Virus genome (UHGV): UHGV-0008253 | Source of the DNA: a virus | Length of the DNA: 42,773 nucleotides | Reading direction: 5' to 3' (one strand) | Position numbers and translations under genes: made by a program | Part shown: positions 1 to 42,773 of the stretch, piece by piece | Numbering within the stretch: position 1 is the first letter of the stretch | Layout of the letters: every line of letters begins with the position of its first letter | The notes under the pieces: model-generated | What the model was told of the DNA's origin: nothing | What the model saw: the letters and a program-made list of their open reading frames with translations, nothing else | Databases searched by the model: none

Positions 1-46
1 TTAACAGCTAACTCATAACAACTCATTCCTATTCAGATACTAATTT

Positions 47-73
47 AACCCTCTGTTTTTACAGAGGGTTTTT
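47..73. repeat. putative attL core: aaCCCTCTGTttttACAGAGGGttttt
   Basis: 27-bp hairpin element repeated at 40962-40989 with identical 8-bp stems and flanks, differing only in 2 nt of the loop. Confidence 0.4.
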
Positions 74-135
74 GTTTTTATGTATTCATTTCTATTCACT
101 CTACACCATATTTTTCGTCGGTACAGGTGACGGTA

Positions 136-150
136 TTACCTTAAAGGTAT
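136..150. promoter_or_regulatory. operator-like palindrome TTACCttaaaGGTAt (1 mismatch) upstream of int
   Basis: matches the TTACC-N5-GGTAA motif found at 12 other intergenic sites; flanked by inverted repeat gacggtat/ataccgtc. Confidence 0.4.
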
Positions 151-192
151 ACTCTCATACCGTCATGAAAATGGTTTCTATACGGGTGAATT

Positions 193-1449
193 GTGCTTAC
201 CGATACAAAATTAAAAAACCTCAAGCCGCAGGACAAACTGTACAAGGTCTCCGATCGTGACGGGCTGTATGTAGCTGTGCTTACGTCAGGCACGGTCTCG
301 TTTCGCTATGACTACCGTATCAACGGTCGCCGCGAAACACTGGTAATCGGGCAGTATGGGCGTGACGGTATCAGCCTGGCAGAAGCGCGAGAAGAACTGA
401 TTGCTGCAAAGAAGCTGCTTAAAGCAGGCCAGTCACCGGCTGCGGCTAAACGTGACGGTATCAAAAAGATTCGTGGTGCCGAGACGTTTGCGGTACATAC
501 CGACAGTTATATGAAACACGTCATCCTGGCTGACAGTACCCGCGCAATGAAACAGGCGGTGATCGACCGTGACATACTTCCGGTTCTTGGCAATAAAATG
601 ATGGCTGAAATTACCACATCGATGGTTCGTGATTTGTGTGACCGGATTGTCGAACGCGGTGGCCGGGCAACAGCAGTGCAGGCCAGGGAGATCATCAGTA
701 GCGTATACCGTCACGCCAATGACCGTGGTCATGGTTTGTTTAATCCTGCGGCTGACATTAAACCTTCGTCTATCGCCATATTTAAACCACGAGAGCGAAC
801 ACTGACACCAGAAGAAATTGGCCTATTCTTCCGCACGCTGGATGCCATTGGTGCTATGGGCACTATGAAAATGGCTTTAAAACTGGTGCTTATCACTATG
901 GTTCGTAAGGGCGAATTCACCAATGCAACGTGGGATGAAATAGATTTTAAAAAATGGACATGGACAATTCCTCCAGACCGCATGAAGGGAAGCCGGGCGC
1001 ACGTTATTTACCTGCCTAAACAGGCACAGGATATATTGGTCGGGTTGCAGATGTGCGCTGGTGGAAGTGAATATCTGGTTCCTGGTCGTTACAATTTCCG
1101 GAAGCCATTATCTAATGCCGCGCTGAACTCTCTGATCGACAGAACGGTGAAAATAATAAATGAAGATGGTGAGCATATTCAGGACTTCACTGTACATGAT
1201 ATGCGCCGTACAGCCAGTACGTTGTTGCATGAGGCTGGTTATCCTTCAGACTGGATTGAAAAGGCTCTGGCACATGAGCAGAAAGGTGTGCGCGCCGTAT
1301 ATAACAAAGCGGAATACGCCAGACAGCGCGCCTACATGTTGCAGCAGTGGGCCGATATGATTGATTCATGGATTGACGGGGAGCATACGGATCTGATTCC
1401 GTTCTCCCCGTCGACGTTTGAGAAGTGGATGGAAGACAGTAATAAATAA
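193..1449 (+). CDS. int: tyrosine integrase (P4-like, N-terminal DUF4102-type arm-binding domain), GTG start
   Basis: N-terminus MLTDTKLKNLKP...LYVAVLTSGTVSFRYDYRINGRRE typical of P4-family integrases; C-terminal HDMRRTAST and RAVYNKAEY catalytic-region motifs. Confidence 0.9.
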   Translation: MLTDTKLKNLKPQDKLYKVSDRDGLYVAVLTSGTVSFRYDYRINGRRETLVIGQYGRDGISLAEAREELIAAKKLLKAGQSPAAAKRDGIKKIRGAETFAVHTDSYMKHVILADSTRAMKQAVIDRDILPVLGNKMMAEITTSMVRDLCDRIVERGGRATAVQAREIISSVYRHANDRGHGLFNPAADIKPSSIAIFKPRERTLTPEEIGLFFRTLDAIGAMGTMKMALKLVLITMVRKGEFTNATWDEIDFKKWTWTIPPDRMKGSRAHVIYLPKQAQDILVGLQMCAGGSEYLVPGRYNFRKPLSNAALNSLIDRTVKIINEDGEHIQDFTVHDMRRTASTLLHEAGYPSDWIEKALAHEQKGVRAVYNKAEYARQRAYMLQQWADMIDSWIDGEHTDLIPFSPSTFEKWMEDSNK

Positions 1450-1451
1450 TT

Positions 1452-2111
1452 CTATCCTTCCTGGACTTTGGTAAGCGTCAGATTTCCGCAGAACACTGCG
1501 CCGGTGTCGATGTACATCTGGTTTGCATACACTAGTGGGTGATGTGCTGGCGTATGACCGAAGATGAACAAATCGGCACCGGTTATCTCCGAGACAATAC
1601 CGTCCTGCGCGTCGCTAACCCGCTCACGATTCCATATCACCATTTCTTCCGGTACTGGCTTATCGAATGCGTATTCGTTGTGGGGGTAGTCTGCGTGGCA
1701 GATGACGACCTTCTTATTGCCGGTAACCAGTTCGATAATCATCGGGAGGTTGGTAACCTTTGGCAGAAGGTATTTGAGTTGCACATCCTGCTCAGAATCA
1801 AGTTGGCGCCACCATCCACCGCCGTTTGACATCCAATGTCCGAAACTTCCGCCGTTGACCAGTGCATCCAGCATCATCTGCTCATGGTTGCCACGAACAG
1901 CTCGGAACCACGGCATAGTAATCAAATCCAGGCATTCGACGTTTTCAGCGCCGCGGTCAACAAGGTCACCAACGGAAATAAGCAAATCGCGCGCCGGGTC
2001 GAATGAAACTTTGTCGAGTTCGTTCATCAGCAGCGTGTAGCACCCATGCAGATCGCCGACGACGAAGATATTGCACCAGTCAGCGCCATTGATGCGTTGA
2101 TATAGGTTCAT
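1452..2111 (-). CDS. Ser/Thr protein phosphatase, lambda PPase / PrpA-PrpB family (metallophosphoesterase)
   Basis: from internal Met [24 protein letters not shown]...[14 protein letters not shown]...RGNHE; near-collinear with lambda phosphatase from memory; start overlaps stop of upstream gene (ATGA). Confidence 0.85.
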
Positions 2112-2758
2112 GCTGAACGCTCCCGCCCCTGGTTGTCTGTTGGTGACAGCGGAGCATTGCTGAATGCATTTGTTAATCTGGCAATATCCAACGCGTATCC
2201 AGGGTGTAGTTGCACTGCCGGGTCTTCGCACTGATTACCCCAAACATCGAAACCATGAGACGACTGGCGGGCGAACAGTTCAATGCGAGAAACATCGCCT
2301 AACAATTGCACAAGTTTTTCACGAACGACATCTGGCTTTCTTGAATGCTCAAGCCGCGGTGCGGTAAATGACTGAACGATCCCTGCATTAATGCGCGTAG
2401 GTAGTTTTCCCTTTACCGCAAACAGGCAATCTTCACTATTGGCGCGAGTCATGTGTCCCATACCCATAACCAGTTTATCTGGTTGTCGACTACCACATTT
2501 TATCCACGTGAAGCCCTTCATCGTCATCAGACGGAATCCCCAGGCTTCAACAACTTTTAGTGCTTCGAGTGGTTGTGTTGGCACCCACCACATGGCCAAC
2601 AGACAGTTTTCATCGGCCAAATCCCACACAGGAAGGCGGCAGATATCCAGCACACTCATAACCGGATATTTAAAACCGGCACCGCGATTACCATCTGCGG
2701 CTTTGTCCCGGTATACCCAGGGTGGATCTGCATAGATTAGTGTGTATTTCTTAGTCAT
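2108..2758 (-). CDS. MT-A70 family DNA N6-adenine methyltransferase (orphan)
   Basis: DPPW motif in [12 protein letters not shown] near N-terminus; likely ATG start at 2758 (MTKKY) with GGGGTGG SD, track start is upstream GTG at 2770. Confidence 0.8.
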
Positions 2759-3050
2759 AAACCACCCCACAACATCCTATGCCGCTATAGTCGCCACGGC
2801 GAAGGCCGTTACCTTTTGTGATACATTGGTCCCTGCGAACCGCGATCCTTGCACGCTCAACATCACCAGAAGCAACATCCATACACTGAAGCCAAAGGTG
2901 GGCGGCAATGCGGAACTGCCCTTTTTTCTCTCTTTCAATCGCGCGTTTTTCGATCTCTATCGCCGCAGGAGTAACGGCAACAACCTTTGAAGGGCTGCGC
3001 ATTGAAACCTTGTTCATGTGATATTTTTCAAGTCGGCTTAACTTTCTCAC
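2751..3050 (-). CDS. hypothetical protein
   Basis: ORF in operon context, tightly coupled to methyltransferase start; no recognisable motif. Confidence 0.4.
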   Translation of the reverse strand: MRKLSRLEKYHMNKVSMRSPSKVVAVTPAAIEIEKRAIEREKKGQFRIAAHLWLQCMDVASGDVERARIAVRRDQCITKGNGLRRGDYSGIGCCGVVYD

Positions 3051-3159
3051 TTAATCCAACCCTCTCTGAAAATTAATGCCAGCAGATAAAGCCATGCTGA
3101 AACAGAGGCCAGGAATAAGTACCATCCTGACCATTTGCTCCATTGCCTTAGCAGCACAC

Positions 3160-3408
3160 TCATGCCGCGTTGCTCACAGGACGATATACACGTTGCTGAA
3201 CAGGAGGTTTTTTACCCTGGAACTCTGCCGGGCTTGCTGCCTGACGTTCATCAAGCCAACGCTCAACTTCATCACGGTTCCATGCGCAGCGTTTGTCAGT
3301 GATATACCAGCGTTTAGGAAATTCCCCTGCGCGCTCCATACGGTCGATAGTGCTCCATGACAGTGGCACCACCGCCATGAGTTCCTTCTTACCTAATGCA
3401 CCTTTCAT
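3160..3408 (-). CDS. AlpA/Vis-like small HTH regulator (excisionase-type)
   Basis: MAVVPLSWSTIDRMERAGEFPKRWYITDKRCAWNRDEVERWL resembles AlpA-family proteins; two possible ATG starts (3408 or 3378). Confidence 0.65.
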   Translation of the reverse strand: MKGALGKKELMAVVPLSWSTIDRMERAGEFPKRWYITDKRCAWNRDEVERWLDERQAASPAEFQGKKPPVQQRVYRPVSNAA

Positions 3409-3457
3409 AAATACCTCTCTTGGTTGCAGTGCGGCGCGTGTGGCGCCGCGGTGGTGG

Positions 3458-4339
3458 TTACATAGATGTTTCGTTTAATTCTTCCCGACGAACGCTGTAA
3501 ACGTCGGTTGCTTTTGCCAGCAGTTCGTCATCATCTGAAAGTTTTTGTGCAATGTATTTGTAAGCCTTATCCAGTTCGGAGACAGTGCTGTAATTCATCG
3601 CTGCGCTGGTAAAGGCCATCAGCATTTCTTCTGGATCACGGCTATCCGCTTTACGCGTTTGCTCATCAGGCTTTTTCACTGGTTTAGCGTTGATCAGACT
3701 GTTCATTCCCGCAGCAGTAGTTGTTTGCGGAGTAATGTCTCGTTCAACGCGCGGTGCCGTTTCCTGTAATTCGTCAGGGGTGTAAACACCGAGAAGTACA
3801 TCAGGAGCGTGCAGGCGAGCCCATCGTTTCGTGCAAAGATAGGCAAGCTGCTGGCGAGGATCCTGTTCCCACAATGGAGAGTTACGCACTCCGGCTTGCG
3901 CCATACTGATGGTAAGCTCACGTGGTTCTGCTTCTCCTTTAAGAACTGCTGACACAGTTACCGTCAGATTCGGTGATTTATCTGTTTTGCCGTTAACATT
4001 CGACCAGTCACCGCTCCAGCGATAATTCAGGCGTGTCGCCAGCAGGCTTGACGAGGATACGACCGCGTTTACCAACTGTGCTTCGTAGCCTAACGTTCCG
4101 TTTACCACATGCGTTTTCTGCGCCACGGCGAAAGGGTTCATTCCCCACTGTGCCGCCTGCATGGTCACCGCCAGGCAATCGGCAGGTTTGCCTTCAAGAT
4201 GTTTCGGTACAGTCGCTTTGCTTTGTGACATCAACTCAGCGAAACGCACCAGTTGATTCATTCCCTCGGGGCTGAAGATTGCCGCAGCAGTGCCTACAGT
4301 TGCGCCTGGTTGTGATGTGATTGCGATATCATTGCTCAT
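3458..4339 (-). CDS. RecT/Red-beta family single-strand annealing protein
   Basis: WGMNPFAVAQKTHVVNGTLGYEAQ region resembles Bet/RecT core; adjacent to exonuclease as in recombination modules. Confidence 0.75.
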   Translation of the reverse strand: MSNDIAITSQPGATVGTAAAIFSPEGMNQLVRFAELMSQSKATVPKHLEGKPADCLAVTMQAAQWGMNPFAVAQKTHVVNGTLGYEAQLVNAVVSSSSLLATRLNYRWSGDWSNVNGKTDKSPNLTVTVSAVLKGEAEPRELTISMAQAGVRNSPLWEQDPRQQLAYLCTKRWARLHAPDVLLGVYTPDELQETAPRVERDITPQTTTAAGMNSLINAKPVKKPDEQTRKADSRDPEEMLMAFTSAAMNYSTVSELDKAYKYIAQKLSDDDELLAKATDVYSVRREELNETSM

Positions 4340-5157
4340 ACGTACATATCCTGTTTACGTGCCCAGTCAGGGCGTTTAATAATTTCCACTCCGCCCCACT
4401 CATCGTTGATGCGGCATTCGTGATAGGTATTCAGATCCCGGCGGAACAGAGCGTGCCCGGCATCGACATCCGGCGCATCCAGCTCGAACACGCGTACCGG
4501 ATACCGACCACAATCAATGCTTTCGCTCACGGCAAGAAAGAAAAAACCATGCGGCTGACCAGTAACCCTCATTGCGCCTTCGCGGTACATTGCGTCCTGC
4601 ACGTGGTAGCGGAATTCCTCGATGTGACGTGCAAAACGGTCCATATCTGCAACCTTTTTCACGTCGATGATCACGTTGTGCTCGTTCAGCCATTTGTCTG
4701 GACGAATTCGGCACAACTCACCCGTTTCTTCATCGTTCCAGTACATTGACGCTTCGCAGTAACCAGGTGCTTCCAACATCCAGCGTGCCGCCGGGTGAGC
4801 CATTGCGCTATCACGCATCAGCTCCAGTTTCCGCCACTGCTCGGCATCAAGTACCGTAATCCCCATATCCGCCACATCACGAAGAAATGCCTCTTCGTCA
4901 GCTTTACCTTGTTTCGTCCGACGATCGAATTTCGGTGAAACAATGAAGCGTTTGTCGAACCCTCCAGGCTCCAGAAGCAGACAGTGCAATGCGGTTCCCA
5001 TATCCAGTGCAGACTTTTTCTCTTCGTCTTCTGGTGCTGCCTGAACCCATTTAAGAAGCGCCGGATTCTTGGCAACCATGTCCAGTTGCGACTTACTCAC
5101 GCCGTCACCGGCGTGGTAGTCTTCGTTGCTGATATCGAAATAAATTCCCGGATTCAT
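4336..5157 (-). CDS. PD-(D/E)XK exonuclease (RecE/YqaJ-like partner of RecT)
   Basis: CRIRPDKWLNEHNVIIDVKKVAD contains D...(D/E)XK-type motif; operon partner of RecT with 4-nt overlap. Confidence 0.7.
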   Translation of the reverse strand: MNPGIYFDISNEDYHAGDGVSKSQLDMVAKNPALLKWVQAAPEDEEKKSALDMGTALHCLLLEPGGFDKRFIVSPKFDRRTKQGKADEEAFLRDVADMGITVLDAEQWRKLELMRDSAMAHPAARWMLEAPGYCEASMYWNDEETGELCRIRPDKWLNEHNVIIDVKKVADMDRFARHIEEFRYHVQDAMYREGAMRVTGQPHGFFFLAVSESIDCGRYPVRVFELDAPDVDAGHALFRRDLNTYHECRINDEWGGVEIIKRPDWARKQDMYV

Positions 5158-5453
5158 GCCGCGTCCCTCTGTCCATCAAGCTGATCCGCCAGATCCCAGC
5201 GGGCGATAATTGCCATTGCCTCGCGCCGGTAGGCATCCATCAGTTCTTCGAACTCAGGGCTGTCTTTAGCAGCCTCCAGCACTTCCTGACGAACGCCTTT
5301 GCCTGTTACAACGTCGAAAGTTGAGGACAGTTGATGAAGTCGGATGCTCTCAATCAGTTCAACTTGTCGGTCATATAGCTGTTCTGACAGGCGGTAGTCC
5401 TTGTCGAATGCCAGCATGATTTTTTGAAGATTTTTCTGCTGATTAACGTTCAT
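5154..5453 (-). CDS. hypothetical protein (position analogous to gam/abc genes of recombination modules)
   Basis: ORF with GGGAGGG SD before ATG at 5453 (MNVNQQ...); no motif recognised. Confidence 0.5.
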   Translation of the reverse strand: MNVNQQKNLQKIMLAFDKDYRLSEQLYDRQVELIESIRLHQLSSTFDVVTGKGVRQEVLEAAKDSPEFEELMDAYRREAMAIIARWDLADQLDGQRDAA

Positions 5454-5455
5454 TA

Positions 5456-5608
5456 TCAGCCCTCCCATATCTCGTTATCGTTGGCCACATCGCGAGCTTC
5501 TTTGCTGACGAAAGCCCACTTAATGCCTTCCTGTAAGGTGCGGAACTTCCAGCTCATGAATCCGCATGCAGTAACGCAGTACCAACCGTTGATGATTTTC
5601 CACTGCAT
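5456..5608 (-). CDS. possible 50-aa first gene of leftward early operon (MQWKIINGWYCVTACGF...)
   Basis: ATG at 5608 preceded by GAGG, lies immediately downstream of PL-like promoter/operator; below ORF-track length cutoff. Confidence 0.3.
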   Translation of the reverse strand: MQWKIINGWYCVTACGFMSWKFRTLQEGIKWAFVSKEARDVANDNEIWEG

Positions 5609-5627
5609 AACTTGTTACCTCGGTCTG

Positions 5628-5642
5628 TTACCGTTGAGGTAA
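5628..5642. promoter_or_regulatory. operator palindrome TTACCgttgaGGTAA at PL-like promoter
   Basis: perfect TTACC-N5-GGTAA; directly downstream of candidate -10 (5643-5648) and -35 TTGACA (5665-5670) on minus strand. Confidence 0.6.
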
Positions 5643-5689
5643 TAATTATGCGTATATGGTTTGATGTCAATAGATATGAGTTAAAAAAA

Positions 5690-5704
5690 TTACCCGTTAG
5701 GTAA
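5690..5704. promoter_or_regulatory. operator palindrome TTACCcgttaGGTAA
   Basis: perfect TTACC-N5-GGTAA 20 bp upstream of the PL-like -35. Confidence 0.6.
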
Positions 5705-5714
5705 TCGAATAGGC

Positions 5715-5739
5715 AATAAAAAAGCCGCCATAAGGCGGC
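5715..5739 (-). terminator. rho-independent terminator after repressor gene
   Basis: hairpin gccgcc-ataa-ggcggc followed by U-run on minus strand, 23 bp after repressor stop. Confidence 0.7.
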
Positions 5740-5761
5740 TTACTTACTGAAAAATATGGTT

Positions 5762-6346
5762 TTATTGTTTGTTTTTTTCGTTCTGGTTGATGACAAATTC
5801 AATGTAACTTTCGATCTTTGCTTTCTCGGTTTCGGGTAACAATGCGTAGCGCGAGCGATCATAGTTGATGGTCGCAGGGTCGTGCGGGTGAATCAGTAAT
5901 TCATAGCCGTGACGCCCGAATGCGGATGCAACATTCTCCAGGGTGGAAATGGAAACGCTGACCTCATTGTTTAACAGGCGGCTGATTGTCACCTGGGCGA
6001 CGCCGGATGCGCGGTGTAGTTTTCCCTGCGTTGAAAGGTCGCGGCTTTCGCTCATCCAGCGTTCCAGGTTGTGAGCCGCCAACTGACCAATGTCGCTAGG
6101 GCCGACAGGCTGAAAACCTTCCTGAGAAAGCGAGCGATCGATATCAAGCCAGTTACGGGGTTTATTGGCGGCAGCTTCAATTTTTCGCGCAACCTGGTCG
6201 CCGATAACCTTCTTGCCAAGAGCCCAGCGGTTTACCAGATTTGCCTGAGTTCCAAGTTTTTCAGCCATCCGCGTCTGAACACCATTGAATTCACGGTCGA
6301 TCAAGTCGTTGAGATTTTGCCTGCGGACGTCCTGGATACTTTTCAT
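5762..6346 (-). CDS. phage repressor, tandem HTH (XRE-type) DNA-binding protein without recognisable S24 autocleavage domain
   Basis: two HTH-like segments (QTRMAEKLGTQANLVNRWALG and ASGVAQVTISRLLNNE); divergent from cro-like gene with operators between. Confidence 0.7.
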   Translation of the reverse strand: MKSIQDVRRQNLNDLIDREFNGVQTRMAEKLGTQANLVNRWALGKKVIGDQVARKIEAAANKPRNWLDIDRSLSQEGFQPVGPSDIGQLAAHNLERWMSESRDLSTQGKLHRASGVAQVTISRLLNNEVSVSISTLENVASAFGRHGYELLIHPHDPATINYDRSRYALLPETEKAKIESYIEFVINQNEKNKQ

Positions 6347-6401
6347 TTTCTGGAAAATCGCCTCATATATGAATCAGTAGATGATTCAATTTAAAGCAAT
6401 A

Positions 6402-6416
6402 TTACCCAACAGGTAA
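6402..6416. promoter_or_regulatory. operator palindrome TTACCcaacaGGTAA in repressor/cro intergenic region
   Basis: perfect TTACC-N5-GGTAA. Confidence 0.65.
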
Positions 6417-6418
6417 AT

Positions 6419-6433
6419 GCACCCCACAGGTAA
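6419..6433. promoter_or_regulatory. degenerate operator GCACCccacaGGTAA
   Basis: right half-site perfect, left half 2 mismatches; lies between two stronger sites. Confidence 0.35.
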
Positions 6434-6449
6434 CTATCCTTGATTTTTG

Positions 6450-6464
6450 TTACCTTATGGGTGA
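6450..6464. promoter_or_regulatory. operator TTACCttatgGGTGA overlapping PR-like promoter
   Basis: 1 mismatch; overlaps -35 TTGTTA (6447-6452), 17-bp spacer, -10 TATTAT (6470-6475) reading toward cro-like gene. Confidence 0.6.
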
Positions 6465-6500
6465 ATATTTATTATCTGAAATAAATATCAGGCAATAGCT

Positions 6501-6731
6501 ATGAGCGATAACGGACATTTCGATTTCAAAAAGCACTGGCTTGCACTTACTCCGGATGAGCGTGAAGCCTTCGCACAGGAAGCCGGAACGACGAGTCACT
6601 ATATCCAGACTCACTTAACAGGTAAGCGCAAAATGCCAGGTAAGGTATTGATGAATGGGCTTTTTAAAGCCTGTAAAACAAGACAATGGCTGCGCTCAAA
6701 AGCAGAATTGGCATACTTCTTCTACTCATGA
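6501..6731 (+). CDS. Cro/CII-like small DNA-binding regulator (first rightward early gene)
   Basis: 76-aa protein divergent from repressor; TSHYIQTHLTGKRK region resembles small phage HTH regulators. Confidence 0.55.
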   Translation: MSDNGHFDFKKHWLALTPDEREAFAQEAGTTSHYIQTHLTGKRKMPGKVLMNGLFKACKTRQWLRSKAELAYFFYS

Positions 6732-6753
6732 TATCCAGCCACAACCCTCTGTA

Positions 6754-6779
6754 GACCGCCATCCGGCGGTCTTTTCATA
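6754..6779 (+). terminator. tR1-like rho-independent terminator after cro-like gene
   Basis: hairpin gaccgcc-atcc-ggcggtc followed by ttttcatat. Confidence 0.6.
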
Positions 6780-6786
6780 TCTATTC

Positions 6787-6801
6787 GTACCTCAAAGGTA
6801 A
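6787..6801. promoter_or_regulatory. operator-like GTACCtcaaaGGTAA
   Basis: 1 mismatch to TTACC-N5-GGTAA, just after the tR1-like terminator. Confidence 0.45.
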
Positions 6802-6881
6802 TAAAAAACCAAATCTGGTTGATCTTTTTTTTGTGTCAGCACAAAATGACCGTAATCCCAATACTAATAACAGGGCTTACC

Positions 6882-7082
6882 ATGGAAATCATTACACGTA
6901 TTGATGCCGCAAAGCGCGGACTTAAACGCTACTACACCGGAAAAACATGTAAGCACGGACATGACAGTGAACGCTGGGTTTACAACGGACACTGTGTTGA
7001 GTGCACCATGGAATCAAACCGTCGTATCAGGGCAGAGATTAAGCAGATCATGATTAATTCCTCCCCACAACATTCAAGCTGA
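6882..7082 (+). CDS. small Cys/His-containing protein (possible zinc-binding regulator)
   Basis: CKHGH...CVEC spacing suggests zinc ribbon; start at internal ATG (MEIITRID); function unknown. Confidence 0.4.
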   Translation: MEIITRIDAAKRGLKRYYTGKTCKHGHDSERWVYNGHCVECTMESNRRIRAEIKQIMINSSPQHSS

Positions 7083-7097
7083 TAGCGGAGATTAATC

Positions 7098-7913
7098 ATG
7101 AGCAGACATGCAACAGATTGGGCCTGGGAGACAGATCCAGGTAGCTCGTCATTAAAGCTCATACTGCTCTCGATGGCTGACAGAGCCGATGAATATAACC
7201 TCTGCTACCCCAGCATAGAACGCCTCGTTAAAGACACTTGCCTGAATAAAAAAACCGTGCAGGCCGGACTTATATCGCTCATGAAAATGGGGCTTATTTC
7301 AGATACCGGGGAGAGAAAGGGAGCGACAAAAAGAGTGCGGGTTTTCTCTCTTAATATAACCAAAAACGGGAACATTAAAGGCAACCGAGAGGGGGGCAAT
7401 GAACCCGAAAACGGTAATGTTACCGAAAACGGGAATATACCCAAAAACGGGATGTTGAATGATCCCAAAAACGGGATGTTGAATGATCCCAAAAACGGGA
7501 TCCAGAACCAGTCATATAACCAGTCATTTAACCAAGAGAGGGAGAGCAGGACAAAAAACGGGGATTCTGTGCATCATGACCCCGGCGCAAACAACGCCGT
7601 GATGAATAACTTTGTTCCTCCTGGTGGGCCAGGGCAATTAGGCAAATTTGTCATGCATGAACAATGGCAGCCATCAGATGACTTTCTTCGGAAAAGCTCA
7701 TTGCAGGGGATCTACCTGGACAGTCTGCCAACGGCACAGGAACTTGCAGAGTTCAGAATTTACTGGATGGCTGAGGGTAAGGCATACCATCAGGCACAGT
7801 GGGAGCAGAAGCTGGCAAGGCGGCTGCAGATTAGCAGACAGAAGCAATCAACATTACCTGATAACAACGTTCCGCACTGGAACAGCCCTGAAGCATGGGA
7901 GGATTTCTTGTGA
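7098..7913 (+). CDS. replication initiation protein, O-like (N-terminal HTH, internal repeats, DnaT-like C-terminus)
   Basis: position before P-like gene; internal PKNGMLND repeats encoded by iteron-like DNA repeats; stop overlaps next gene start (GTGA). Confidence 0.6.
   Translation: MSRHATDWAWETDPGSSSLKLILLSMADRADEYNLCYPSIERLVKDTCLNKKTVQAGLISLMKMGLISDTGERKGATKRVRVFSLNITKNGNIKGNREGGNEPENGNVTENGNIPKNGMLNDPKNGMLNDPKNGIQNQSYNQSFNQERESRTKNGDSVHHDPGANNAVMNNFVPPGGPGQLGKFVMHEQWQPSDDFLRKSSLQGIYLDSLPTAQELAEFRIYWMAEGKAYHQAQWEQKLARRLQISRQKQSTLPDNNVPHWNSPEAWEDFL
7360..7500. repeat. iteron-like repeats inside O-like gene: six copies of AAAACGG(G/T)A incl. two perfect 24-bp tandem units (7440-7463, 7464-7487); candidate origin
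   Basis: tandem repeats read directly; lambda ori iterons likewise lie within O. Confidence 0.5.
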
Positions 7914-8695
7914 ACAACGTTTTTACCGCGATACAAAACCGTGACGGAGAAGCCCTTTCTCGCATGTCAGGTTATGAGCATCAGTACAACAACAATGACA
8001 ACGTGGTGAACATGTCAGCAGAGAGGCTTGTTGATGCCCTTTTCAAACAGCTGAAACAACTGTTTCCGGCGGCAGTGGTAACCAACCTGAAGACGCCAGA
8101 GCAGGAAGTTGCTGCAAAACAGCAGTGGATTGCTGCGTTTGCCGAAGGGGGGATCCGAACCCGTGAACAGGTTTCTGCTGGTATGCGCCACGCCCGCGCC
8201 AGTGAGTCTCCGTTCTGGCCGTCGCCAGGGCAATTCATCAAGTGGTGTAAAGACAGCAAGATGGTTCTTGGCGTCACCATTGACGATGTGATGGCGGAGT
8301 TTCACCGGTACAGCAAGGAAAAAAGTTTATATCCTGGTGGTCCCGAAAGATTCCCGTGGCGACATCCGGTTATGTACTGGGTCGTATGTGATACCCGCCG
8401 TGCAATGTATCAGCGCCAGCTTAGCGAGATTGAGGTTGAGAAACACGCGCGCAGGCTGCTCGATGATTGGGCGAAAAAGGTGGCTTCCGGACAGCAGATA
8501 CCCGATCCGGTGATCAGCATACAGGCAAAGCCAGAACCCATGAGTACGCCTCCGGACACAGGGAGAGACGTTTACCATCCACCAGGGCGAAGTTTCGGGT
8601 GCATGCCTAACGCCGCCACCCTTGGGGGAATAACACCGGCGCAGTGGCTGATGGAGGAATACAGGCGGGGAAAGGCGTCAGGATTTATCAAGTAA
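7910..8695 (+). CDS. replication protein P-like (DnaB helicase loader)
   Basis: GMRHARASESPFWPSPGQFIKWCKD closely matches lambda P motif GMRVARRQNRPFLPSPGQFVAWCRE (recalled); likely GTG start at 7910 after GGGAGG SD. Confidence 0.8.
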   Translation: MNNVFTAIQNRDGEALSRMSGYEHQYNNNDNVVNMSAERLVDALFKQLKQLFPAAVVTNLKTPEQEVAAKQQWIAAFAEGGIRTREQVSAGMRHARASESPFWPSPGQFIKWCKDSKMVLGVTIDDVMAEFHRYSKEKSLYPGGPERFPWRHPVMYWVVCDTRRAMYQRQLSEIEVEKHARRLLDDWAKKVASGQQIPDPVISIQAKPEPMSTPPDTGRDVYHPPGRSFGCMPNAATLGGITPAQWLMEEYRRGKASGFIK

Positions 8696-8732
8696 TACCA
8701 GCGCGATAGCGCATTTTTTTACGTCTCGATAA

Positions 8733-8747
8733 TTACCTTAGAGGTAA
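8733..8747. promoter_or_regulatory. operator palindrome TTACCttagaGGTAA
   Basis: perfect TTACC-N5-GGTAA in P/next-gene intergenic region. Confidence 0.6.
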
Positions 8748-8794
8748 TAAAATATTCTAAAATCTATTGATTTCGTGTCTTATGTGGTTTTTAA

Positions 8795-8809
8795 TTACCT
8801 AAGGGGTAA
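8795..8809. promoter_or_regulatory. operator palindrome TTACCtaaggGGTAA overlapping RBS of 8813 gene
   Basis: perfect TTACC-N5-GGTAA ending 4 nt before the ATG. Confidence 0.6.
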
Positions 8810-8812
8810 ATC

Positions 8813-9160
8813 ATGAGAAAACAGATGCAGGCTCTTGGTCGACTCAAAACAGGCCAGATGAACAAAACAGAATCTGCGTATTGCCAGCACCTTGAGCTGC
8901 GTAAACGTGCAGGAGAAATCGTCTGGTATCGATTTGAGGGTATCAAGCTGCGGTTAGCTGACAACACGTTCTATACGCCAGATTTTGCTGTGATGCTCGC
9001 CACCGGCGAGATGGAACTGCACGAAGTGAAAGGGGGATTCTGGACCGATGACGCCAGAGTGAAAACCAAAGTCGCCGCAGATCAATATCCGTTCCGAATC
9101 ATCGGGGTAACTGTTAAGCCAAAGAAAGCAGGTGGTGGCTGGAAAATCGAAGAGTTCTGA
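8813..9160 (+). CDS. DUF1064-type PD-(D/E)XK nuclease-like protein
   Basis: AGEIVWYRFEGIKLRL...YTPDFAV...ELHEVKGG pattern matches DUF1064 architecture (recall-based). Confidence 0.55.
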   Translation: MRKQMQALGRLKTGQMNKTESAYCQHLELRKRAGEIVWYRFEGIKLRLADNTFYTPDFAVMLATGEMELHEVKGGFWTDDARVKTKVAADQYPFRIIGVTVKPKKAGGGWKIEEF

Positions 9161-9221
9161 ATCGACGATCTTTTTAGTTATCAATGTAATCAATAAGTTA
9201 TGTGGATAAGCGAGGATAAAG

Positions 9222-9686
9222 ATGGAAAGTAATATCAAAGGGTTAGTTGCCGCCGGGCATGAGATGGCTTCGGAACTGAAAGCAGAATGTGGTGCCGTTG
9301 ATATGCGCAGTGTGGCAAAGCTGATCAGCGATTTGGCAACGCAACTGGAAGTGCAACTGGTGCGTGCTAATGCGCTGGCAGCGGAGAATGAGGCAATGCA
9401 TGAAACTATTGAAGCCGTTCGCAGTGTTGCGGATAACTCCAGTGGAATTGCCGGATGGCATTTGAATGGCGATATCGCTACATGGGAAGAGATTCTTCCT
9501 GAAATTAACGATATCGAAACCACAGCCACCGATGCTTTCCTGACTGAAATTGAACGCAAAGCAATCCGAAAGTTCATTAACAGCATTGAACACATCCTGC
9601 GTGACAAGCTGTCTCCGTATGACACCGAAGAGATGCTTGAGGCTATGCGTATTTTTCTGGAAGAACAGGGAGGTGAGCAAAAATGA
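9222..9686 (+). CDS. hypothetical acidic protein
   Basis: ORF with SD, first of a translationally coupled series. Confidence 0.5.
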   Translation: MESNIKGLVAAGHEMASELKAECGAVDMRSVAKLISDLATQLEVQLVRANALAAENEAMHETIEAVRSVADNSSGIAGWHLNGDIATWEEILPEINDIETTATDAFLTEIERKAIRKFINSIEHILRDKLSPYDTEEMLEAMRIFLEEQGGEQK

Positions 9687-10000
9687 CGATCACAAAACAA
9701 CGGGTAGAAGAAATCATATCCCGCATTGAAATGTATGGGCATGGTGCAGGGTATACCGCCGAAGAGGTTTATGACCTGGCTGTACTGGCGCTGAATTTAT
9801 CAAATATCGCAAACCTGAAGCGATACGAGCTTGATATGGATGGATGTGACTCGTGCGGTCAGGATTGTGGCGCTGACATGACTGAAGATTCTGATGGCGA
9901 TTATGTCCTGTTTGATGACGTGGTTAAGTTGTTTGAGTTTGATACAACCACTCAGAAGCTAGAAAGCCCAGCAAAGGAGGCAACCAGTGAGCAAGATTGA
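9683..10000 (+). CDS. hypothetical protein
   Basis: ORF overlapping neighbours by 4 and 14 nt (coupled). Confidence 0.45.
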   Translation: MTITKQRVEEIISRIEMYGHGAGYTAEEVYDLAVLALNLSNIANLKRYELDMDGCDSCGQDCGADMTEDSDGDYVLFDDVVKLFEFDTTTQKLESPAKEATSEQD

Positions 10001-10487
10001 TTATCAAAAGCTTCGTGAAATTGCTGAAAAAACAAAAATTGCTGGTGAAGCACCTGTAATGCCTTTCGATCAGCGAATTAATGCGCTTAACGATTTTATG
10101 AAGCACTTTTCGCCAGATATCGCGTTGGCATTACTGGATGAAGTTAAACGCCTGGAAGACACAAATATCGATGCTATGTGCCGAATTGCAGAGGTGGAGG
10201 CGCGGGAAATAAAACCAGCAAAAGGCGAAGTTCTTGTCGTTGTATCTGGTTTTACTGGTTGCGGAAAAAGCGCCATCGCCGGGGAAATAGAAATCGCGAT
10301 GAAGGCTATTGGTGTACCGGTTAAGTGGACTAATGGCGATGCAGAAAAGCGCATGACTGGCGCTGACTGGCTGACAGCGATTGAGATGTACAAACCAACT
10401 GTGCGCATCGTGGAAGTTAATGTGCCATGCGTCGCTGGCATTTGCATCAAAGGAGACGCAGGAGAGCAAAACGATGAAAAACCGTAA
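9987..10487 (+). CDS. hypothetical protein
   Basis: ORF in coupled series. Confidence 0.5.
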   Translation: MSKIDYQKLREIAEKTKIAGEAPVMPFDQRINALNDFMKHFSPDIALALLDEVKRLEDTNIDAMCRIAEVEAREIKPAKGEVLVVVSGFTGCGKSAIAGEIEIAMKAIGVPVKWTNGDAEKRMTGADWLTAIEMYKPTVRIVEVNVPCVAGICIKGDAGEQNDEKP

Positions 10488-10663
10488 AGCAAAGATTCTG
10501 TTAGTTCGTAGAAACGCTCCTGGCGTCTGGCAGTGGGTGAGACTCAGCAACCGACGGATGGGGTTAATGAAACATTACGGGATGATGGATTGTGGTTTTT
10601 GCAAAAAGCCCAGCGCGGCGCAAAACCGCTGGAAAAACCACTTGCGTACTAAAGGAGAGTGAT

Positions 10664-10873
10664 ATGGCTATCGCTGCAAGTTACACCATGCATCTCTATT
10701 GTGACTGCCGTCAGTGCACGGAAGGTGTATATCCAGTGCCAGACTTCGGTGAGTATATAGGTACGTCATGGGCTGGCTGTGCAAAAGAGGCGCGCAAGGA
10801 TGGCTGGCGAATAAGCAAAGACAAAACGCGTGCTTTTGCGCCCGGGCATAAAGTTTTGAGGGTTAACAAATGA
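10664..10873 (+). CDS. hypothetical Cys-rich small protein
   Basis: ATG at 10664 preceded by AAGGAGAG; CDCRQC...C pattern. Confidence 0.45.
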   Translation: MAIAASYTMHLYCDCRQCTEGVYPVPDFGEYIGTSWAGCAKEARKDGWRISKDKTRAFAPGHKVLRVNK

Positions 10874-11979
10874 CCACTATAACCAAAGAGCGACTACTGA
10901 CAATCAAGCAGTGGCGCGAAACATACGGACCTGGTAGCAACGTTGTACTGCCAGCAGAAGAAGCGGAAGAACTGGCACGGATTGCGCTGGCATCGCTGGA
11001 AGCAGAGCCGGTGGCAAAGATTATAGCTCATTACCCATTAGGAGTTGACGTAGGCAAACAAAAGTTCGTACAGGCCATTGGAGAGCTTCCTGACTTTGGC
11101 GGATATCTATTTGCCGCCCCTCCAGCGCCGATAGTGCCGGAAGAAATGTATTGGCAGGATGCGCCAGTTGAAGGCAGCAGCAAAGCGGCTGCATACGCTA
11201 CAGGCTGGAACGCCTGCCGCGCTGCCATGCTTCATAGTGCCGAACCTGCAAGTAATCATGAAGAGTTGCCGCTTGATTATCTCCAAGGTCAAAAAGATGG
11301 TCTTGAATGGGCTGCGCAGCTTGCAGAAGCAAATCACCCACAAACTGGCGACTGGCTTTACGATGACCCGCTGGAGCTGGCTAAAGCTATCAGAAAAGGT
11401 CCTGACATGCCCGAATTCGATGGACCAACTCCGATAACGCCGGAGGCCATTGAAAACGCAATTGAATATATCCGCAGTATCGCTTTTCACATCGATGAAG
11501 ACGATTACCACGGCAAGCATATTGCGTATTTCATGCGACAAGCACTGGTCTGGCTGGAAGGGCATTCATGCAGCGACGACAGACAGGGTAAAGCCGAGAA
11601 TCAACCAGTACGCGGCAACCAGGCTGCCGAATCCAATCGCGGTAATGAGTGGACCGGCAATCCTGATATTGATAACGCCATCATCATGCTCGATCGCATA
11701 GATACGCTGGAAAGTTGCGATGATGACCGTATTGAGGCGGTTAAGACTGTTTTGCGTAGACTGGCTGGCAACTATCCGGTAACTCCGGATGGTTGGATAA
11801 GCTGTAGTGAGCGAATGCCCGCTCAAGATGATTGGATTTTAATTTATTCAAAGCACGGCGAGTATATGGCAGGACAGGTACAAGGGGAATACGTGGAGTT
11901 GAGCGACGGCACTTTATCGTGGTTAGGGAACGCCTTGTACTGGATGCCTCTACCGGAACCGCCGCAGGAGGTTAATTGA
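10870..11979 (+). CDS. hypothetical protein with C-terminal DUF551-like region
   Basis: C-terminal WISCSERMP...WMPLPEPP resembles DUF551 (recall-based). Confidence 0.5.
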   Translation: MTTITKERLLTIKQWRETYGPGSNVVLPAEEAEELARIALASLEAEPVAKIIAHYPLGVDVGKQKFVQAIGELPDFGGYLFAAPPAPIVPEEMYWQDAPVEGSSKAAAYATGWNACRAAMLHSAEPASNHEELPLDYLQGQKDGLEWAAQLAEANHPQTGDWLYDDPLELAKAIRKGPDMPEFDGPTPITPEAIENAIEYIRSIAFHIDEDDYHGKHIAYFMRQALVWLEGHSCSDDRQGKAENQPVRGNQAAESNRGNEWTGNPDIDNAIIMLDRIDTLESCDDDRIEAVKTVLRRLAGNYPVTPDGWISCSERMPAQDDWILIYSKHGEYMAGQVQGEYVELSDGTLSWLGNALYWMPLPEPPQEVN

Positions 11980-12263
11980 TGGTCTCCTTCGCGAAATATA
12001 CGATTATTGACTGGATAGCATTCATTCAGGTTTTGCTCATCTGGTTTTATATGGCTTACAGGAGTGGACAGTGGATTGTCAGTGTAGCCTGTAGCAATGG
12101 ATGGCGTTGGTGGAACCGAAAGAATAAAAAAGCGCTGGCCTTGGCTTCGTTTTACGAAGCATTCAATCTTAACAGTCTTCAGCCTGGTTCTGTCGTTGTA
12201 GTCACCACTCAAAGCGGCATGACGATACAAATTCACAAGCCAAAGGAGGAAGGTCGTGGCTAA
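11976..12263 (+). CDS. hypothetical small membrane-associated protein
   Basis: hydrophobic N-terminal segment; coupled ORF. Confidence 0.4.
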   Translation: MMVSFAKYTIIDWIAFIQVLLIWFYMAYRSGQWIVSVACSNGWRWWNRKNKKALALASFYEAFNLNSLQPGSVVVVTTQSGMTIQIHKPKEEGRG

Positions 12264-12537
12264 CCTGCAACTTGCCGTTAAAGGTGAATACTTCGATGCC
12301 ATGATTCGCGGAGAGAAAACGGAAGAGTATCGCCTGTGTAATGACTACTGGAATAAGCGAATTATGTTCCGCGAGTATGACCGCCTGATTATCACAAAGG
12401 GATATCCGAAGCGCGACGATTCCAGCCGCAGAATTGACGTCCCGTATGACGGATATGAAATCAAGACAATCACACATCCGCACTTCGGCGATAAACCGGT
12501 AAAGGTGTTCGCTATAAAGGTGAATATTGATGGCTAA
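12256..12537 (+). CDS. ASCH/DUF3850-like protein
   Basis: LAVKGEYFDAMIRGEKTEEYRLCND matches ASCH-like N-terminal pattern (recall-based). Confidence 0.5.
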   Translation: MANLQLAVKGEYFDAMIRGEKTEEYRLCNDYWNKRIMFREYDRLIITKGYPKRDDSSRRIDVPYDGYEIKTITHPHFGDKPVKVFAIKVNIDG

Positions 12538-12868
12538 ATCAGCAGCAGAGCGCAAAGCCGCTCAGAGAGCCAGACAAGCTGCATCTGGTGTGCGTAAGCT
12601 GGAAATTGTGCTTGATGCTCAGGAAATTGAAATGCTGGAGCGTAACTGTGCCACGCGTCGCCCCGGGCGTGCGCCTTACGAATTTGGTGAGTATATAGCG
12701 TTACTGATCCGCCAGGATGATGCACGCGTGCACGGGCGTATAAAATCGATCAGCAGAAAACGTTGCGGTAAGTGCGGCGAGAGAGTTCCTGTGAATTCAT
12801 GCCCGTGTGATGGTGACTCGCAATGCTGGGTGACTAAAGGCTGGCATGAAACGAAATTAATAGTGTGA
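12530..12868 (+). CDS. hypothetical zinc-ribbon protein (CGKCG...CPCDGDSQC), last gene before late-operon terminator
   Basis: Cys4 cluster at C-terminus; ATG at 12530; speculative late regulator by position only. Confidence 0.45.
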   Translation: MAKSAAERKAAQRARQAASGVRKLEIVLDAQEIEMLERNCATRRPGRAPYEFGEYIALLIRQDDARVHGRIKSISRKRCGKCGERVPVNSCPCDGDSQCWVTKGWHETKLIV

Positions 12869-12876
12869 CATGTCAC
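12865..12876. repeat. perfect 12-bp palindrome GTGACATGTCAC (copy 1)
   Basis: identical copy at 32693-32704; both overlap a TGA stop codon. Confidence 0.6.
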
Positions 12877-12917
12877 GAGTAGATTATGCATGATGAATTT
12901 GATGGGGTTTGAATACT

Positions 12918-12943
12918 GCCGCCAACTATGGCGGCTTTATTTT
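12918..12943 (+). terminator. rho-independent terminator immediately upstream of terS
   Basis: hairpin gccgcc-aactat-ggcggc followed by tttatttt. Confidence 0.7.
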
Positions 12944-12986
12944 GCATGGTACTATTACCACAACGGTAACTATTACCACGGTGGTT

Positions 12987-13583
12987 ATGATGCCTGCTGA
13001 ACCTAAAGCCTATAAACGCAAATCAACGCAATTTAAGCCACTAACAGCAATGCAGGAGGCTTATTGCCAGTCATACATCAAAACGCCTGAAAACCAGACT
13101 CAGGCAGCGATTAACGCAGGATTCTCCCCAAATACAGCGGCAGTTAAAGCCAGTGTCATGATGCGCGATGAACGCATTCAAAAACGGATTGCCGAGTTGA
13201 TGGAGGAGCGCAACAAACGAATGCGCGTCAGTGCTGATTACGTTCTCATGCGCTTGGTGGAGATCGACCAGATGGACGTGATCGACATCCTCAACGACGA
13301 TGGTAGCCTTAAGCCAATCCGAGAGTGGCCGAAAATCTGGCGCACTACGCTTAGCGGCTTTGATCTGTCATCGACCATCATGAACATGAACGAGGATTCG
13401 ATAGAGACAATCCTCAAAAAAATTAAATGGCCTGACAAGGTGAAGAACCTCGAACTGATTGGTAAGCACGTCGACGTCAACGCATTCAAAGAACGCCTGG
13501 ATGTTAATGTGAATGTGACAATTGCTGATCGCATAGCGGCAGCCAGGAAGAGACTGAAAGAACGTCAGGATGGCAATCAGTGA
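12987..13583 (+). CDS. terminase small subunit
   Basis: position upstream of and overlapping terL; start at ATG 12987 (MMPAEPK) after terminator. Confidence 0.65.
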   Translation: MMPAEPKAYKRKSTQFKPLTAMQEAYCQSYIKTPENQTQAAINAGFSPNTAAVKASVMMRDERIQKRIAELMEERNKRMRVSADYVLMRLVEIDQMDVIDILNDDGSLKPIREWPKIWRTTLSGFDLSSTIMNMNEDSIETILKKIKWPDKVKNLELIGKHVDVNAFKERLDVNVNVTIADRIAAARKRLKERQDGNQ

Positions 13584-15055
13584 CAGATACAGCGTTATCT
13601 CCTGAAGAGCAGTTAATCGAGGATATTGCAGGGTTCACTCACGATCCGCTTGGCTATGCCCTCTATGCGTTCCCGTGGGGGGAAGAGGGTACTGAACTGG
13701 CACATGCCACCGGTCCACGTCAGTGGCAGGCCGATGCGTTCCGAGAGATACGTGATCACCTGCAGAATCCAGAGACGCGATATCAGCCGCTTATGCTGGC
13801 ACGTGCTTCTGGTCACGGTATTGGTAAATCCGCATTTATCTCAATGCTGATCAACTGGGGCATGTCCACTTGCGAGGATTGTAAGGTCGTGGTGACCGCC
13901 AACACCGACAACCAGCTACGAACGAAGACCTGGCCGGAAATTATCAAGTGGTCAAACCTTGCTATCACGAAAGACTGGTTTACCTGTACCGCTACCGCGA
14001 TGTACAGCAATGACCCTGGGCACGACAAGCGGTGGCGAGCTGACGCAATCCCCTGGTCTGAGCACAACACTGAGGCATTCGCCGGACTACACAACGAGCG
14101 TAAACGCATCATCGTGGTATTTGATGAAGCGTCGAACATTGCGGATCTGGTGTGGGAAGTTGCCGAGGGTGCGCTAACGGACGAAGACACTGAGATTATC
14201 TGGGTGGCTTTCGGAAACCCTACACGTAACACCGGGCGTTTCCGTGAATGTTTCCGCAAATACAAACACCGCTGGAAAACTGCGCAGATTGACAGCAGGA
14301 CGGTGGAAGGCACCAACAAACAGCAGTTGCAGAAATGGGTTGATGACTACGGGGAAGATAGCGACTTCGTTAAAATCCGTGTGCGTGGCATATTCCCTGA
14401 TGCATCTGAATTGCAGTTTATCCCTACCGGTCTTACTGACGAGGCAATGAAACGGGTGGTAACCGCTGCGCAGGTGGCACATGCTCCGGTGATAATCGGT
14501 GTTGACCCGGCATATTCAGGCGTTGATGACGCGGTGATATACCTGCGGCAGGGGCTACACAGTAAGGTGCTGTGGACTGGCAACAAGACTACCGACGATC
14601 TGATTATGGCGAAGCGTATCGCTGACTTTGAAGACCAGTATCAGGCTGACGCGGTGTTCATCGACTTCGGTTACGGAACCGGTTTGAAGTCAATCGGTGA
14701 CGGCTGGGGTCGTACATGGCAACTTGTTCCGTTCGGTGGCGCGTCTACTGACCCGCAGATGCTCAACAAGCGTGGGGAGATGTTCAACTCATGCAAGACA
14801 TGGCTGAGGCTGGGCGGCATGCTGGATGACCAGGAAACAGCGGACGACCTGTCGGCGGCAGAGTACAAAGTTCGAGTGGACGGTAAAATCGTTATCGAAC
14901 CGAAGGAAGATATCAAGGAGCGGCTTGGGCGTTCGCCGGGTAAAGGCGATGCGCTACTGCTGACGTTTGCTTTCCCGGTCTCGAAACGCATAAATATACC
15001 AGGACAGCAAAGCCAGCAGGGAAGGGCCATTACAGATTACGATCCCTATGCTTAA
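13580..15055 (+). CDS. terminase large subunit
   Basis: Walker A-like ARASGHGIGKSAF, size 491 aa, followed by portal module. Confidence 0.85.
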   Translation: MTDTALSPEEQLIEDIAGFTHDPLGYALYAFPWGEEGTELAHATGPRQWQADAFREIRDHLQNPETRYQPLMLARASGHGIGKSAFISMLINWGMSTCEDCKVVVTANTDNQLRTKTWPEIIKWSNLAITKDWFTCTATAMYSNDPGHDKRWRADAIPWSEHNTEAFAGLHNERKRIIVVFDEASNIADLVWEVAEGALTDEDTEIIWVAFGNPTRNTGRFRECFRKYKHRWKTAQIDSRTVEGTNKQQLQKWVDDYGEDSDFVKIRVRGIFPDASELQFIPTGLTDEAMKRVVTAAQVAHAPVIIGVDPAYSGVDDAVIYLRQGLHSKVLWTGNKTTDDLIMAKRIADFEDQYQADAVFIDFGYGTGLKSIGDGWGRTWQLVPFGGASTDPQMLNKRGEMFNSCKTWLRLGGMLDDQETADDLSAAEYKVRVDGKIVIEPKEDIKERLGRSPGKGDALLLTFAFPVSKRINIPGQQSQQGRAITDYDPYA

Positions 15056-15098
15056 TCCGCTTGAGGGGATAATGTTGTTGATATCCTCTGATGAGGAT

Positions 15099-15132
15099 AA
15101 AACAAAGCCAGCTCATAGGCTGGCTGTTTGTG
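15099..15132. terminator. bidirectional terminator between convergent terL and minus-strand 123-aa gene
   Basis: hairpin agccagc-tcatag-gctggct flanked by A-run and T-rich tract. Confidence 0.55.
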
Positions 15133-15145
15133 ATATGTCACGGTG

Positions 15146-15517
15146 TTATTGCTCGCTTAACTTCTGCTTCAGCAAGTAACCTTCAAGCATCCAGATTTTG
15201 TTTACAGCATTCTGTCGGGCAATCTTCCGACCAATTTCTGCATCAAAGTTTTCCGGGCTTGCACAGGCGCTCTCTCCGGTGACGGTGAAGCCGTTGCGCA
15301 GCACCAGGACGCAGAACGTCAGCAGAGAAAGTGATTCGTGCGGCTGGTAGTTTACCTCTCCGCCAGTATGTTTCGCTTTTATGGCTACGCCAAAGGCACC
15401 ATCTTCTGCTGTGAAATATGCCTCCTGAGCAATAATGCTCTCGATATGGTCTGGCGTAACGCGCGGCGCGGCTAAACCTTTAGCCTGAATTTCAGATTCA
15501 ATGTCTTTTTCACTCAT
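15146..15517 (-). CDS. hypothetical protein (reverse-strand insert, co-oriented with tRNA-Arg)
   Basis: 123-aa ORF; no family recognised. Confidence 0.5.
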   Translation of the reverse strand: MSEKDIESEIQAKGLAAPRVTPDHIESIIAQEAYFTAEDGAFGVAIKAKHTGGEVNYQPHESLSLLTFCVLVLRNGFTVTGESACASPENFDAEIGRKIARQNAVNKIWMLEGYLLKQKLSEQ

Positions 15518-15720
15518 AGTCTAATCTCACCTTAAAAAAATGCCCTGCGAACCGGGCGAACTGGAAGCAATGAGTTATGCCTTCCGTGGCTGTACTGGTT
15601 TACAGCATGAAGTCATCGCAATGGCGTCCTGCTGTAAAAAGGGCGGTGATAGTCCTTCAAGGGAAACCATCACCGCCAAGCACCTGGAACTTCTGGCATC
15701 ACGGTCCTTAGGCGTGATTC

Positions 15721-15797
15721 TGGCGTGGCATGCAGGATTCGAACCTGCGACCAACCGCTTAGAAGGCGGTTGCTCTGTCCGACTGAGCTAATGCCAC
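15721..15797 (-). tRNA. tRNA-Arg (anticodon UCU)
   Basis: cloverleaf read directly: acceptor GTGGCAT/ATGCCAC, D-stem GCTC/GAGC, anticodon stem ACCGC/GCGGT with loop CUUCUAA, T-arm GCAGG-TTCGAAT-CCTGC, discriminator G, CCA. Confidence 0.85.
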
Positions 15798-16119
15798 AAC
15801 GCTGAGAGCACTTAGCCTGTTAAGGCACCACACTTTGTCGCGGCTCCATAAATGCTCTCATCGTTGTACCCTCGTCTCTTCCGAGGCGTCACACCGAATC
15901 GCCGGGATGGTGAATCCCCGTGCGCGGAATAAAACCGCTCGACTTGCACATTCCGGCTACCTGGTTCGTTTGCCCGAGCAAGGGAGGGTGCCCCTTAAAC
16001 GTATCCAGACCGCTATCGGCGCATGTGCCATACGCCGTACTGCTCAAAATAAAAGCTCACTCCACCTGTTTAATTTAACGACAAGCCAGTCAGGTTAGTA
16101 ACCAGAATGAGCCCTTTGG

Positions 16120-16134
16120 TTACCTGAAAGGTAA
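16120..16134. promoter_or_regulatory. operator palindrome TTACCtgaaaGGTAA upstream of head gene block
   Basis: perfect TTACC-N5-GGTAA. Confidence 0.6.
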
Positions 16135-16224
16135 TAATTAACGCGTTAAATGTCAACCTTCTACGATAAATAAATCATATGTGGTTAAATTGGTAATAAT
16201 TTAATTGCGTACGGAGTCATTGAT

Positions 16225-16431
16225 ATGTGCATGGGTAGCTCACCATCAGTGCCTGCAACACCAGAAGTTCAGGCAGCACCACAGGAGCAGGATGCCGCCG
16301 TTGTTGATGCCCGCGACGAAGAAACACGTCGCCGTCGCGCTGCTGCTGGTCGTAGTTCTACGCTGCTTACCGGTTCTCAGGGCGACACATCAACCGCTAA
16401 TACCAGCGGTAAAACGCTGCTTGGTCAGTAA
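16225..16431 (+). CDS. hypothetical small protein preceding portal
   Basis: ATG with ACGGAG SD, ends 15 nt before portal start. Confidence 0.45.
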   Translation: MCMGSSPSVPATPEVQAAPQEQDAAVVDARDEETRRRRAAAGRSSTLLTGSQGDTSTANTSGKTLLGQ

Positions 16432-16445
16432 CCGGAGTCATTGAA

Positions 16446-18125
16446 ATGGCGGAAACAACTAAAGAGCGATTGAACAAACAGTTCGCACAACTTGAAAGCG
16501 AGCGTCAGTCGTTCGAGCCGCACTGGCGCGAGTTGAGTGATTACATCAACCCGCGTGGTTCCCGCTTTCTGACTTCTGAAGTCAACCGTAACGATCGACG
16601 CAATACACGCATTATTGATTCGACCGGGACTATGGCGGCGCGCACTCTCGCCAGCGGCATGATGTCAGGCATCACAAGCCCTGCGCGTCCGTGGTTTCGC
16701 CTGGCTACGCCAGATCCTGAAATGATGGATTATGGTCCTGTTAAGTTGTGGCTCGAGGCGGTGCAGAACCGCATGAACGATATGTTCAATAAGTCGAATC
16801 TCTACCAGTCTCTTCCGCAGTTATACGGAAGCCTCGGCACATACAGCACTGGTGCAATGGCGGTGCTGGAGGATGACGAGGACATCATTCGCACAATGCC
16901 ATTCCCGATAGGCAGTTACTACCTGGCTAACTCACCTCGTGGCAGTGTGGACACCTGTTTTCGCAAGTTCTCTATGACTGTTCGTCAGCTTGTTCAGGAG
17001 TTCGGGCTAAATAACGTCAGCGAATCCGTAAAAAGCATGTGGGAAAGCGGCACCTACGAGAAGTGGATTGAAGTGATGCATTCGGTTTACCCGAACATTG
17101 ACCGCGATACATCGAAGCTGGATAGCAAGAACAAGCCATTCAAATCGGTTTATTACGAGGTTGGTGGCGATAACGACAAGTTGTTGCGTGAGTCCGGATT
17201 CGATGAGTTTCCAATTATGGCTCCGCGCTGGGAAGTTAACGGCGAAGATGTTTATGGATCATCATGCCCGGGTATGCTGGCGCTTGGACCTGTTAAGGCA
17301 TTGCAGCTTCTCCAGAAGCGCAAGTCGCAGTTGATTGATAAAGCCACCAATCCGCCGATGGTTGCTCCGACTTCCCTCAAGAATCAGCGTGCCTCCCTTC
17401 TTCCTGGCGACATCACGTATATCGATCAGATTACTGGTCAGGATGGTTTCAGGCCTGCTTATCTGGTTAACCCCAGTACAGCAGATTTGGTGGCAGACAT
17501 TCAGGACACTCGTCAAATCATTAACAGCGCCTACTTTGTCGATCTGTTCATGATGTTGCAGAACATCAATACCCGCTCGATGCCTGTTGAAGCGGTGATC
17601 GAAATGAAAGAAGAAAAACTTCTGATGTTGGGGCCGGTTCTGGAGCGTCTGAACGACGAATGTCTTAATCCTCTCATTGACCGCTCTTTCTCGATGATGG
17701 TGCGTAAAAACATGCTGCCGCCACCGCCAGACGTGATGGAAGGTATGCCCCTGAAGGTCGAATACATTTCCGTCATGGCTCAGGCGCAGAAGTCTATCGG
17801 CCTGTCCAGTCTGGCGTCCACGGTTAACTTCATTGGTCAACTTGCGCAAGCGAAACCAGAAGCTCTCGACAAACTCAACGTTGATCAGGCGATCGATGCA
17901 TTCGCTGATATGTCCGGAGTGTCTCCAACCGTCATTGTTCCGCAGGAACAGGTTGAGCAGGCTCGCCAGCAACGGGCACAGCAGCAACAGCAGCAACAAA
18001 TGATGGCGATGGGGATGGCGGCGGCACAGGGTGCCAAGACGCTAAGCGAAGCTAAAACTTCGGATCCGAGTGTTTTGTCAGCTATGGCGAATGCAGTTAG
18101 TGGTCAGGGTGGGCAATCACAATGA
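16446..18125 (+). CDS. portal / head-to-tail connector protein (podovirus type)
   Basis: 559 aa, C-terminal poly-Q and MAMGMAAAQG tail resembling T7 gp8-type connectors; position after terminase. Confidence 0.75.
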   Translation: MAETTKERLNKQFAQLESERQSFEPHWRELSDYINPRGSRFLTSEVNRNDRRNTRIIDSTGTMAARTLASGMMSGITSPARPWFRLATPDPEMMDYGPVKLWLEAVQNRMNDMFNKSNLYQSLPQLYGSLGTYSTGAMAVLEDDEDIIRTMPFPIGSYYLANSPRGSVDTCFRKFSMTVRQLVQEFGLNNVSESVKSMWESGTYEKWIEVMHSVYPNIDRDTSKLDSKNKPFKSVYYEVGGDNDKLLRESGFDEFPIMAPRWEVNGEDVYGSSCPGMLALGPVKALQLLQKRKSQLIDKATNPPMVAPTSLKNQRASLLPGDITYIDQITGQDGFRPAYLVNPSTADLVADIQDTRQIINSAYFVDLFMMLQNINTRSMPVEAVIEMKEEKLLMLGPVLERLNDECLNPLIDRSFSMMVRKNMLPPPPDVMEGMPLKVEYISVMAQAQKSIGLSSLASTVNFIGQLAQAKPEALDKLNVDQAIDAFADMSGVSPTVIVPQEQVEQARQQRAQQQQQQQMMAMGMAAAQGAKTLSEAKTSDPSVLSAMANAVSGQGGQSQ

Positions 18126-18418
18126 CAGATTACGAAGACGATCAACTGAAAGAAGAAAACGCCCGTAAGCAACGTGACATGGCACAGCGTGAAATTGATG
18201 ACATTCGCTTTGTCATGAGCAGTGAACAGGGGCGTCGCGTTGTCTGGTCGGTGCTGGAGAAAGGCCGTGTGTTTTCCGCTATCTCACCGATGGACGCTAT
18301 GGCAATGGCATTTAATGAGGGGCAACGCAATCTGGCGCTGGAACTGTTTCAGCGCGTTATGGCGCATTGTCCTGAACAGTATTTGAAGATGGCCAAAGAG
18401 GCCAGTGAACAGGAGTGA
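18122..18418 (+). CDS. hypothetical protein
   Basis: coupled ORF between portal and scaffold. Confidence 0.5.
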   Translation: MTDYEDDQLKEENARKQRDMAQREIDDIRFVMSSEQGRRVVWSVLEKGRVFSAISPMDAMAMAFNEGQRNLALELFQRVMAHCPEQYLKMAKEASEQE

Positions 18419-18420
18419 TC

Positions 18421-19116
18421 ATGAATTTATTTGAGCGTTTGCTGTATAGCCGTCTTTGCAATGAGCAACCAGTCGATGGTGGAGCAGCTCCGGCTGCGTC
18501 AGAACCGTCAGCGCCTGCAGGTGATAACCCTGCTCCAGTTGGTGATCCATCACAACAGGAAGGTGATAAGCCACAACCTGTTGCTGATGGCGATAAACCT
18601 GCTGATGACAAAAAGCCTGAAAACGATAAGCAGGATGAAAAAAAGGACGGCGATAAACCAGAGGGTGCGCCTGAGAAGTACGAGTTTCAGGCTGCCGAAG
18701 GCGTAGAGCTGGATACAGAAGCGTTGAAGGAATTCGAGCCGGTGGCGCGAGAACTTAACCTGACCAACGAGCAAGCGCAAAAGCTGGTTGATGCTTATCC
18801 GAAGATTCTGGCAGGTGTTCAGCAGCGCCAGGCAGAAGCCTGGCAGAAAACAACCGAGCAGTGGGCTGCTGATGTAAAAGCTGACAAAGAAATCGGTGGC
18901 GACAAGTTGATTTCTAACCTTAGCGCCGCACAGCGTGCGCTTGACCAGTTCGGGACACCTGAGCTCAAAGAATATCTGAACACCACCGGACTGGGTAATC
19001 ACCCTGATCTGGTCAAAACGTTCGTGAAAATCGGAAAGGCGATGTCTGAGGATGGCATGGTCACCGGTGGTAATGAAGGCCAGCGTAGTGCGGCCGAAGT
19101 GCTCTATGGCAAATAA
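18421..19116 (+). CDS. scaffolding protein
   Basis: acidic, Lys/Asp/Pro repeat-rich, immediately upstream of major capsid gene; ATG 18421 after AGGAG. Confidence 0.6.
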   Translation: MNLFERLLYSRLCNEQPVDGGAAPAASEPSAPAGDNPAPVGDPSQQEGDKPQPVADGDKPADDKKPENDKQDEKKDGDKPEGAPEKYEFQAAEGVELDTEALKEFEPVARELNLTNEQAQKLVDAYPKILAGVQQRQAEAWQKTTEQWAADVKADKEIGGDKLISNLSAAQRALDQFGTPELKEYLNTTGLGNHPDLVKTFVKIGKAMSEDGMVTGGNEGQRSAAEVLYGK

Positions 19117-19130
19117 GAGAGGAAATAACA

Positions 19131-20117
19131 ATGGCTGTTAAAGGCTTAACTGCGCTAACGCTGGCTGACTGGGGTAAGCGCGTCGATAAAGATGGGAAAG
19201 TCGATAAGATTATCGAGCTTCTCGGTCAAACTAACCCGATCCTTCAGGATATGCCTTTTGTCGAAGGGAACCTTCCTACCGGACACAAAACCACCATTCG
19301 TTCTGGTTTACCTTCAGCTACCTGGCGTTTGTTGAACTATGGTGTACAACCAAGCAAATCAACCACAGTGCAGGTCACCGATTCCATTGGTATGTTGGAA
19401 ACCTATGCTGAAGTCGATAAGTCACTGGCTGATCTGAACGGCAATACCGCCGAATTCCGCCTGTCTGAAGACCGCGCATTTATTGAAGCGATGAATCAGC
19501 AGATGGCGCAGACGCTGTTTTATGGTGATTCCAGCGTTAACCCTCAGCAGTTTATGGGACTGTCCTCCCGCTATTCCAGCCTGTCTGCGGGTAATGCTCA
19601 GAACATCATTGATGCTGGTGGCACGGGTACAGATAACACCTCAATCTGGTTAGTGGTGTGGGGCGAAAACACCGTGCATGGCATCTTCCCGAAAGGGCAG
19701 AAGGCTGGCATCCAGATGGAAGATAAAGGCCAGGTGACACTGGAAGATGCTAATGGCGGCAAGTACGAAGGCTATCGTACCCATTACAAATGGGATAACG
19801 GACTTTCTCTGCGTGACTGGCGTTATGTTGTTCGCATTGCAAACATCGATGTCAGCAATCTTTCAGAACCTTCCTCTGCCGCAAATATTGCGAAGTTGAT
19901 GGTTAAAGCACTGCATCGCATTCCAAATCGTGGCATGGGTCGCCCGGTGTTCTACATGAACCGCACTGTAGGCCAGGCTCTTGATCTGCAATCTCTGGAG
20001 AAAACATCTCTGGCGATCAGCGTAAAAGAGACAGAAGGCGAGTGGTGGACTTCATTCCGTGGTGTACCAATCCGTGAAACTGATGCGCTTCTGGAAACAG
20101 AAGCCCGCGTGGTGTAA
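19131..20117 (+). CDS. major capsid protein
   Basis: 328 aa, strong SD, position after scaffold, followed by stable hairpin. Confidence 0.7.
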   Translation: MAVKGLTALTLADWGKRVDKDGKVDKIIELLGQTNPILQDMPFVEGNLPTGHKTTIRSGLPSATWRLLNYGVQPSKSTTVQVTDSIGMLETYAEVDKSLADLNGNTAEFRLSEDRAFIEAMNQQMAQTLFYGDSSVNPQQFMGLSSRYSSLSAGNAQNIIDAGGTGTDNTSIWLVVWGENTVHGIFPKGQKAGIQMEDKGQVTLEDANGGKYEGYRTHYKWDNGLSLRDWRYVVRIANIDVSNLSEPSSAANIAKLMVKALHRIPNRGMGRPVFYMNRTVGQALDLQSLEKTSLAISVKETEGEWWTSFRGVPIRETDALLETEARVV

Positions 20118-20133
20118 CGCCTGTTATTAACCT

Positions 20134-20153
20134 GTGGGTCGTAACAGACCCAC
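20134..20153 (+). promoter_or_regulatory. stable hairpin after capsid gene (gtgggtc-gtaaca-gacccac), possible attenuator/RNA stability element
   Basis: 7-bp GC-rich stem read directly; no U-tract so not a classic terminator. Confidence 0.4.
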
Positions 20154-20168
20154 TAATGGAGAAAGAAG

Positions 20169-20606
20169 ATGATCACCGACAAACTGTTGATGTTCTCCGA
20201 AGCTCAGGCGGTTACGAATACCGCGGCTTCTACTGACGTAATCGATCTCGGTCCAATTGATGGAAACCGTCGCGATATCGGTGTGGGTTACCCGCTTGAG
20301 TTTTGGGTGCTGGTTAACGAAGCCGCCACGGCAAGTGGTGAGGCAACTGTAAACATCCAGTTGCAGACGAGTGAGAATAACAGCTCTTGGGCCACTATTT
20401 ATGATAGTGGTGCGTTGGCAAAGGCCACCCTGACAGCAGGTAAGCGAGTTGTTTCTGCAAAGGTGCCTGCCGGTGTTCAGCGATATCTGCGTGTTAACTA
20501 CTCCGTCGCAACTGGCCCACTAACGGCTGGCGAATTCACTGCTGGTATCAGTCTTGATGTTGATGCCAATACGCCGTATCCGATCCGCTCAAAAGTAACT
20601 GGTTAA
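20169..20606 (+). CDS. hypothetical virion protein
   Basis: ORF in structural block. Confidence 0.45.
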   Translation: MITDKLLMFSEAQAVTNTAASTDVIDLGPIDGNRRDIGVGYPLEFWVLVNEAATASGEATVNIQLQTSENNSSWATIYDSGALAKATLTAGKRVVSAKVPAGVQRYLRVNYSVATGPLTAGEFTAGISLDVDANTPYPIRSKVTG

Positions 20607-20607
20607 G

Positions 20608-20952
20608 GTGATATCGATGTCAGGTGAGAAACCAAGATACCGCGTTCTGCGCCTCTCTCATATCCATAACACTCTGTGGCCGGAGGGGGCAGAAATCGAA
20701 TACGAAGGTGAGCCTGGTAGCGCACTGGAACCTGTTAACGATGCAGCCAGACAGGCAAAAGCAAAAGTTGCAGGAAAGGTGTCAATGGCAGCAACCAGCA
20801 CCAAAATCATCAACGACGTGTCAGATGATGGTGAACTGGATAAGCTCCGTGAAGAGTACGAATTGCTCTTTAACGAGAAGCCACACCATAACGCCAAAGC
20901 CGAAACGCTCCGCGAGAAGATCGCAGATAAGCGTAAAGAACTTGGCGTGTAA
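20608..20952 (+). CDS. hypothetical virion protein (possible capsid accessory protein)
   Basis: ORF in structural block. Confidence 0.45.
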   Translation: MISMSGEKPRYRVLRLSHIHNTLWPEGAEIEYEGEPGSALEPVNDAARQAKAKVAGKVSMAATSTKIINDVSDDGELDKLREEYELLFNEKPHHNAKAETLREKIADKRKELGV

Positions 20953-20968
20953 GCCTCGCGGATCAGAC

Positions 20969-20990
20969 AAGGGGCTTCGGCCCCTTTATT
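20969..20990 (+). terminator. hairpin with UUCG tetraloop and short U-tract
   Basis: ggggc-ttcg-gcccc followed by tttatt. Confidence 0.45.
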
Positions 20991-21002
20991 GCAGGAGTGT
21001 AT

Positions 21003-21326
21003 ATGGAACTCGTAAACCTCAAAACCGGCACTGACAGCTACCAGGATGAGAGCGGAGAAACCAGAACTCGCGATGAATACCCGTGGGGGCTGTGCATCAC
21101 TCTTAATAACGACACATTGAATAAGCTGAAGGCGCAACCTCAGGGCGTCGGAACAGAAGTGATGATAACTGCAAAGGCTGTTATTCGAGGCCTGTCTGCC
21201 AGAGAAACTGACGATGGTGTTAATCGCAGCGCCGATCTGCAGATCACTGATATGGCGATCGCTCCTGTTTCCGGGGATGTAGAAAAATCAGCGGCTGAAA
21301 CTCTGTACGGTAACGGAGGTGAGTGA
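21003..21326 (+). CDS. hypothetical virion protein
   Basis: ATG 21003 after GCAGGAG. Confidence 0.45.
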   Translation: MELVNLKTGTDSYQDESGETRTRDEYPWGLCITLNNDTLNKLKAQPQGVGTEVMITAKAVIRGLSARETDDGVNRSADLQITDMAIAPVSGDVEKSAAETLYGNGGE

Positions 21327-21931
21327 TGGCCTCTGTAGTAGAGATCTGTAATCGTGCGCTGTCCAATATTGGCAACAGCCGCAGCATTAACAGCCTGACG
21401 GAAGCCAGCAAGGAAGCGGGGGAATGTTCGCTGCACTTTGAGGCCTGTCGTGATGCTGTGCTTTCTGATTTTGACTGGAACTTTGCTACCAAACGCGTGG
21501 CGCTTGCAGATACGAGCAATCCACCGCCTGACTGGGAATATGCGTACCAGTACCCGTCAGATTGTCTGCGCATTACTGAAATTATGCTTCCTGGTGTACG
21601 CAATCCAACAGCAGCAATGCGCGTTCAGTACGAAGTTGGTGCAGACACCAACGGAACAGGAAAGTTGATCTACACAGACCAGCCTCAGGCATGGCTCAAG
21701 TATGTCTCTCGCGTTACAGATGTGAACATGTTTGATGCCATTTTTATGGAGGCGTTGGCCTGGCGTCTTGCGGCAGCTATTAACATGGCGCTGACTGGGA
21801 ATGCAGACCTCGGTACGTTTGCCCTCAATATGTACAATCGCGTGATTCTTAGTGCTGGCTCGCATAGCCAGAATGAATCACAGGAACCACAGCCACCGGT
21901 TGATGAGTTTACCATTGCGAGGTTGTCCTGA
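21326..21931 (+). CDS. tail adaptor / tail tubular protein A-like
   Basis: N-terminal EICNRALSNIGNSRSINSL pattern resembles T7 gp11-type adaptors (recall-based); followed by large nozzle-like protein. Confidence 0.5.
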   Translation: MASVVEICNRALSNIGNSRSINSLTEASKEAGECSLHFEACRDAVLSDFDWNFATKRVALADTSNPPPDWEYAYQYPSDCLRITEIMLPGVRNPTAAMRVQYEVGADTNGTGKLIYTDQPQAWLKYVSRVTDVNMFDAIFMEALAWRLAAAINMALTGNADLGTFALNMYNRVILSAGSHSQNESQEPQPPVDEFTIARLS

Positions 21932-24402
21932 TGGCTATCAGTTGGATCCAGCCCAGCTTTGCCGGTGGTGAGATTGGACCGTCGTTGTACGGGCGTATTG
22001 ACATGGCGAAGTACCAGGTAGCATTGCGCAAGTGCGATAACTTTATCGTGCGGCAGTATGGCGGCGTTGAGAATCGACCTGGTACGCGTTTTGTCGGTGC
22101 CGCCAAATACCCAAATCGGAAATGCCGCCTGATCCCGTTCCAATTCTCGACGGTTCAGACTTATGCTCTGGAGTTCGGACACCAGTACATGCGCGTTATC
22201 AAAGATGGTGCGTTGGTGCTGAACAGCAGCAATGTTATTTATGAAATTGCCACGCCATATACTGAAGCCGATCTGTTCCGAATTAAATTCACGCAAAGCG
22301 CCGACGTGCTTACGCTGGTTCACCCGGCATACCCGCCGAAAGAGCTGCGCCGCTATGCGCATGACAACTGGCAACTGGTTGATGTGGTAACGAAGAACGG
22401 GCCATTTGAAGATATCAATATTGATGAGTCAGTGACGGTTTATGCCAGCGCCAGCACCGGGACAATTACGTTAACGGCAAGCGCCTCTATTTTTGGCGCG
22501 GAGCAGGTAGGCAAATTGTTCTATCTGGAACAGCCTGCAGTGGATTCTGTGCCGGTATGGGAAACCAGTAAGAGTACGTCGATTGGCGATATTCGCCGTG
22601 CAGACAGTAACTACTATCGCGCCGTTACAGCAGGCAAAACAGGCACTTTGCGCCCTTCGCATACAGAAGGCACATCATGGGATGGCTGGGGCGGATCCGG
22701 TGATGATGATACTGGCATTGAGTGGGAGTATCTGCACAGTGGTTTTGGCATTGCCCGTATAACTGCTGTAAATGGCACTACTGCAACTGCTGAGGTGATT
22801 TCCTATATCCCTTCGCAGGTCGTTGGCGAGGATAATGCCAGCTATAAATGGGCTAAATATGCCTGGAACAGTGTTAACGGTTATCCTGGCACGGTTGTTT
22901 ATTATCAACAACGTCTTTACTTCGCCGCATCGACAGCGTTCCCTCAGACTATCTGGGCCAGCCGTACTGGGGATTATAAGGATTTTGGCAAAAGCAATCC
23001 TACGCAGGATGACGACAGAATTATCTACACCTATGCCGGGCGTCAGGTTAATGAGATCCGCCACCTGATTGATGTCGGTTCGCTGGTGGCACTGACTTCC
23101 GGAGGTGAGTACGTCATCACCGGCGACCAGAACAAAGTATTAACTCCATCATCATTTGCATTCAGCTCTCAGGGATCAAATGGTTCGAGCAATGTCCCAC
23201 CAATTGCCGTGGCGAATATTGCTCTGTTCGTCCAGGAGAAAGGCAGTGTTGTCCGTGATCTGGCCTACTCATTCGATGTTGACGGCTATCAGGGGAACGA
23301 CCTTACTATCCTTGCCAATCATCTTTTTCAGAAGCACAGCATTGTTGACTGGTGCTTCTCTATTGTCCCTTACTCCAGCGCCTTCTGCATTCGTGATGAC
23401 GGTAAATTACTGGTGATGACCTATTTGCGTGATCAACAGGTTTTTGCATGGGCACCACAGTCCAGTACCGGAAAATATGAAAGCACATGCAGTATCAGCG
23501 AAGGCAATGAAGATGCGGTGTATTTCGTCATTAACCGAACCGTTAACGGGCAAACAGTGAGATACATCGAGCGACTGTCCAGCCGTTTATTTACCAGCGA
23601 TGAAGATGCTTTCTTTGTTGATTCTGGCCTTAGCTATGATGGAAGAAATACGTCTGACAGAACGATGACCATCACTGGTGGTTCTGGTGAATGGGATTAC
23701 CGTGCGGAATATACAATCAGTGTTTCTGGTGGTGCGTACTTCACCAGTAGTGATGTCGGCGCGCAACTACAGTTCCCTTATACCGGAACTGATCCTGATA
23801 CTGGCGATGAAGTGTCAAAAGAATTACGTTGCGACATTATTTCTGTAACCAGCAATACCGCTGTAGTGGTTCGTGCTAACAGGAACGTCCCGCCATCCCT
23901 CAGGAATGTGGCCACCACGAACTGGCAGATGGCGCGCCGGACATTTGGAGGCCTGTCTCATCTTGAAGGCCAGACCGTAAACATTCTCTCTGATGCGAAC
24001 GTGGAACCACAGAAAGTGGTTTCCGGAGGTGCCGTCACGCTGGAATCTCCGGGGGCTGTAGTGCACATCGGCCTGCCAATAACTGCTGAATTCGAAACAC
24101 TGGATATCAACATTAACGGACAGGAAACGCTGCTGGACAAAAAACAGGTGATCCCCTCCGTTACTCTGGTTGTGAATGCCAGTCGCGGCATCTGGGCGAC
24201 TACGCCCGGCGGTAAATGGTACGAATATCCACAGCGTGAATTCGAGTTCTACGATGATCCTGTTGATGATGCTACCGGAAAAGTAGAAGTGAAACTGGAC
24301 AGTAACTGGGGCAAAAACGGACGTGTAAAAATCCGTCAGCTTGATCCGTTGCCGCTGTCTGTTCTTGCCGTTATTCCTCGCCTTACTGTTGGGGGATTCT
24401 GA
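21931..24402 (+). CDS. tail nozzle / tail tubular protein B-like
   Basis: 823 aa directly after adaptor-like gene; assignment by size and position. Confidence 0.5.
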   Translation: MAISWIQPSFAGGEIGPSLYGRIDMAKYQVALRKCDNFIVRQYGGVENRPGTRFVGAAKYPNRKCRLIPFQFSTVQTYALEFGHQYMRVIKDGALVLNSSNVIYEIATPYTEADLFRIKFTQSADVLTLVHPAYPPKELRRYAHDNWQLVDVVTKNGPFEDINIDESVTVYASASTGTITLTASASIFGAEQVGKLFYLEQPAVDSVPVWETSKSTSIGDIRRADSNYYRAVTAGKTGTLRPSHTEGTSWDGWGGSGDDDTGIEWEYLHSGFGIARITAVNGTTATAEVISYIPSQVVGEDNASYKWAKYAWNSVNGYPGTVVYYQQRLYFAASTAFPQTIWASRTGDYKDFGKSNPTQDDDRIIYTYAGRQVNEIRHLIDVGSLVALTSGGEYVITGDQNKVLTPSSFAFSSQGSNGSSNVPPIAVANIALFVQEKGSVVRDLAYSFDVDGYQGNDLTILANHLFQKHSIVDWCFSIVPYSSAFCIRDDGKLLVMTYLRDQQVFAWAPQSSTGKYESTCSISEGNEDAVYFVINRTVNGQTVRYIERLSSRLFTSDEDAFFVDSGLSYDGRNTSDRTMTITGGSGEWDYRAEYTISVSGGAYFTSSDVGAQLQFPYTGTDPDTGDEVSKELRCDIISVTSNTAVVVRANRNVPPSLRNVATTNWQMARRTFGGLSHLEGQTVNILSDANVEPQKVVSGGAVTLESPGAVVHIGLPITAEFETLDININGQETLLDKKQVIPSVTLVVNASRGIWATTPGGKWYEYPQREFEFYDDPVDDATGKVEVKLDSNWGKNGRVKIRQLDPLPLSVLAVIPRLTVGGF

Positions 24403-24866
24403 TGATCGATGTTCAAATTATTCCCGCAACCGAAGAGCATCTTCAGATGATTTTGCCGGATGTTCGTCAGGCTGATATTGACGAACTGTATGCGGTATCA
24501 CTGATGACTACCGAAGATGCGCTGCGTGTTGGTCTGCGTACTGCGACTATGGCCTGGTCAGGGTTCGCGAACGGAGAACTGGTAACCATGTTTGGCGTAT
24601 CTCCGGCGTCAATGATCGGTGGCAATGGTACGCCCTGGCTGGTCGGGACCAGCCGTATTGAAAAATATCAGAAGACATTTCTGCGCCACTGCCGCCCTGT
24701 ATTGCAGCAGATGCTGGCAGTTTATCCGCGCCTGGAAAACTACGTCGACGAGCGAAACCATGTTGCCAAAGCATGGCTGCACTGGCTTGGATTCAGGCTT
24801 GAAGAAGCCGCGCCTTATGGTGCTCTTGGTCTTAATTTCCACAGATTTCACATGGAGAGAAAATAA
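24402..24866 (+). CDS. hypothetical virion protein
   Basis: coupled ORF. Confidence 0.4.
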   Translation: MIDVQIIPATEEHLQMILPDVRQADIDELYAVSLMTTEDALRVGLRTATMAWSGFANGELVTMFGVSPASMIGGNGTPWLVGTSRIEKYQKTFLRHCRPVLQQMLAVYPRLENYVDERNHVAKAWLHWLGFRLEEAAPYGALGLNFHRFHMERK

Positions 24867-25411
24867 TGTGCGATCCGGTTATTGCTGGTGGCGCAATGCT
24901 CGCCATGAGTGGCATTCAGGCATACACCCAGTACCAACAGGGAAAGTATGCCTCGAAGGTTGCAGAAGCGAACGCAGATATAGCCACAGCTCAGGCAAAT
25001 GATGCAATAAACAGAGGTAACGCTGAAGCTGAGCAACGGCGCAGAGAGACCCGACAGCGGCTTGGTACACAGGCGGCGACAATGGGGGCTACCGGCGCTG
25101 ATTTATCTACAGGTAACGCGCTGGATATATTTGGCGACACTGCCCAGTTTGGCGCTCTTGATTCTCTGACGACGGTGAATAACGCGCAACGCGAGGCTTA
25201 CGGTTATCAGGTTCAGGCTGCCAACTATAAAGCAGAAGCCAGTTCAGCCCGTAAACAGGGGAATGTGGGAGCAGCAACAACATTGCTCACTGCGCCTCTG
25301 AAGGCATACGGTGCGTACCAGATGTTTGGTGGGACGTGGAGTCCGTTTACTCAAAGCACCCCTGCGCCAATCGGGGCAGCAGCAGGAACCAGATTACCCG
25401 GAGGATTATAA
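24866..25411 (+). CDS. internal virion protein candidate (Ala/Gln-rich)
   Basis: position before two large core-like proteins. Confidence 0.4.
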   Translation: MCDPVIAGGAMLAMSGIQAYTQYQQGKYASKVAEANADIATAQANDAINRGNAEAEQRRRETRQRLGTQAATMGATGADLSTGNALDIFGDTAQFGALDSLTTVNNAQREAYGYQVQAANYKAEASSARKQGNVGAATTLLTAPLKAYGAYQMFGGTWSPFTQSTPAPIGAAAGTRLPGGL

Positions 25412-27924
25412 TGCCAGTCGTACCAACAGTATCCGGCCGTCAGGTTCAGAGCCGTGGAGTTCAGTCAGCAGGCTTGCAGACGTTTTCTCAGCCAGGTATT
25501 GGTGATGCTTTTGTTCGGGCAGGGACAGAGGCAATTGATGTTTTGGGGCAGGCAAAACAGCGTGCCAATATCGCTCTGGCTCAGGAGGCATCTCTTAACC
25601 TCAGTCAGATAAGCAGTGATCTGCTGAATAATCCTGAAACAGGATTGCTTAACCTGAAAGGGAAAAATGCTATTGGAAAAGGTCAGGAGTATACGCAGCA
25701 GTTTGATGCTCAGGTCGAACAACTGGCTATGTCGCTGCCGGATGAACAGGCTCGTAATGCTTTCATGCAGCAGGCGCAGCAGCAGCGCATTCAGTTCACT
25801 ACGCAGGCCGGGCGGCACGAGATAGGGCAAATAAATGCCTACGAAGAAGGCCAGTTTCAGGCTACGCTGCTGAACAATGGTAAAAATGCCGCAGCATTGT
25901 ATGGCGACAACGCCGCATACGTATTGGCTAATAAGCAAACTTTCCAGCAAATTGAGGATTACGGCATTGCACATGGCTGGAGTGACGAGCAAATCCAGGC
26001 CAAGAAAATCGAGTTTAAAGAGAAGGTTGCTGATGCTGCATTGTCCCAGTGGTCGGCAAACAATGCGACCGCATTCATCCAAAGTAATGGCGAGTTAAGT
26101 GATACTGCTGCTGGAGCTCGCCGTGCTGTAGCAGATAGTGACTCTTCCGAGCGTGCCCGTGGCATACGCAACAATAACCCAGGAAATCTCGAATACAGCA
26201 AAACTAATCCGTGGGTAGGCCAGACCGGTGATGATGGTCGATTTGCTAAATTCGAAACACCTGAACACGGGATTCGTGCATTAGGGCGGAACCTGATGTC
26301 GTATCAGAGGCAGGGTATTGATACCGTCAGCGAGATAATTAATCGCTGGGCACCGCCTACTGATAAAAATGACACTATGTCGTATATCAAAGCAGTGTGC
26401 GAACAACTTGGCGTTTCTGCTGATGAGCCTCTCGATGCATCTAATCCTGATACCCTGAAGGCGCTTTGTGCAGCCATTATCCATCATGAGAACGGTAGCC
26501 AGCCATACAGTGATCAGCAGTTAACTGCTGGTGTCAGTGCAGCACTTGGTTTATCAACAATTCCAACCAACACCAAACGCTATACCGGTAATGCAGCATT
26601 CGATGCGGCATCTCCTGAGGCGCAGGCAAGTTTTATGCGACAGGCGGATCAACTGCGTCGGCAGCAGCAGGCTGAATATAAAACGATGATTGACAGCCAG
26701 GTTCGCGATGCGACAGCTGCGTATATGCGTGGCGTTGAATTTCCTAACCCACCTGGTGAGGCTGATTTTATTGCAGCTTATGGAGTAAGAGAAGGAAACC
26801 TGCGATATACCGAGTTCAGAAATACGCAAATCGCCGGACAGTATATAGGCTCTTTCCGCAATATGCCGACAAGCAGCATTACAGCATATGTTGAGCAATT
26901 ACGCCCGGATACTGGTGAGACAGGGGAGGGTTATGCGGCACGAGCCGCTCTTTATGACAACGTTGTGTCGGCTGCAAGTCAGGTGATAAAGCAGCGACAG
27001 GCTGATCCTGTACAGTTCTCTCTTGCCGCCGGACAGGCAAAGCCTATCGACATGAGCAATAAGGATAACTTTGGACAGAGCGTTGCCTTGCGTGCTGCTC
27101 AGGTCAGTGACCTTGCTAAGTCATATGGCACTCCACTGACGTTCTTTTCCAAAGACGAGGCCAATCAGATCGGTGTTTTCTTTCGTGATGCGCCCGTTTC
27201 CCAACAGGCAGCATATCTCGATACCATCAGGCAGAGCACTGGTGGTGGGCAGGTGTATATGTCAGCACTACAGCAGATCAGTGCCAACGCTCCATCTGCT
27301 GCCGTTGCCGGGATACTGATGGATAAGCCAGGTGGTATTTTGGCAGAAAAAAACTGGTTTAATCCGGATGTTTCCGTGTCTCCAGAAACCGCTGCGCAGA
27401 CAATTCTTGCTGGCGCGGCGGCTCGTAAAGGTACTGATGACGCGAAAGGTATTCCGATGCCTAAAGATGCTGATCTTCGCCTTGAGTTTTCTGACATGGT
27501 GAAGAATGCATTTGCTGGTGATGCTCAGGGGGCATCAATGGCATACGAGATCGCAAAGGACTATTACGCTGGTGTGATGGCGAAAAAAGGCGTGGTATCA
27601 GGCGAAATTGACAATGATATCTGGAAACAGGCTGTTAACGTAGCTACAGGTGGCGTGCATGACTATAACGGAATGGGGAATGTTCTTTTGCCGTGGGGAA
27701 TGTCTGCAGAGCAATTCGATAAGCAGGTTAATCAGGCTTGGAATGAACAAGTTGTTGGCACAGGGATAAAAACACCGCCTGGTCAGTATGGTTTGCAAAG
27801 TTACGGCGATAGTCAGTACCTGGTGAAACTTGGTACTGGTTATCTGCTAAAAGATGATGGTTCTCCCGTTGTTCTTGATCTGACACAGAAGCGTCAGAGA
27901 TTCTCCGGAGATATTCCGCAATGA
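25411..27924 (+). CDS. large internal virion/ejection protein
   Basis: 837 aa from ATG 25411 (GGAGG SD, TAATG coupling); assignment by size and position. Confidence 0.5.
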   Translation: MPVVPTVSGRQVQSRGVQSAGLQTFSQPGIGDAFVRAGTEAIDVLGQAKQRANIALAQEASLNLSQISSDLLNNPETGLLNLKGKNAIGKGQEYTQQFDAQVEQLAMSLPDEQARNAFMQQAQQQRIQFTTQAGRHEIGQINAYEEGQFQATLLNNGKNAAALYGDNAAYVLANKQTFQQIEDYGIAHGWSDEQIQAKKIEFKEKVADAALSQWSANNATAFIQSNGELSDTAAGARRAVADSDSSERARGIRNNNPGNLEYSKTNPWVGQTGDDGRFAKFETPEHGIRALGRNLMSYQRQGIDTVSEIINRWAPPTDKNDTMSYIKAVCEQLGVSADEPLDASNPDTLKALCAAIIHHENGSQPYSDQQLTAGVSAALGLSTIPTNTKRYTGNAAFDAASPEAQASFMRQADQLRRQQQAEYKTMIDSQVRDATAAYMRGVEFPNPPGEADFIAAYGVREGNLRYTEFRNTQIAGQYIGSFRNMPTSSITAYVEQLRPDTGETGEGYAARAALYDNVVSAASQVIKQRQADPVQFSLAAGQAKPIDMSNKDNFGQSVALRAAQVSDLAKSYGTPLTFFSKDEANQIGVFFRDAPVSQQAAYLDTIRQSTGGGQVYMSALQQISANAPSAAVAGILMDKPGGILAEKNWFNPDVSVSPETAAQTILAGAAARKGTDDAKGIPMPKDADLRLEFSDMVKNAFAGDAQGASMAYEIAKDYYAGVMAKKGVVSGEIDNDIWKQAVNVATGGVHDYNGMGNVLLPWGMSAEQFDKQVNQAWNEQVVGTGIKTPPGQYGLQSYGDSQYLVKLGTGYLLKDDGSPVVLDLTQKRQRFSGDIPQ

Positions 27925-29723
27925 GTTACTTTGGCCTTAATCCAGTAAACCAGAATCAGCAGCTTGACGAAGCAGCATCAAATCCAGTTGGCTTTAACAG
28001 CGATGTTGGTTTTTTCGACAATGCTGTAGGAGCGGCATTGTCTGGTTTGTACTCCGGGCTGGTGGCAAAGCCAGATCAGTTGCTATGGGCAGGGATGGAT
28101 AAAATCGTATCCCCGATTGCTCAGCTTGTTAACGAAAACACCTCGCTCAATGACACTTCAGTTTCATACATTGCTGAGCAGAGAAAACTAGCAGAGCAGC
28201 AGGTTAAGCGGCTGACGCCTGATGCCGCGACAACCGGAACCGCCGGGCAGGTCCTTTATGGGTTGTTCGATATGGGCGGGCAGGCTGTTGTCGGTACAAC
28301 GCTCGGTGGTCCGGTCGGAGGTGCTGCGGCGGTAACTTCTCTACAGGGTTTTTCTGAGTTTGAACGGTTGACAGCACAGGGTGTTGATTTCAGGACGGCG
28401 CAGGAAGCGGGATTAGTGCAGGGTATTACTGCTGGTGCCGGAACACTGATCCCTATGAGCCTCGGGTTACGTGCTGGTGGTGCGCTGGCGGAAGGTGTGG
28501 CGGCTCAGCTTGCGCGGACGGGTGAAAGTTCAGTGCGACGCGCCGCAGCAACAGCAATACGTGCAACGCCAGATATTGCCTATGCCGCAGGTACAAATAT
28601 TGCGTTCGGTATGGCACAGCGTGGGCTTACTGCAAAAACGCTTCGTGATGGTGGCTATAGCGAAATGGCTAACCAGTATGATGTGTTGGATCGACAGGCA
28701 ATTGCTATTGATGCTGTTCTTGGGGTGGCGTTTGGTGGTGTCGGCAGATTTATTAACTCTCGCGGCGAGTCTACAAGCGCACCAAATTTTTCACCAGTTG
28801 ATATTGATGCTGCACTGGCGGCGAATGCCGCTCATCATGCTGAAATTGATATTGCTCCCGGCGTTCCGATCAACGTGCTTTCGCGTAATTCGCACATTCA
28901 GGCTCTGCGAAAAGCCATGTCTGATGTTAGCCAGGGGAGACCTGTAGACGTTGCCAGCATTGTTGAGTCTGCATCTTTCAGTGAAATTCCTGGGCGCAAG
29001 AGTCTGCTGTCTCAGGCAGTTAATGAGGCTCTGTCATCTGTAGATGATGGAGTAACGGCGCGCGCTATAGAAAATCGGTTGCTTGAAGAACAGGCCGCGC
29101 AGCTTTTGTCGCGTGGCGATAGAAAGGTTTACCAGTCTGAAATCGCTAATAGCCAACGAATTATTGAAAATCTCACTGAACAGCGCGCACAAATTCTTGC
29201 AGAAGAGCCAACCGGTAGCGGTAAGGCTTTATCTCGTGCTCGATCAGATAAACAGGCCAGACTTCGCGATATTGACCAACGAATCCGGCAGGCACAAGAA
29301 CGCCTGGAATTTTCTCGTAACGCGTTGGCGCCGCACGAGCCTGGAGGTCAGTTTTTTGAAGCTCGAGCAGAACTGGCACGACGACAGCAGGCAGAAAGTG
29401 AACTTAATGCTCAGGCTGTTTCATTCTATAAAACAGCAGAGGTCAGGACGCCAGAAGAAGTAGCTCCTTTTGAGCCCGGTAAGATATTGCAACAGACAGA
29501 ACAAAAAATGATGGCAGATCCGGCAGGAGATATTGATCTGCGCATAGCTGAAGACTCGCTGCTTGAATCACCTGACATGATAATCACCGTGCTGGATGAT
29601 GATGGTAATCCACAATCGCGCAGTGCGCGTGAAGCACTGGATGAAGCGAACAGGGAAAGTGAGCAGGCAATACAGGATTCCAGCCTGTTTGATGTCGCTG
29701 TGGCGTGTTTCTTGAGAGGTTAA
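27921..29723 (+). CDS. internal virion/ejection protein
   Basis: 600 aa, coupled. Confidence 0.5.
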   Translation: MSYFGLNPVNQNQQLDEAASNPVGFNSDVGFFDNAVGAALSGLYSGLVAKPDQLLWAGMDKIVSPIAQLVNENTSLNDTSVSYIAEQRKLAEQQVKRLTPDAATTGTAGQVLYGLFDMGGQAVVGTTLGGPVGGAAAVTSLQGFSEFERLTAQGVDFRTAQEAGLVQGITAGAGTLIPMSLGLRAGGALAEGVAAQLARTGESSVRRAAATAIRATPDIAYAAGTNIAFGMAQRGLTAKTLRDGGYSEMANQYDVLDRQAIAIDAVLGVAFGGVGRFINSRGESTSAPNFSPVDIDAALAANAAHHAEIDIAPGVPINVLSRNSHIQALRKAMSDVSQGRPVDVASIVESASFSEIPGRKSLLSQAVNEALSSVDDGVTARAIENRLLEEQAAQLLSRGDRKVYQSEIANSQRIIENLTEQRAQILAEEPTGSGKALSRARSDKQARLRDIDQRIRQAQERLEFSRNALAPHEPGGQFFEARAELARRQQAESELNAQAVSFYKTAEVRTPEEVAPFEPGKILQQTEQKMMADPAGDIDLRIAEDSLLESPDMIITVLDDDGNPQSRSAREALDEANRESEQAIQDSSLFDVAVACFLRG

Positions 29724-29728
29724 ATTAA

Positions 29729-32203
29729 ATGAGACAGGAATGTATACAAGCGGTTCAGCAGGCGGCGCAGCGCATGTTAACGGCGCGAGAAATACAGAAC
29801 ATTGAAGACCGCATTTATCGAAATATGCGCTCCATTGCTCGTGATGACCCTATGTCGTGGCGACAACTTTCCGAATCAGAGCGGCTATATCGAGCAGCAC
29901 AATTGGCATCTGAAGAATTACAGCGAGAAGCGGCATTAAAGAAACGTCGTGTGGCCCTCACTATAGCCGCACGTCAGAGATTGGATAAATTTATCAATAG
30001 CTATCAAGGGGCTGATGGGAAACTTGGCGCTCTTAACCGTACTATTGCTTTTAATGCAGACGGTAAATCGAATTTCCTCTCTGTTGAATCCAGAACAAAA
30101 GCCACTCGTGATTATGCATTGAGTCAATTGCAGGAGGCATTTGAAGCAGTTGATCCTCGCTTTTTTGGCCTGTTTGAAGATGAAGCTGGCGTGCGTGACC
30201 TGGTATATGAAATGCGAGGGCAAAATACTGGCAATGCTAAAGCAAGAAAAGGTGCTAAGGCGTGGAGAGAAGTGACAGAGCTACTGCGCCGCCGGTTTAA
30301 TGATGCTGGTGGGGACATTGGCTATCTCGAAAACTGGGGGCTCCCTCAACATCATTCTATGGAAAAGGTTGGGGCGGTATCAAAGGATAAGTGGGTTAGC
30401 GATGTTATAGGTAAGCTGGATCGCAAATATTATACCCGAGTCGATGGACAACTGATGAACGATGCCGAGTTGTCTGCATTTCTTGGAGAGGCTTATAACA
30501 CGATCGCTACTGGTGGGCTGAATAAGCTTACTGATACCGGAATGCGAATTTCCGGCGCACGTGCTAACCGGGGTAATGCATCACGACAGATACATTTCAA
30601 AGATGCAGATTCCTATCTGCAATATCAGCAACTTTATGGCGATCGCTCTCTATGGGAAATCATGGTCGGTCACCTGGAAGGTATCAGTAAAGATATTGCA
30701 CTGGTGGAAACATATGGCCCAAACCCCGATCATGTTTTCCGCTCTCTTCTTGATCAGGTGAAGGCAGAAACGGCAACAGCTAACCCGAGTAAAACCGGTA
30801 AAGTCGAGCGGCTGGCGAACAACACAGAGAATCTGTACAACTTTATTTCCGGAAAGACACAGCCTGTAGCGAATCCGCACATCGCGCGATGGTCTGACAA
30901 TATCCGCAACTGGCTGGTTGCCAGCAGACTCGGATCCGCGTTGCTGTCATCGTTCTCTGATCTTGGAACCATGTATCTGTCTGCGAAGGTTACCAACCTT
31001 CCAATGAACCAGTTATTCCGCAACCAGCTTGAAGCTATGGACCCAACGAACCGTACAGAACTTGCGCGGGCGCGCCGCGCTGGTCTGGCGATGGAATCTC
31101 TACTTGGCAGCGTTAACCGCTGGGCGATGGATAATATGGGGCCGTCTGTGTCTCGTTGGGCTGCAACGGTGGTAATGCGTGCCAGTGGGCTTACAGCATG
31201 GTCAGATGCGCACAAGCGCGCCTATGGCGTAACCATGATGGGAAGCCTGGGAGAAGTAGTGTCACGGACACCAGACCTTCGTAGCCTCGATGATTCTGAT
31301 TTTCGTATCCTGAAAAGCAAAGGGATTACTGACACAGACTGGAGCGTATGGAAGCTGGCGCAACAGGAGGACTGGGGGAACGGTAATAATACGATGCTGA
31401 CACCGGAAAGCATTATGCGTATCCCTGATTCAGCAGTTAAACATCTTGGTGAGCCTGAACGCGTGAAATTTGAGGCAATGCGTAAACTGCTCGGTGCCGT
31501 AACTGAAGAAGTTGATATGGCTGTTATTACACCGGGTGCACGTGAGCAACTGATAACCGGTTCTGGTATTCAGCGTGGAACATGGAAAGGTGAATTAACG
31601 AGAAGTGTTTTCCTGTTTAAATCGTTCCCTATCTCGGTGGTTATGCGTCACTGGTCACGCGCTATGGGTATGCCGTCGGCTGGTGGGCGTGCGGCATATA
31701 TTGCGACGTTTATTGCCAGTACGACCATTCTTGGCGCTTTGTCGCAGCAACTTAACGACCTTGCGTCTGGTCGTAATCCTCGCGAGATGACAGGAGAAGA
31801 TGCTGCTAAATTTTGGCTTGGTGCTCTACTGAAAGGTGGTGGTCTTGGCCTTTACGGTGACTTTTTATTGTCAGATCACACTAGGTACGGAAGCGGCGCG
31901 CTGGCGTCGATGCTTGGCCCGGTAGCTGGTCTGGTTGATGACGTAGTGAAGATTGCTCAGGGCATACCGTTAAATGCTGTGGAAGGGAAGAATGAGCAGA
32001 CTGGTGGTGATCTGGTTAAGCTGGGGAAAGGTCTGATGCCAGGTGCGAATCTCTGGTACTTAAAGGCGGCTCTCGATCACATGATCTTTAACCAGATGCA
32101 GGAGTATTTTTCACCAGGTTATTTGCGTAAAATGGAGCAACGTTCGAAGAAAGAGTTTAACCAGACATACTGGTGGCGACCACAGGATGTCACTCCGCAA
32201 TAA
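29729..32203 (+). CDS. large internal virion/ejection protein
   Basis: 824 aa, last gene before accessory island. Confidence 0.5.
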   Translation: MRQECIQAVQQAAQRMLTAREIQNIEDRIYRNMRSIARDDPMSWRQLSESERLYRAAQLASEELQREAALKKRRVALTIAARQRLDKFINSYQGADGKLGALNRTIAFNADGKSNFLSVESRTKATRDYALSQLQEAFEAVDPRFFGLFEDEAGVRDLVYEMRGQNTGNAKARKGAKAWREVTELLRRRFNDAGGDIGYLENWGLPQHHSMEKVGAVSKDKWVSDVIGKLDRKYYTRVDGQLMNDAELSAFLGEAYNTIATGGLNKLTDTGMRISGARANRGNASRQIHFKDADSYLQYQQLYGDRSLWEIMVGHLEGISKDIALVETYGPNPDHVFRSLLDQVKAETATANPSKTGKVERLANNTENLYNFISGKTQPVANPHIARWSDNIRNWLVASRLGSALLSSFSDLGTMYLSAKVTNLPMNQLFRNQLEAMDPTNRTELARARRAGLAMESLLGSVNRWAMDNMGPSVSRWAATVVMRASGLTAWSDAHKRAYGVTMMGSLGEVVSRTPDLRSLDDSDFRILKSKGITDTDWSVWKLAQQEDWGNGNNTMLTPESIMRIPDSAVKHLGEPERVKFEAMRKLLGAVTEEVDMAVITPGAREQLITGSGIQRGTWKGELTRSVFLFKSFPISVVMRHWSRAMGMPSAGGRAAYIATFIASTTILGALSQQLNDLASGRNPREMTGEDAAKFWLGALLKGGGLGLYGDFLLSDHTRYGSGALASMLGPVAGLVDDVVKIAQGIPLNAVEGKNEQTGGDLVKLGKGLMPGANLWYLKAALDHMIFNQMQEYFSPGYLRKMEQRSKKEFNQTYWWRPQDVTPQ

Positions 32204-32212
32204 GGAAGTGTT

Positions 32213-32386
32213 GTGTTTTTAATTATTTTGAGTGTGATAATTTCTGGTGGATTGTTATTTATTGACCGCTACAAATATTTTCTTAACCCTCAGACTCAAG
32301 CTATTTGCTGGTTCATCTTTGTTGTGCAGGGAGTAGTTCTTGTTGCAAGCCTTATTGAGGGGAGGCCTCTTATTTTTACTGGGTAA
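32213..32386 (+). CDS. possible 57-aa hydrophobic protein (GTG start)
   Basis: AAGGAAG SD 4 nt before GTG; two hydrophobic stretches; below ORF-track cutoff. Confidence 0.3.
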   Translation: MFLIILSVIISGGLLFIDRYKYFLNPQTQAICWFIFVVQGVVLVASLIEGRPLIFTG

Positions 32387-32399
32387 ATTAGGTGACTAC

Positions 32400-32696
32400 A
32401 TGCAAGCTATAGGATTCATTGTTTATATCGTCGTTGGTCTTTTTCAGTTGGCAGCAATTATGGCTGGGCTTGAATCATGGTGGGGATTGCACTGGATAAT
32501 TGCAGCCCCCATTGCTTTCATCGTGAGCTATATTCCATTTGTTGGAGCGATTGTTGGTATGGTTGGCGCTGTGGATGTATGGCGGTGGGAGTGGTGGCAG
32601 GCTGGCCTTCTCTTCTTTGGTGGGATCATCTTTGCTATTGTCTGCGGTGGAATGTCATCATTTTTCGAATGGCTATCATTCAGAAAAGGGACGTGA
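32400..32696 (+). CDS. small membrane protein (3 predicted TM helices)
   Basis: MQAIGFIVYIVVGLFQLAAIMAGL... hydrophobic throughout; own terminator downstream. Confidence 0.55.
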   Translation: MQAIGFIVYIVVGLFQLAAIMAGLESWWGLHWIIAAPIAFIVSYIPFVGAIVGMVGAVDVWRWEWWQAGLLFFGGIIFAIVCGGMSSFFEWLSFRKGT

Positions 32697-32704
32697 CATG
32701 TCAC
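32693..32704. repeat. perfect 12-bp palindrome GTGACATGTCAC (copy 2)
   Basis: identical to 12865-12876; overlaps TGA stop and directly abuts terminator hairpin. Confidence 0.6.
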
Positions 32705-32729
32705 AGGCCGCTTTCGCGGCCTTGTTTTT
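32705..32729 (+). terminator. rho-independent terminator
   Basis: hairpin aggccgc-tttc-gcggcct followed by tgttttta. Confidence 0.7.
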
Positions 32730-32889
32730 AACGAATGCCACCGCCGCCTGGGCGGGAATCCGCAGAACGCCCACCGCAGCGTGAGCCGTCAGCAGCAGTG
32801 TCGCTGTCGTGCTGACAACGACCGGCAAAGGCCTGAGTTGAAGCTACCAGAGACAACAAAACGAACAGTGCAGCAAATGCTTTTTTCAT
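32728..32889 (-). CDS. small secreted peptide (signal peptide MKKAFAALFVLLSLVASTQAFA + about 31-aa Gly/Arg/Cys-containing mature part)
   Basis: textbook signal peptide with AxA site; candidate TTGACG-N16-TATAGA promoter with very short leader. Confidence 0.45.
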   Translation of the reverse strand: MKKAFAALFVLLSLVASTQAFAGRCQHDSDTAADGSRCGGRSADSRPGGGGIR

Positions 32890-32961
32890 TGTGACATTTC
32901 CATCTATAAGCCACCTCAATGTGGCGTCAATGAGTGTAGCACTGACTTTTGTTTCGTCCAC

Positions 32962-32990
32962 AAAAAAGCCCGCAGCGCGGGCTATTCTTT
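32962..32990. terminator. bidirectional rho-independent terminator
   Basis: hairpin gcccgc-agc-gcgggc flanked by A6 upstream and tattctttttt downstream; overlaps stop of 288-aa gene. Confidence 0.7.
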
Positions 32991-33848
32991 TTTGCTATTT
33001 CTTTGATATATATTTCTTCCATTTTTGGTAACACGAATAACGTGCCCCCTGGATTCTACTTTGTTATTTGTTGCTTTATATACTTCAAAATCAAACCATG
33101 ATATATAACTTATTTCGTCAATAGACACCATGATCTCAAGTCCTAGCACTTTCTTTCTGCTAATTCCTCTTATTGCTGCAGTCCGCTTGACCTGTATTTC
33201 TCCTGGATAAGCATTAGTGAATGTGACAGATAAGTTTTCTTTGTTCCTGTATCCTGACATTAAAGGAACAAAAGATATGTGCTGATGCGGACCCTGATTT
33301 TCCGTTGGTTCACCAGAACCATTTATTATTCCAACATACACTTTGTTTGATGATAAAGTAATCAACATTGGTCGTTTAGGATCCGATTCAATAGCATCAA
33401 GCAATAGTAAGTCTAAAGAACCTTGCGAGTAAGTTTTTCGCAGTACTCTGGCCTTCATTGCCTCTGTTTTTTGCTCGTAAATATCACGTTTATAAAAACA
33501 ACCAAGAAGAAAATCTTTCACCCACACAACAGACACATAACACAAAGAGAAGCAAATGGATGTGGCTGAGAGAAGAAGCAGCCACATGTAAATTCTATCT
33601 GTTTCTGGTTTTGATGTTACATTAAAAGTTTCCACCATATCGTGAACTAGGTGAAAATCAGGCCATTTATATTTTATAGCGGCTGCAATTATTACTGATG
33701 CAACAAGGCAATATGTACCTAATGCAGCTACTTTCATATAAAGAAGCTGGCCTTCATGTCGGTATAAACGGAAATAATGATACTGGTTAGCGGTTATCAT
33801 AATATAACCACTAACCAGAATGGGGATAATTAGAAGAGCTAACAACAC
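32982..33848 (-). CDS. membrane-anchored protein of unknown function (3 N-terminal TM helices + about 170-aa soluble domain), low-GC moron
   Basis: hydrophobic segments at residues about 1-20, 39-58, 88-110; markedly AT-rich codon usage versus neighbours; coupled to upstream 69-aa gene. Confidence 0.6.
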   Translation of the reverse strand: MLLALLIIPILVSGYIMITANQYHYFRLYRHEGQLLYMKVAALGTYCLVASVIIAAAIKYKWPDFHLVHDMVETFNVTSKPETDRIYMWLLLLSATSICFSLCYVSVVWVKDFLLGCFYKRDIYEQKTEAMKARVLRKTYSQGSLDLLLLDAIESDPKRPMLITLSSNKVYVGIINGSGEPTENQGPHQHISFVPLMSGYRNKENLSVTFTNAYPGEIQVKRTAAIRGISRKKVLGLEIMVSIDEISYISWFDFEVYKATNNKVESRGHVIRVTKNGRNIYQRNSKKE

Positions 33849-34057
33849 TATTTCCTTACAGTGGCAAGATCCTGTTTAACAATTGCAGCAGCGAGACGAC
33901 GCATCTCCTTAACCTCAGGAAGCTCAGAAATTTGCTGTGATGAGATATATACTCCACCACGCTTGTTAACCTGCGCTGACGCCGGAACTTCTGCATTTTT
34001 TGCCTGAGGGCTGGGTGCATTATCCCTCGTTTTTGTACGAGCGAACCAAAATCCCAT
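33848..34057 (-). CDS. small protein of unknown function, first gene of two-gene cassette
   Basis: ATG at 34057 preceded by strong SD GAGGAGGAG; stop overlaps start of 288-aa gene. Confidence 0.55.
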   Translation of the reverse strand: MGFWFARTKTRDNAPSPQAKNAEVPASAQVNKRGGVYISSQQISELPEVKEMRRLAAAIVKQDLATVRK

Positions 34058-34083
34058 ATCTCCTCCTCATGTAAACCCATGGT

Positions 34084-34098
34084 TTACCTTTAAGGTAA
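34084..34098. promoter_or_regulatory. operator palindrome TTACCtttaaGGTAA at promoter of 69-aa/288-aa cassette
   Basis: perfect TTACC-N5-GGTAA 27 bp upstream of start codon. Confidence 0.6.
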
Positions 34099-34164
34099 TC
34101 TTACGTGAATCTACATCACACCGCAAATGATTATGTCAGAAGCACATCCCTGTGCCGCCGCCCG

Positions 34165-34815
34165 TCAGAAGAACCCTGCCTTGTCGTTGATGTACTCCGC
34201 GTGGGTCTGGATATCACGCAGGCATTTGCTCACACCGACGATGTAGCAGAACATGGTGGTCAGCTCCGCCGCCGCGCCCGATACGTCGTGCCCGTCGTCC
34301 TGTAACTGGTTCAGCAGATTCATCAGCAGTGAGTTCTCCGTCAGGCCGAGAACACCAGACGGCGAATGAATCAGGCTACGGTAGCCGGGCTTCAGTGGGG
34401 CACTGTATTCTTTTTTGTCTTCCAGCTTGATCGCCTCCATAATGGCGGGCATGAAGCCTGACAAGACCTTCTCCACTTTTGTTTCTTGTTGTCTTAAACG
34501 TTTCTCGCATTCAATGAAGTAGCGTCGTACCTGACGACCTTTTTCGTTACGCTCGACCATCGCCAGCTCTTTGGCTGTATCGAGGGTGAGGTGGTAGTCT
34601 TTTGCAGGACGGCCTCTGCCTATTTTTTCCCGAACTTGGGAAATAATCATAAAGTCTTGATTTTCAACGAAACCATATTCAGAAATTCGTTCGACAATCC
34701 ACGAAGCAAATCGCTTACCCACATCGAGGAAAGTGTGTAAATCACGGGCATTAACGAGAAGAGCGGTTTCGTTGGATATAGTGCCGTTGAATACGGGGAT
34801 GAGTTGAGCGTTCAT
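34165..34815 (-). CDS. antirepressor (AntA/Bro-N-like N-terminal domain + C-terminal domain shared with 85-aa protein)
   Basis: N-terminus LIPVFNGTISNETALLVNARDLHTFLDVGKRFASWIVE resembles AntA-type antirepressors; C-terminus about 40 percent identical to 35133-35390 product. Confidence 0.65.
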   Translation of the reverse strand: MNAQLIPVFNGTISNETALLVNARDLHTFLDVGKRFASWIVERISEYGFVENQDFMIISQVREKIGRGRPAKDYHLTLDTAKELAMVERNEKGRQVRRYFIECEKRLRQQETKVEKVLSGFMPAIMEAIKLEDKKEYSAPLKPGYRSLIHSPSGVLGLTENSLLMNLLNQLQDDGHDVSGAAAELTTMFCYIVGVSKCLRDIQTHAEYINDKAGFF

Positions 34816-34973
34816 TATGGCGTCTCCACTTAGCGAATTACATCACCACCGCTGAGACCAATCAGATGGTGGTGAACTGAACGGAGTTGGTCTTACCGGC
34901 CTAAGTGGTACCGGCGTCCTTTCGGACCCCCATTCAGCCCACCATAATTCTGGCATGACTGTGCTATACGCAT

Positions 34974-35095
34974 AAAAAAACCACGTCTGGCGTGGTATGC
35001 GCCACTTAGTAATCCGGGAGACCAATCCCGGCACTGGATTTTGCCAGTGCCCGATTACTATGGCACAAGAGGAGTGCGATGTAAATTTACCTCAA
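34974..35095 (-). ncRNA. candidate small RNA / structured ant leader ending in intrinsic terminator
   Basis: candidate promoter -35 TTGAAA (35124-35129), -10 TTATAT (35102-35107), operator over +1; three stem-loops (ggcactgg/ccagtgcc, ccggga/tcccgg, ccacg/cgtgg) then U7. Confidence 0.4.
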
Positions 35096-35101
35096 AGGTA
35101 A
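35087..35101. promoter_or_regulatory. operator palindrome TTACCtcaaaGGTAA at candidate ant/sRNA promoter
   Basis: perfect TTACC-N5-GGTAA abutting candidate -10. Confidence 0.6.
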
Positions 35102-35132
35102 ATATAAGCACTCCACTTGGTAATTTCAAATC

Positions 35133-35390
35133 TTATCTGGTTTGTTTTCGTAATTGTTCGGCACAATAGTCGAGATGTGTTTGCAGATCCTGCATAGACA
35201 TCTGTGAGCTGGTGACGTAGTTAATCAGTGCAGTCAGTTCGGCAAGTGGGCCATCGACATTAAATCCATCCTTATCGAGATCCCGGAGTAATTTCATCAA
35301 GTGCGATCCCTCCACCAGTGACCTGACGCCTCCCGGCGTGTGAATCCTTTCGGTAAATCCGTCTTCCAGTGGATAGTGATACTGCTGCAT
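35133..35390 (-). CDS. small antirepressor-like protein (stand-alone homolog of Ant C-terminal domain), LexA-box controlled
   Basis: 85 aa from ATG 35390 with GGAGAAG SD; IHTPGGV...LMKLL...DG..V.G.LAELT...DLQTH aligns to Ant C-terminus; LexA box 19 nt upstream. Confidence 0.6.
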   Translation of the reverse strand: MQQYHYPLEDGFTERIHTPGGVRSLVEGSHLMKLLRDLDKDGFNVDGPLAELTALINYVTSSQMSMQDLQTHLDYCAEQLRKQTR

Positions 35391-35409
35391 CTTATCTTCT
35401 CCATGCAAT

Positions 35410-35429
35410 AACTGTATATTTATACAGTA
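35410..35429. promoter_or_regulatory. LexA box (SOS operator) AACTGTATATTTATACAGTA
   Basis: CTGT-N8-ACAG with AT-rich spacer, 18/20 match to consensus TACTGTATATATATACAGTA. Confidence 0.75.
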
Positions 35430-35466
35430 GCAAATAATTTGTTTGCTATCCAGCACGTTTTGCAAA

Positions 35467-35481
35467 TTACCTGAAAGGTAA
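35467..35481. promoter_or_regulatory. operator palindrome TTACCtgaaaGGTAA between LexA-box gene and tailspike
   Basis: perfect TTACC-N5-GGTAA. Confidence 0.6.
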
Positions 35482-35585
35482 TATCTATTCGTATTTACAG
35501 CCTTTCTATCCATATGTGGTTTTCCAGGTAATAGAATAACCAGATATGCGGCGCAACGGGTGCTGCGACTATCTGGAGATTTAAC

Positions 35586-38500
35586 ATGACGGTCTCAACC
35601 GAAGTTGACCACAACGAATACACCGGTAACGGCGTTACGACATCGTTTCCGTATACTTTTCGAGTTTTCAGAAAATCAGACCTGGTTGTTCAGGTGTCTG
35701 ACCTGAACGGAAACGTAACAGAATTGGTTCTGGATACCGGTTATACGGTAACTGGGGCGGGCACTTATAGTGGCGGTTCTGTGGTTCTTCCGTCTCCGCT
35801 TGCTACTGGATGGCGAATTACGATAGATCGTGTGCTTGATGTAGTGCAGGAGACAGACCTTCGCAATCAGGGAAAATTTTTCCCCGAAGTGCATGAAGAT
35901 GCCTTTGACTACCTGACGATGCTGATCCAGCAATGTTTTGGGTGGTTCAGACGTGCATTGATGAAACCATCTTTGCTTGCAAAATATTACGATGCAAAGC
36001 AAAACAAAATTTCTAACCTTGCAGATCCATCATTTGAGCAGGACGCTGTAAATAATCGCTCAATGCGTAATTATGTCGATGCTGCAATCTCCGGGGTTGT
36101 TGGTGGTTTTGGTTGGTTTATTCAGTATGGTTCTGGGGCTGTGTACCGAACGTTCCAGGATAAAATGCGTGATGCTATTAGCCCCAAAGATTTTGGAGCT
36201 GTTGGTGATGGTATAAATGACGATTCCACTGCAATAAGCGCGTGCCTTGAAGCCTCATCTCCAGGTTATAAAATTGACGGATTAGGGCTTACTTTTAAAG
36301 TATCAACTCTTCCGGATGTCAGTCGATTTAAAAATGCTCGTTTTTTATTTGAGAGAATACCGGGCCAGCCTCTTTTTTATGCTTCTGAAGATTTTATCCA
36401 GGGAGAGTTATTTAAAATTACAGATACACCGTGGTACAACGCCTGGACGCAGGATAAAACGTTTGTATATGACAATGTCATCTATGCGCCTTTTATGGCT
36501 GGAGACCGCCATGGTGTAAATAACCTCCATGTTGCATGGGTTCGCTCAGGAGATGACGGGAAGACCTGGACAACGCCGGAATGGCTTACAGATTTACATG
36601 AAAACTATCCCACAGTTAACTATCACTGCATGAGTATGGGGGTTGTCAGAAATCGCCTTTTTGCTGTAATTGAGACGCGGACCGTGAGCGGAAATAAACT
36701 GCAGGTTGCAGAGTTGTGGGATCGCCCAATGAGTCGCAGCCTTCGCGTTTATGGTGGTATAACGAAAGCAGCAAATCAGCAAGTCGCTTATATTCGCATT
36801 ACTGATCACGGATTATTTGCTGGTGATTTTGTCAACTTCTCAAACTCTGGTGTTACAGGTGTTACCGGGAATATGACGGTGACTACTGTTATTGATAAAA
36901 ATACTTTTACAGTTACGACGCAAAATACCCAGGATGTGGATCAGAATAACGAGGGTAGATACTGGAGTTTTGGTACATCATTTCACTCGTCACCATGGAG
37001 AAAAACCAGTCTTGGAACTATTCCTTCTTTTGTTGACGGAAGCACTCCTGTTACTGAGATTCACAGTTTTGCGACGATTAGCGATAACAGTTTTGCTGTT
37101 GGCTACCATAATGGTGATATTGGTCCACGCGAGCTTGGGATACTCTATTTCTCTGATGCTTTCGGTTCTCCTGGTAGCTTTGTTCGCAGACGCATACCTG
37201 CAGAATATGAGGCGAATGCATCTGAGCCATGTGTAAAATATTATGATGGCATTCTGTATCTGACGACCAGGGGGACATTAAGTACTCAACCCGGTAGTTC
37301 ATTGCACAGAAGCTCTGATTTAGGTACATCATGGAATTCTCTTCGCTTCCCAAATAATGTTCATCACTCAAACCTTCCTTTTGCCAAAGTTGGCGATGAG
37401 CTGATTATTTTTGGCAGTGAGCGCGCATTTGGTGAGTGGGAAGGAGGAGAACCTGATAACCGTTATGCAGGAAACTATCCAAGAACATTTATGACCAGAG
37501 TTAACGTCAATGAGTGGAGTCTGGATAATGTAGAGTGGGTTAATGTTACTGATCAGATTTATCAGGGCGGAATAGTTAACTCTGCGGTTGGTGTTGGTTC
37601 AGTTTGTATCAAAGACAACTGGCTGTACTACATTTTCGGTGGGGAAGACTTTCTAAACCCATGGAGCATAGGGGATAACAACAGAAAATATCCTTATGTT
37701 CACGATGGTCACCCGGCTGATTTGTATTGTTTCAGGGTGAAAATTAAACAGGAAGAATTTGTTTCAAGGGATTTTGTCTACGGAGCCACTCCTAACAGAA
37801 CGCTTCCTACTTTTATGTCGACGTCAGGCGTGAGGACGGTTCCTGTACCCGTTGATTTCACAGATGATGTTGCCGTCCAGTCACTGACTGTCCATGCAGG
37901 TACATCAGGACAAGTTCGCGCGGAAGTCAAACTTGAGGGTAATTACGCCATTATTGCGAAGAAAGTACCGTCTGATGATGTTACCGCTCAGAGATTAATC
38001 GTTAGCGGCGGTGAAACAACGTCTTCAGCAGATGGTGCAATGATAACGTTGCATGGTTCCGGAAGCAGTACTCCACGTCGCGCGGTATATAACGCACTCG
38101 AACATCTTTTTGAGAACGGAGATGTTAAACCTTATCTTGATAATGTAAATGCTCTTGGTGGTCCGGGAAACAGGTTCTCGACAGTTTATCTTGGCTCCAA
38201 TCCTGTGGTTACCAGTGACGGAACATTAAAGACAGAGCCGGTCTCTCCTGACGAAGCATTGCTGGATGCCTGGGGTGACGTCAGGTATATCGCTTATAAA
38301 TGGCTGAACGCTGTCGCTATAAAGGGGGAAGAAGGGGCGAGGATACATCATGGTGTAATCGCGCAGCAACTTCGTGATGTTCTTATTTCTCACGGACTCA
38401 TGGAAGAAGAAAGCACAACATGCCGCTATGCCTTTCTTTGCTATGACGATTATCCCGCAGTATATGATGACGTCATTACTGGCCAAAGGGAAATGCCGCT

Positions 38501-38705
38501 GACTGATAATGACGGGAGCATCATTGTTGATGAGGATGATAATCCAGTGATGGTAATAGAAGACATCATTGAGCGCGTTGAAATAACGCCAGCAGGATCT
38601 AGATGGGGGGTCAGACCTGATCTCTTATTCTATATCGAGGCAGCATGGCAGCGCAGAGAAATGGATAAGATAAAAGAGCGGGTTCAGTCTCTGGAAGAAC
38701 GTTAA
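35586..38705 (+). CDS. tailspike / receptor-binding depolymerase with pectate-lyase-like beta-helix and C-terminal intramolecular chaperone (S74-like) domain
   Basis: ISPKDFGAVGDGINDDSTAISA motif typical of beta-helix tailspikes; C-terminus SDGTLK...IHHGVIAQQLRDV...AAWQRREMDKIKERVQSLEER resembles autoproteolytic chaperone domains. Confidence 0.8.
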   Translation: MTVSTEVDHNEYTGNGVTTSFPYTFRVFRKSDLVVQVSDLNGNVTELVLDTGYTVTGAGTYSGGSVVLPSPLATGWRITIDRVLDVVQETDLRNQGKFFPEVHEDAFDYLTMLIQQCFGWFRRALMKPSLLAKYYDAKQNKISNLADPSFEQDAVNNRSMRNYVDAAISGVVGGFGWFIQYGSGAVYRTFQDKMRDAISPKDFGAVGDGINDDSTAISACLEASSPGYKIDGLGLTFKVSTLPDVSRFKNARFLFERIPGQPLFYASEDFIQGELFKITDTPWYNAWTQDKTFVYDNVIYAPFMAGDRHGVNNLHVAWVRSGDDGKTWTTPEWLTDLHENYPTVNYHCMSMGVVRNRLFAVIETRTVSGNKLQVAELWDRPMSRSLRVYGGITKAANQQVAYIRITDHGLFAGDFVNFSNSGVTGVTGNMTVTTVIDKNTFTVTTQNTQDVDQNNEGRYWSFGTSFHSSPWRKTSLGTIPSFVDGSTPVTEIHSFATISDNSFAVGYHNGDIGPRELGILYFSDAFGSPGSFVRRRIPAEYEANASEPCVKYYDGILYLTTRGTLSTQPGSSLHRSSDLGTSWNSLRFPNNVHHSNLPFAKVGDELIIFGSERAFGEWEGGEPDNRYAGNYPRTFMTRVNVNEWSLDNVEWVNVTDQIYQGGIVNSAVGVGSVCIKDNWLYYIFGGEDFLNPWSIGDNNRKYPYVHDGHPADLYCFRVKIKQEEFVSRDFVYGATPNRTLPTFMSTSGVRTVPVPVDFTDDVAVQSLTVHAGTSGQVRAEVKLEGNYAIIAKKVPSDDVTAQRLIVSGGETTSSADGAMITLHGSGSSTPRRAVYNALEHLFENGDVKPYLDNVNALGGPGNRFSTVYLGSNPVVTSDGTLKTEPVSPDEALLDAWGDVRYIAYKWLNAVAIKGEEGARIHHGVIAQQLRDVLISHGLMEEESTTCRYAFLCYDDYPAVYDDVITGQREMPLTDNDGSIIVDEDDNPVMVIEDIIERVEITPAGSRWGVRPDLLFYIEAAWQRREMDKIKERVQSLEER

Positions 38706-38738
38706 AAAAAAGCCCGCAAAATATTGCGGGTATCAAAA
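38704..38738. terminator. hairpin terminator after tailspike (better U-tract on minus strand)
   Basis: cccgcaa-aata-ttgcggg flanked by A8 upstream. Confidence 0.55.
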
Positions 38739-39011
38739 ACGGAGTTGGTGAAAAGTTATCTTTGAATTCTATCATGAATCAGTACGTATTTTAAATACAT
38801 GTTCAGGTTTATTACACCATAGCATTATTAAATACAAAATTAAGTCTATGGTTCCTGTACAACTGCCCCCACTCTGCTGGCTCGTTCTGTAAAATCATTA
38901 GTACTTTTATTGAGATATATGATATGGAACAATAATGATTCATATATGGTTTACTATGCGGGTTTAGTCATCAATAATTGACTGGCTTATAGATAGTAAA
39001 CAGGAGAAAGT

Positions 39012-39416
39012 ATGTCTGCTCAAGTAACAAGTGAGCAATTAAATCAGTTGCTTAGTTTTGGTTCTCTTGCTGCAGTTATTGCAGGTGTCCCTCCGGAGGT
39101 TGCTTTAGGGGCTTTGGCTGGGGCGGTAATTTTTGTTACCTCTGCAGTAGAGTACCCCATCCGTCGCCGGGTGCTCCTGTCGATGCTCAGCTTTCTTTGC
39201 GGCCTTCTCTTTTACAAACCAGCAGCATCAATTCTTATCGGCATAGCCAGCCTGATCCCTACCATCACGCAGGACTCTTTTGAAAAAGGGATTGTTTTCT
39301 CTGCAGGCGCATTCGTGTCAGCAATTGTCGCTGTGCGTATTGGTATATGGCTCTATCACCGTTCCGATAATCCACGCGAGTTAATTCCGGGGAGAAAAGA
39401 CGATGGTAACGCATGA
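39012..39416 (+). CDS. holin-like membrane protein
   Basis: multiple TM segments, AGGAGAAAG SD, first gene of lysis cassette. Confidence 0.55.
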   Translation: MSAQVTSEQLNQLLSFGSLAAVIAGVPPEVALGALAGAVIFVTSAVEYPIRRRVLLSMLSFLCGLLFYKPAASILIGIASLIPTITQDSFEKGIVFSAGAFVSAIVAVRIGIWLYHRSDNPRELIPGRKDDGNA

Positions 39417-39711
39417 GTTTTTTTTGCTTATCACTAATGCAGTTATTTGCACTGGCATAGCAATTCGCGTTGTCACATTCCGGCGTAACGGCTCTCAACA
39501 TCGAAGGTGGGGAGGATGGCTTGCTTATTTCCTGATTGTTGCTGCGGCCAGTATTCCTGTTCGAGTCGCCTATGCAATCTGGTTACGTACGCCAATGGCT
39601 GTGGATTTATCTGAGGTCATTATCAACGCTGTCATGCTGGCTGCGGTTATTAAAACGCGCGGTAACGTCGTTCAAATTTTTAAAGTATCGAGGTCTAAAC
39701 ATGGAGATTAA
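39403..39711 (+). CDS. holin-like membrane protein (3 TM)
   Basis: three hydrophobic helices with charged C-terminus; overlaps endolysin start. Confidence 0.55.
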
Positions 39712-40330
39712 ACAATTCCAGCGAGCTGCTGGTATCAGCGAGGCACTGGCCGCACGCTGGTTCTCGCATATAACTTCTGCGATGAAAGAGTTTGGTATCA
39801 GCAAAGCAGAAGATCAGGCAATGTTTATTGCTCAAGCCGGGCATGAGTCTGGGGGCTTCACCAGGTTGCAGGAGAATTTCAACTACAGTGTCAGCGGACT
39901 GGCTAACTTCGTTCGGGCTGGGCGTCTCACTCAGGGGCAGGCTAATGCACTGGGGCGCCGTGCTGGTGAACCACCATTGCCACTTGAGCGCCAGCGCGCA
40001 ATCGCAAATCTGGTATACAGCAAACGCATGGGGAACAATGCCCCTGGTGATGGCTGGAATTACCGAGGGCGCGGACTTATCCAGATTACCGGTTTGAATA
40101 ACTATCGTGATTGCGGAAACGGTCTGAAGGTTGACCTGCTGGAGAGCCCTGAACTGCTGGCGCAGGACGAATATGCGGCTCGTAGCGCGGCGTGGTTCTT
40201 CGCCAGCAAAGGATGCATGAAGTATACCGGCGATATTGCACGTGTAACTCTGATTATCAATGGTGGCCGGAACGGCATCGACGACCGGCGAGCGCGGTAC
40301 ATCACTGCCAGTAAGGTGCTGGCGGTATGA
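39701..40330 (+). CDS. endolysin, glycoside hydrolase family 19 (chitinase-like lysozyme)
   Basis: [12 protein letters not shown]...[12 protein letters not shown] motifs typical of GH19-type phage endolysins; ATG 39701. Confidence 0.75.
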
Positions 40331-40809
40331 TCTGGGCATTCGTAAAAGCATACTGGAAACAGTTTCTTATCGTGGCAGTGCTTGCTGTTCTGGTCATATC
40401 AGGAGTGGTTGCTTGGAATATACACGGCAGTCGCCAGTACGATGCCGGGTATGCTCAGGCGGAAGAAGACCGCAAAGCCGAAGAAGACAAAGTTCGTCAG
40501 TACTACGAACAGGAGAAAGTGACCAATGAACGTGAAGCTCAGCAGAGGATCGACCAGGCGCGCAATGATGCTCTTGATGCTGCCGCTAGCGCTGGCCGGT
40601 TGCAGCAACAACTCTTTGCCATCCGTGAGCAGCTCAGGCAGTATAACGCCATTGTCGGCGCTGGGTCGTCAGCCGCAGACACCGGAGTTTTGCTTGCCGA
40701 CGTGCTCAGCAAATCTCTCGAGAGAAACAGACAACTGGCAGAGTATGCTGACCGGGCAGCCGAAGCCGGAAGAGTCTGCGAAAAACAGTACGACACTTTG
40801 ACCAGATAG
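40327..40809 (+). CDS. i-spanin (Rz-like)
   Basis: N-terminal TM helix then coiled-coil-rich periplasmic domain; ATGA overlap with endolysin. Confidence 0.75.
40526..40801 (+). CDS. o-spanin (Rz1-like lipoprotein) embedded in +1 frame of Rz
   Basis: signal peptide with lipobox LAGC; wholly inside Rz gene. Confidence 0.6.
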   Translation: MNVKLSRGSTRRAMMLLMLPLALAGCSNNSLPSVSSSGSITPLSALGRQPQTPEFCLPTCSANLSRETDNWQSMLTGQPKPEESAKNSTTL

Positions 40810-40961
40810 CATGGCATTTTTCATGGTACTGATTTCCGGTGACGGTATATAAAACGGTACGGGAAAAATTGAGATTTGGAAAAATGTTATCACTCAATTG
40901 GTTATGGTTATCGTAAATAATTGAGTGGGAGTGATTTGATCCCTGCACTATGAATGAACAA

Positions 40962-40989
40962 AACCCTCTGTTACTACAGAGGGTTTTTT
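40962..40989. repeat. putative attR core: aaCCCTCTGTtactACAGAGGGtttttt
   Basis: near-identical to 47-73; sits 39 bp beyond stop of minus-strand host gene and could also be its terminator. Confidence 0.4.
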
Positions 40990-41027
40990 ATCTTCAAGAA
41001 TTATAGGCTTGAAGTTACTTACATCGA

Positions 41028-41567
41028 TTAATTAAACCAGCTGTCCGATTTGTTCTCTTCTGCTTTGCCCACGCTTTTCATCAGATCTCGACCGCCCTCA
41101 GTCATATTCCTGTTTGCGTCAGCTTCAGATTGCACCACATCGGTTTGCGCAGCTTTGTGCTTCAGTTCCTGATCGATAAATTCGTTTTCTCGCTTAACGC
41201 GGGCTTCTTCTTTCGCCAGCGCCAGTTTTTGTTTCTGAATCTCTAAGCTGCGTAGCTCATCTTCATAACTTTGATCGCGTTTTTTGTCCGCAGAGGCTTC
41301 GGCGTCCAGTTTATCCTGACGAGCTTTCTTATTTGCCGCTGCCGTTGCCGCTCTTTTGTTAGCGGCGGCCTGGGCGTTTGCGCGACGTTGCTTCTCTTGC
41401 TGGATTTCCCTGTTGCGCTCCGCGACCCATTCGTCATGCTGCCTTTGCTCTTCATTTTTACCTTGCTGTTCCGCTTCTGCGACAGCAGAGAGTTGATCCT
41501 GCAATGATGAGGCGATAGCCGGATAGCTTAAGGAGGCTAAGATGGCGCAAAGAAAAACTTTCTTCAT
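41028..41567 (-). CDS. host-flank secreted coiled-coil protein (Ala/Lys/Gln/Glu-rich) with signal peptide
   Basis: N-terminal MKKVFLCAILASLSYPAIA signal peptide; outside prophage repeats. Confidence 0.6.
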   Translation of the reverse strand: MKKVFLCAILASLSYPAIASSLQDQLSAVAEAEQQGKNEEQRQHDEWVAERNREIQQEKQRRANAQAAANKRAATAAANKKARQDKLDAEASADKKRDQSYEDELRSLEIQKQKLALAKEEARVKRENEFIDQELKHKAAQTDVVQSEADANRNMTEGGRDLMKSVGKAEENKSDSWFN

Positions 41568-41582
41568 GACTCCTCCTGATCA

Positions 41583-42101
41583 TTAGCTCTTTTCAGGACA
41601 TTTGGTATTTGGCTGAATACGCGTTTCGTTATACGTCGTGGTAATAACAACGGCTAAACCTGTCGTAAACTGGCACTCTTTACCCACCTGGGTAGAGGTA
41701 TACACTTTGGTGCCTTCCTTATAGGTTAAAGAAACACCTTCCACTAAGGTTTTATCATTCACCATAGAACCCGCTGCCGCGCCTACAGCTCCGCCGCCAA
41801 CTGCACCTGCCGTCGTTCCGGAATTGCTGCCAGACCCGACGTTGTGGCCGATAACACCGCCAGCGACTGCGCCAATAAGCGCGCCGAAGGCTTGTGCGTT
41901 TCGTTTATTTTGGGAGTTGTCTACGGCAACTTTTGCGGGAAGAATGGAAATAATATTAACGGTTTTAGTTTCTTGTTTGGTATTCAGTTGATCGGTTTGA
42001 TAAACATCGGCGGCATGATCATCAGCATTTGACTGGCATCCTGCCAGAGTGAATGACGCTAACATTGCCACAGGCAGAAGACATTTTTTAAATTTCATCA
42101 C
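41583..42101 (-). CDS. host-flank lipoprotein with glycine-zipper segment (SlyB/PcpB-like architecture)
   Basis: lipobox LAGC after signal peptide; GALIGAVAGGVIG glycine zipper. Confidence 0.6.
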   Translation of the reverse strand: MMKFKKCLLPVAMLASFTLAGCQSNADDHAADVYQTDQLNTKQETKTVNIISILPAKVAVDNSQNKRNAQAFGALIGAVAGGVIGHNVGSGSNSGTTAGAVGGGAVGAAAGSMVNDKTLVEGVSLTYKEGTKVYTSTQVGKECQFTTGLAVVITTTYNETRIQPNTKCPEKS

Positions 42102-42773
42102 TATTCCTTGTTATACACATTACGAAAAATAAGACATTTAAGATCATCAAAAGAGGAAAGTAAATGTATTGCGTATAAAGGAATAGATTAAATTTATTAA
42201 AATTCATGTGGAAAATAATTTATAAAAATACATCATTAAAACATATGTATTAATTTTATATTTATTTCGCAGCCAAACAGGATAAACATCAGTCAGGACA
42301 AAGACGTAAAATTTAAGATGAAAGAATATCTGCCGCTTTGATAATCCCAAAGAGCAAAAGCATCCGACAGCGAGGTGCCGTTATGTTCTGTAAAAGTGGA
42401 GAAGGTAACCGCTAACGTTGTACCGGTGATTCGACGGAGAGTGTGGATTGCTGAGCTTCTTTTTTGCTCTGATGGTGCTGCCATGCACCGACGGACGAGT
42501 AGATAAAACGGCCAAAGAAGAAGATAAAGCTGATGAGCAGTACGATACGGGTCATGCGACTGTTAAATCGGTGTCGTTTTCGCATACTGGTTGCCTGACT
42601 CACAAAAGGTTCCTTGAAGTATGTCCCACGCCGTGGACGGTACTTACATTAAGGCACAACAGGACAAAATGGTCAATTCTTCGTTATGTAAAAAAGCGTC
42701 AGTGGATACATATTTTAATGTTATGGAAGTTAATTTAATTATTTACAATGATGATGTAATAATGATGAATTAA

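Follow-up and report, generated by a model that had tools for sequence, protein, structure and literature searches.

Why does a temperate phage carry, side by side, two antirepressor genes that share a domain and are controlled separately? The question is raised by UHGV virus genome UHGV-0008253, a stretch of 42,773 nucleotides (hereafter, the window) that is an epsilon15/phiV10/SPC32H-like (Uetakevirus) prophage of E. coli. A sequence-only reading had called two co-oriented, neighbouring ORFs, and both are present on the minus strand, a long one of 216 aa at 34165..34815 and a short one of 85 aa at 35133..35390. It had further proposed that the two genes have a C-terminal domain in common, that each has an operator-bearing promoter and that a LexA box belongs to the short gene only, an arrangement interpreted either as two inputs to one repressor-inactivation mechanism or as a dominant-negative relationship between the products.

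By sequence, the short protein is the ortholog of the Ant protein of phage SPC32H. Residues 2-84 match PDB 5D50_E, 'Anti-repressor protein' (phmmer vs PDB, E 4e-47), identity to the SPC32H ant product is 88% (tblastn), phrog_450 is matched as well, and both a GGAG ribosome site and the length of SPC32H Ant (86 aa) back the assigned start. The product described earlier as 'C-domain-only' is not a fragment but the known standalone Ant. Its promoter region holds the LexA box CTGTATATTTATACAG at 35412-35427, an exact CTGT-N8-ACAG with an A/T-rich core that is kept in ZX5, phiV10, Tyrion, a Klebsiella phage and SPC32H. A second exact match, at 15590, was discarded for its G/C-rich core, and the three exact matches in the window are about the number expected by chance. 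Further upstream lies a Rep-type operator, TTACCTGAAAGGTAA (35467-35481), a perfect match to the palindrome described below, with one base between it and a -35-like TTGCAA (35460-35465). The short gene thus combines the standalone length of about 85 aa and the promoter-borne LexA box that mark an SPC32H-type Ant. The LexA-controlled SPC32H Ant was crystallised together with its repressor Rep (PDB 5D50), and the standalone protein is reportedly sufficient for antirepression. A summary passage in PMC9638917 describes SPC32H Ant as acting as a tetramer.

The presumed common target of both antirepressors, the two-domain prophage repressor Rep, is encoded in the same phage at 5762..6346 on the minus strand. 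Over residues 1-190 it matches PDB 5D50_A, 'Repressor' (phmmer, E 4e-42), and its homology to SPC32H Rep extends over the full length, at an identity of only 42%. The palindrome TTACCTNNNAGGTAA (TTACC-N5-GGTAA) occurs 17 times in the window when up to two mismatches are allowed, against 1.0 expected. Copies cluster around rep/cro, with Rep itself flanked by those at 5628, 5690, 6402 and 6450, and the half-sites TTACC/GGTAA are invariant in six phages including SPC32H. Perfect copies stand at 34084-34098, at the short-gene promoter (35467-35481) and at the long-gene promoter (35087-35101), so that the proposal of an operator at each promoter was borne out.

The long protein was resolved by Pfam, PHROGs, PDB and fold comparison into an AntA domain, a linker and a C-domain resembling SPC32H Ant. 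The AntA domain (PF08346, E 7e-28, 97.4 bits vs a cut-off of 27) covers residues 21-90 (nt 34546-34755); of the 'Bro/AntA-like' N-terminus suggested earlier, the AntA part therefore stands, and Bro-N is found instead in sister phages, e.g. in ZX5 ORF4. The profile phrog_377, 'anti-repressor Ant', spans the full length of the protein. Within the C-domain (residues 135-216, nt 34168-34413), phrog_450 matches residues 133-214 (E 5e-36), and the long protein alone finds 5D50_E over residues 135-211 (E 9.5e-14). Pairwise alignment and structure prediction had been named as the checks on domain duplication, and both were run. BLASTP aligned 78 aa of the two proteins with 31/78 identical (E 8e-20), and the Smith-Waterman score was 162 against 27 +/- 4.5 for 2000 shuffles (z = 30), which places the homology far above chance. 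Identity between the C-domain and short Ant is 40% over these 78 aa, and the paralogs are 37-38% identical in every phage compared. An AlphaFold (AF2) model of residues 122-216 (pLDDT 84.7) had 5D50_E as its sole PDB match (prob 1.00, TM 0.83, rmsd 1.1 A); it was used in place of a full-length model built on a 14-sequence alignment, which was unusable at pLDDT 43.7. The alignments and the predicted fold together show that the long protein ends in an 82-residue domain that is an old paralog of short Ant, with the same fold. With 216 aa and an AntA N-domain, the long gene lacks the standalone format of about 85 aa; its product contains an SPC32H-Ant domain and is not a canonical member of that family. 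The genes downstream of it, of 288 and 69 aa, have no match in Pfam or PADLOC.

The control region of the long gene differs from that of its neighbour in the absence of a LexA box: no CTGT-N8-ACAG occurs between 34816 and 35132, even with one mismatch allowed, in keeping with the assignment of such a box to the short gene only. The operator at 35087-35101, TTACCTCAAAGGTAA, shares one base (35101) with an upstream promoter-like site (TTGAAA 35124-35129 / TATATT 35101-35106), namely the last of its -10 hexamer, and a single base separates it from the -35 hexamer TTTACA (35080-35085) of a second, conserved promoter-like site on the minus strand, TTTACA-17-CATAGT at 35057..35085. This latter site has 9/12 matches in a promoter scan and a TG before the -10, and its predicted start at about 35050 coincides with the 5' end of the RNA described next, whose Rfam model begins at 35050. 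The layout operator-TTTACA-17 bases-CATAGT is kept in all relatives, even in Klebsiella and in TL-2011b, where the upstream context is different. At both genes the operator thus lies one base upstream of a -35 hexamer, a placement that some regulators use to activate promoters instead of repressing them, and this counts against the scheme proposed below.

The intergenic stretch between the two genes encodes two small RNAs, both missed by the sequence-only reading and both on the minus strand. An IsrK-family RNA occupies 34974..35050 (Rfam RF01394, full length, 67.7 bits vs a gathering threshold of 50) and ends in an intrinsic terminator found by a terminator scan (stem 34980-34996, U7 run to 34974). 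As in Gifsy-1, this separately terminated IsrK sits directly upstream of an antirepressor-like gene. It is followed by a C4-family antisense RNA at 34865..34949 (RF01695, full length, 61.2 bits vs 45), which, as in P1, lies in the leader of the long ant gene on the same strand, 50 nt upstream of the ATG. A search for exact complements connected three elements. The C4 segment a' (AGACCAA, 34887-34893) is complementary both to a1 (UUGGUCU, 35019-35025) in IsrK and to a2 (UUGGUCU, 34855-34861) in the leader (34816..34864), where a2 lies in the loop of a CACCACC/GGUGGUG hairpin. The C4 loop b' (CCACUUAG, 34901-34908) is complementary to b1 in IsrK (CUAAGUGG, 35002-35009) and to the identical b2 in the leader (34826-34833). 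Because the window has no icd ORF (no icd-like ORF is present in the 50 nt between C4 and the long gene, a departure from the P1 type), b2 overlaps the ant Shine-Dalgarno GGAG (34824-34827) itself. An orf45-like leader ORF is likewise absent from the window. From this complementarity we infer that C4 would block the ribosome site of the long gene directly, with the IsrK sites as decoys.

The pairing sites are cognate in all three elements (a1/b1, a'/b', a2/b2) at 68/68 loci distributed over seven specificity classes. For a1:a', 217/217 cells pair, compensatory change is seen in 4/7 pairs, and 0/500 shuffles equal this covariation. Class 1 has the sites UUGGUCU/CUAAGUGG and class 2 the sites UUGGCGU/CUAAAAGG, with an identical Rep. 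RNAduplex energies of C4 with leaders of different classes gave no discrimination, because shared stems dominate them, and the exact-complement and covariation counts were used instead.

Both antirepressor genes are intact in 72/80 related viral contigs, and the module is found in at least 79/5426 complete E. coli genomes. The long gene is dispensable: six of the 80 contigs lack it, as do PAS61 and the Salmonella members examined, which have the short gene only, and it is frameshifted in phiV10. Wherever a long gene occurs, IsrK and C4 precede it, and they are absent from SPC32H. Apparent premature stops in the long gene at some IMG/VR loci proved to be artefacts of locus ends, and standalone 95-aa 'long-type' proteins in the protein database were, by genomic context, a truncated remnant behind an integrase/AlpA insertion and not a gene class.

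Comparison with ZX5, whose Rep is 100% identical, located the mosaic joint. Identity is about 100% over 35600-35030, the sequences diverge over 35030-34400 (the IsrK 3' half, C4, the leader and the N-domain), and identity returns to 97-100% over 34400-34150, where the C-domain is 97.6% identical; the joint falls at the first long-Ant residues homologous to short Ant. More generally, phages with an identical Rep have C-domains that are 96-100% identical, whereas the RNA cassette is swapped and AntA, Bro-N and ORF6N replace one another as N-domain. It occurs fused to AntA, Bro-N, Phage_pRha or ORF6N, and within a single Rep immunity group three of these N-domain families are found ahead of C-domains that are almost identical. 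In one class of relatives (L012) a 168-aa ORF lies ahead of an ORF6N-type long Ant. Long-type C-domains form a clade of their own, and the duplication is older than the divergence of the phage lineages of E. coli, Enterobacter and Klebsiella. Across these lineages the identity of the long C-domain tracks that of Rep (100/98% in E. coli, 78/79% in Enterobacter and 45/52-54% in Klebsiella).

We propose, at a probability of roughly two in three, that the two genes deliver the same predicted Rep-binding domain under two different controls. In SPC32H, ant is reportedly repressed by LexA, and an Ant tetramer is said to remove the Rep tetramer from its operators. By analogy, LexA would keep the short gene of the window off until DNA damage removes it, and Ant tetramers would then each engage two Rep dimers at their C-terminal domains and strip the Rep tetramer from its operators. 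At the long gene, the Rep-operator promoter would first produce IsrK, with most transcripts ending at its terminator. Read-through RNA would carry C4, whose two loops may pair with a2/b2 across the ribosome-binding site and block translation, as in P1 immI. The IsrK sites, being identical to a2/b2, could titrate C4, a possible parallel to the activation of the antirepressor-like AnrP by IsrK in Gifsy-1. Given such a block and such a titration, long Ant would be made when the IsrK/C4 balance tips. Candidate tipping events are a Rep that starts to fail, in a feed-forward manner, physiological cues that raise IsrK, or the entry into a lysogen of a phage with the same Rep and a different C4 specificity. 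The N-domain, here AntA, would be an exchangeable accessory, Rep specificity residing in the C-domain. With one gene predicted to be switched by DNA damage and the other to be gated by antisense RNA, the prophage probably has two independent triggers. Published data on relatives are consistent with this. Overexpression of ZX5 ORF4, which joins Bro-N to this C-domain, lowered lysogens from 1e9 to 1e6, about 1000-fold, and reduced rep mRNA by 75% (PMC9782041). That experiment was an overexpression of a GST fusion from a plasmid and not a deletion, and it does not distinguish between the domains as the acting part. In Gifsy-1, IsrK activates translation of AnrP, and AnrP induces the prophage (PMC4825925).

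The paralogs are only about 38% identical and may by now differ in their target or oligomer state, which counts against the two-control reading. One of the other readings holds that the long C-domain now inactivates the repressor of other, heteroimmune prophages and not its own Rep: the 37-38% identity recurs in every phage, trans-acting antirepressors are known in Salmonella (PMC3121763), and a comparison of E. coli with Salmonella phages shows far stronger conservation of short Ant (88%) than of Rep (42%), so that Ant-Rep matching is not strict. We consider this unlikely, however, as the identity of the long C-domain follows the resident Rep in three host lineages and stays at 96-100% where Rep is identical despite swapped surroundings, and ZX5 ORF4 acted on ZX5 itself (PMC9782041). 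The alternative that had been set beside two inputs from the outset is a dominant-negative or modulating role, in which the long protein would enter joint assemblies with short Ant, by way of the tetramer-forming domain they have in common, and so weaken SOS induction or make it later. The two products do share the fold of a protein that, in the same summary (PMC9638917), acts as a tetramer, the genes are adjacent with a Rep-type operator at both, and an 84-aa protein (P0023) is a naturally occurring chimera of both, so that the paralog halves are at least structurally compatible. Yet the overexpressed ZX5 long form shifted the phage towards lysis and away from lysogeny (PMC9782041), an identity of about 38% gives little reason to expect conserved hetero-interfaces, and so elaborate an off-switch suits a dangerous inducer better than a brake. 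Hence, of the two options first offered, two inputs fits everything found here, and the dominant-negative one is disfavoured, to the point of being improbable, although mixed oligomers may form.

The C-domain might also be an oligomerisation module and nothing else, with the N-terminal AntA, Bro-N or ORF6N domain as the active part, on DNA or on a host factor. Many phage regulators annotated as antirepressors contain such N-domains, and Gifsy-1 AnrP and N15 gp30 carry them with unrelated C-termini; but at least four families (AntA, Bro-N, Phage_pRha and ORF6N) have been swapped before one C-domain family, as would be expected of a C-domain that sets the specificity, and the standalone 85-aa version is said to suffice for antirepression in SPC32H, which makes this reading quite doubtful. 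Least credible is that the long gene is a decaying by-product of recombination without maintained function. The frameshifted phiV10 copy, the close relatives that lack the gene and the truncated remnants in Raoultella and Klebsiella chromosomes would suit such decay; against it stand the intact ORF in 72/80 contigs, the 96-100% identity of the C-domain, the strict compensatory covariation of the RNA regulators and a duplication that predates the E. coli/Enterobacter/Klebsiella phage split, and we regard it as very improbable.

Several known systems come close to this arrangement. With SPC32H Rep-Ant (PDB 5D50/5D4Z) the window shares a short Ant (88% identical) that adjoins the tailspike gene, the same LexA box and operator, a Rep homologous over its full length and, in the long C-domain, the fold; unlike the window, neither SPC32H nor any other Salmonella member examined has a second copy, an IsrK/C4 cassette or an N-terminal fusion. 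The tailspike of the window phage is a K1-capsule endosialidase. In P1/P7 immI (c4-icd-ant) the promoter bears an operator of the main repressor, as the long-gene promoter of the window putatively does. Shared with the window are a C4-family RNA that is cut out of the ant transcript leader and has two loops complementary to upstream a1/b1 and ribosome-site a2/b2, and specificity variants among phages with the same main repressor; P1/P7 immI differs in its icd ORF, in that a1/b1 of the window are in a separately terminated IsrK RNA, and in having two specificity classes where the relatives of the window have seven. In Gifsy-1 (isrK-orf45-anrP), read-through of the IsrK terminator leads into an antirepressor-like gene whose product induces the prophage, and a processed C4/CI-like RNA, STnc1160, lies downstream (PMC4825925); a separate small antirepressor is LexA-controlled (PMC3121763). 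In contrast, orf45 is absent from the window and AnrP has no significant BLASTP match to long Ant, although some E. coli relatives (L012) have this C-domain behind an AnrP-like ORF6N N-domain. N15 combines a small SOS-controlled antirepressor, AntC, with an anti-immunity operon, immA (antA-icd-antB), gated by a processed small RNA (PMC4488713), but its two loci are far apart and encode proteins without detectable homology, whereas those of the window are adjacent and share an effector domain. P22 immI (mnt-arc-ant, sar RNA) is similarly a second immunity region, with an Ant that is kept silent during lysogeny and acts by inactivating the main repressor; it differs in its regulators (Mnt/Arc and sar RNA), in having an unrelated Ant and in a main repressor that RecA can cleave as well. 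A P22-type module is present as a third antirepressor in the E. coli relative TL-2011b. No paralog was found of the AnrP C-terminus in Gifsy-1 or of the gp30 C-terminus in N15, where AntC is unrelated, and such effector duplication is therefore not a general feature of dual-antirepressor phages. Each part of the arrangement is known already; the shared effector domain appears to be undescribed.

The locus ties the crystallised SPC32H Rep-Ant mechanism to the multi-domain 'antirepressors', a broader group that is still poorly understood, and suggests a concrete, testable function for their C-terminal part. It also exposes gaps in annotation, short Ant being a 'hypothetical protein' in RefSeq and of 'unknown function' in PHROGs, and the C4 RNA being mis-called as a protein in some records. 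We tentatively suggest, at somewhat less than even odds for the two propositions taken together, that 'antirepressors' named after Bro-N, AntA, Rha or ORF6N consist of a specificity C-module and a generic, exchangeable N-domain, and that the C4 classes confer mutual heteroimmunity. The two-part principle is openly visible in this lineage because the C-module also occurs standalone and has been crystallised with its repressor. If the suggestion holds, the seven or more IsrK/C4 classes under one Rep would make phages mutually heteroimmune: an incoming phage of another class would make unchecked long Ant and induce the resident prophage, an RNA-coded arms race on top of a shared repressor. The two-control reading, for its part, explains how one biochemical effector could let a single prophage answer DNA damage as well as an RNA-gated signal that does not depend on SOS, which bears on the prediction of prophage induction in E. 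coli.

The long antirepressor gene (34165-34815, minus strand) encodes a 216-aa protein with a Pfam AntA domain at residues 21-90 (E 7e-28), and the short gene (35133-35390, minus strand) an 85-aa protein that aligns with residues 135-212 of the long one. This ungapped alignment has 40% identity (BLASTP, E 8e-20) and a Smith-Waterman score of 162, against 27 +/- 4.5 for 2000 shuffles (z = 30); the common C-terminal domain (C-domain) claimed in a sequence-only reading of this DNA is thus borne out, and a chance-level alignment is excluded. The short protein matches chain E of PDB entry 5D50 (E 4e-47) and is 88% identical to Ant of phage SPC32H (tblastn); judged by these matches, it is the ortholog of that antirepressor. 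The long protein alone also matches 5D50_E (E 9.5e-14), and a structure prediction for its residues 122-216 (pLDDT 84.7) found 5D50_E as its sole PDB match (probability 1.00, TM 0.83, rmsd 1.1 A), the same fold as SPC32H Ant. PHROGs assigns the short protein to phrog_450 ('unknown function') and the long one to phrog_377 ('anti-repressor Ant'), with phrog_450 on residues 133-214. SPC32H Ant is reported (Kim & Ryu, J Virol 2013; Kim et al., PNAS 2016) to be repressed by LexA and active as a tetramer, which attaches to two Rep dimers at their C-terminal domains and dismantles the DNA-bound Rep tetramer; SPC32H Rep is said to stay uncleaved in the SOS response. The database protein P0023 (84 aa) is a natural chimera with a short-Ant-type N-terminal half (MPQQYHHPLEDGFTERIHTP...) and a long-type C-domain second half (...DGHDVSGAAAELTTMLCYIAGVSKCLREIETHAQYV), which shows that recombination takes place between the two paralogs.

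The window is a complete prophage of a temperate podovirus (genus Uetakevirus, epsilon15/phiV10/SPC32H type), and its antirepressor region shares 90-95% DNA identity with phiv142-3, ZX5, TL-2011b and phiV10. Its integrase lies at 193-1449, and its two-domain repressor Rep (5762-6346, minus strand) aligns over the full length with the crystallised SPC32H Rep (PDB 5D50_A, E 4e-42). The tailspike (35586-38705) begins with a phiV10/epsilon15-type adaptor of 200 residues and carries the full set of endosialidase domains (End_N_terminal, beta-propeller, beta-barrel, tail-spike catalytic domain and S74 chaperone), so K1 (polysialic acid) capsule specificity should be expected for this Uetakevirus.

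Seventeen copies of TTACC-N5-GGTAA (at most two mismatches) occur in the window, against 1.0 expected, and its position and conservation suggest that this motif is the Rep operator. Some lie in the interval between rep and the cro-like gene (6402, 6450), others next to the leftward early operon (5628, 5690) or before several other operons, and the half-sites are invariant 5' of the short gene in six phages, SPC32H included. As the sequence-only reading had proposed, each antirepressor promoter bears such a site: perfect copies at 35467-35481 (short gene) and 35087-35101 (long gene) stand one base 5' of a -35-like hexamer, TTGCAA and TTTACA, respectively. Its assignment of a LexA box to the short gene only also held, with a consensus box (CTGTATATTTATACAG, 35412-35427) between the short-gene promoter and ribosome site and no LexA-like site before the long gene, even allowing one mismatch. 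Rep-type operators are dispersed (136-150, 5628-6801, 8733-8809, 16120-16134), preceding the integrase, the leftward early operon, rep/cro, an 87-aa ORF (6819-7082), a DUF1064 gene and the portal gene, a layout closer to the dispersed C1 operators of phage P1 than to a lambda-like two-site switch. A third perfect copy (34084-34098) precedes a 69-aa gene (33848-34057, phrog_5739), overlapped by the gene of a 288-aa protein with N-terminal membrane helices (32982-33848, phrog_3630); neither product has a Pfam or PADLOC match. The long gene is followed by the 69-aa gene in some relatives too (locus L012), and the cargo at this position differs in others, e.g. a YafO toxin in TL-2011b. Elsewhere, an exact CTGT-N8-ACAG (CTGTACTGGTTTACAG, 15590-15605) lies between a tRNA gene (15724-15797, minus strand) and the N4 gp49/Sf6 gp66-family gene downstream of it (15146-15517); it is doubtful as a genuine LexA site because of its G/C-rich core and the chance expectation.

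The 317 bases separating the short and long genes contain two RNA genes overlooked in the earlier reading, both full-length Rfam matches above the gathering score on the gene strand (minus): IsrK RNA (34974-35050) and C4 antisense RNA (34865-34949). The start predicted from a conserved promoter (TTTACA-17-CATAGT) is the first base of IsrK, and a strong intrinsic terminator is predicted at its end. C4 exposes two sequences, CCACUUAG and AGACCAA, each the exact complement of a site in the long-gene leader, where UUGGUCU lies within the loop of a hairpin and CUAAGUGG shares bases with the Shine-Dalgarno GGAG; IsrK contains an identical pair of sites, likewise complementary to both C4 sequences. 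This is the layout of immI in phages P1 and P7, a1 b1 - c4 - a2 b2 - ant, without the icd reading frame. Gifsy-1 has a homologous locus, in which IsrK in trans activates translation of AnrP, an antirepressor-like protein that induces the prophage (PMC4825925). Two reading frames over the C4 RNA, ORF 34843..35034 (63 aa) in the window and the 'ash family protein' CDS annotated at the corresponding position of ZX5 (L003 1935-2048), are probably spurious protein calls.

In comparison with ZX5, the window has ~100% identity over a stretch that begins at the tailspike start, takes in the short gene and the two promoters and ends in the 5' portion of IsrK; it is divergent from ~35030 to 34400 (IsrK sites, C4, leader and N-terminal domain), and again 97-100% identical over 34400-34150, with no similarity past the stop codon. 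The downstream joint falls at about residue 138 of the long protein, where homology to the short Ant begins. Within the lineage AntA, at least five subtypes of Bro-N or an ORF6N domain resembling the one in Gifsy-1 AnrP stand before a near-identical C-domain; an exhaustive profile search of 1.8 billion proteins showed the family to be small, with 63 clusters at 50% identity, Phage_pRha fusions among them. Long C-domain and Rep identities track each other (98/100%, 79/78% and 52-54/45%), and on these comparisons the C-domain appears as the conserved, Rep-matched part of the long protein. In a neighbour-joining tree, long-type C-domains from E. coli, Enterobacter and Klebsiella phages form one clade and short Ants another, and long and short copies are 37-38% identical in every phage compared; this makes the duplication an old one, with both copies retained.

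Among 80 viral contigs with an E. coli-type short Ant, the long gene is present in 72 and missing from six, two being cut by the contig end. Only the short gene occurs in SPC32H, SPN1S, the other Salmonella relatives examined, PAS61, BUCT554 and BUCT711, and in phiV10 (L002 3012-3691) the long gene is split into PhiV10p23 and p22 by a frameshift inside the C-domain, either an inactivated gene or a sequencing error in the record. The long gene is thus an add-on that is frequent but dispensable. At least 80% of the module is found in at least 79 of 5426 complete E. coli genomes, where RefSeq labels the short gene 'hypothetical protein'. TL-2011b, a phage of E. coli O103:H25, has 1.1 kb inserted between its short gene and its isrK promoter and carries a P22-type arc - sar RNA - ant module (L004 4425-5609) besides the short and long Ant, making three antirepressor systems.

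We favour, with a probability of roughly two in three, a reading in which Rep receives two inputs, both delivered by one effector fold: the short protein via SOS and the long one via C4/IsrK. Under SOS, removal of LexA would allow short Ant to be made and Rep would leave its operators, including those at both antirepressor promoters, giving positive feedback. The long gene would be transcribed behind IsrK with C4 holding translation off, and long Ant would be released when IsrK outweighs C4 or when a resident C4 mismatches the sites of an incoming phage. In this account the homology, the fold, the motif positions, the RNA family assignments, the complementarity with its covariation and the mosaic layout are observations, and every binding event and the regulatory direction are inferred.

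The sequence-only reading had offered such a two-input arrangement or a dominant-negative relationship; the former stands as the likelier account, and the latter, in which the long protein would antagonise the short one, is improbable. Overexpression of ZX5 ORF4, a Bro-N protein whose C-domain is 97.6% identical to the window long C-domain in a phage with an identical Rep, cut the lysogen count from 1e9 to 1e6 per mL and reduced rep mRNA by 75% (PMC9782041), which runs counter to it. A long protein directed at a different repressor is unlikely, since its C-domain co-varies with the resident Rep, and slightly more so is a C-domain that merely oligomerises an active N-domain, against which stands the swapping of unrelated N-domains before it. 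That the long gene is a decaying duplicate is hardly credible. The two-input reading uses components all of known kind: SPC32H Ant, a P1-type C4 gate, IsrK and AntA/Bro-N proteins. N15 and Gifsy-1 follow the same logic, an SOS antirepressor plus an RNA-gated one, but an effector domain common to both was absent when checked in these two phages. The N15 RefSeq record (L092 15565-15830) has, downstream of gene 47, a consensus LexA box (CTGTGTTTATATACAG) and then an unannotated ORF beginning MVYDSMTDAAVS..., which is presumably antC, the antirepressor gene published as LexA-controlled. Two antirepressors with a common effector domain appear to be new; the ZX5 paper mentions neither SPC32H, LexA nor the neighbouring short gene (PMC9782041), and in open-access text we found no paper noting the domain common to both genes.

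The RNA gate was compared across 68 loci (the window, four reference phages and 63 IMG/VR contigs), among which three a-site and four b-site variants occur in seven combinations. IsrK sites, C4 loops and leader sites are cognate in all 68. The helix between a1 (IsrK) and a' (C4 loop) has standard pairs in 217/217 cells and covaries, with changes on both sides in four of its seven pairs, a result reached by none of 500 shuffles, while slid controls pair at 23-54%. Short Ant is 99-100% identical across all these phages, and Rep of the named E. coli reference phages is 98.5-100% identical to that of the window; one Rep immunity group thus contains several RNA specificities, a diversification also seen between P1 and P7 but taken further here. 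The specificity classes, at least seven (window 34816-35050, loci L012-L091), re-assort with different long-Ant N-terminal domains. An RNA gate that has diversified into many specificities inside a single Rep group is apparently new, and the classes look like P1/P7-type heteroimmunity on a larger scale.

Follow-up and report, generated by a model that had tools for sequence, protein, structure and literature searches.

An IsrK-family RNA and a C4 antisense RNA upstream of the antirepressor gene of an epsilon15-like Escherichia coli prophage

The window analysed here is the whole 42,773-nt stretch of the virus genome UHGV-0008253. DNA comparison identifies it as an E. coli prophage of the epsilon15-like (Uetakevirus) group, the region from 34100 to 35600 being 94.6% identical to phage phiv142-3 and approximately 90% identical to phiV10. 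Along the minus strand, a LexA box and an 85-aa ORF are followed by an RNA cassette and then by ant, the antirepressor gene that the cassette would regulate (Table 1). The product of the 85-aa ORF is a paralogue of the C-terminal domain of Ant (40% identity to Ant residues 135-212, E = 7e-16), and a terminator scan of the stretch between this ORF and the RNA cassette predicted no terminator. The LexA box is found at the equivalent position in phiV10, phiv142-3, and Tyrion. A tailspike gene whose product is an endosialidase is encoded on the plus strand at 35586-38705, and PADLOC returned no defence-system match for the neighbouring 288-aa, 69-aa, and 85-aa proteins. No RNA gene is annotated at the cassette in the phiV10 and phiv142-3 phage records or in the one RefSeq genome inspected; the phiV10 record marks just a putative terminator and a spurious ORF similarity over it.

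Table 1. Coordinates of the features at and around the RNA cassette (positions in the window; a dot marks features given without a strand).
Feature	Coordinates	Strand	Remarks
Operator palindrome TTACCTGAAAGGTAA upstream of the 85-aa gene	35467-35481	.	Found by operator-site search; putative repressor operator
LexA (SOS) box CTGTATAAATATACAG upstream of the 85-aa gene	35412-35427	-	Found by CTGT-N8-ACAG search
85-aa ORF, paralogue of the Ant C-terminal domain	35133-35390	-	phrog_450, unknown function
Upstream promoter (predicted)	35101-35129	-	TTGAAA (35129-35124), 17 nt, TATATT (35106-35101); 10/12 consensus positions; predicted start ~35094, inside the operator
Operator palindrome TTACCTTTGAGGTAA	35087-35101	.	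Flanked by the upstream promoter's -10 and the isrK promoter's -35
isrK promoter (predicted)	35057-35085	-	TTTACA (35085-35080), 17 nt with extended-10 TG, CATAGT (35062-35057); predicted start G35050; sequence match
IsrK-family RNA (a1b1 unit)	34974-35050	-	Rfam RF01394; hairpin 1, hairpin 2, b1, terminator hairpin and U run
C4 antisense RNA	34865-34949	-	Rfam RF01695; tRNA-like closing stem ending in CACCACCA
Site a2 of the ant leader (UUGGUCU)	34855-34861	-	Exact complement of a'
GGUGGUGA	34843-34850	-	Complementary to the C4 3' strand UCACCACC; nearly invariant across loci
b2 target CUAAGUGG with the ant Shine-Dalgarno	34824-34833	-	b2 (34833-34826) overlaps GGAG (34827-34824); exact complement of b'
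ant, 216-aa antirepressor, AntA/AntB family	34165-34815	-	Regulated gene; Pfam PF08346, E = 7e-28; phrog_377 'anti-repressor Ant', E = 3e-65

The whole window was scanned against Rfam at curated thresholds, which gave three matches: a tRNA, isrK, and C4. The isrK match covers model positions 1-77 at 67.7 bits (threshold 50, E = 1.6e-12), and the C4 match is full-length over model positions 1-87 at 61.2 bits (threshold 45, E = 1.4e-09). An earlier, sequence-only reading of this DNA had proposed an RNA of the C4/IsrK type here, and the covariance models thus bear it out for both families at once. The 160 nt between the IsrK terminator and ant, which that reading had left blank, hold the C4 gene and its target sites, with ant starting 50 nt downstream of C4.

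Within the IsrK-family RNA, the sequence a1 (UUGGUCU, 35025-35019) lies in the loop of hairpin 2, and b1 (CUAAGUGG, 35009-35002) is single-stranded. The terminator hairpin ACCACG-CCAGA-CGUGGU at 34996-34980 is followed by a run of seven U residues whose last position, 34974, is 159 nt upstream of the ant start codon (ATG at 34815); a hairpin and U7 terminator had been placed about 160 bp before ant in the sequence-only reading, and it is indeed there. The stable stem-loops which that reading had described are likewise all present on the minus strand, with a predicted folding energy of -49.4 kcal/mol for a 121-nt RNA reaching from the upstream promoter to the U run (z = -5.0) and of -29.4 kcal/mol for the 77-nt IsrK (z = -2.9). 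A further Rfam family, RF03163 (c4-a1b1, described as 'a1, b1 targets of C4 antisense RNA'), reaches 39.9 bits (E = 1.8e-08) over 35063-35011, which is below its threshold of 46.7 bits, whereas the homologues from Stx phages pass that threshold with 50.1 and 50.5 bits. The terminated RNA is an IsrK/a1b1 unit that bears copies of the target sites, and it is not the antisense effector. The likeness to antisense or attenuator RNAs that had been drawn from the sequence therefore holds as far as P1 c4 and IsrK are concerned, but the role of effector passes from the terminated RNA to the C4 RNA downstream of it.

The C4 RNA has a predicted folding energy of -41.2 kcal/mol (z = -5.5) and consists of a long closing stem with two inner hairpins. 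In the minimum-energy fold, b' (CCACUUAG, 34908-34901) lies in a hairpin loop and a' (AGACCAA, 34893-34887) in an unpaired internal stretch. Each of them, a' with 7 nt and b' with 8 nt, is exactly complementary to one site in IsrK (a1 or b1) and one site in the ant leader (a2 or b2). A shared 8-mer, or three shared 7-mers, between IsrK and the leader was seen in none of 20,000 shuffles. The duplex between b' and b2 is just 8 bp long and covers two of the four Shine-Dalgarno bases. When C4 was folded together with the leader or with IsrK in RNAcofold, the net gain was -0.8 and -1.1 kcal/mol, respectively; these values are near zero because loop-loop contacts, which are beyond RNAcofold, would need the C4 stem to be opened in that program, and duplex energies of the loop segments were used in its place. 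In the predicted fold of the full-length transcript, the middle of IsrK is paired with a' and b' of C4. The segments AUGGUGGG and CACCACC of the C4 stem are invariant or nearly so across loci, and the stem is followed by CCA, an arrangement which fits tRNA-like processing. The nearly invariant GGUGGUGA could, together with the 3' strand of C4, form an alternative hairpin with a2 in its loop.

Transcription of the cassette likely starts from tandem promoters, the upstream one being located 44 nt farther upstream than the isrK promoter. The upstream promoter is the same site that the sequence-only reading had pointed to, although the register given there (a spacer of 16 nt and TTATAT) is one base off and is better read as 17 nt and TATATT. 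A promoter scan found 3 sites compared to 2.7 in shuffles, so that a promoter match by itself is not above chance. The hexamers of the upstream promoter are kept in position, with diverged spacers, in the epsilon15-like (Uetakevirus) relatives and in a Klebsiella phage, and this positional conservation is confined to those phages. For the isrK promoter, a sequence match that ends 6 nt before the start of the isrK model was found in 17 of 17 loci, and the predicted start, G35050, is the first position of that model. Since this promoter is conserved across all phage groups, the conserved IsrK species is predicted to be 77 nt long; a 121-nt form may exist alongside it. The RNA of about 120 nt that had been proposed earlier thus stands as a terminated RNA, though not at that size for the conserved species.

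The palindrome that had been seen at the start site begins at the last base of the upstream -10 hexamer. Sequences of the form TTACC-N5-GGTAA occur in 10 exact copies in the window, and 17 sites with at most two mismatches were found compared to 1.0 expected. A gene for a 194-aa HTH repressor lies on the minus strand at 5762-6346, with operator-type sites on both sides of it (5628, 5690, and 6402 exact; 6450 with two mismatches). Because such sites flank the repressor gene and one copy lies between the cassette promoters, the palindrome is probably an operator of the main repressor of the prophage, which would then control the RNA cassette directly. We would also like to note that the layout of the sites around the repressor gene is like that of OL and OR.

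When the 320-nt region was used as the query of a sensitive DNA search, 251 phage records were returned, and 17 loci were fetched for comparison. These comprise the epsilon15-like phages phiV10, phiv142-3, Phi05_1999 B, and Tyrion, the phiV10-related EC.W1-9, a Klebsiella phage, APSE-2, Stx phages, phiP27, other lambdoid phages, a P1-like Punavirus, and a Gifsy-1-like Salmonella phage. The order isrK-C4-ant/icd is found in all 17 loci, which represent at least five phage groups. Rfam C4 was detected in every locus, and Rfam isrK approximately 19-25 nt upstream of it in 15 of the 17; in the P1-like and Gifsy-1-like loci, isrK falls below threshold and an IsrK-like unit is visible in the alignment only. 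The P1-like phage has C4 directly upstream of icd, with an upstream unit that carries equivalent hairpins and a terminator. In the Gifsy-1-like Salmonella phage, the antirepressor gene is followed by isrJ, which matches the order published for Gifsy-1. The stems on which the sequence-only reading was built, and the cassette with them, are kept in related as well as unrelated prophages. The long closing stem of C4 is 100% paired in the 17 loci, and hairpin 1 of IsrK is 94% paired across loci with compensatory changes at 6 of 7 pairs. The IsrK terminator and the first C4 hairpin reach approximately 50% pairing in the MAFFT alignment, in which they are misplaced owing to their variable length, and we treat this figure as an alignment artefact rather than as counterevidence.

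The a and b sequences vary between loci, and all three copies of each vary together. Across the 17 loci, a' and a2 are fully (100%) paired, five of their seven base pairs having undergone compensatory changes (slid controls, 23-40% paired), and a1 and a' are 98.3% paired with compensatory changes at the same five pairs. For both of these helices, no shuffle matched the percentage paired, the number of cells in which both sides had changed, or the covariation score, and slid controls ranged from 21 to 52% overall. The b loops differ in length and align poorly, so duplex energies were compared instead. The mean energy of cognate b'-b2 duplexes is -12.8 kcal/mol versus -6.0 kcal/mol for non-cognate ones, and the cognate partner ranks first in 15 of 17 loci; for b'-b1 the corresponding means are -11.6 and -5.3 kcal/mol, with the cognate partner first in 14 of 17. 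The b2 site overlaps the Shine-Dalgarno sequence in the window locus and in most of the others. This three-way covariation, seen over five phage groups, provides a simple argument that IsrK and the a1b1 element of P1 are the same kind of object.

The cassette can be compared to the immI region of P1 and P7 (a1b1 - c4 - a2b2 - icd - ant), with which it shares a C4-family RNA with unpaired a' and b', targets both upstream (a1, b1) and downstream (a2, b2) of that RNA, a b2 site located at the RBS of the gene that follows, regulation of an antirepressor, and, ahead of the cassette, a putative operator for the primary repressor. The window and the c4 region of the P1-like phage are 68% identical in DNA over approximately 190 nt, and a C1-operator-like site lies upstream of the cassette of that phage as well. 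The P1 C4 RNA is reportedly cut from the operon transcript by RNase P, which makes the 5' cut at the tRNA-like stem, and it is said to pair with a2 and b2 and to block the translation of icd. In contrast to P1, in which icd is the direct translational target, no icd is present between C4 and ant in the window, and b2 lies at the RBS of ant itself. The window antirepressor is of the AntA/AntB type, the a and b alleles differ, and the phage is an integrating epsilon15-like podovirus whereas P1 is a plasmid prophage. The window operator is a 15-bp palindrome, unlike the operator of P1 C1, which is asymmetric. In P1, C1 represses the transcription of c4-icd-ant, and C4 is additionally needed for full repression (PMC8198154).

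Similarly, the cassette resembles the Gifsy-1 locus isrK - orf45 (STnc1160) - anrP - isrJ. In both, an IsrK-family RNA that has promoter and terminator sequences of its own precedes a C4-like segment and an antirepressor gene reached by read-through, and the C4-like segment is complementary to the middle of IsrK. The read-through transcript of Gifsy-1 is silent in translation, and the translation of anrP rises more than 100-fold when IsrK is provided in trans; compensatory mutations proved the pairing of the middle part of IsrK with the C4-like segment, in helix b-I (PMC4825925). A counterpart of helix b-I is present in the predicted full-length fold of the window cassette. Unlike Gifsy-1, the window has no ORF of the orf45 type and no isrJ downstream, per the Rfam scan of the window, and the locus adjoins a tailspike gene rather than the lambdoid nin/Q region.

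Taking these comparisons together, we consider it quite probable that the cassette serves this epsilon15-like prophage as its secondary immunity (immI-type) module and is built like the c4-icd-ant operon of P1. IsrK and C4 would then most likely act jointly to keep ant untranslated during lysogeny. The anatomy of the locus and the covariation are observed directly, and from homology and that covariation we infer how the module would work. In the lysogen, the repressor would hold transcription low, and most transcripts would end at the IsrK terminator. Transcripts that read through would supply C4, which would be excised from the precursor and pair with a2 and b2, thereby blocking ribosome binding at ant; this translational block would probably be followed by Rho-dependent polarity. 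Because IsrK bears copies of the target sites, it would compete with the ant leader for C4, both in cis, as part of the precursor, and in trans, in its short form, and the ratio of IsrK to C4 would decide whether Ant is produced. The a and b sequences would act as a specificity allele, conferring immunity against phages with a matching allele. The simplest reading that would accommodate the data from both P1 and Gifsy-1 is that C4 represses ant at a2/b2 while IsrK competes for C4. The covariation itself is blind to whether pairing occurs in cis or in trans, as well as to whether translation is repressed or transcription terminated. A module of this kind would give the epsilon15-like (Uetakevirus) prophages of E. 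coli, a group with K1-capsule-specific members in avian and extraintestinal pathogenic strains, a second, RNA-based immunity system of the P1 type.

A more specific and rather doubtful possibility is that IsrK is a dedicated decoy for C4 (an anti-antisense RNA) and that the switch is set by the position at which transcription starts. The single operator between the putative tandem promoters would be part of such a switch, as would the gene directly upstream, which encodes a mini-antirepressor consisting of the Ant C-terminal domain alone under predicted LexA control. Since no terminator was predicted between that gene and the cassette, DNA damage would add transcription into the cassette, which might tip the balance between a1b1 decoy and C4 towards the decoy and thereby allow Ant to be translated. 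If this were true, SOS-dependent and RNA-gated antirepressors would be joined in one circuit, and P1 c4 and Gifsy-1 IsrK would share one account, that of three competing copies of one target pair.

The immI-type reading, with C4 acting on translation, has to be weighed against other uses of the same parts. Termination control like that of the P4 CI RNA, in which C4 would pair with a1/b1 of nascent IsrK and with a2/b2 and mainly cause premature termination, is unlikely in our view: the termination that precedes ant in P1 is Rho-dependent and is reportedly a consequence of the translational block, and the overlap of b2 with the Shine-Dalgarno sequence here and in most loci points to translational control. 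What speaks for it is that b1 directly adjoins the terminator hairpin on its 5' side and that, in the minimum-energy structure predicted for IsrK, GUGGC beside b1 is paired with part of the terminator stem. However, this alternative fold still ends in a hairpin adjoining the U run, and for that reason an anti-terminator role for the sequence beside b1 was set aside. In the work on Gifsy-1, IsrK was also termed a structural homologue of the P4 seqA region, seqA and seqC being the elements that flank CI (PMC4825925).

It is distinctly unlikely that the window follows the published Gifsy-1 mechanism exactly, with the short IsrK acting in trans to open the RBS of an upstream ORF (orf45) that is coupled to the antirepressor start, and with C4 being no independent repressor. 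This account is backed by the published Gifsy-1 experiments, and it agrees with the isrK family match, the equal gene order, and a predicted full-length fold that is similar to structure A of the same study (PMC4825925). Nevertheless, the counterpart of orf45 varies among loci from 3 to more than 58 codons, and in the window the reading frame opened by the invariant AUG in the C4 stem is MVG-stop and ends 116 nt before the ant ATG. With just 3 codons, coupling to ant cannot operate in this phage. Furthermore, a2 and b2 at the ant RBS co-vary with C4, which the orf45 model leaves unexplained.

It is very improbable that the cassette is a cis-acting attenuator only, that is, a terminated leader of approximately 120 nt made from an operator-controlled promoter without any base-pairing regulator. 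A candidate promoter, operator, and terminator were all found, but such a leader would leave out both the above-threshold C4 gene and the three-way covariation, and the conserved promoter predicts an RNA of 77 nt. Lastly, it is extremely improbable that small proteins are encoded here and that the RNA structures are incidental, as would be suggested by a 63-aa ORF at 35034-34843 and by the 'Hypothetical protein' CDSs over the cassette in VT2-Sakai, phi345, and phiP27, because the reading frame is not conserved among loci, the stems are preserved by compensatory changes, and the candidate starts have no preceding Shine-Dalgarno sequence.

The sequence-only reading had also named P22 sar as a parallel. 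The cassette does resemble sar (immI) in that a small RNA would limit antirepressor synthesis in a second immunity region beside the tailspike gene. The gene for sar lies on the opposite strand at the arc-ant junction, whereas the regulators in the window are on the ant strand. Over 34816-35132, no plus-strand promoter-like site was found, and no Rfam family besides isrK, C4, and c4-a1b1 was matched at E <= 1, so we do not retain this parallel.

With the IsrK and C4 pair upstream of ant, the window adds one more ordinary case, unannotated, to a known system, and it leaves the understanding of that class of systems unchanged. A 2010 publication already lists c4 and c4-a1b1 as motifs (PMC2864571). 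In APSE, isrK and C4 precede a Bro-N gene, and a match of a'/b' to the region upstream of that gene has already been noted (PMC7313666). The cassettes of APSE, of Stx phages (VT2-Sakai, phiP27), and of Klebsiella phages are like that of the window in having both Rfam families, approximately 19-25 nt apart, before an ant or Bro-N gene, and differ from it in their a/b alleles and promoters; no experimental work on these isrK-C4-ant cassettes was found in the searchable literature. For the epsilon15-like phage vB_EcoP_ZX5, overexpression of the repressor blocks lytic growth and overexpression of the antirepressor promotes it (PMC9782041). This is the sole experimental paper that we found on a related repressor and antirepressor, and small RNAs are unmentioned in it; a literature search on the epsilon15 antirepressor and LexA likewise returned no paper on an isrK-C4-ant module in epsilon15-like phages. 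What is specific to the window is the host phage group, the lack of both icd and orf45, the b allele, and the single operator site between the putative tandem promoters.

The window a allele is common to Tyrion and EC.W1-9, and its b allele is, among the examined loci, common to phiv142-3 only. The b allele of phiV10 is CUAAAAGG, and the a/b sequences differ between phiV10 and the window prophage. Because they differ between relatives as close as these, the a/b sequences are likely to determine which phages superinfect or cross-induce. The 320-bp cassette region is present in 467 of 5,426 complete E. coli genomes, with at least 95% identity in 83 records.

The leader of the antirepressor gene ant carries a2 and b2, the complements of the unpaired C4 segments a' and b', and between them, on the minus strand, sits GGUGGUGA (34843-34850), nearly invariant among the loci compared. 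The stem that closes C4 has a 3' strand complementary to this octamer, which could thereby form an alternative hairpin with a2 in its loop in the unprocessed transcript. A second alternative pairing concerns b1, the complement of b' within IsrK. The 121-nt form has an additional 5' segment, GUGCCAUAGUAAUC (35054-35067, minus strand), which in the predicted fold is paired with the b1 region GAUUACUAAGUGGCGC, and therefore promoter choice might determine whether b1 is hidden, as in transcripts from the upstream promoter, or exposed, as in those from the isrK promoter.

Phage PPyecE_EH1910 has two complete isrK-C4 cassettes (444-632 and 1100-1288). Their a and b alleles differ, and each cassette is followed by its own matching a2 and b2 sites. 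In the Gifsy-1-like Salmonella phage SW-37, the antirepressor gene has the complement of the C4-like b' loop (UCAACC) after its Shine-Dalgarno sequence and before its AUG, and a2 comes after the end of C4. Loci of the Gifsy-1 type may therefore also be subject to P1-type repression, exerted by the STnc1160/orf45 segment. The records of phi345, VT2-Sakai, and phiP27 annotate "hypothetical protein" CDSs over the isrK-C4 cassette, and these are probably miscalled RNA genes.

Upstream of the cassette lies an 85-aa ORF with a LexA box 5' of it, and no terminator was predicted between this ORF and the RNA cassette. The main repressor has HTH domains, but a self-cleaving peptidase domain was not among its Pfam matches. 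Given the LexA box, the likeness to the Ant C-terminal domain, and a repressor with no such peptidase match, the 85-aa protein may be the SOS-dependent antirepressor, like that of the Gifsy phages or Tum of coliphage 186.

The palindrome TTACC-N5-GGTAA occurs in 10 exact copies scattered across the prophage. The repressor gene (5762-6346) is flanked by four operator-type sites (three exact and one with two mismatches), and further copies precede genes remote from the immunity region. Phage P1 likewise has many dispersed C1 operators, which the scattered palindromes resemble.

Coordinates of features in the prophage and in phage SW-37
Feature	Position	Strand	Remarks
TTACC-N5-GGTAA, exact copies	5628, 5690, 6402, 8733, 8795, 12955, 16120, 34084, 35087, 35467		15 bp each
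LexA box	35412-35427	minus	near-consensus, CTGTATAAATATACAG; 5' of 85-aa ORF
85-aa ORF	35133-35390	minus	phrog_450; 40% identity to Ant C-terminal domain
288-aa ORF	32982-33848	minus	phrog_3630; downstream of ant; low GC (~37%)
Tailspike	35586-38705	plus	complete endosialidase by domain content
tRNA-Arg gene	15721-15797	minus	anticodon UCU
C4-like segment and target sites, SW-37	1280-1362 plus 50 nt downstream		

The 288-aa ORF, for which Pfam and PADLOC gave no matches, looks like an accessory ("moron") gene. The tailspike comprises an N-terminal extension, a beta-propeller, a beta-barrel, a stalk, and an S74 chaperone domain; the endosialidase being complete, K1 is probably the capsule for which this epsilon15-like prophage is specific.

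Follow-up and report, generated by a model that had tools for sequence, protein, structure and literature searches.

A LexA-controlled small antirepressor as the probable induction trigger of a phiV10/epsilon15-type prophage in Escherichia coli

In Salmonella phage SPC32H, an antirepression switch built from Rep, Ant, and LexA is said to have been worked out by Kim and Ryu in 2013 and Kim et al. in 2016, in experiments that reportedly showed that LexA controls ant, that Rep is not cleaved, and that Ant and Rep form a complex. The PDB holds SPC32H Ant crystallized bound to Rep (5D50) and the Rep C-terminal domain (5D4Z). According to a passage in a review that cites Kim and Ryu (2013), self-cleavage of LexA leads to production of the antirepressor, which inhibits the repressor; secondary sources add that the C-terminal domain of SPC32H Rep mediates both tetramerization and Ant binding, and that Ant is a homotetramer.

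LexA-controlled antirepressors are found in other phages as well. GfoA, GftA, and GfhA of Gifsy-1, -2, and -3 are small antirepressors under direct LexA control, and the Gifsy system resembles the one described here in pairing a short, non-cleavable repressor with a gene for a small antirepressor that lies outside the immunity region; the Gifsy genes adjoin a dinI homologue, and for the complex an A2B2 composition was reported, not a hetero-octamer (Lemire et al. 2011, PMC3121763). Tum of phage 186 and AntC of N15 are likewise antirepressors under LexA repression, and each binds the repressor of its phage. P22 is, like the phage studied here, a podovirus with its antirepressor gene away from the immunity region; a P22 ant mutant is reported to be still SOS inducible, and ant to be controlled by Mnt. 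The c2 repressor of P22 autocleaves, which would account for the inducibility of the mutant, and P22 ant is also controlled by Arc, not by LexA.

The locus that we compared with these systems lies in a 42,773-nucleotide virus genome (UHGV-0008253), the whole of which is called the window below; its features are collected in Table 1. An initial annotation, made without database searches, had placed a LexA box before the gene of an 85-amino acid (aa) protein and likened the arrangement to Gifsy-type phages and to 186 Tum. The LexA-antirepressor logic of that comparison is supported, but the closest relative lies elsewhere: SPC32H belongs to the same genus (Uetakevirus), and its Ant/Rep pair is, judged by sequence, the closest known relative of the finding. 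We treat Gifsy GfoA and GftA and 186 Tum as no more than functional analogues: the likeness to Gifsy is one of logic, whereas in PDB, Pfam, and PHROG the window protein points to the SPC32H family alone, and Tum has 146 aa with a DinI-like half, whereas no DinI-like part was detected in the 85-aa protein.

Table 1. Features of the window, with positions, strand, and the basis of each assignment.
Feature	Position	Strand	Basis or detail
LexA (SOS) box AACTGTATATTTATACAGTA	35410-35429	none	18/20 to consensus; CTGT and ACAG arms both intact
Candidate ant promoter region	35419-35465	minus	Two options, inferred from sequence and conserved block CTGGATAG
Candidate ant promoter, option 1	TTGCAA 35465-35460; ACAAAT 35442-35437	minus	17-nt spacer; box just downstream of start site
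Candidate ant promoter, option 2	TAGCAA 35448-35443; TATAAA 35424-35419	minus	18-nt spacer; -10 within box
ant, 85-aa small antirepressor, SPC32H Ant ortholog	35133-35390 (stop codon included)	minus	Homology
Shine-Dalgarno GGAG, 8 nt before ant ATG	35399-35402	minus	Read from sequence
Palindrome TTACCTGAAAGGTAA (TTACC-N5-GGTAA), probable Rep operator	35467-35481	none	Lies in ant/tailspike intergenic region
Tandem promoters of large-Ant cassette around one palindrome (35087-35101)	35057-35129	minus	Promoter scan
Cassette promoter P1, TTGAAA-17-TATATT	35129-35101	minus	Promoter scan
Cassette promoter P2, TTTACA-17-CATAGT	35085-35057	minus	Promoter scan
isrK-like sRNA with intrinsic terminator (34996-34980)	34974-35050	minus	Rfam RF01394, 67.7 bits (gathering 50); terminator scan
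isrK elements a1 TTGGTCT and b1 CTAAGTGG	35025-35019; 35009-35002	minus	Complementarity
37-aa leader ORF overlapping C4 region	34843-34956	minus	Internal ATG of listed ORF
C4-type antisense RNA	34865-34949	minus	Rfam RF01695, 61.2 bits (gathering 45)
C4 elements a' AGACCAA and b' CCACTTAG	34893-34887; 34908-34901	minus	Complementarity
Large antirepressor, 216 aa	34165-34815	minus	AntA N-terminal domain and Ant-like C-terminal domain (residues ~133-214)
rep, 194-aa repressor, full-length SPC32H Rep homolog, no S24 domain	5762-6346	minus	Homology
Putative left operator pair, 62 bp centre to centre	5628-5642 and 5690-5704 (span 5628-5704)	none	Palindrome matches
Putative operators just upstream of rep start	6402-6416 and 6450-6464 (span 6402-6464)	none	Palindrome matches

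The correspondence with SPC32H extends to gene order and promoter layout. In both phages ant lies between the internal-protein genes and a divergent tailspike, outside the immunity region, and the SPC32H gene at this position is annotated 'ant: anti-repressor protein' in GenBank. Both have a LexA box equally far from the ATG and the same TTACC-N5-GGTAA palindrome upstream of it. The Ant proteins (86 aa in SPC32H) are ~88% identical by tblastn; the Rep proteins are homologous over their full length and have no S24 domain, yet share only 42% identity (over 196 aa). The two loci part company after ant: in SPC32H the gene is followed by a terminator-like hairpin and T-run (read by eye), whereas in the window it runs straight into a cassette of isrK, C4, and a second, large antirepressor (large Ant), none of which SPC32H and its Salmonella relatives possess. 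The hosts differ too, being Salmonella for SPC32H and E. coli for the window, whose system is known here from sequence.

A search of the 42.8-kb window for the LexA consensus TACTGTATATATATACAGTA, allowing up to three mismatches, returned a single site, the box before ant, with two mismatches; none of 100 shuffles contained any match. Its distance from the ATG (35390, minus strand) is exactly 19 nt, so that the near-consensus box (18/20) claimed at this spacing was borne out. Two further CTGT-N8-ACAG matches in the window (15590 and 20132) have G+C-rich spacers and, with 0.72 expected, are consistent with chance. Among nine phages compared, CTGT-N8-ACAG ending 21 nt before the ATG is kept in seven (from Escherichia, Salmonella, and Enterobacter), while both Klebsiella phages have ATGT instead of CTGT in one arm. 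The sequence flanking the box diverges among the phages in which the box keeps its exact position; the GGAG Shine-Dalgarno is unchanged throughout the alignment. The genomes of SPC32H and SPC32N, which we take to be a constitutive-Ant variant of it, differ at only two bases, one of them a G>T change within the CTGT arm of their homologous box, at the G that corresponds to window position 35414. Neither candidate ant promoter scored above threshold in a consensus promoter scan, both having weak hexamers.

The 85-aa protein matches PDB 5D50_E, 'Anti-repressor protein', over nearly its whole length (residues 2-84 against 3-85, E 4.1e-47), and phrog_450, a family labelled 'unknown function', over its full length (E 9e-48). 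Searches of NCBIfam and PADLOC gave no match, and Pfam nothing above threshold, with a single sub-threshold match to DUF724. Its relatives form 136 clusters of ~85-86-aa proteins from Enterobacteriaceae, and in every E. coli record among those listed, phage and RefSeq chromosome alike, the gene is labelled 'hypothetical protein'. A longer reading frame of 126 aa (35133-35513) was rejected as the true product: its in-frame extension contains stop codons in six of nine related phages. The small Ant is identical to residues 135-212 of the large Ant at 31 of 78 positions (40%, E 7e-16), and 20 positions are invariant in both forms of the domain. The initial annotation had thus rightly seen the ~40% identity to the C-terminal ~80 residues of the neighboring protein and the paralogy behind it; what it called a stand-alone copy of the C-terminal domain is more aptly seen as the canonical antirepressor of these phages, complete in itself.

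Rep matches PDB 5D50_A (E 4e-42) and, with its C-terminal domain, 5D4Z_A (E 4e-20), and it is 100% identical to phiV10 Rep. A Pfam search of Rep returned HTH_3 matches only and no Peptidase_S24, in agreement with the earlier reading that it lacks an S24 autocleavage motif. Full-length Rep occurs in 36 phage records and Ant in 35, with the same host and organism breakdown; the two share essentially the same set of ~35 records. Since Rep is only 42% identical to its SPC32H counterpart, we treat binding of the window's Ant to its Rep as an assumption.

The TTACC-N5-GGTAA palindrome was matched 27 times in the window, counted by strand, where 0.57 matches would be expected. Upstream of ant, where its presence had already been noticed, it ends 74-76 nt before the ATG in all nine phages, with one mismatch in the 3' arm (GGTGA) in phiV10, and lies ~55-62 bp upstream of the LexA box. 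The positions of the sites suggest that the palindrome is a Rep operator: the proximal site of the left pair abuts the -10 of a PL-like promoter (5670-5642, minus), the site at 6450-6464 falls within the spacer of a PR-like promoter (6447-6475, plus), the left pair is spaced by 62 bp, and SPC32H has syntenic palindromes, three in each intergenic region flanking rep. If Rep at 35467-35481 repressed ant, it would work against induction. Around this site, neither a promoter scan nor inspection by eye revealed a convincing sigma-70 promoter for the tailspike gene.

The large Ant consists of a variable N-terminal domain fused to an Ant-like domain. The N-terminal part is AntA in the window (Pfam, E 7e-28) and Bro-N in phiV10 and ZX5; residues 135-211 match PDB 5D50_E (E 9.5e-14), and PHROG matches are to phrog_377 ('anti-repressor Ant' families) and, on residues 133-214, to phrog_450. 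In phiV10 the C-terminal domain is apparently split by a frameshift. A large-protein-database search with the C-terminal domain retrieved 31 mostly short proteins instead of the expected long fusions, and says little on how widely the domain is fused; stand-alone proteins of ~95 aa from the large-Ant lineage were among them. The separate promoter predicted for this gene was recovered as the tandem pair P1/P2, of which P1 begins 4 nt past the ant stop codon, and the arrangement of tandem promoters around a palindrome is kept in seven phages. A terminator scan found none between the small ant and these promoters.

Beyond its own promoters, the large Ant appears from Rfam matches and base complementarity to be under an isrK/C4 antisense-RNA control cassette, which the initial annotation had missed. 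The a' and b' elements of C4 are exactly complementary to a1 and b1 in isrK and also to a2 (34861-34855) and b2 (34833-34826), all short matches of 7 and 8 nt, respectively, that carry no shuffle control; b2 overlaps the large-Ant Shine-Dalgarno (GTGGAG before ATG 34815). The global duplex of isrK with the whole leader was no different from shuffles (-53.2 against -48.0 +/- 5.2 kcal/mol) and was set aside; the pairing proposed here is that of the a and b motifs. Both RNAs are present in all six related loci with a large Ant and absent from both loci without one. The equivalent of the 37-aa leader ORF in phage ZX5 is annotated 'ash family protein'.

For this cassette, though not for the small ant, the nearest known systems are immI of phages P1 and P7 (c4 antisense RNA, icd, and ant) and the isrK-orf45-anrP locus of Gifsy-1 (Hershko-Shalev et al. 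2016, PMC4825925). Like them, it has an sRNA terminator with read-through geometry, C4 loops complementary to upstream and downstream targets including a ribosome-binding site, a short leader ORF in the position of Gifsy-1 orf45 and P1 icd, and a downstream antirepressor of AntA/Bro-N type, a class assigned from the Pfam AntA and PHROG families. It differs from them in its place directly behind an antirepressor gene under LexA control, from which no terminator separates it, in encoding a large Ant that shares the Rep-binding-type domain of the small Ant, and in a b2 element that overlaps the Ant Shine-Dalgarno itself. What appears to be new here is a large Ant placed behind a P1 immI/Gifsy-1 isrK-like RNA cassette whose tandem promoters flank a probable Rep operator.

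Together, these comparisons make it highly probable that the locus triggers the induction of a phiV10/epsilon15-type (Uetakevirus) prophage, in which a LexA-controlled small Ant would disable a non-cleavable Rep. The prediction made at the outset, that the SOS response induces the prophage by way of an antirepressor under LexA repression, aimed at a repressor unable to cleave itself, is supported by both the SPC32H homology and the shared promoter layout. What we observed directly is the sequence, its homologies, and a layout that is conserved; that LexA controls ant, that Rep is not cleaved, and that Ant forms a complex with Rep is carried over from SPC32H by orthology and should be read as prediction for the window. 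During lysogeny, host LexA bound to its box would block the ant promoter, while Rep, with two helix-turn-helix-like domains and no autocleavage domain, would hold TTACC-N5-GGTAA operators at essentially every phage promoter. DNA damage would activate RecA, LexA would cleave itself, and ant would be transcribed. The 85-aa Ant would then bind the C-terminal domains of Rep and convert the DNA-binding tetramer into dimers, freeing the operators and turning on the lytic genes. The mechanism is already known, and the window holds the E. coli copy of a characterized switch.

Other roles for these genes deserve to be weighed against this trigger. The large AntA-type antirepressor might be the real inducer, with the 85-aa protein an accessory or redundant paralog. 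It bears the same Ant-like domain, and in the near-identical phage ZX5 overexpression of the large antirepressor (ORF4) alone lowered lysogeny, with prophage titres down ~1000-fold and lower repressor transcription, which leaves room for an inducer besides the small Ant. We nevertheless find it improbable that the large protein is the trigger: the LexA box stands only at the small ant, Ant-dependent induction is described in SPC32H although that phage has neither large Ant nor isrK/C4, and the phiV10 protein is apparently broken in the very domain concerned. In addition, the putative Rep operator and the C4 antisense block on its Shine-Dalgarno should keep the large Ant silent until Rep is already off.

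Still less likely is a reading in which the target of the 85-aa protein is the large Ant and not Rep, and in which mixed oligomers modulate the large Ant, positively or as a dominant negative. The common domain, with its 40% identity and 20 invariant positions, would permit such mixing, and the homotetramer described for SPC32H Ant implies that the domain is an oligomerization surface; yet phages that lack the large Ant have a working small one, and the small Ant co-occurs with Rep and not with the large Ant and was crystallized together with Rep. The idea that the LexA box is fortuitous or vestigial, with Rep governing ant from the palindrome upstream, can draw on the conservation of that probable operator in front of ant and on the degenerate half-site (ATGT for CTGT) of the Klebsiella relatives. 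We give it almost no credence, given that no shuffle reached such a match, that the box holds its exact position in seven of nine phages despite diverging flanks (both Klebsiella phages being degenerate), and that one of only two SPC32H/SPC32N differences falls in its CTGT; moreover, a prophage with ant under Rep alone could not be induced.

With the LexA-controlled small Ant as the preferred trigger, the point of wider interest is whether the two antirepressors in tandem, one LexA-gated and the other RNA-gated, form a cascade, the switch itself being understood from SPC32H. The missing terminator between the small ant and the cassette suggests, as a possibility that we hold only tentatively, that in the E. 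coli/Klebsiella/Enterobacter branch the SPC32H-type switch was extended into a two-stage commitment circuit by a P1 immI-like cassette behind ant. The inserted unit would comprise tandem promoters around a putative Rep operator, an IsrK decoy RNA, a C4 antisense RNA, the 37-aa leader ORF, and a large antirepressor in which the Ant domain is used again. With no terminator in the way, ant transcripts would read through into the isrK-C4-large Ant cassette, and LexA cleavage would co-transcribe ant with IsrK, the natural C4 antagonist. Because the cassette promoters carry the probable Rep operator, they would switch on second, once Ant had freed Rep from the DNA and Rep was inactive, to give a burst of large Ant. 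Such a burst, if it occurs, could lock in induction or inactivate the repressors of co-resident prophages. We know of no described case in which a protein antirepressor gated by LexA feeds a paralog gated by RNA.

The one experimental paper on ZX5, itself an E. coli phage, studied only the large antirepressor and mentions neither LexA nor SPC32H. Naming the 85-aa gene as the SOS trigger should allow better predictions of the prophages that DNA-damaging antibiotics induce. Among 5,426 complete E. coli genomes, 889 match some part of a 1.6-kb query spanning the locus (34000-35600), and most of it is present in 79. The prophage in the window also carries a K1-capsule endosialidase tailspike.

Across the 42,773-bp window, no site other than the LexA box that the initial annotation placed 19 nt upstream of an 85-aa gene (hereafter ant, encoding the small Ant) came within three mismatches of TACTGTATATATATACAGTA, the E. 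coli SOS-box consensus; a set of 100 dinucleotide-preserving shuffles yielded no match at that cutoff. The looser pattern CTGT-N8-ACAG occurred three times (0.72 expected); its copies at 15590 and 20132 have G+C-rich spacers and probably arose by chance. A consensus scan found no strong σ70 promoter for ant or for the tailspike gene; two weak candidates for ant can be proposed. A 126-aa version of the gene proposed by the ORF finder (start 35513) was rejected: in-frame stop codons interrupt the extension in 6 of 9 related phages, indicating that the 85-aa reading is correct. The resemblance of the small Ant to the C-terminal domain of its neighbor, the 216-aa large Ant, held up as well (31/78 identities, or 40%, to residues 135–212; E = 7e-16), as did every other factual element of the initial observation.

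When all PDB chains were searched, the small Ant matched only one, 5D50 chain E ('Anti-repressor protein', 86 aa), from end to end (E = 4.1e-47). Phage collection records identify this chain as the Ant of Salmonella phage SPC32H, annotated 'ant: anti-repressor protein'; its gene occupies the same locus as in the window: it is a minus-strand gene lying immediately upstream of the tailspike gene, in divergent orientation. The two proteins are 88% identical (tblastn). The candidate repressor, Rep, matches 5D50_A ('Repressor') over residues 1–190 (E = 4e-42) and 5D4Z with its C-terminal half, and is 42% identical to SPC32H Rep in pairwise comparison. A Pfam search of Rep returned helix-turn-helix families alone and no Peptidase_S24, in keeping with the earlier claim of a repressor lacking that autocleavage domain. 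Rep is 100% identical to that of phiV10, DNA identity of the region to phiv142-3, ZX5, and phiV10 is 90–94%, and we classify the window by homology as a Uetakevirus (epsilon15/phiV10-type) prophage. By tblastn, Rep and Ant share a common phylogenetic profile, with full-length Rep in 36 phage records, Ant in 35, and a matching breakdown by host genus. Every feature of the SPC32H Rep/Ant system that can be tested from sequence was found here, and on these grounds the small Ant is a member of that known system.

To gauge how far the control region is conserved, the 130 nt preceding the ATG of ant were compared among the window, SPC32H, VB_ST_E15, phiV10, phiv142-3, ZX5, Enterobacter phage Tyrion, and two Klebsiella prophages. 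The seven sequences from Escherichia, Salmonella, and Enterobacter phages all have a CTGT-N8-ACAG whose end is exactly 21 nt 5' of the ATG; the two from Klebsiella keep the palindrome TTACC-N5-GGTAA, and one arm of their box reads ATGT. The palindrome, which the initial annotation had also noticed upstream of ant, ends 74–76 nt 5' of the ATG in 9/9 (phiV10 carries one mismatch, GGTGA, in the 3' arm), and across these nine the sequence between box and palindrome diverges. Read directly, the SPC32H ant promoter has the same layout as the window. In GenBank, SPC32H and its sibling SPC32N each have 38,689 bp and are distinguished by exactly two bases. One (19960, G>T; window equivalent 35414) changes the CTGT of the LexA box to CTTT; the other, at 20147, falls among the earliest codons of the tailspike gene.

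Kim and Ryu (2013, J Virol 87:11775) reportedly found that SPC32H and SPC32N lie two nucleotides apart, that Ant is constitutive in SPC32N owing to a point mutation in a LexA site that overlaps the ant promoter, and that the SOS response leaves Rep uncleaved while Ant inactivates it. The box difference fits this account. A review places Kim and Ryu (2013) among systems in which LexA self-cleavage yields an antirepressor that inhibits the repressor of lytic growth. A second paper describes Rep as a tetramer on DNA that is split by tetrameric Ant, each Ant tetramer binding two Rep dimers. In a third, tetramerization and Ant binding are both assigned to the Rep C-terminal domain.

The predicted SOS induction through a LexA-controlled antirepressor is thus very probable, with homology, synteny, and regulatory layout computed in the window and the biochemical steps transferred from SPC32H. 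LexA would sit on the box and repress ant; upon SOS-induced cleavage of LexA, Ant would be made, bind the C-terminal domains of a non-cleavable Rep (non-cleavage is likewise transferred), and clear the operators, allowing lytic transcription. This switch would work like those of Gifsy GfoA/GftA (PMC3121763) and 186 Tum, so the precedent originally cited is apt in mode of action, but sequence kinship points instead to SPC32H Ant (88%).

Features of the ant region, its RNA cassette, and other loci of the window
Feature	Position	Strand	Remarks
rep, candidate repressor	5762-6346	minus	194 aa
LexA box AACTGTATATTTATACAGTA	35410-35429		2 mismatches to E. coli SOS-box consensus
GGAG upstream of ant	35402-35399	minus	within the 19 nt between box and ATG 35390
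ant ORF	ATG 35390 to stop 35133	minus	85 aa, MQQYHYPLEDG...
Cassette overall	34865-35129	minus	isrK, C4, tandem promoters, terminator, 37-aa leader ORF
P1, TTGAAA-17-TATATT	35129-35101	minus	predicted; begins four bases past ant stop codon
Cassette palindrome	35087-35101		between P1 and P2
P2, TTTACA-17-CATAGT	35085-35057	minus	predicted start = isrK 5' end
isrK	34974-35050	minus	Rfam, 67.7 bits
Intrinsic terminator	34996-34980	minus	predicted; ends isrK
37-aa ORF	34956-34843	minus	overlaps C4; ZX5 counterpart annotated 'ash family protein'
C4 antisense RNA	34865-34949	minus	Rfam, 61.2 bits
15-bp palindromes (starts)	136, 5628, 5690, 6402, 6450, 6787, 8733, 8795, 12955, 16120, 34084, 35087, 35467		
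tRNA-Arg	15721-15797	minus	anticodon TCT; syntenic with tRNA-Arg annotated in SPC32H
Tailspike	35586-38705	plus	chimera

Which sites Rep would occupy is suggested by the palindrome. TTACCT-N3-AGGTAA (≤2 mismatches) gave 27 strand matches in the window against 0.57 expected. Restricting the TTACC/GGTAA arms to ≤1 mismatch left 14 sites, which fall between ORFs where transcription units begin, and nearly every such unit has one. Palindrome 5628–5642 begins where the −10 of a predicted promoter (TTGACA-17-AATTAT) stops, 6450–6464 lies inside the spacer of another (TTGTTA-17-TATTAT), and by eye the −10-then-palindrome geometry recurs at 8795, 34084, and 35087. Two pairs are spaced 62 bp center to center (5635/5697 and 8740/8802), as in SPC32H, where the palindromes are syntenic and the intergenic regions on either side of rep hold three each; this spacing, about six helical turns, suits a tetramer bridging two sites. 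Based on position relative to predicted promoters, pairing, and synteny, the palindrome is probably the Rep operator; we found no statement of Rep's operator sequence in the accessible literature. Such dispersed operators resemble those of P1 C1, which are scattered over the genome. At ant, the LexA box takes the promoter-proximal place and a lone palindrome lies about 55–62 bp upstream, where it could repress the tailspike promoter, serve as a distal loop partner, or modulate ant. A further short motif, TATGTGGTTT or TATATGGTTT (direct or reverse complement according to promoter orientation), occurs at 5647–5656, 8779–8788, and 35504–35513, near three palindromes and within two promoter spacers, and has similar copies in SPC32H.

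The 318-bp gap between ant and the large Ant gene (34165–34815) contains two Rfam matches above the gathering score, isrK and C4, and the predicted P1 and P2 give substance to the idea that the large Ant has promoters of its own. AGACCAA and CCACTTAG in the C4-like RNA are exact complements of TTGGTCT and CTAAGTGG in isrK; second copies complementary to C4 follow downstream at 34861–34855 and 34833–34826, the latter overlapping the GTGGAG Shine-Dalgarno sequence of the large Ant (ATG 34815). This design is that of both the P1/P7 immI operon and the Gifsy-1 isrK-orf45-anrP locus. In immI, Citron and Schuster (1990) reportedly showed that C4 pairs with a2/b2, blocking translation, with a1/b1 located upstream. 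In Gifsy-1, IsrK acts in trans to open the leader for translation of the antirepressor AnrP, and STnc1160, a processed RNA downstream of isrK, is complementary to IsrK (PMC4825925). The cassette is present in 6/6 related loci with a large antirepressor and absent from both Salmonella loci without one.

The large Ant proteins differ in their N-terminal domains, which is AntA in the window (Pfam, E = 7e-28) and, as annotated, Bro-N in phiV10 and ZX5. The C-terminal domain of the window's large Ant matches 5D50_E (E = 9.5e-14) and, where tblastn detects one, is conserved, with 20 invariant positions common to the small Ants; the large protein of Tyrion gave no tblastn match to it. In phiV10 this domain is split over two frames (L004 1512–2191, annotated p22 and p23), and the large Ant there may be inactivated by frameshift. 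Overexpression of the large antirepressor lowers lysogeny in the ZX5 paper, which shows that it is active and does not fix its position in the pathway. The terminator scan found none between ant and the cassette, whereas SPC32H has an apparent hairpin-plus-T-run terminator directly 3' of ant (by eye). It is possible, though rather doubtful, that ant transcripts run on into isrK while Rep release derepresses P1/P2, so that IsrK would titrate C4 and synthesis of the large Ant would follow, providing a second-stage amplifier or cross-prophage inducer. In Klebsiella phage ST512-KPC3phi13.3 (L008 1712–2404), about 610 bp with two small ORFs, a terminator, and an extra palindrome are inserted between ant and the isrK promoter, indicating that this junction tolerates insertions.

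The E. coli copies of ant are labeled 'hypothetical protein' in every E. coli phage and RefSeq record examined, PHROG 450, the family of the small Ant, is labeled 'unknown function', and no Pfam or NCBIfam model matches the protein; the practical gain is therefore annotation. The tandem of ant and the immI-like cassette is perhaps the sole part worth experiments.

Residues 1–209 of the adjoining tailspike form an epsilon15-type domain that resembles the N-terminal domain in other phage tailspike/depolymerase structures (E = 1.1e-35). It is fused to a K1F-type endosialidase (residues 205–876; PDB 3GVL and 1V0E, E about 0) with a C-terminal chaperone domain, which makes K1-capsulated E. coli the target of the prophage. 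Avian strain BEN5202 carries DNA 99% identical to the query region 34000–35600, next to a tailspike gene annotated as an endosialidase. Downstream of the large Ant lies an AT-rich, minus-strand two-gene unit (32982–34098) with its own palindrome (34084–34098), encoding proteins of 69 aa (phrog_5739) and 288 aa (phrog_3630). The unit gave no Pfam, NCBIfam, or PADLOC matches, the hydrophobic N-terminal half of the 288-aa protein makes it look membrane-anchored, and phiv142-3 has other small ORFs in its place; the unit could be a moron that serves lysogenic conversion or exclusion. Finally, a TTGACA promoter seen by eye beside the 16120 palindrome would drive the tRNA-Arg gene.
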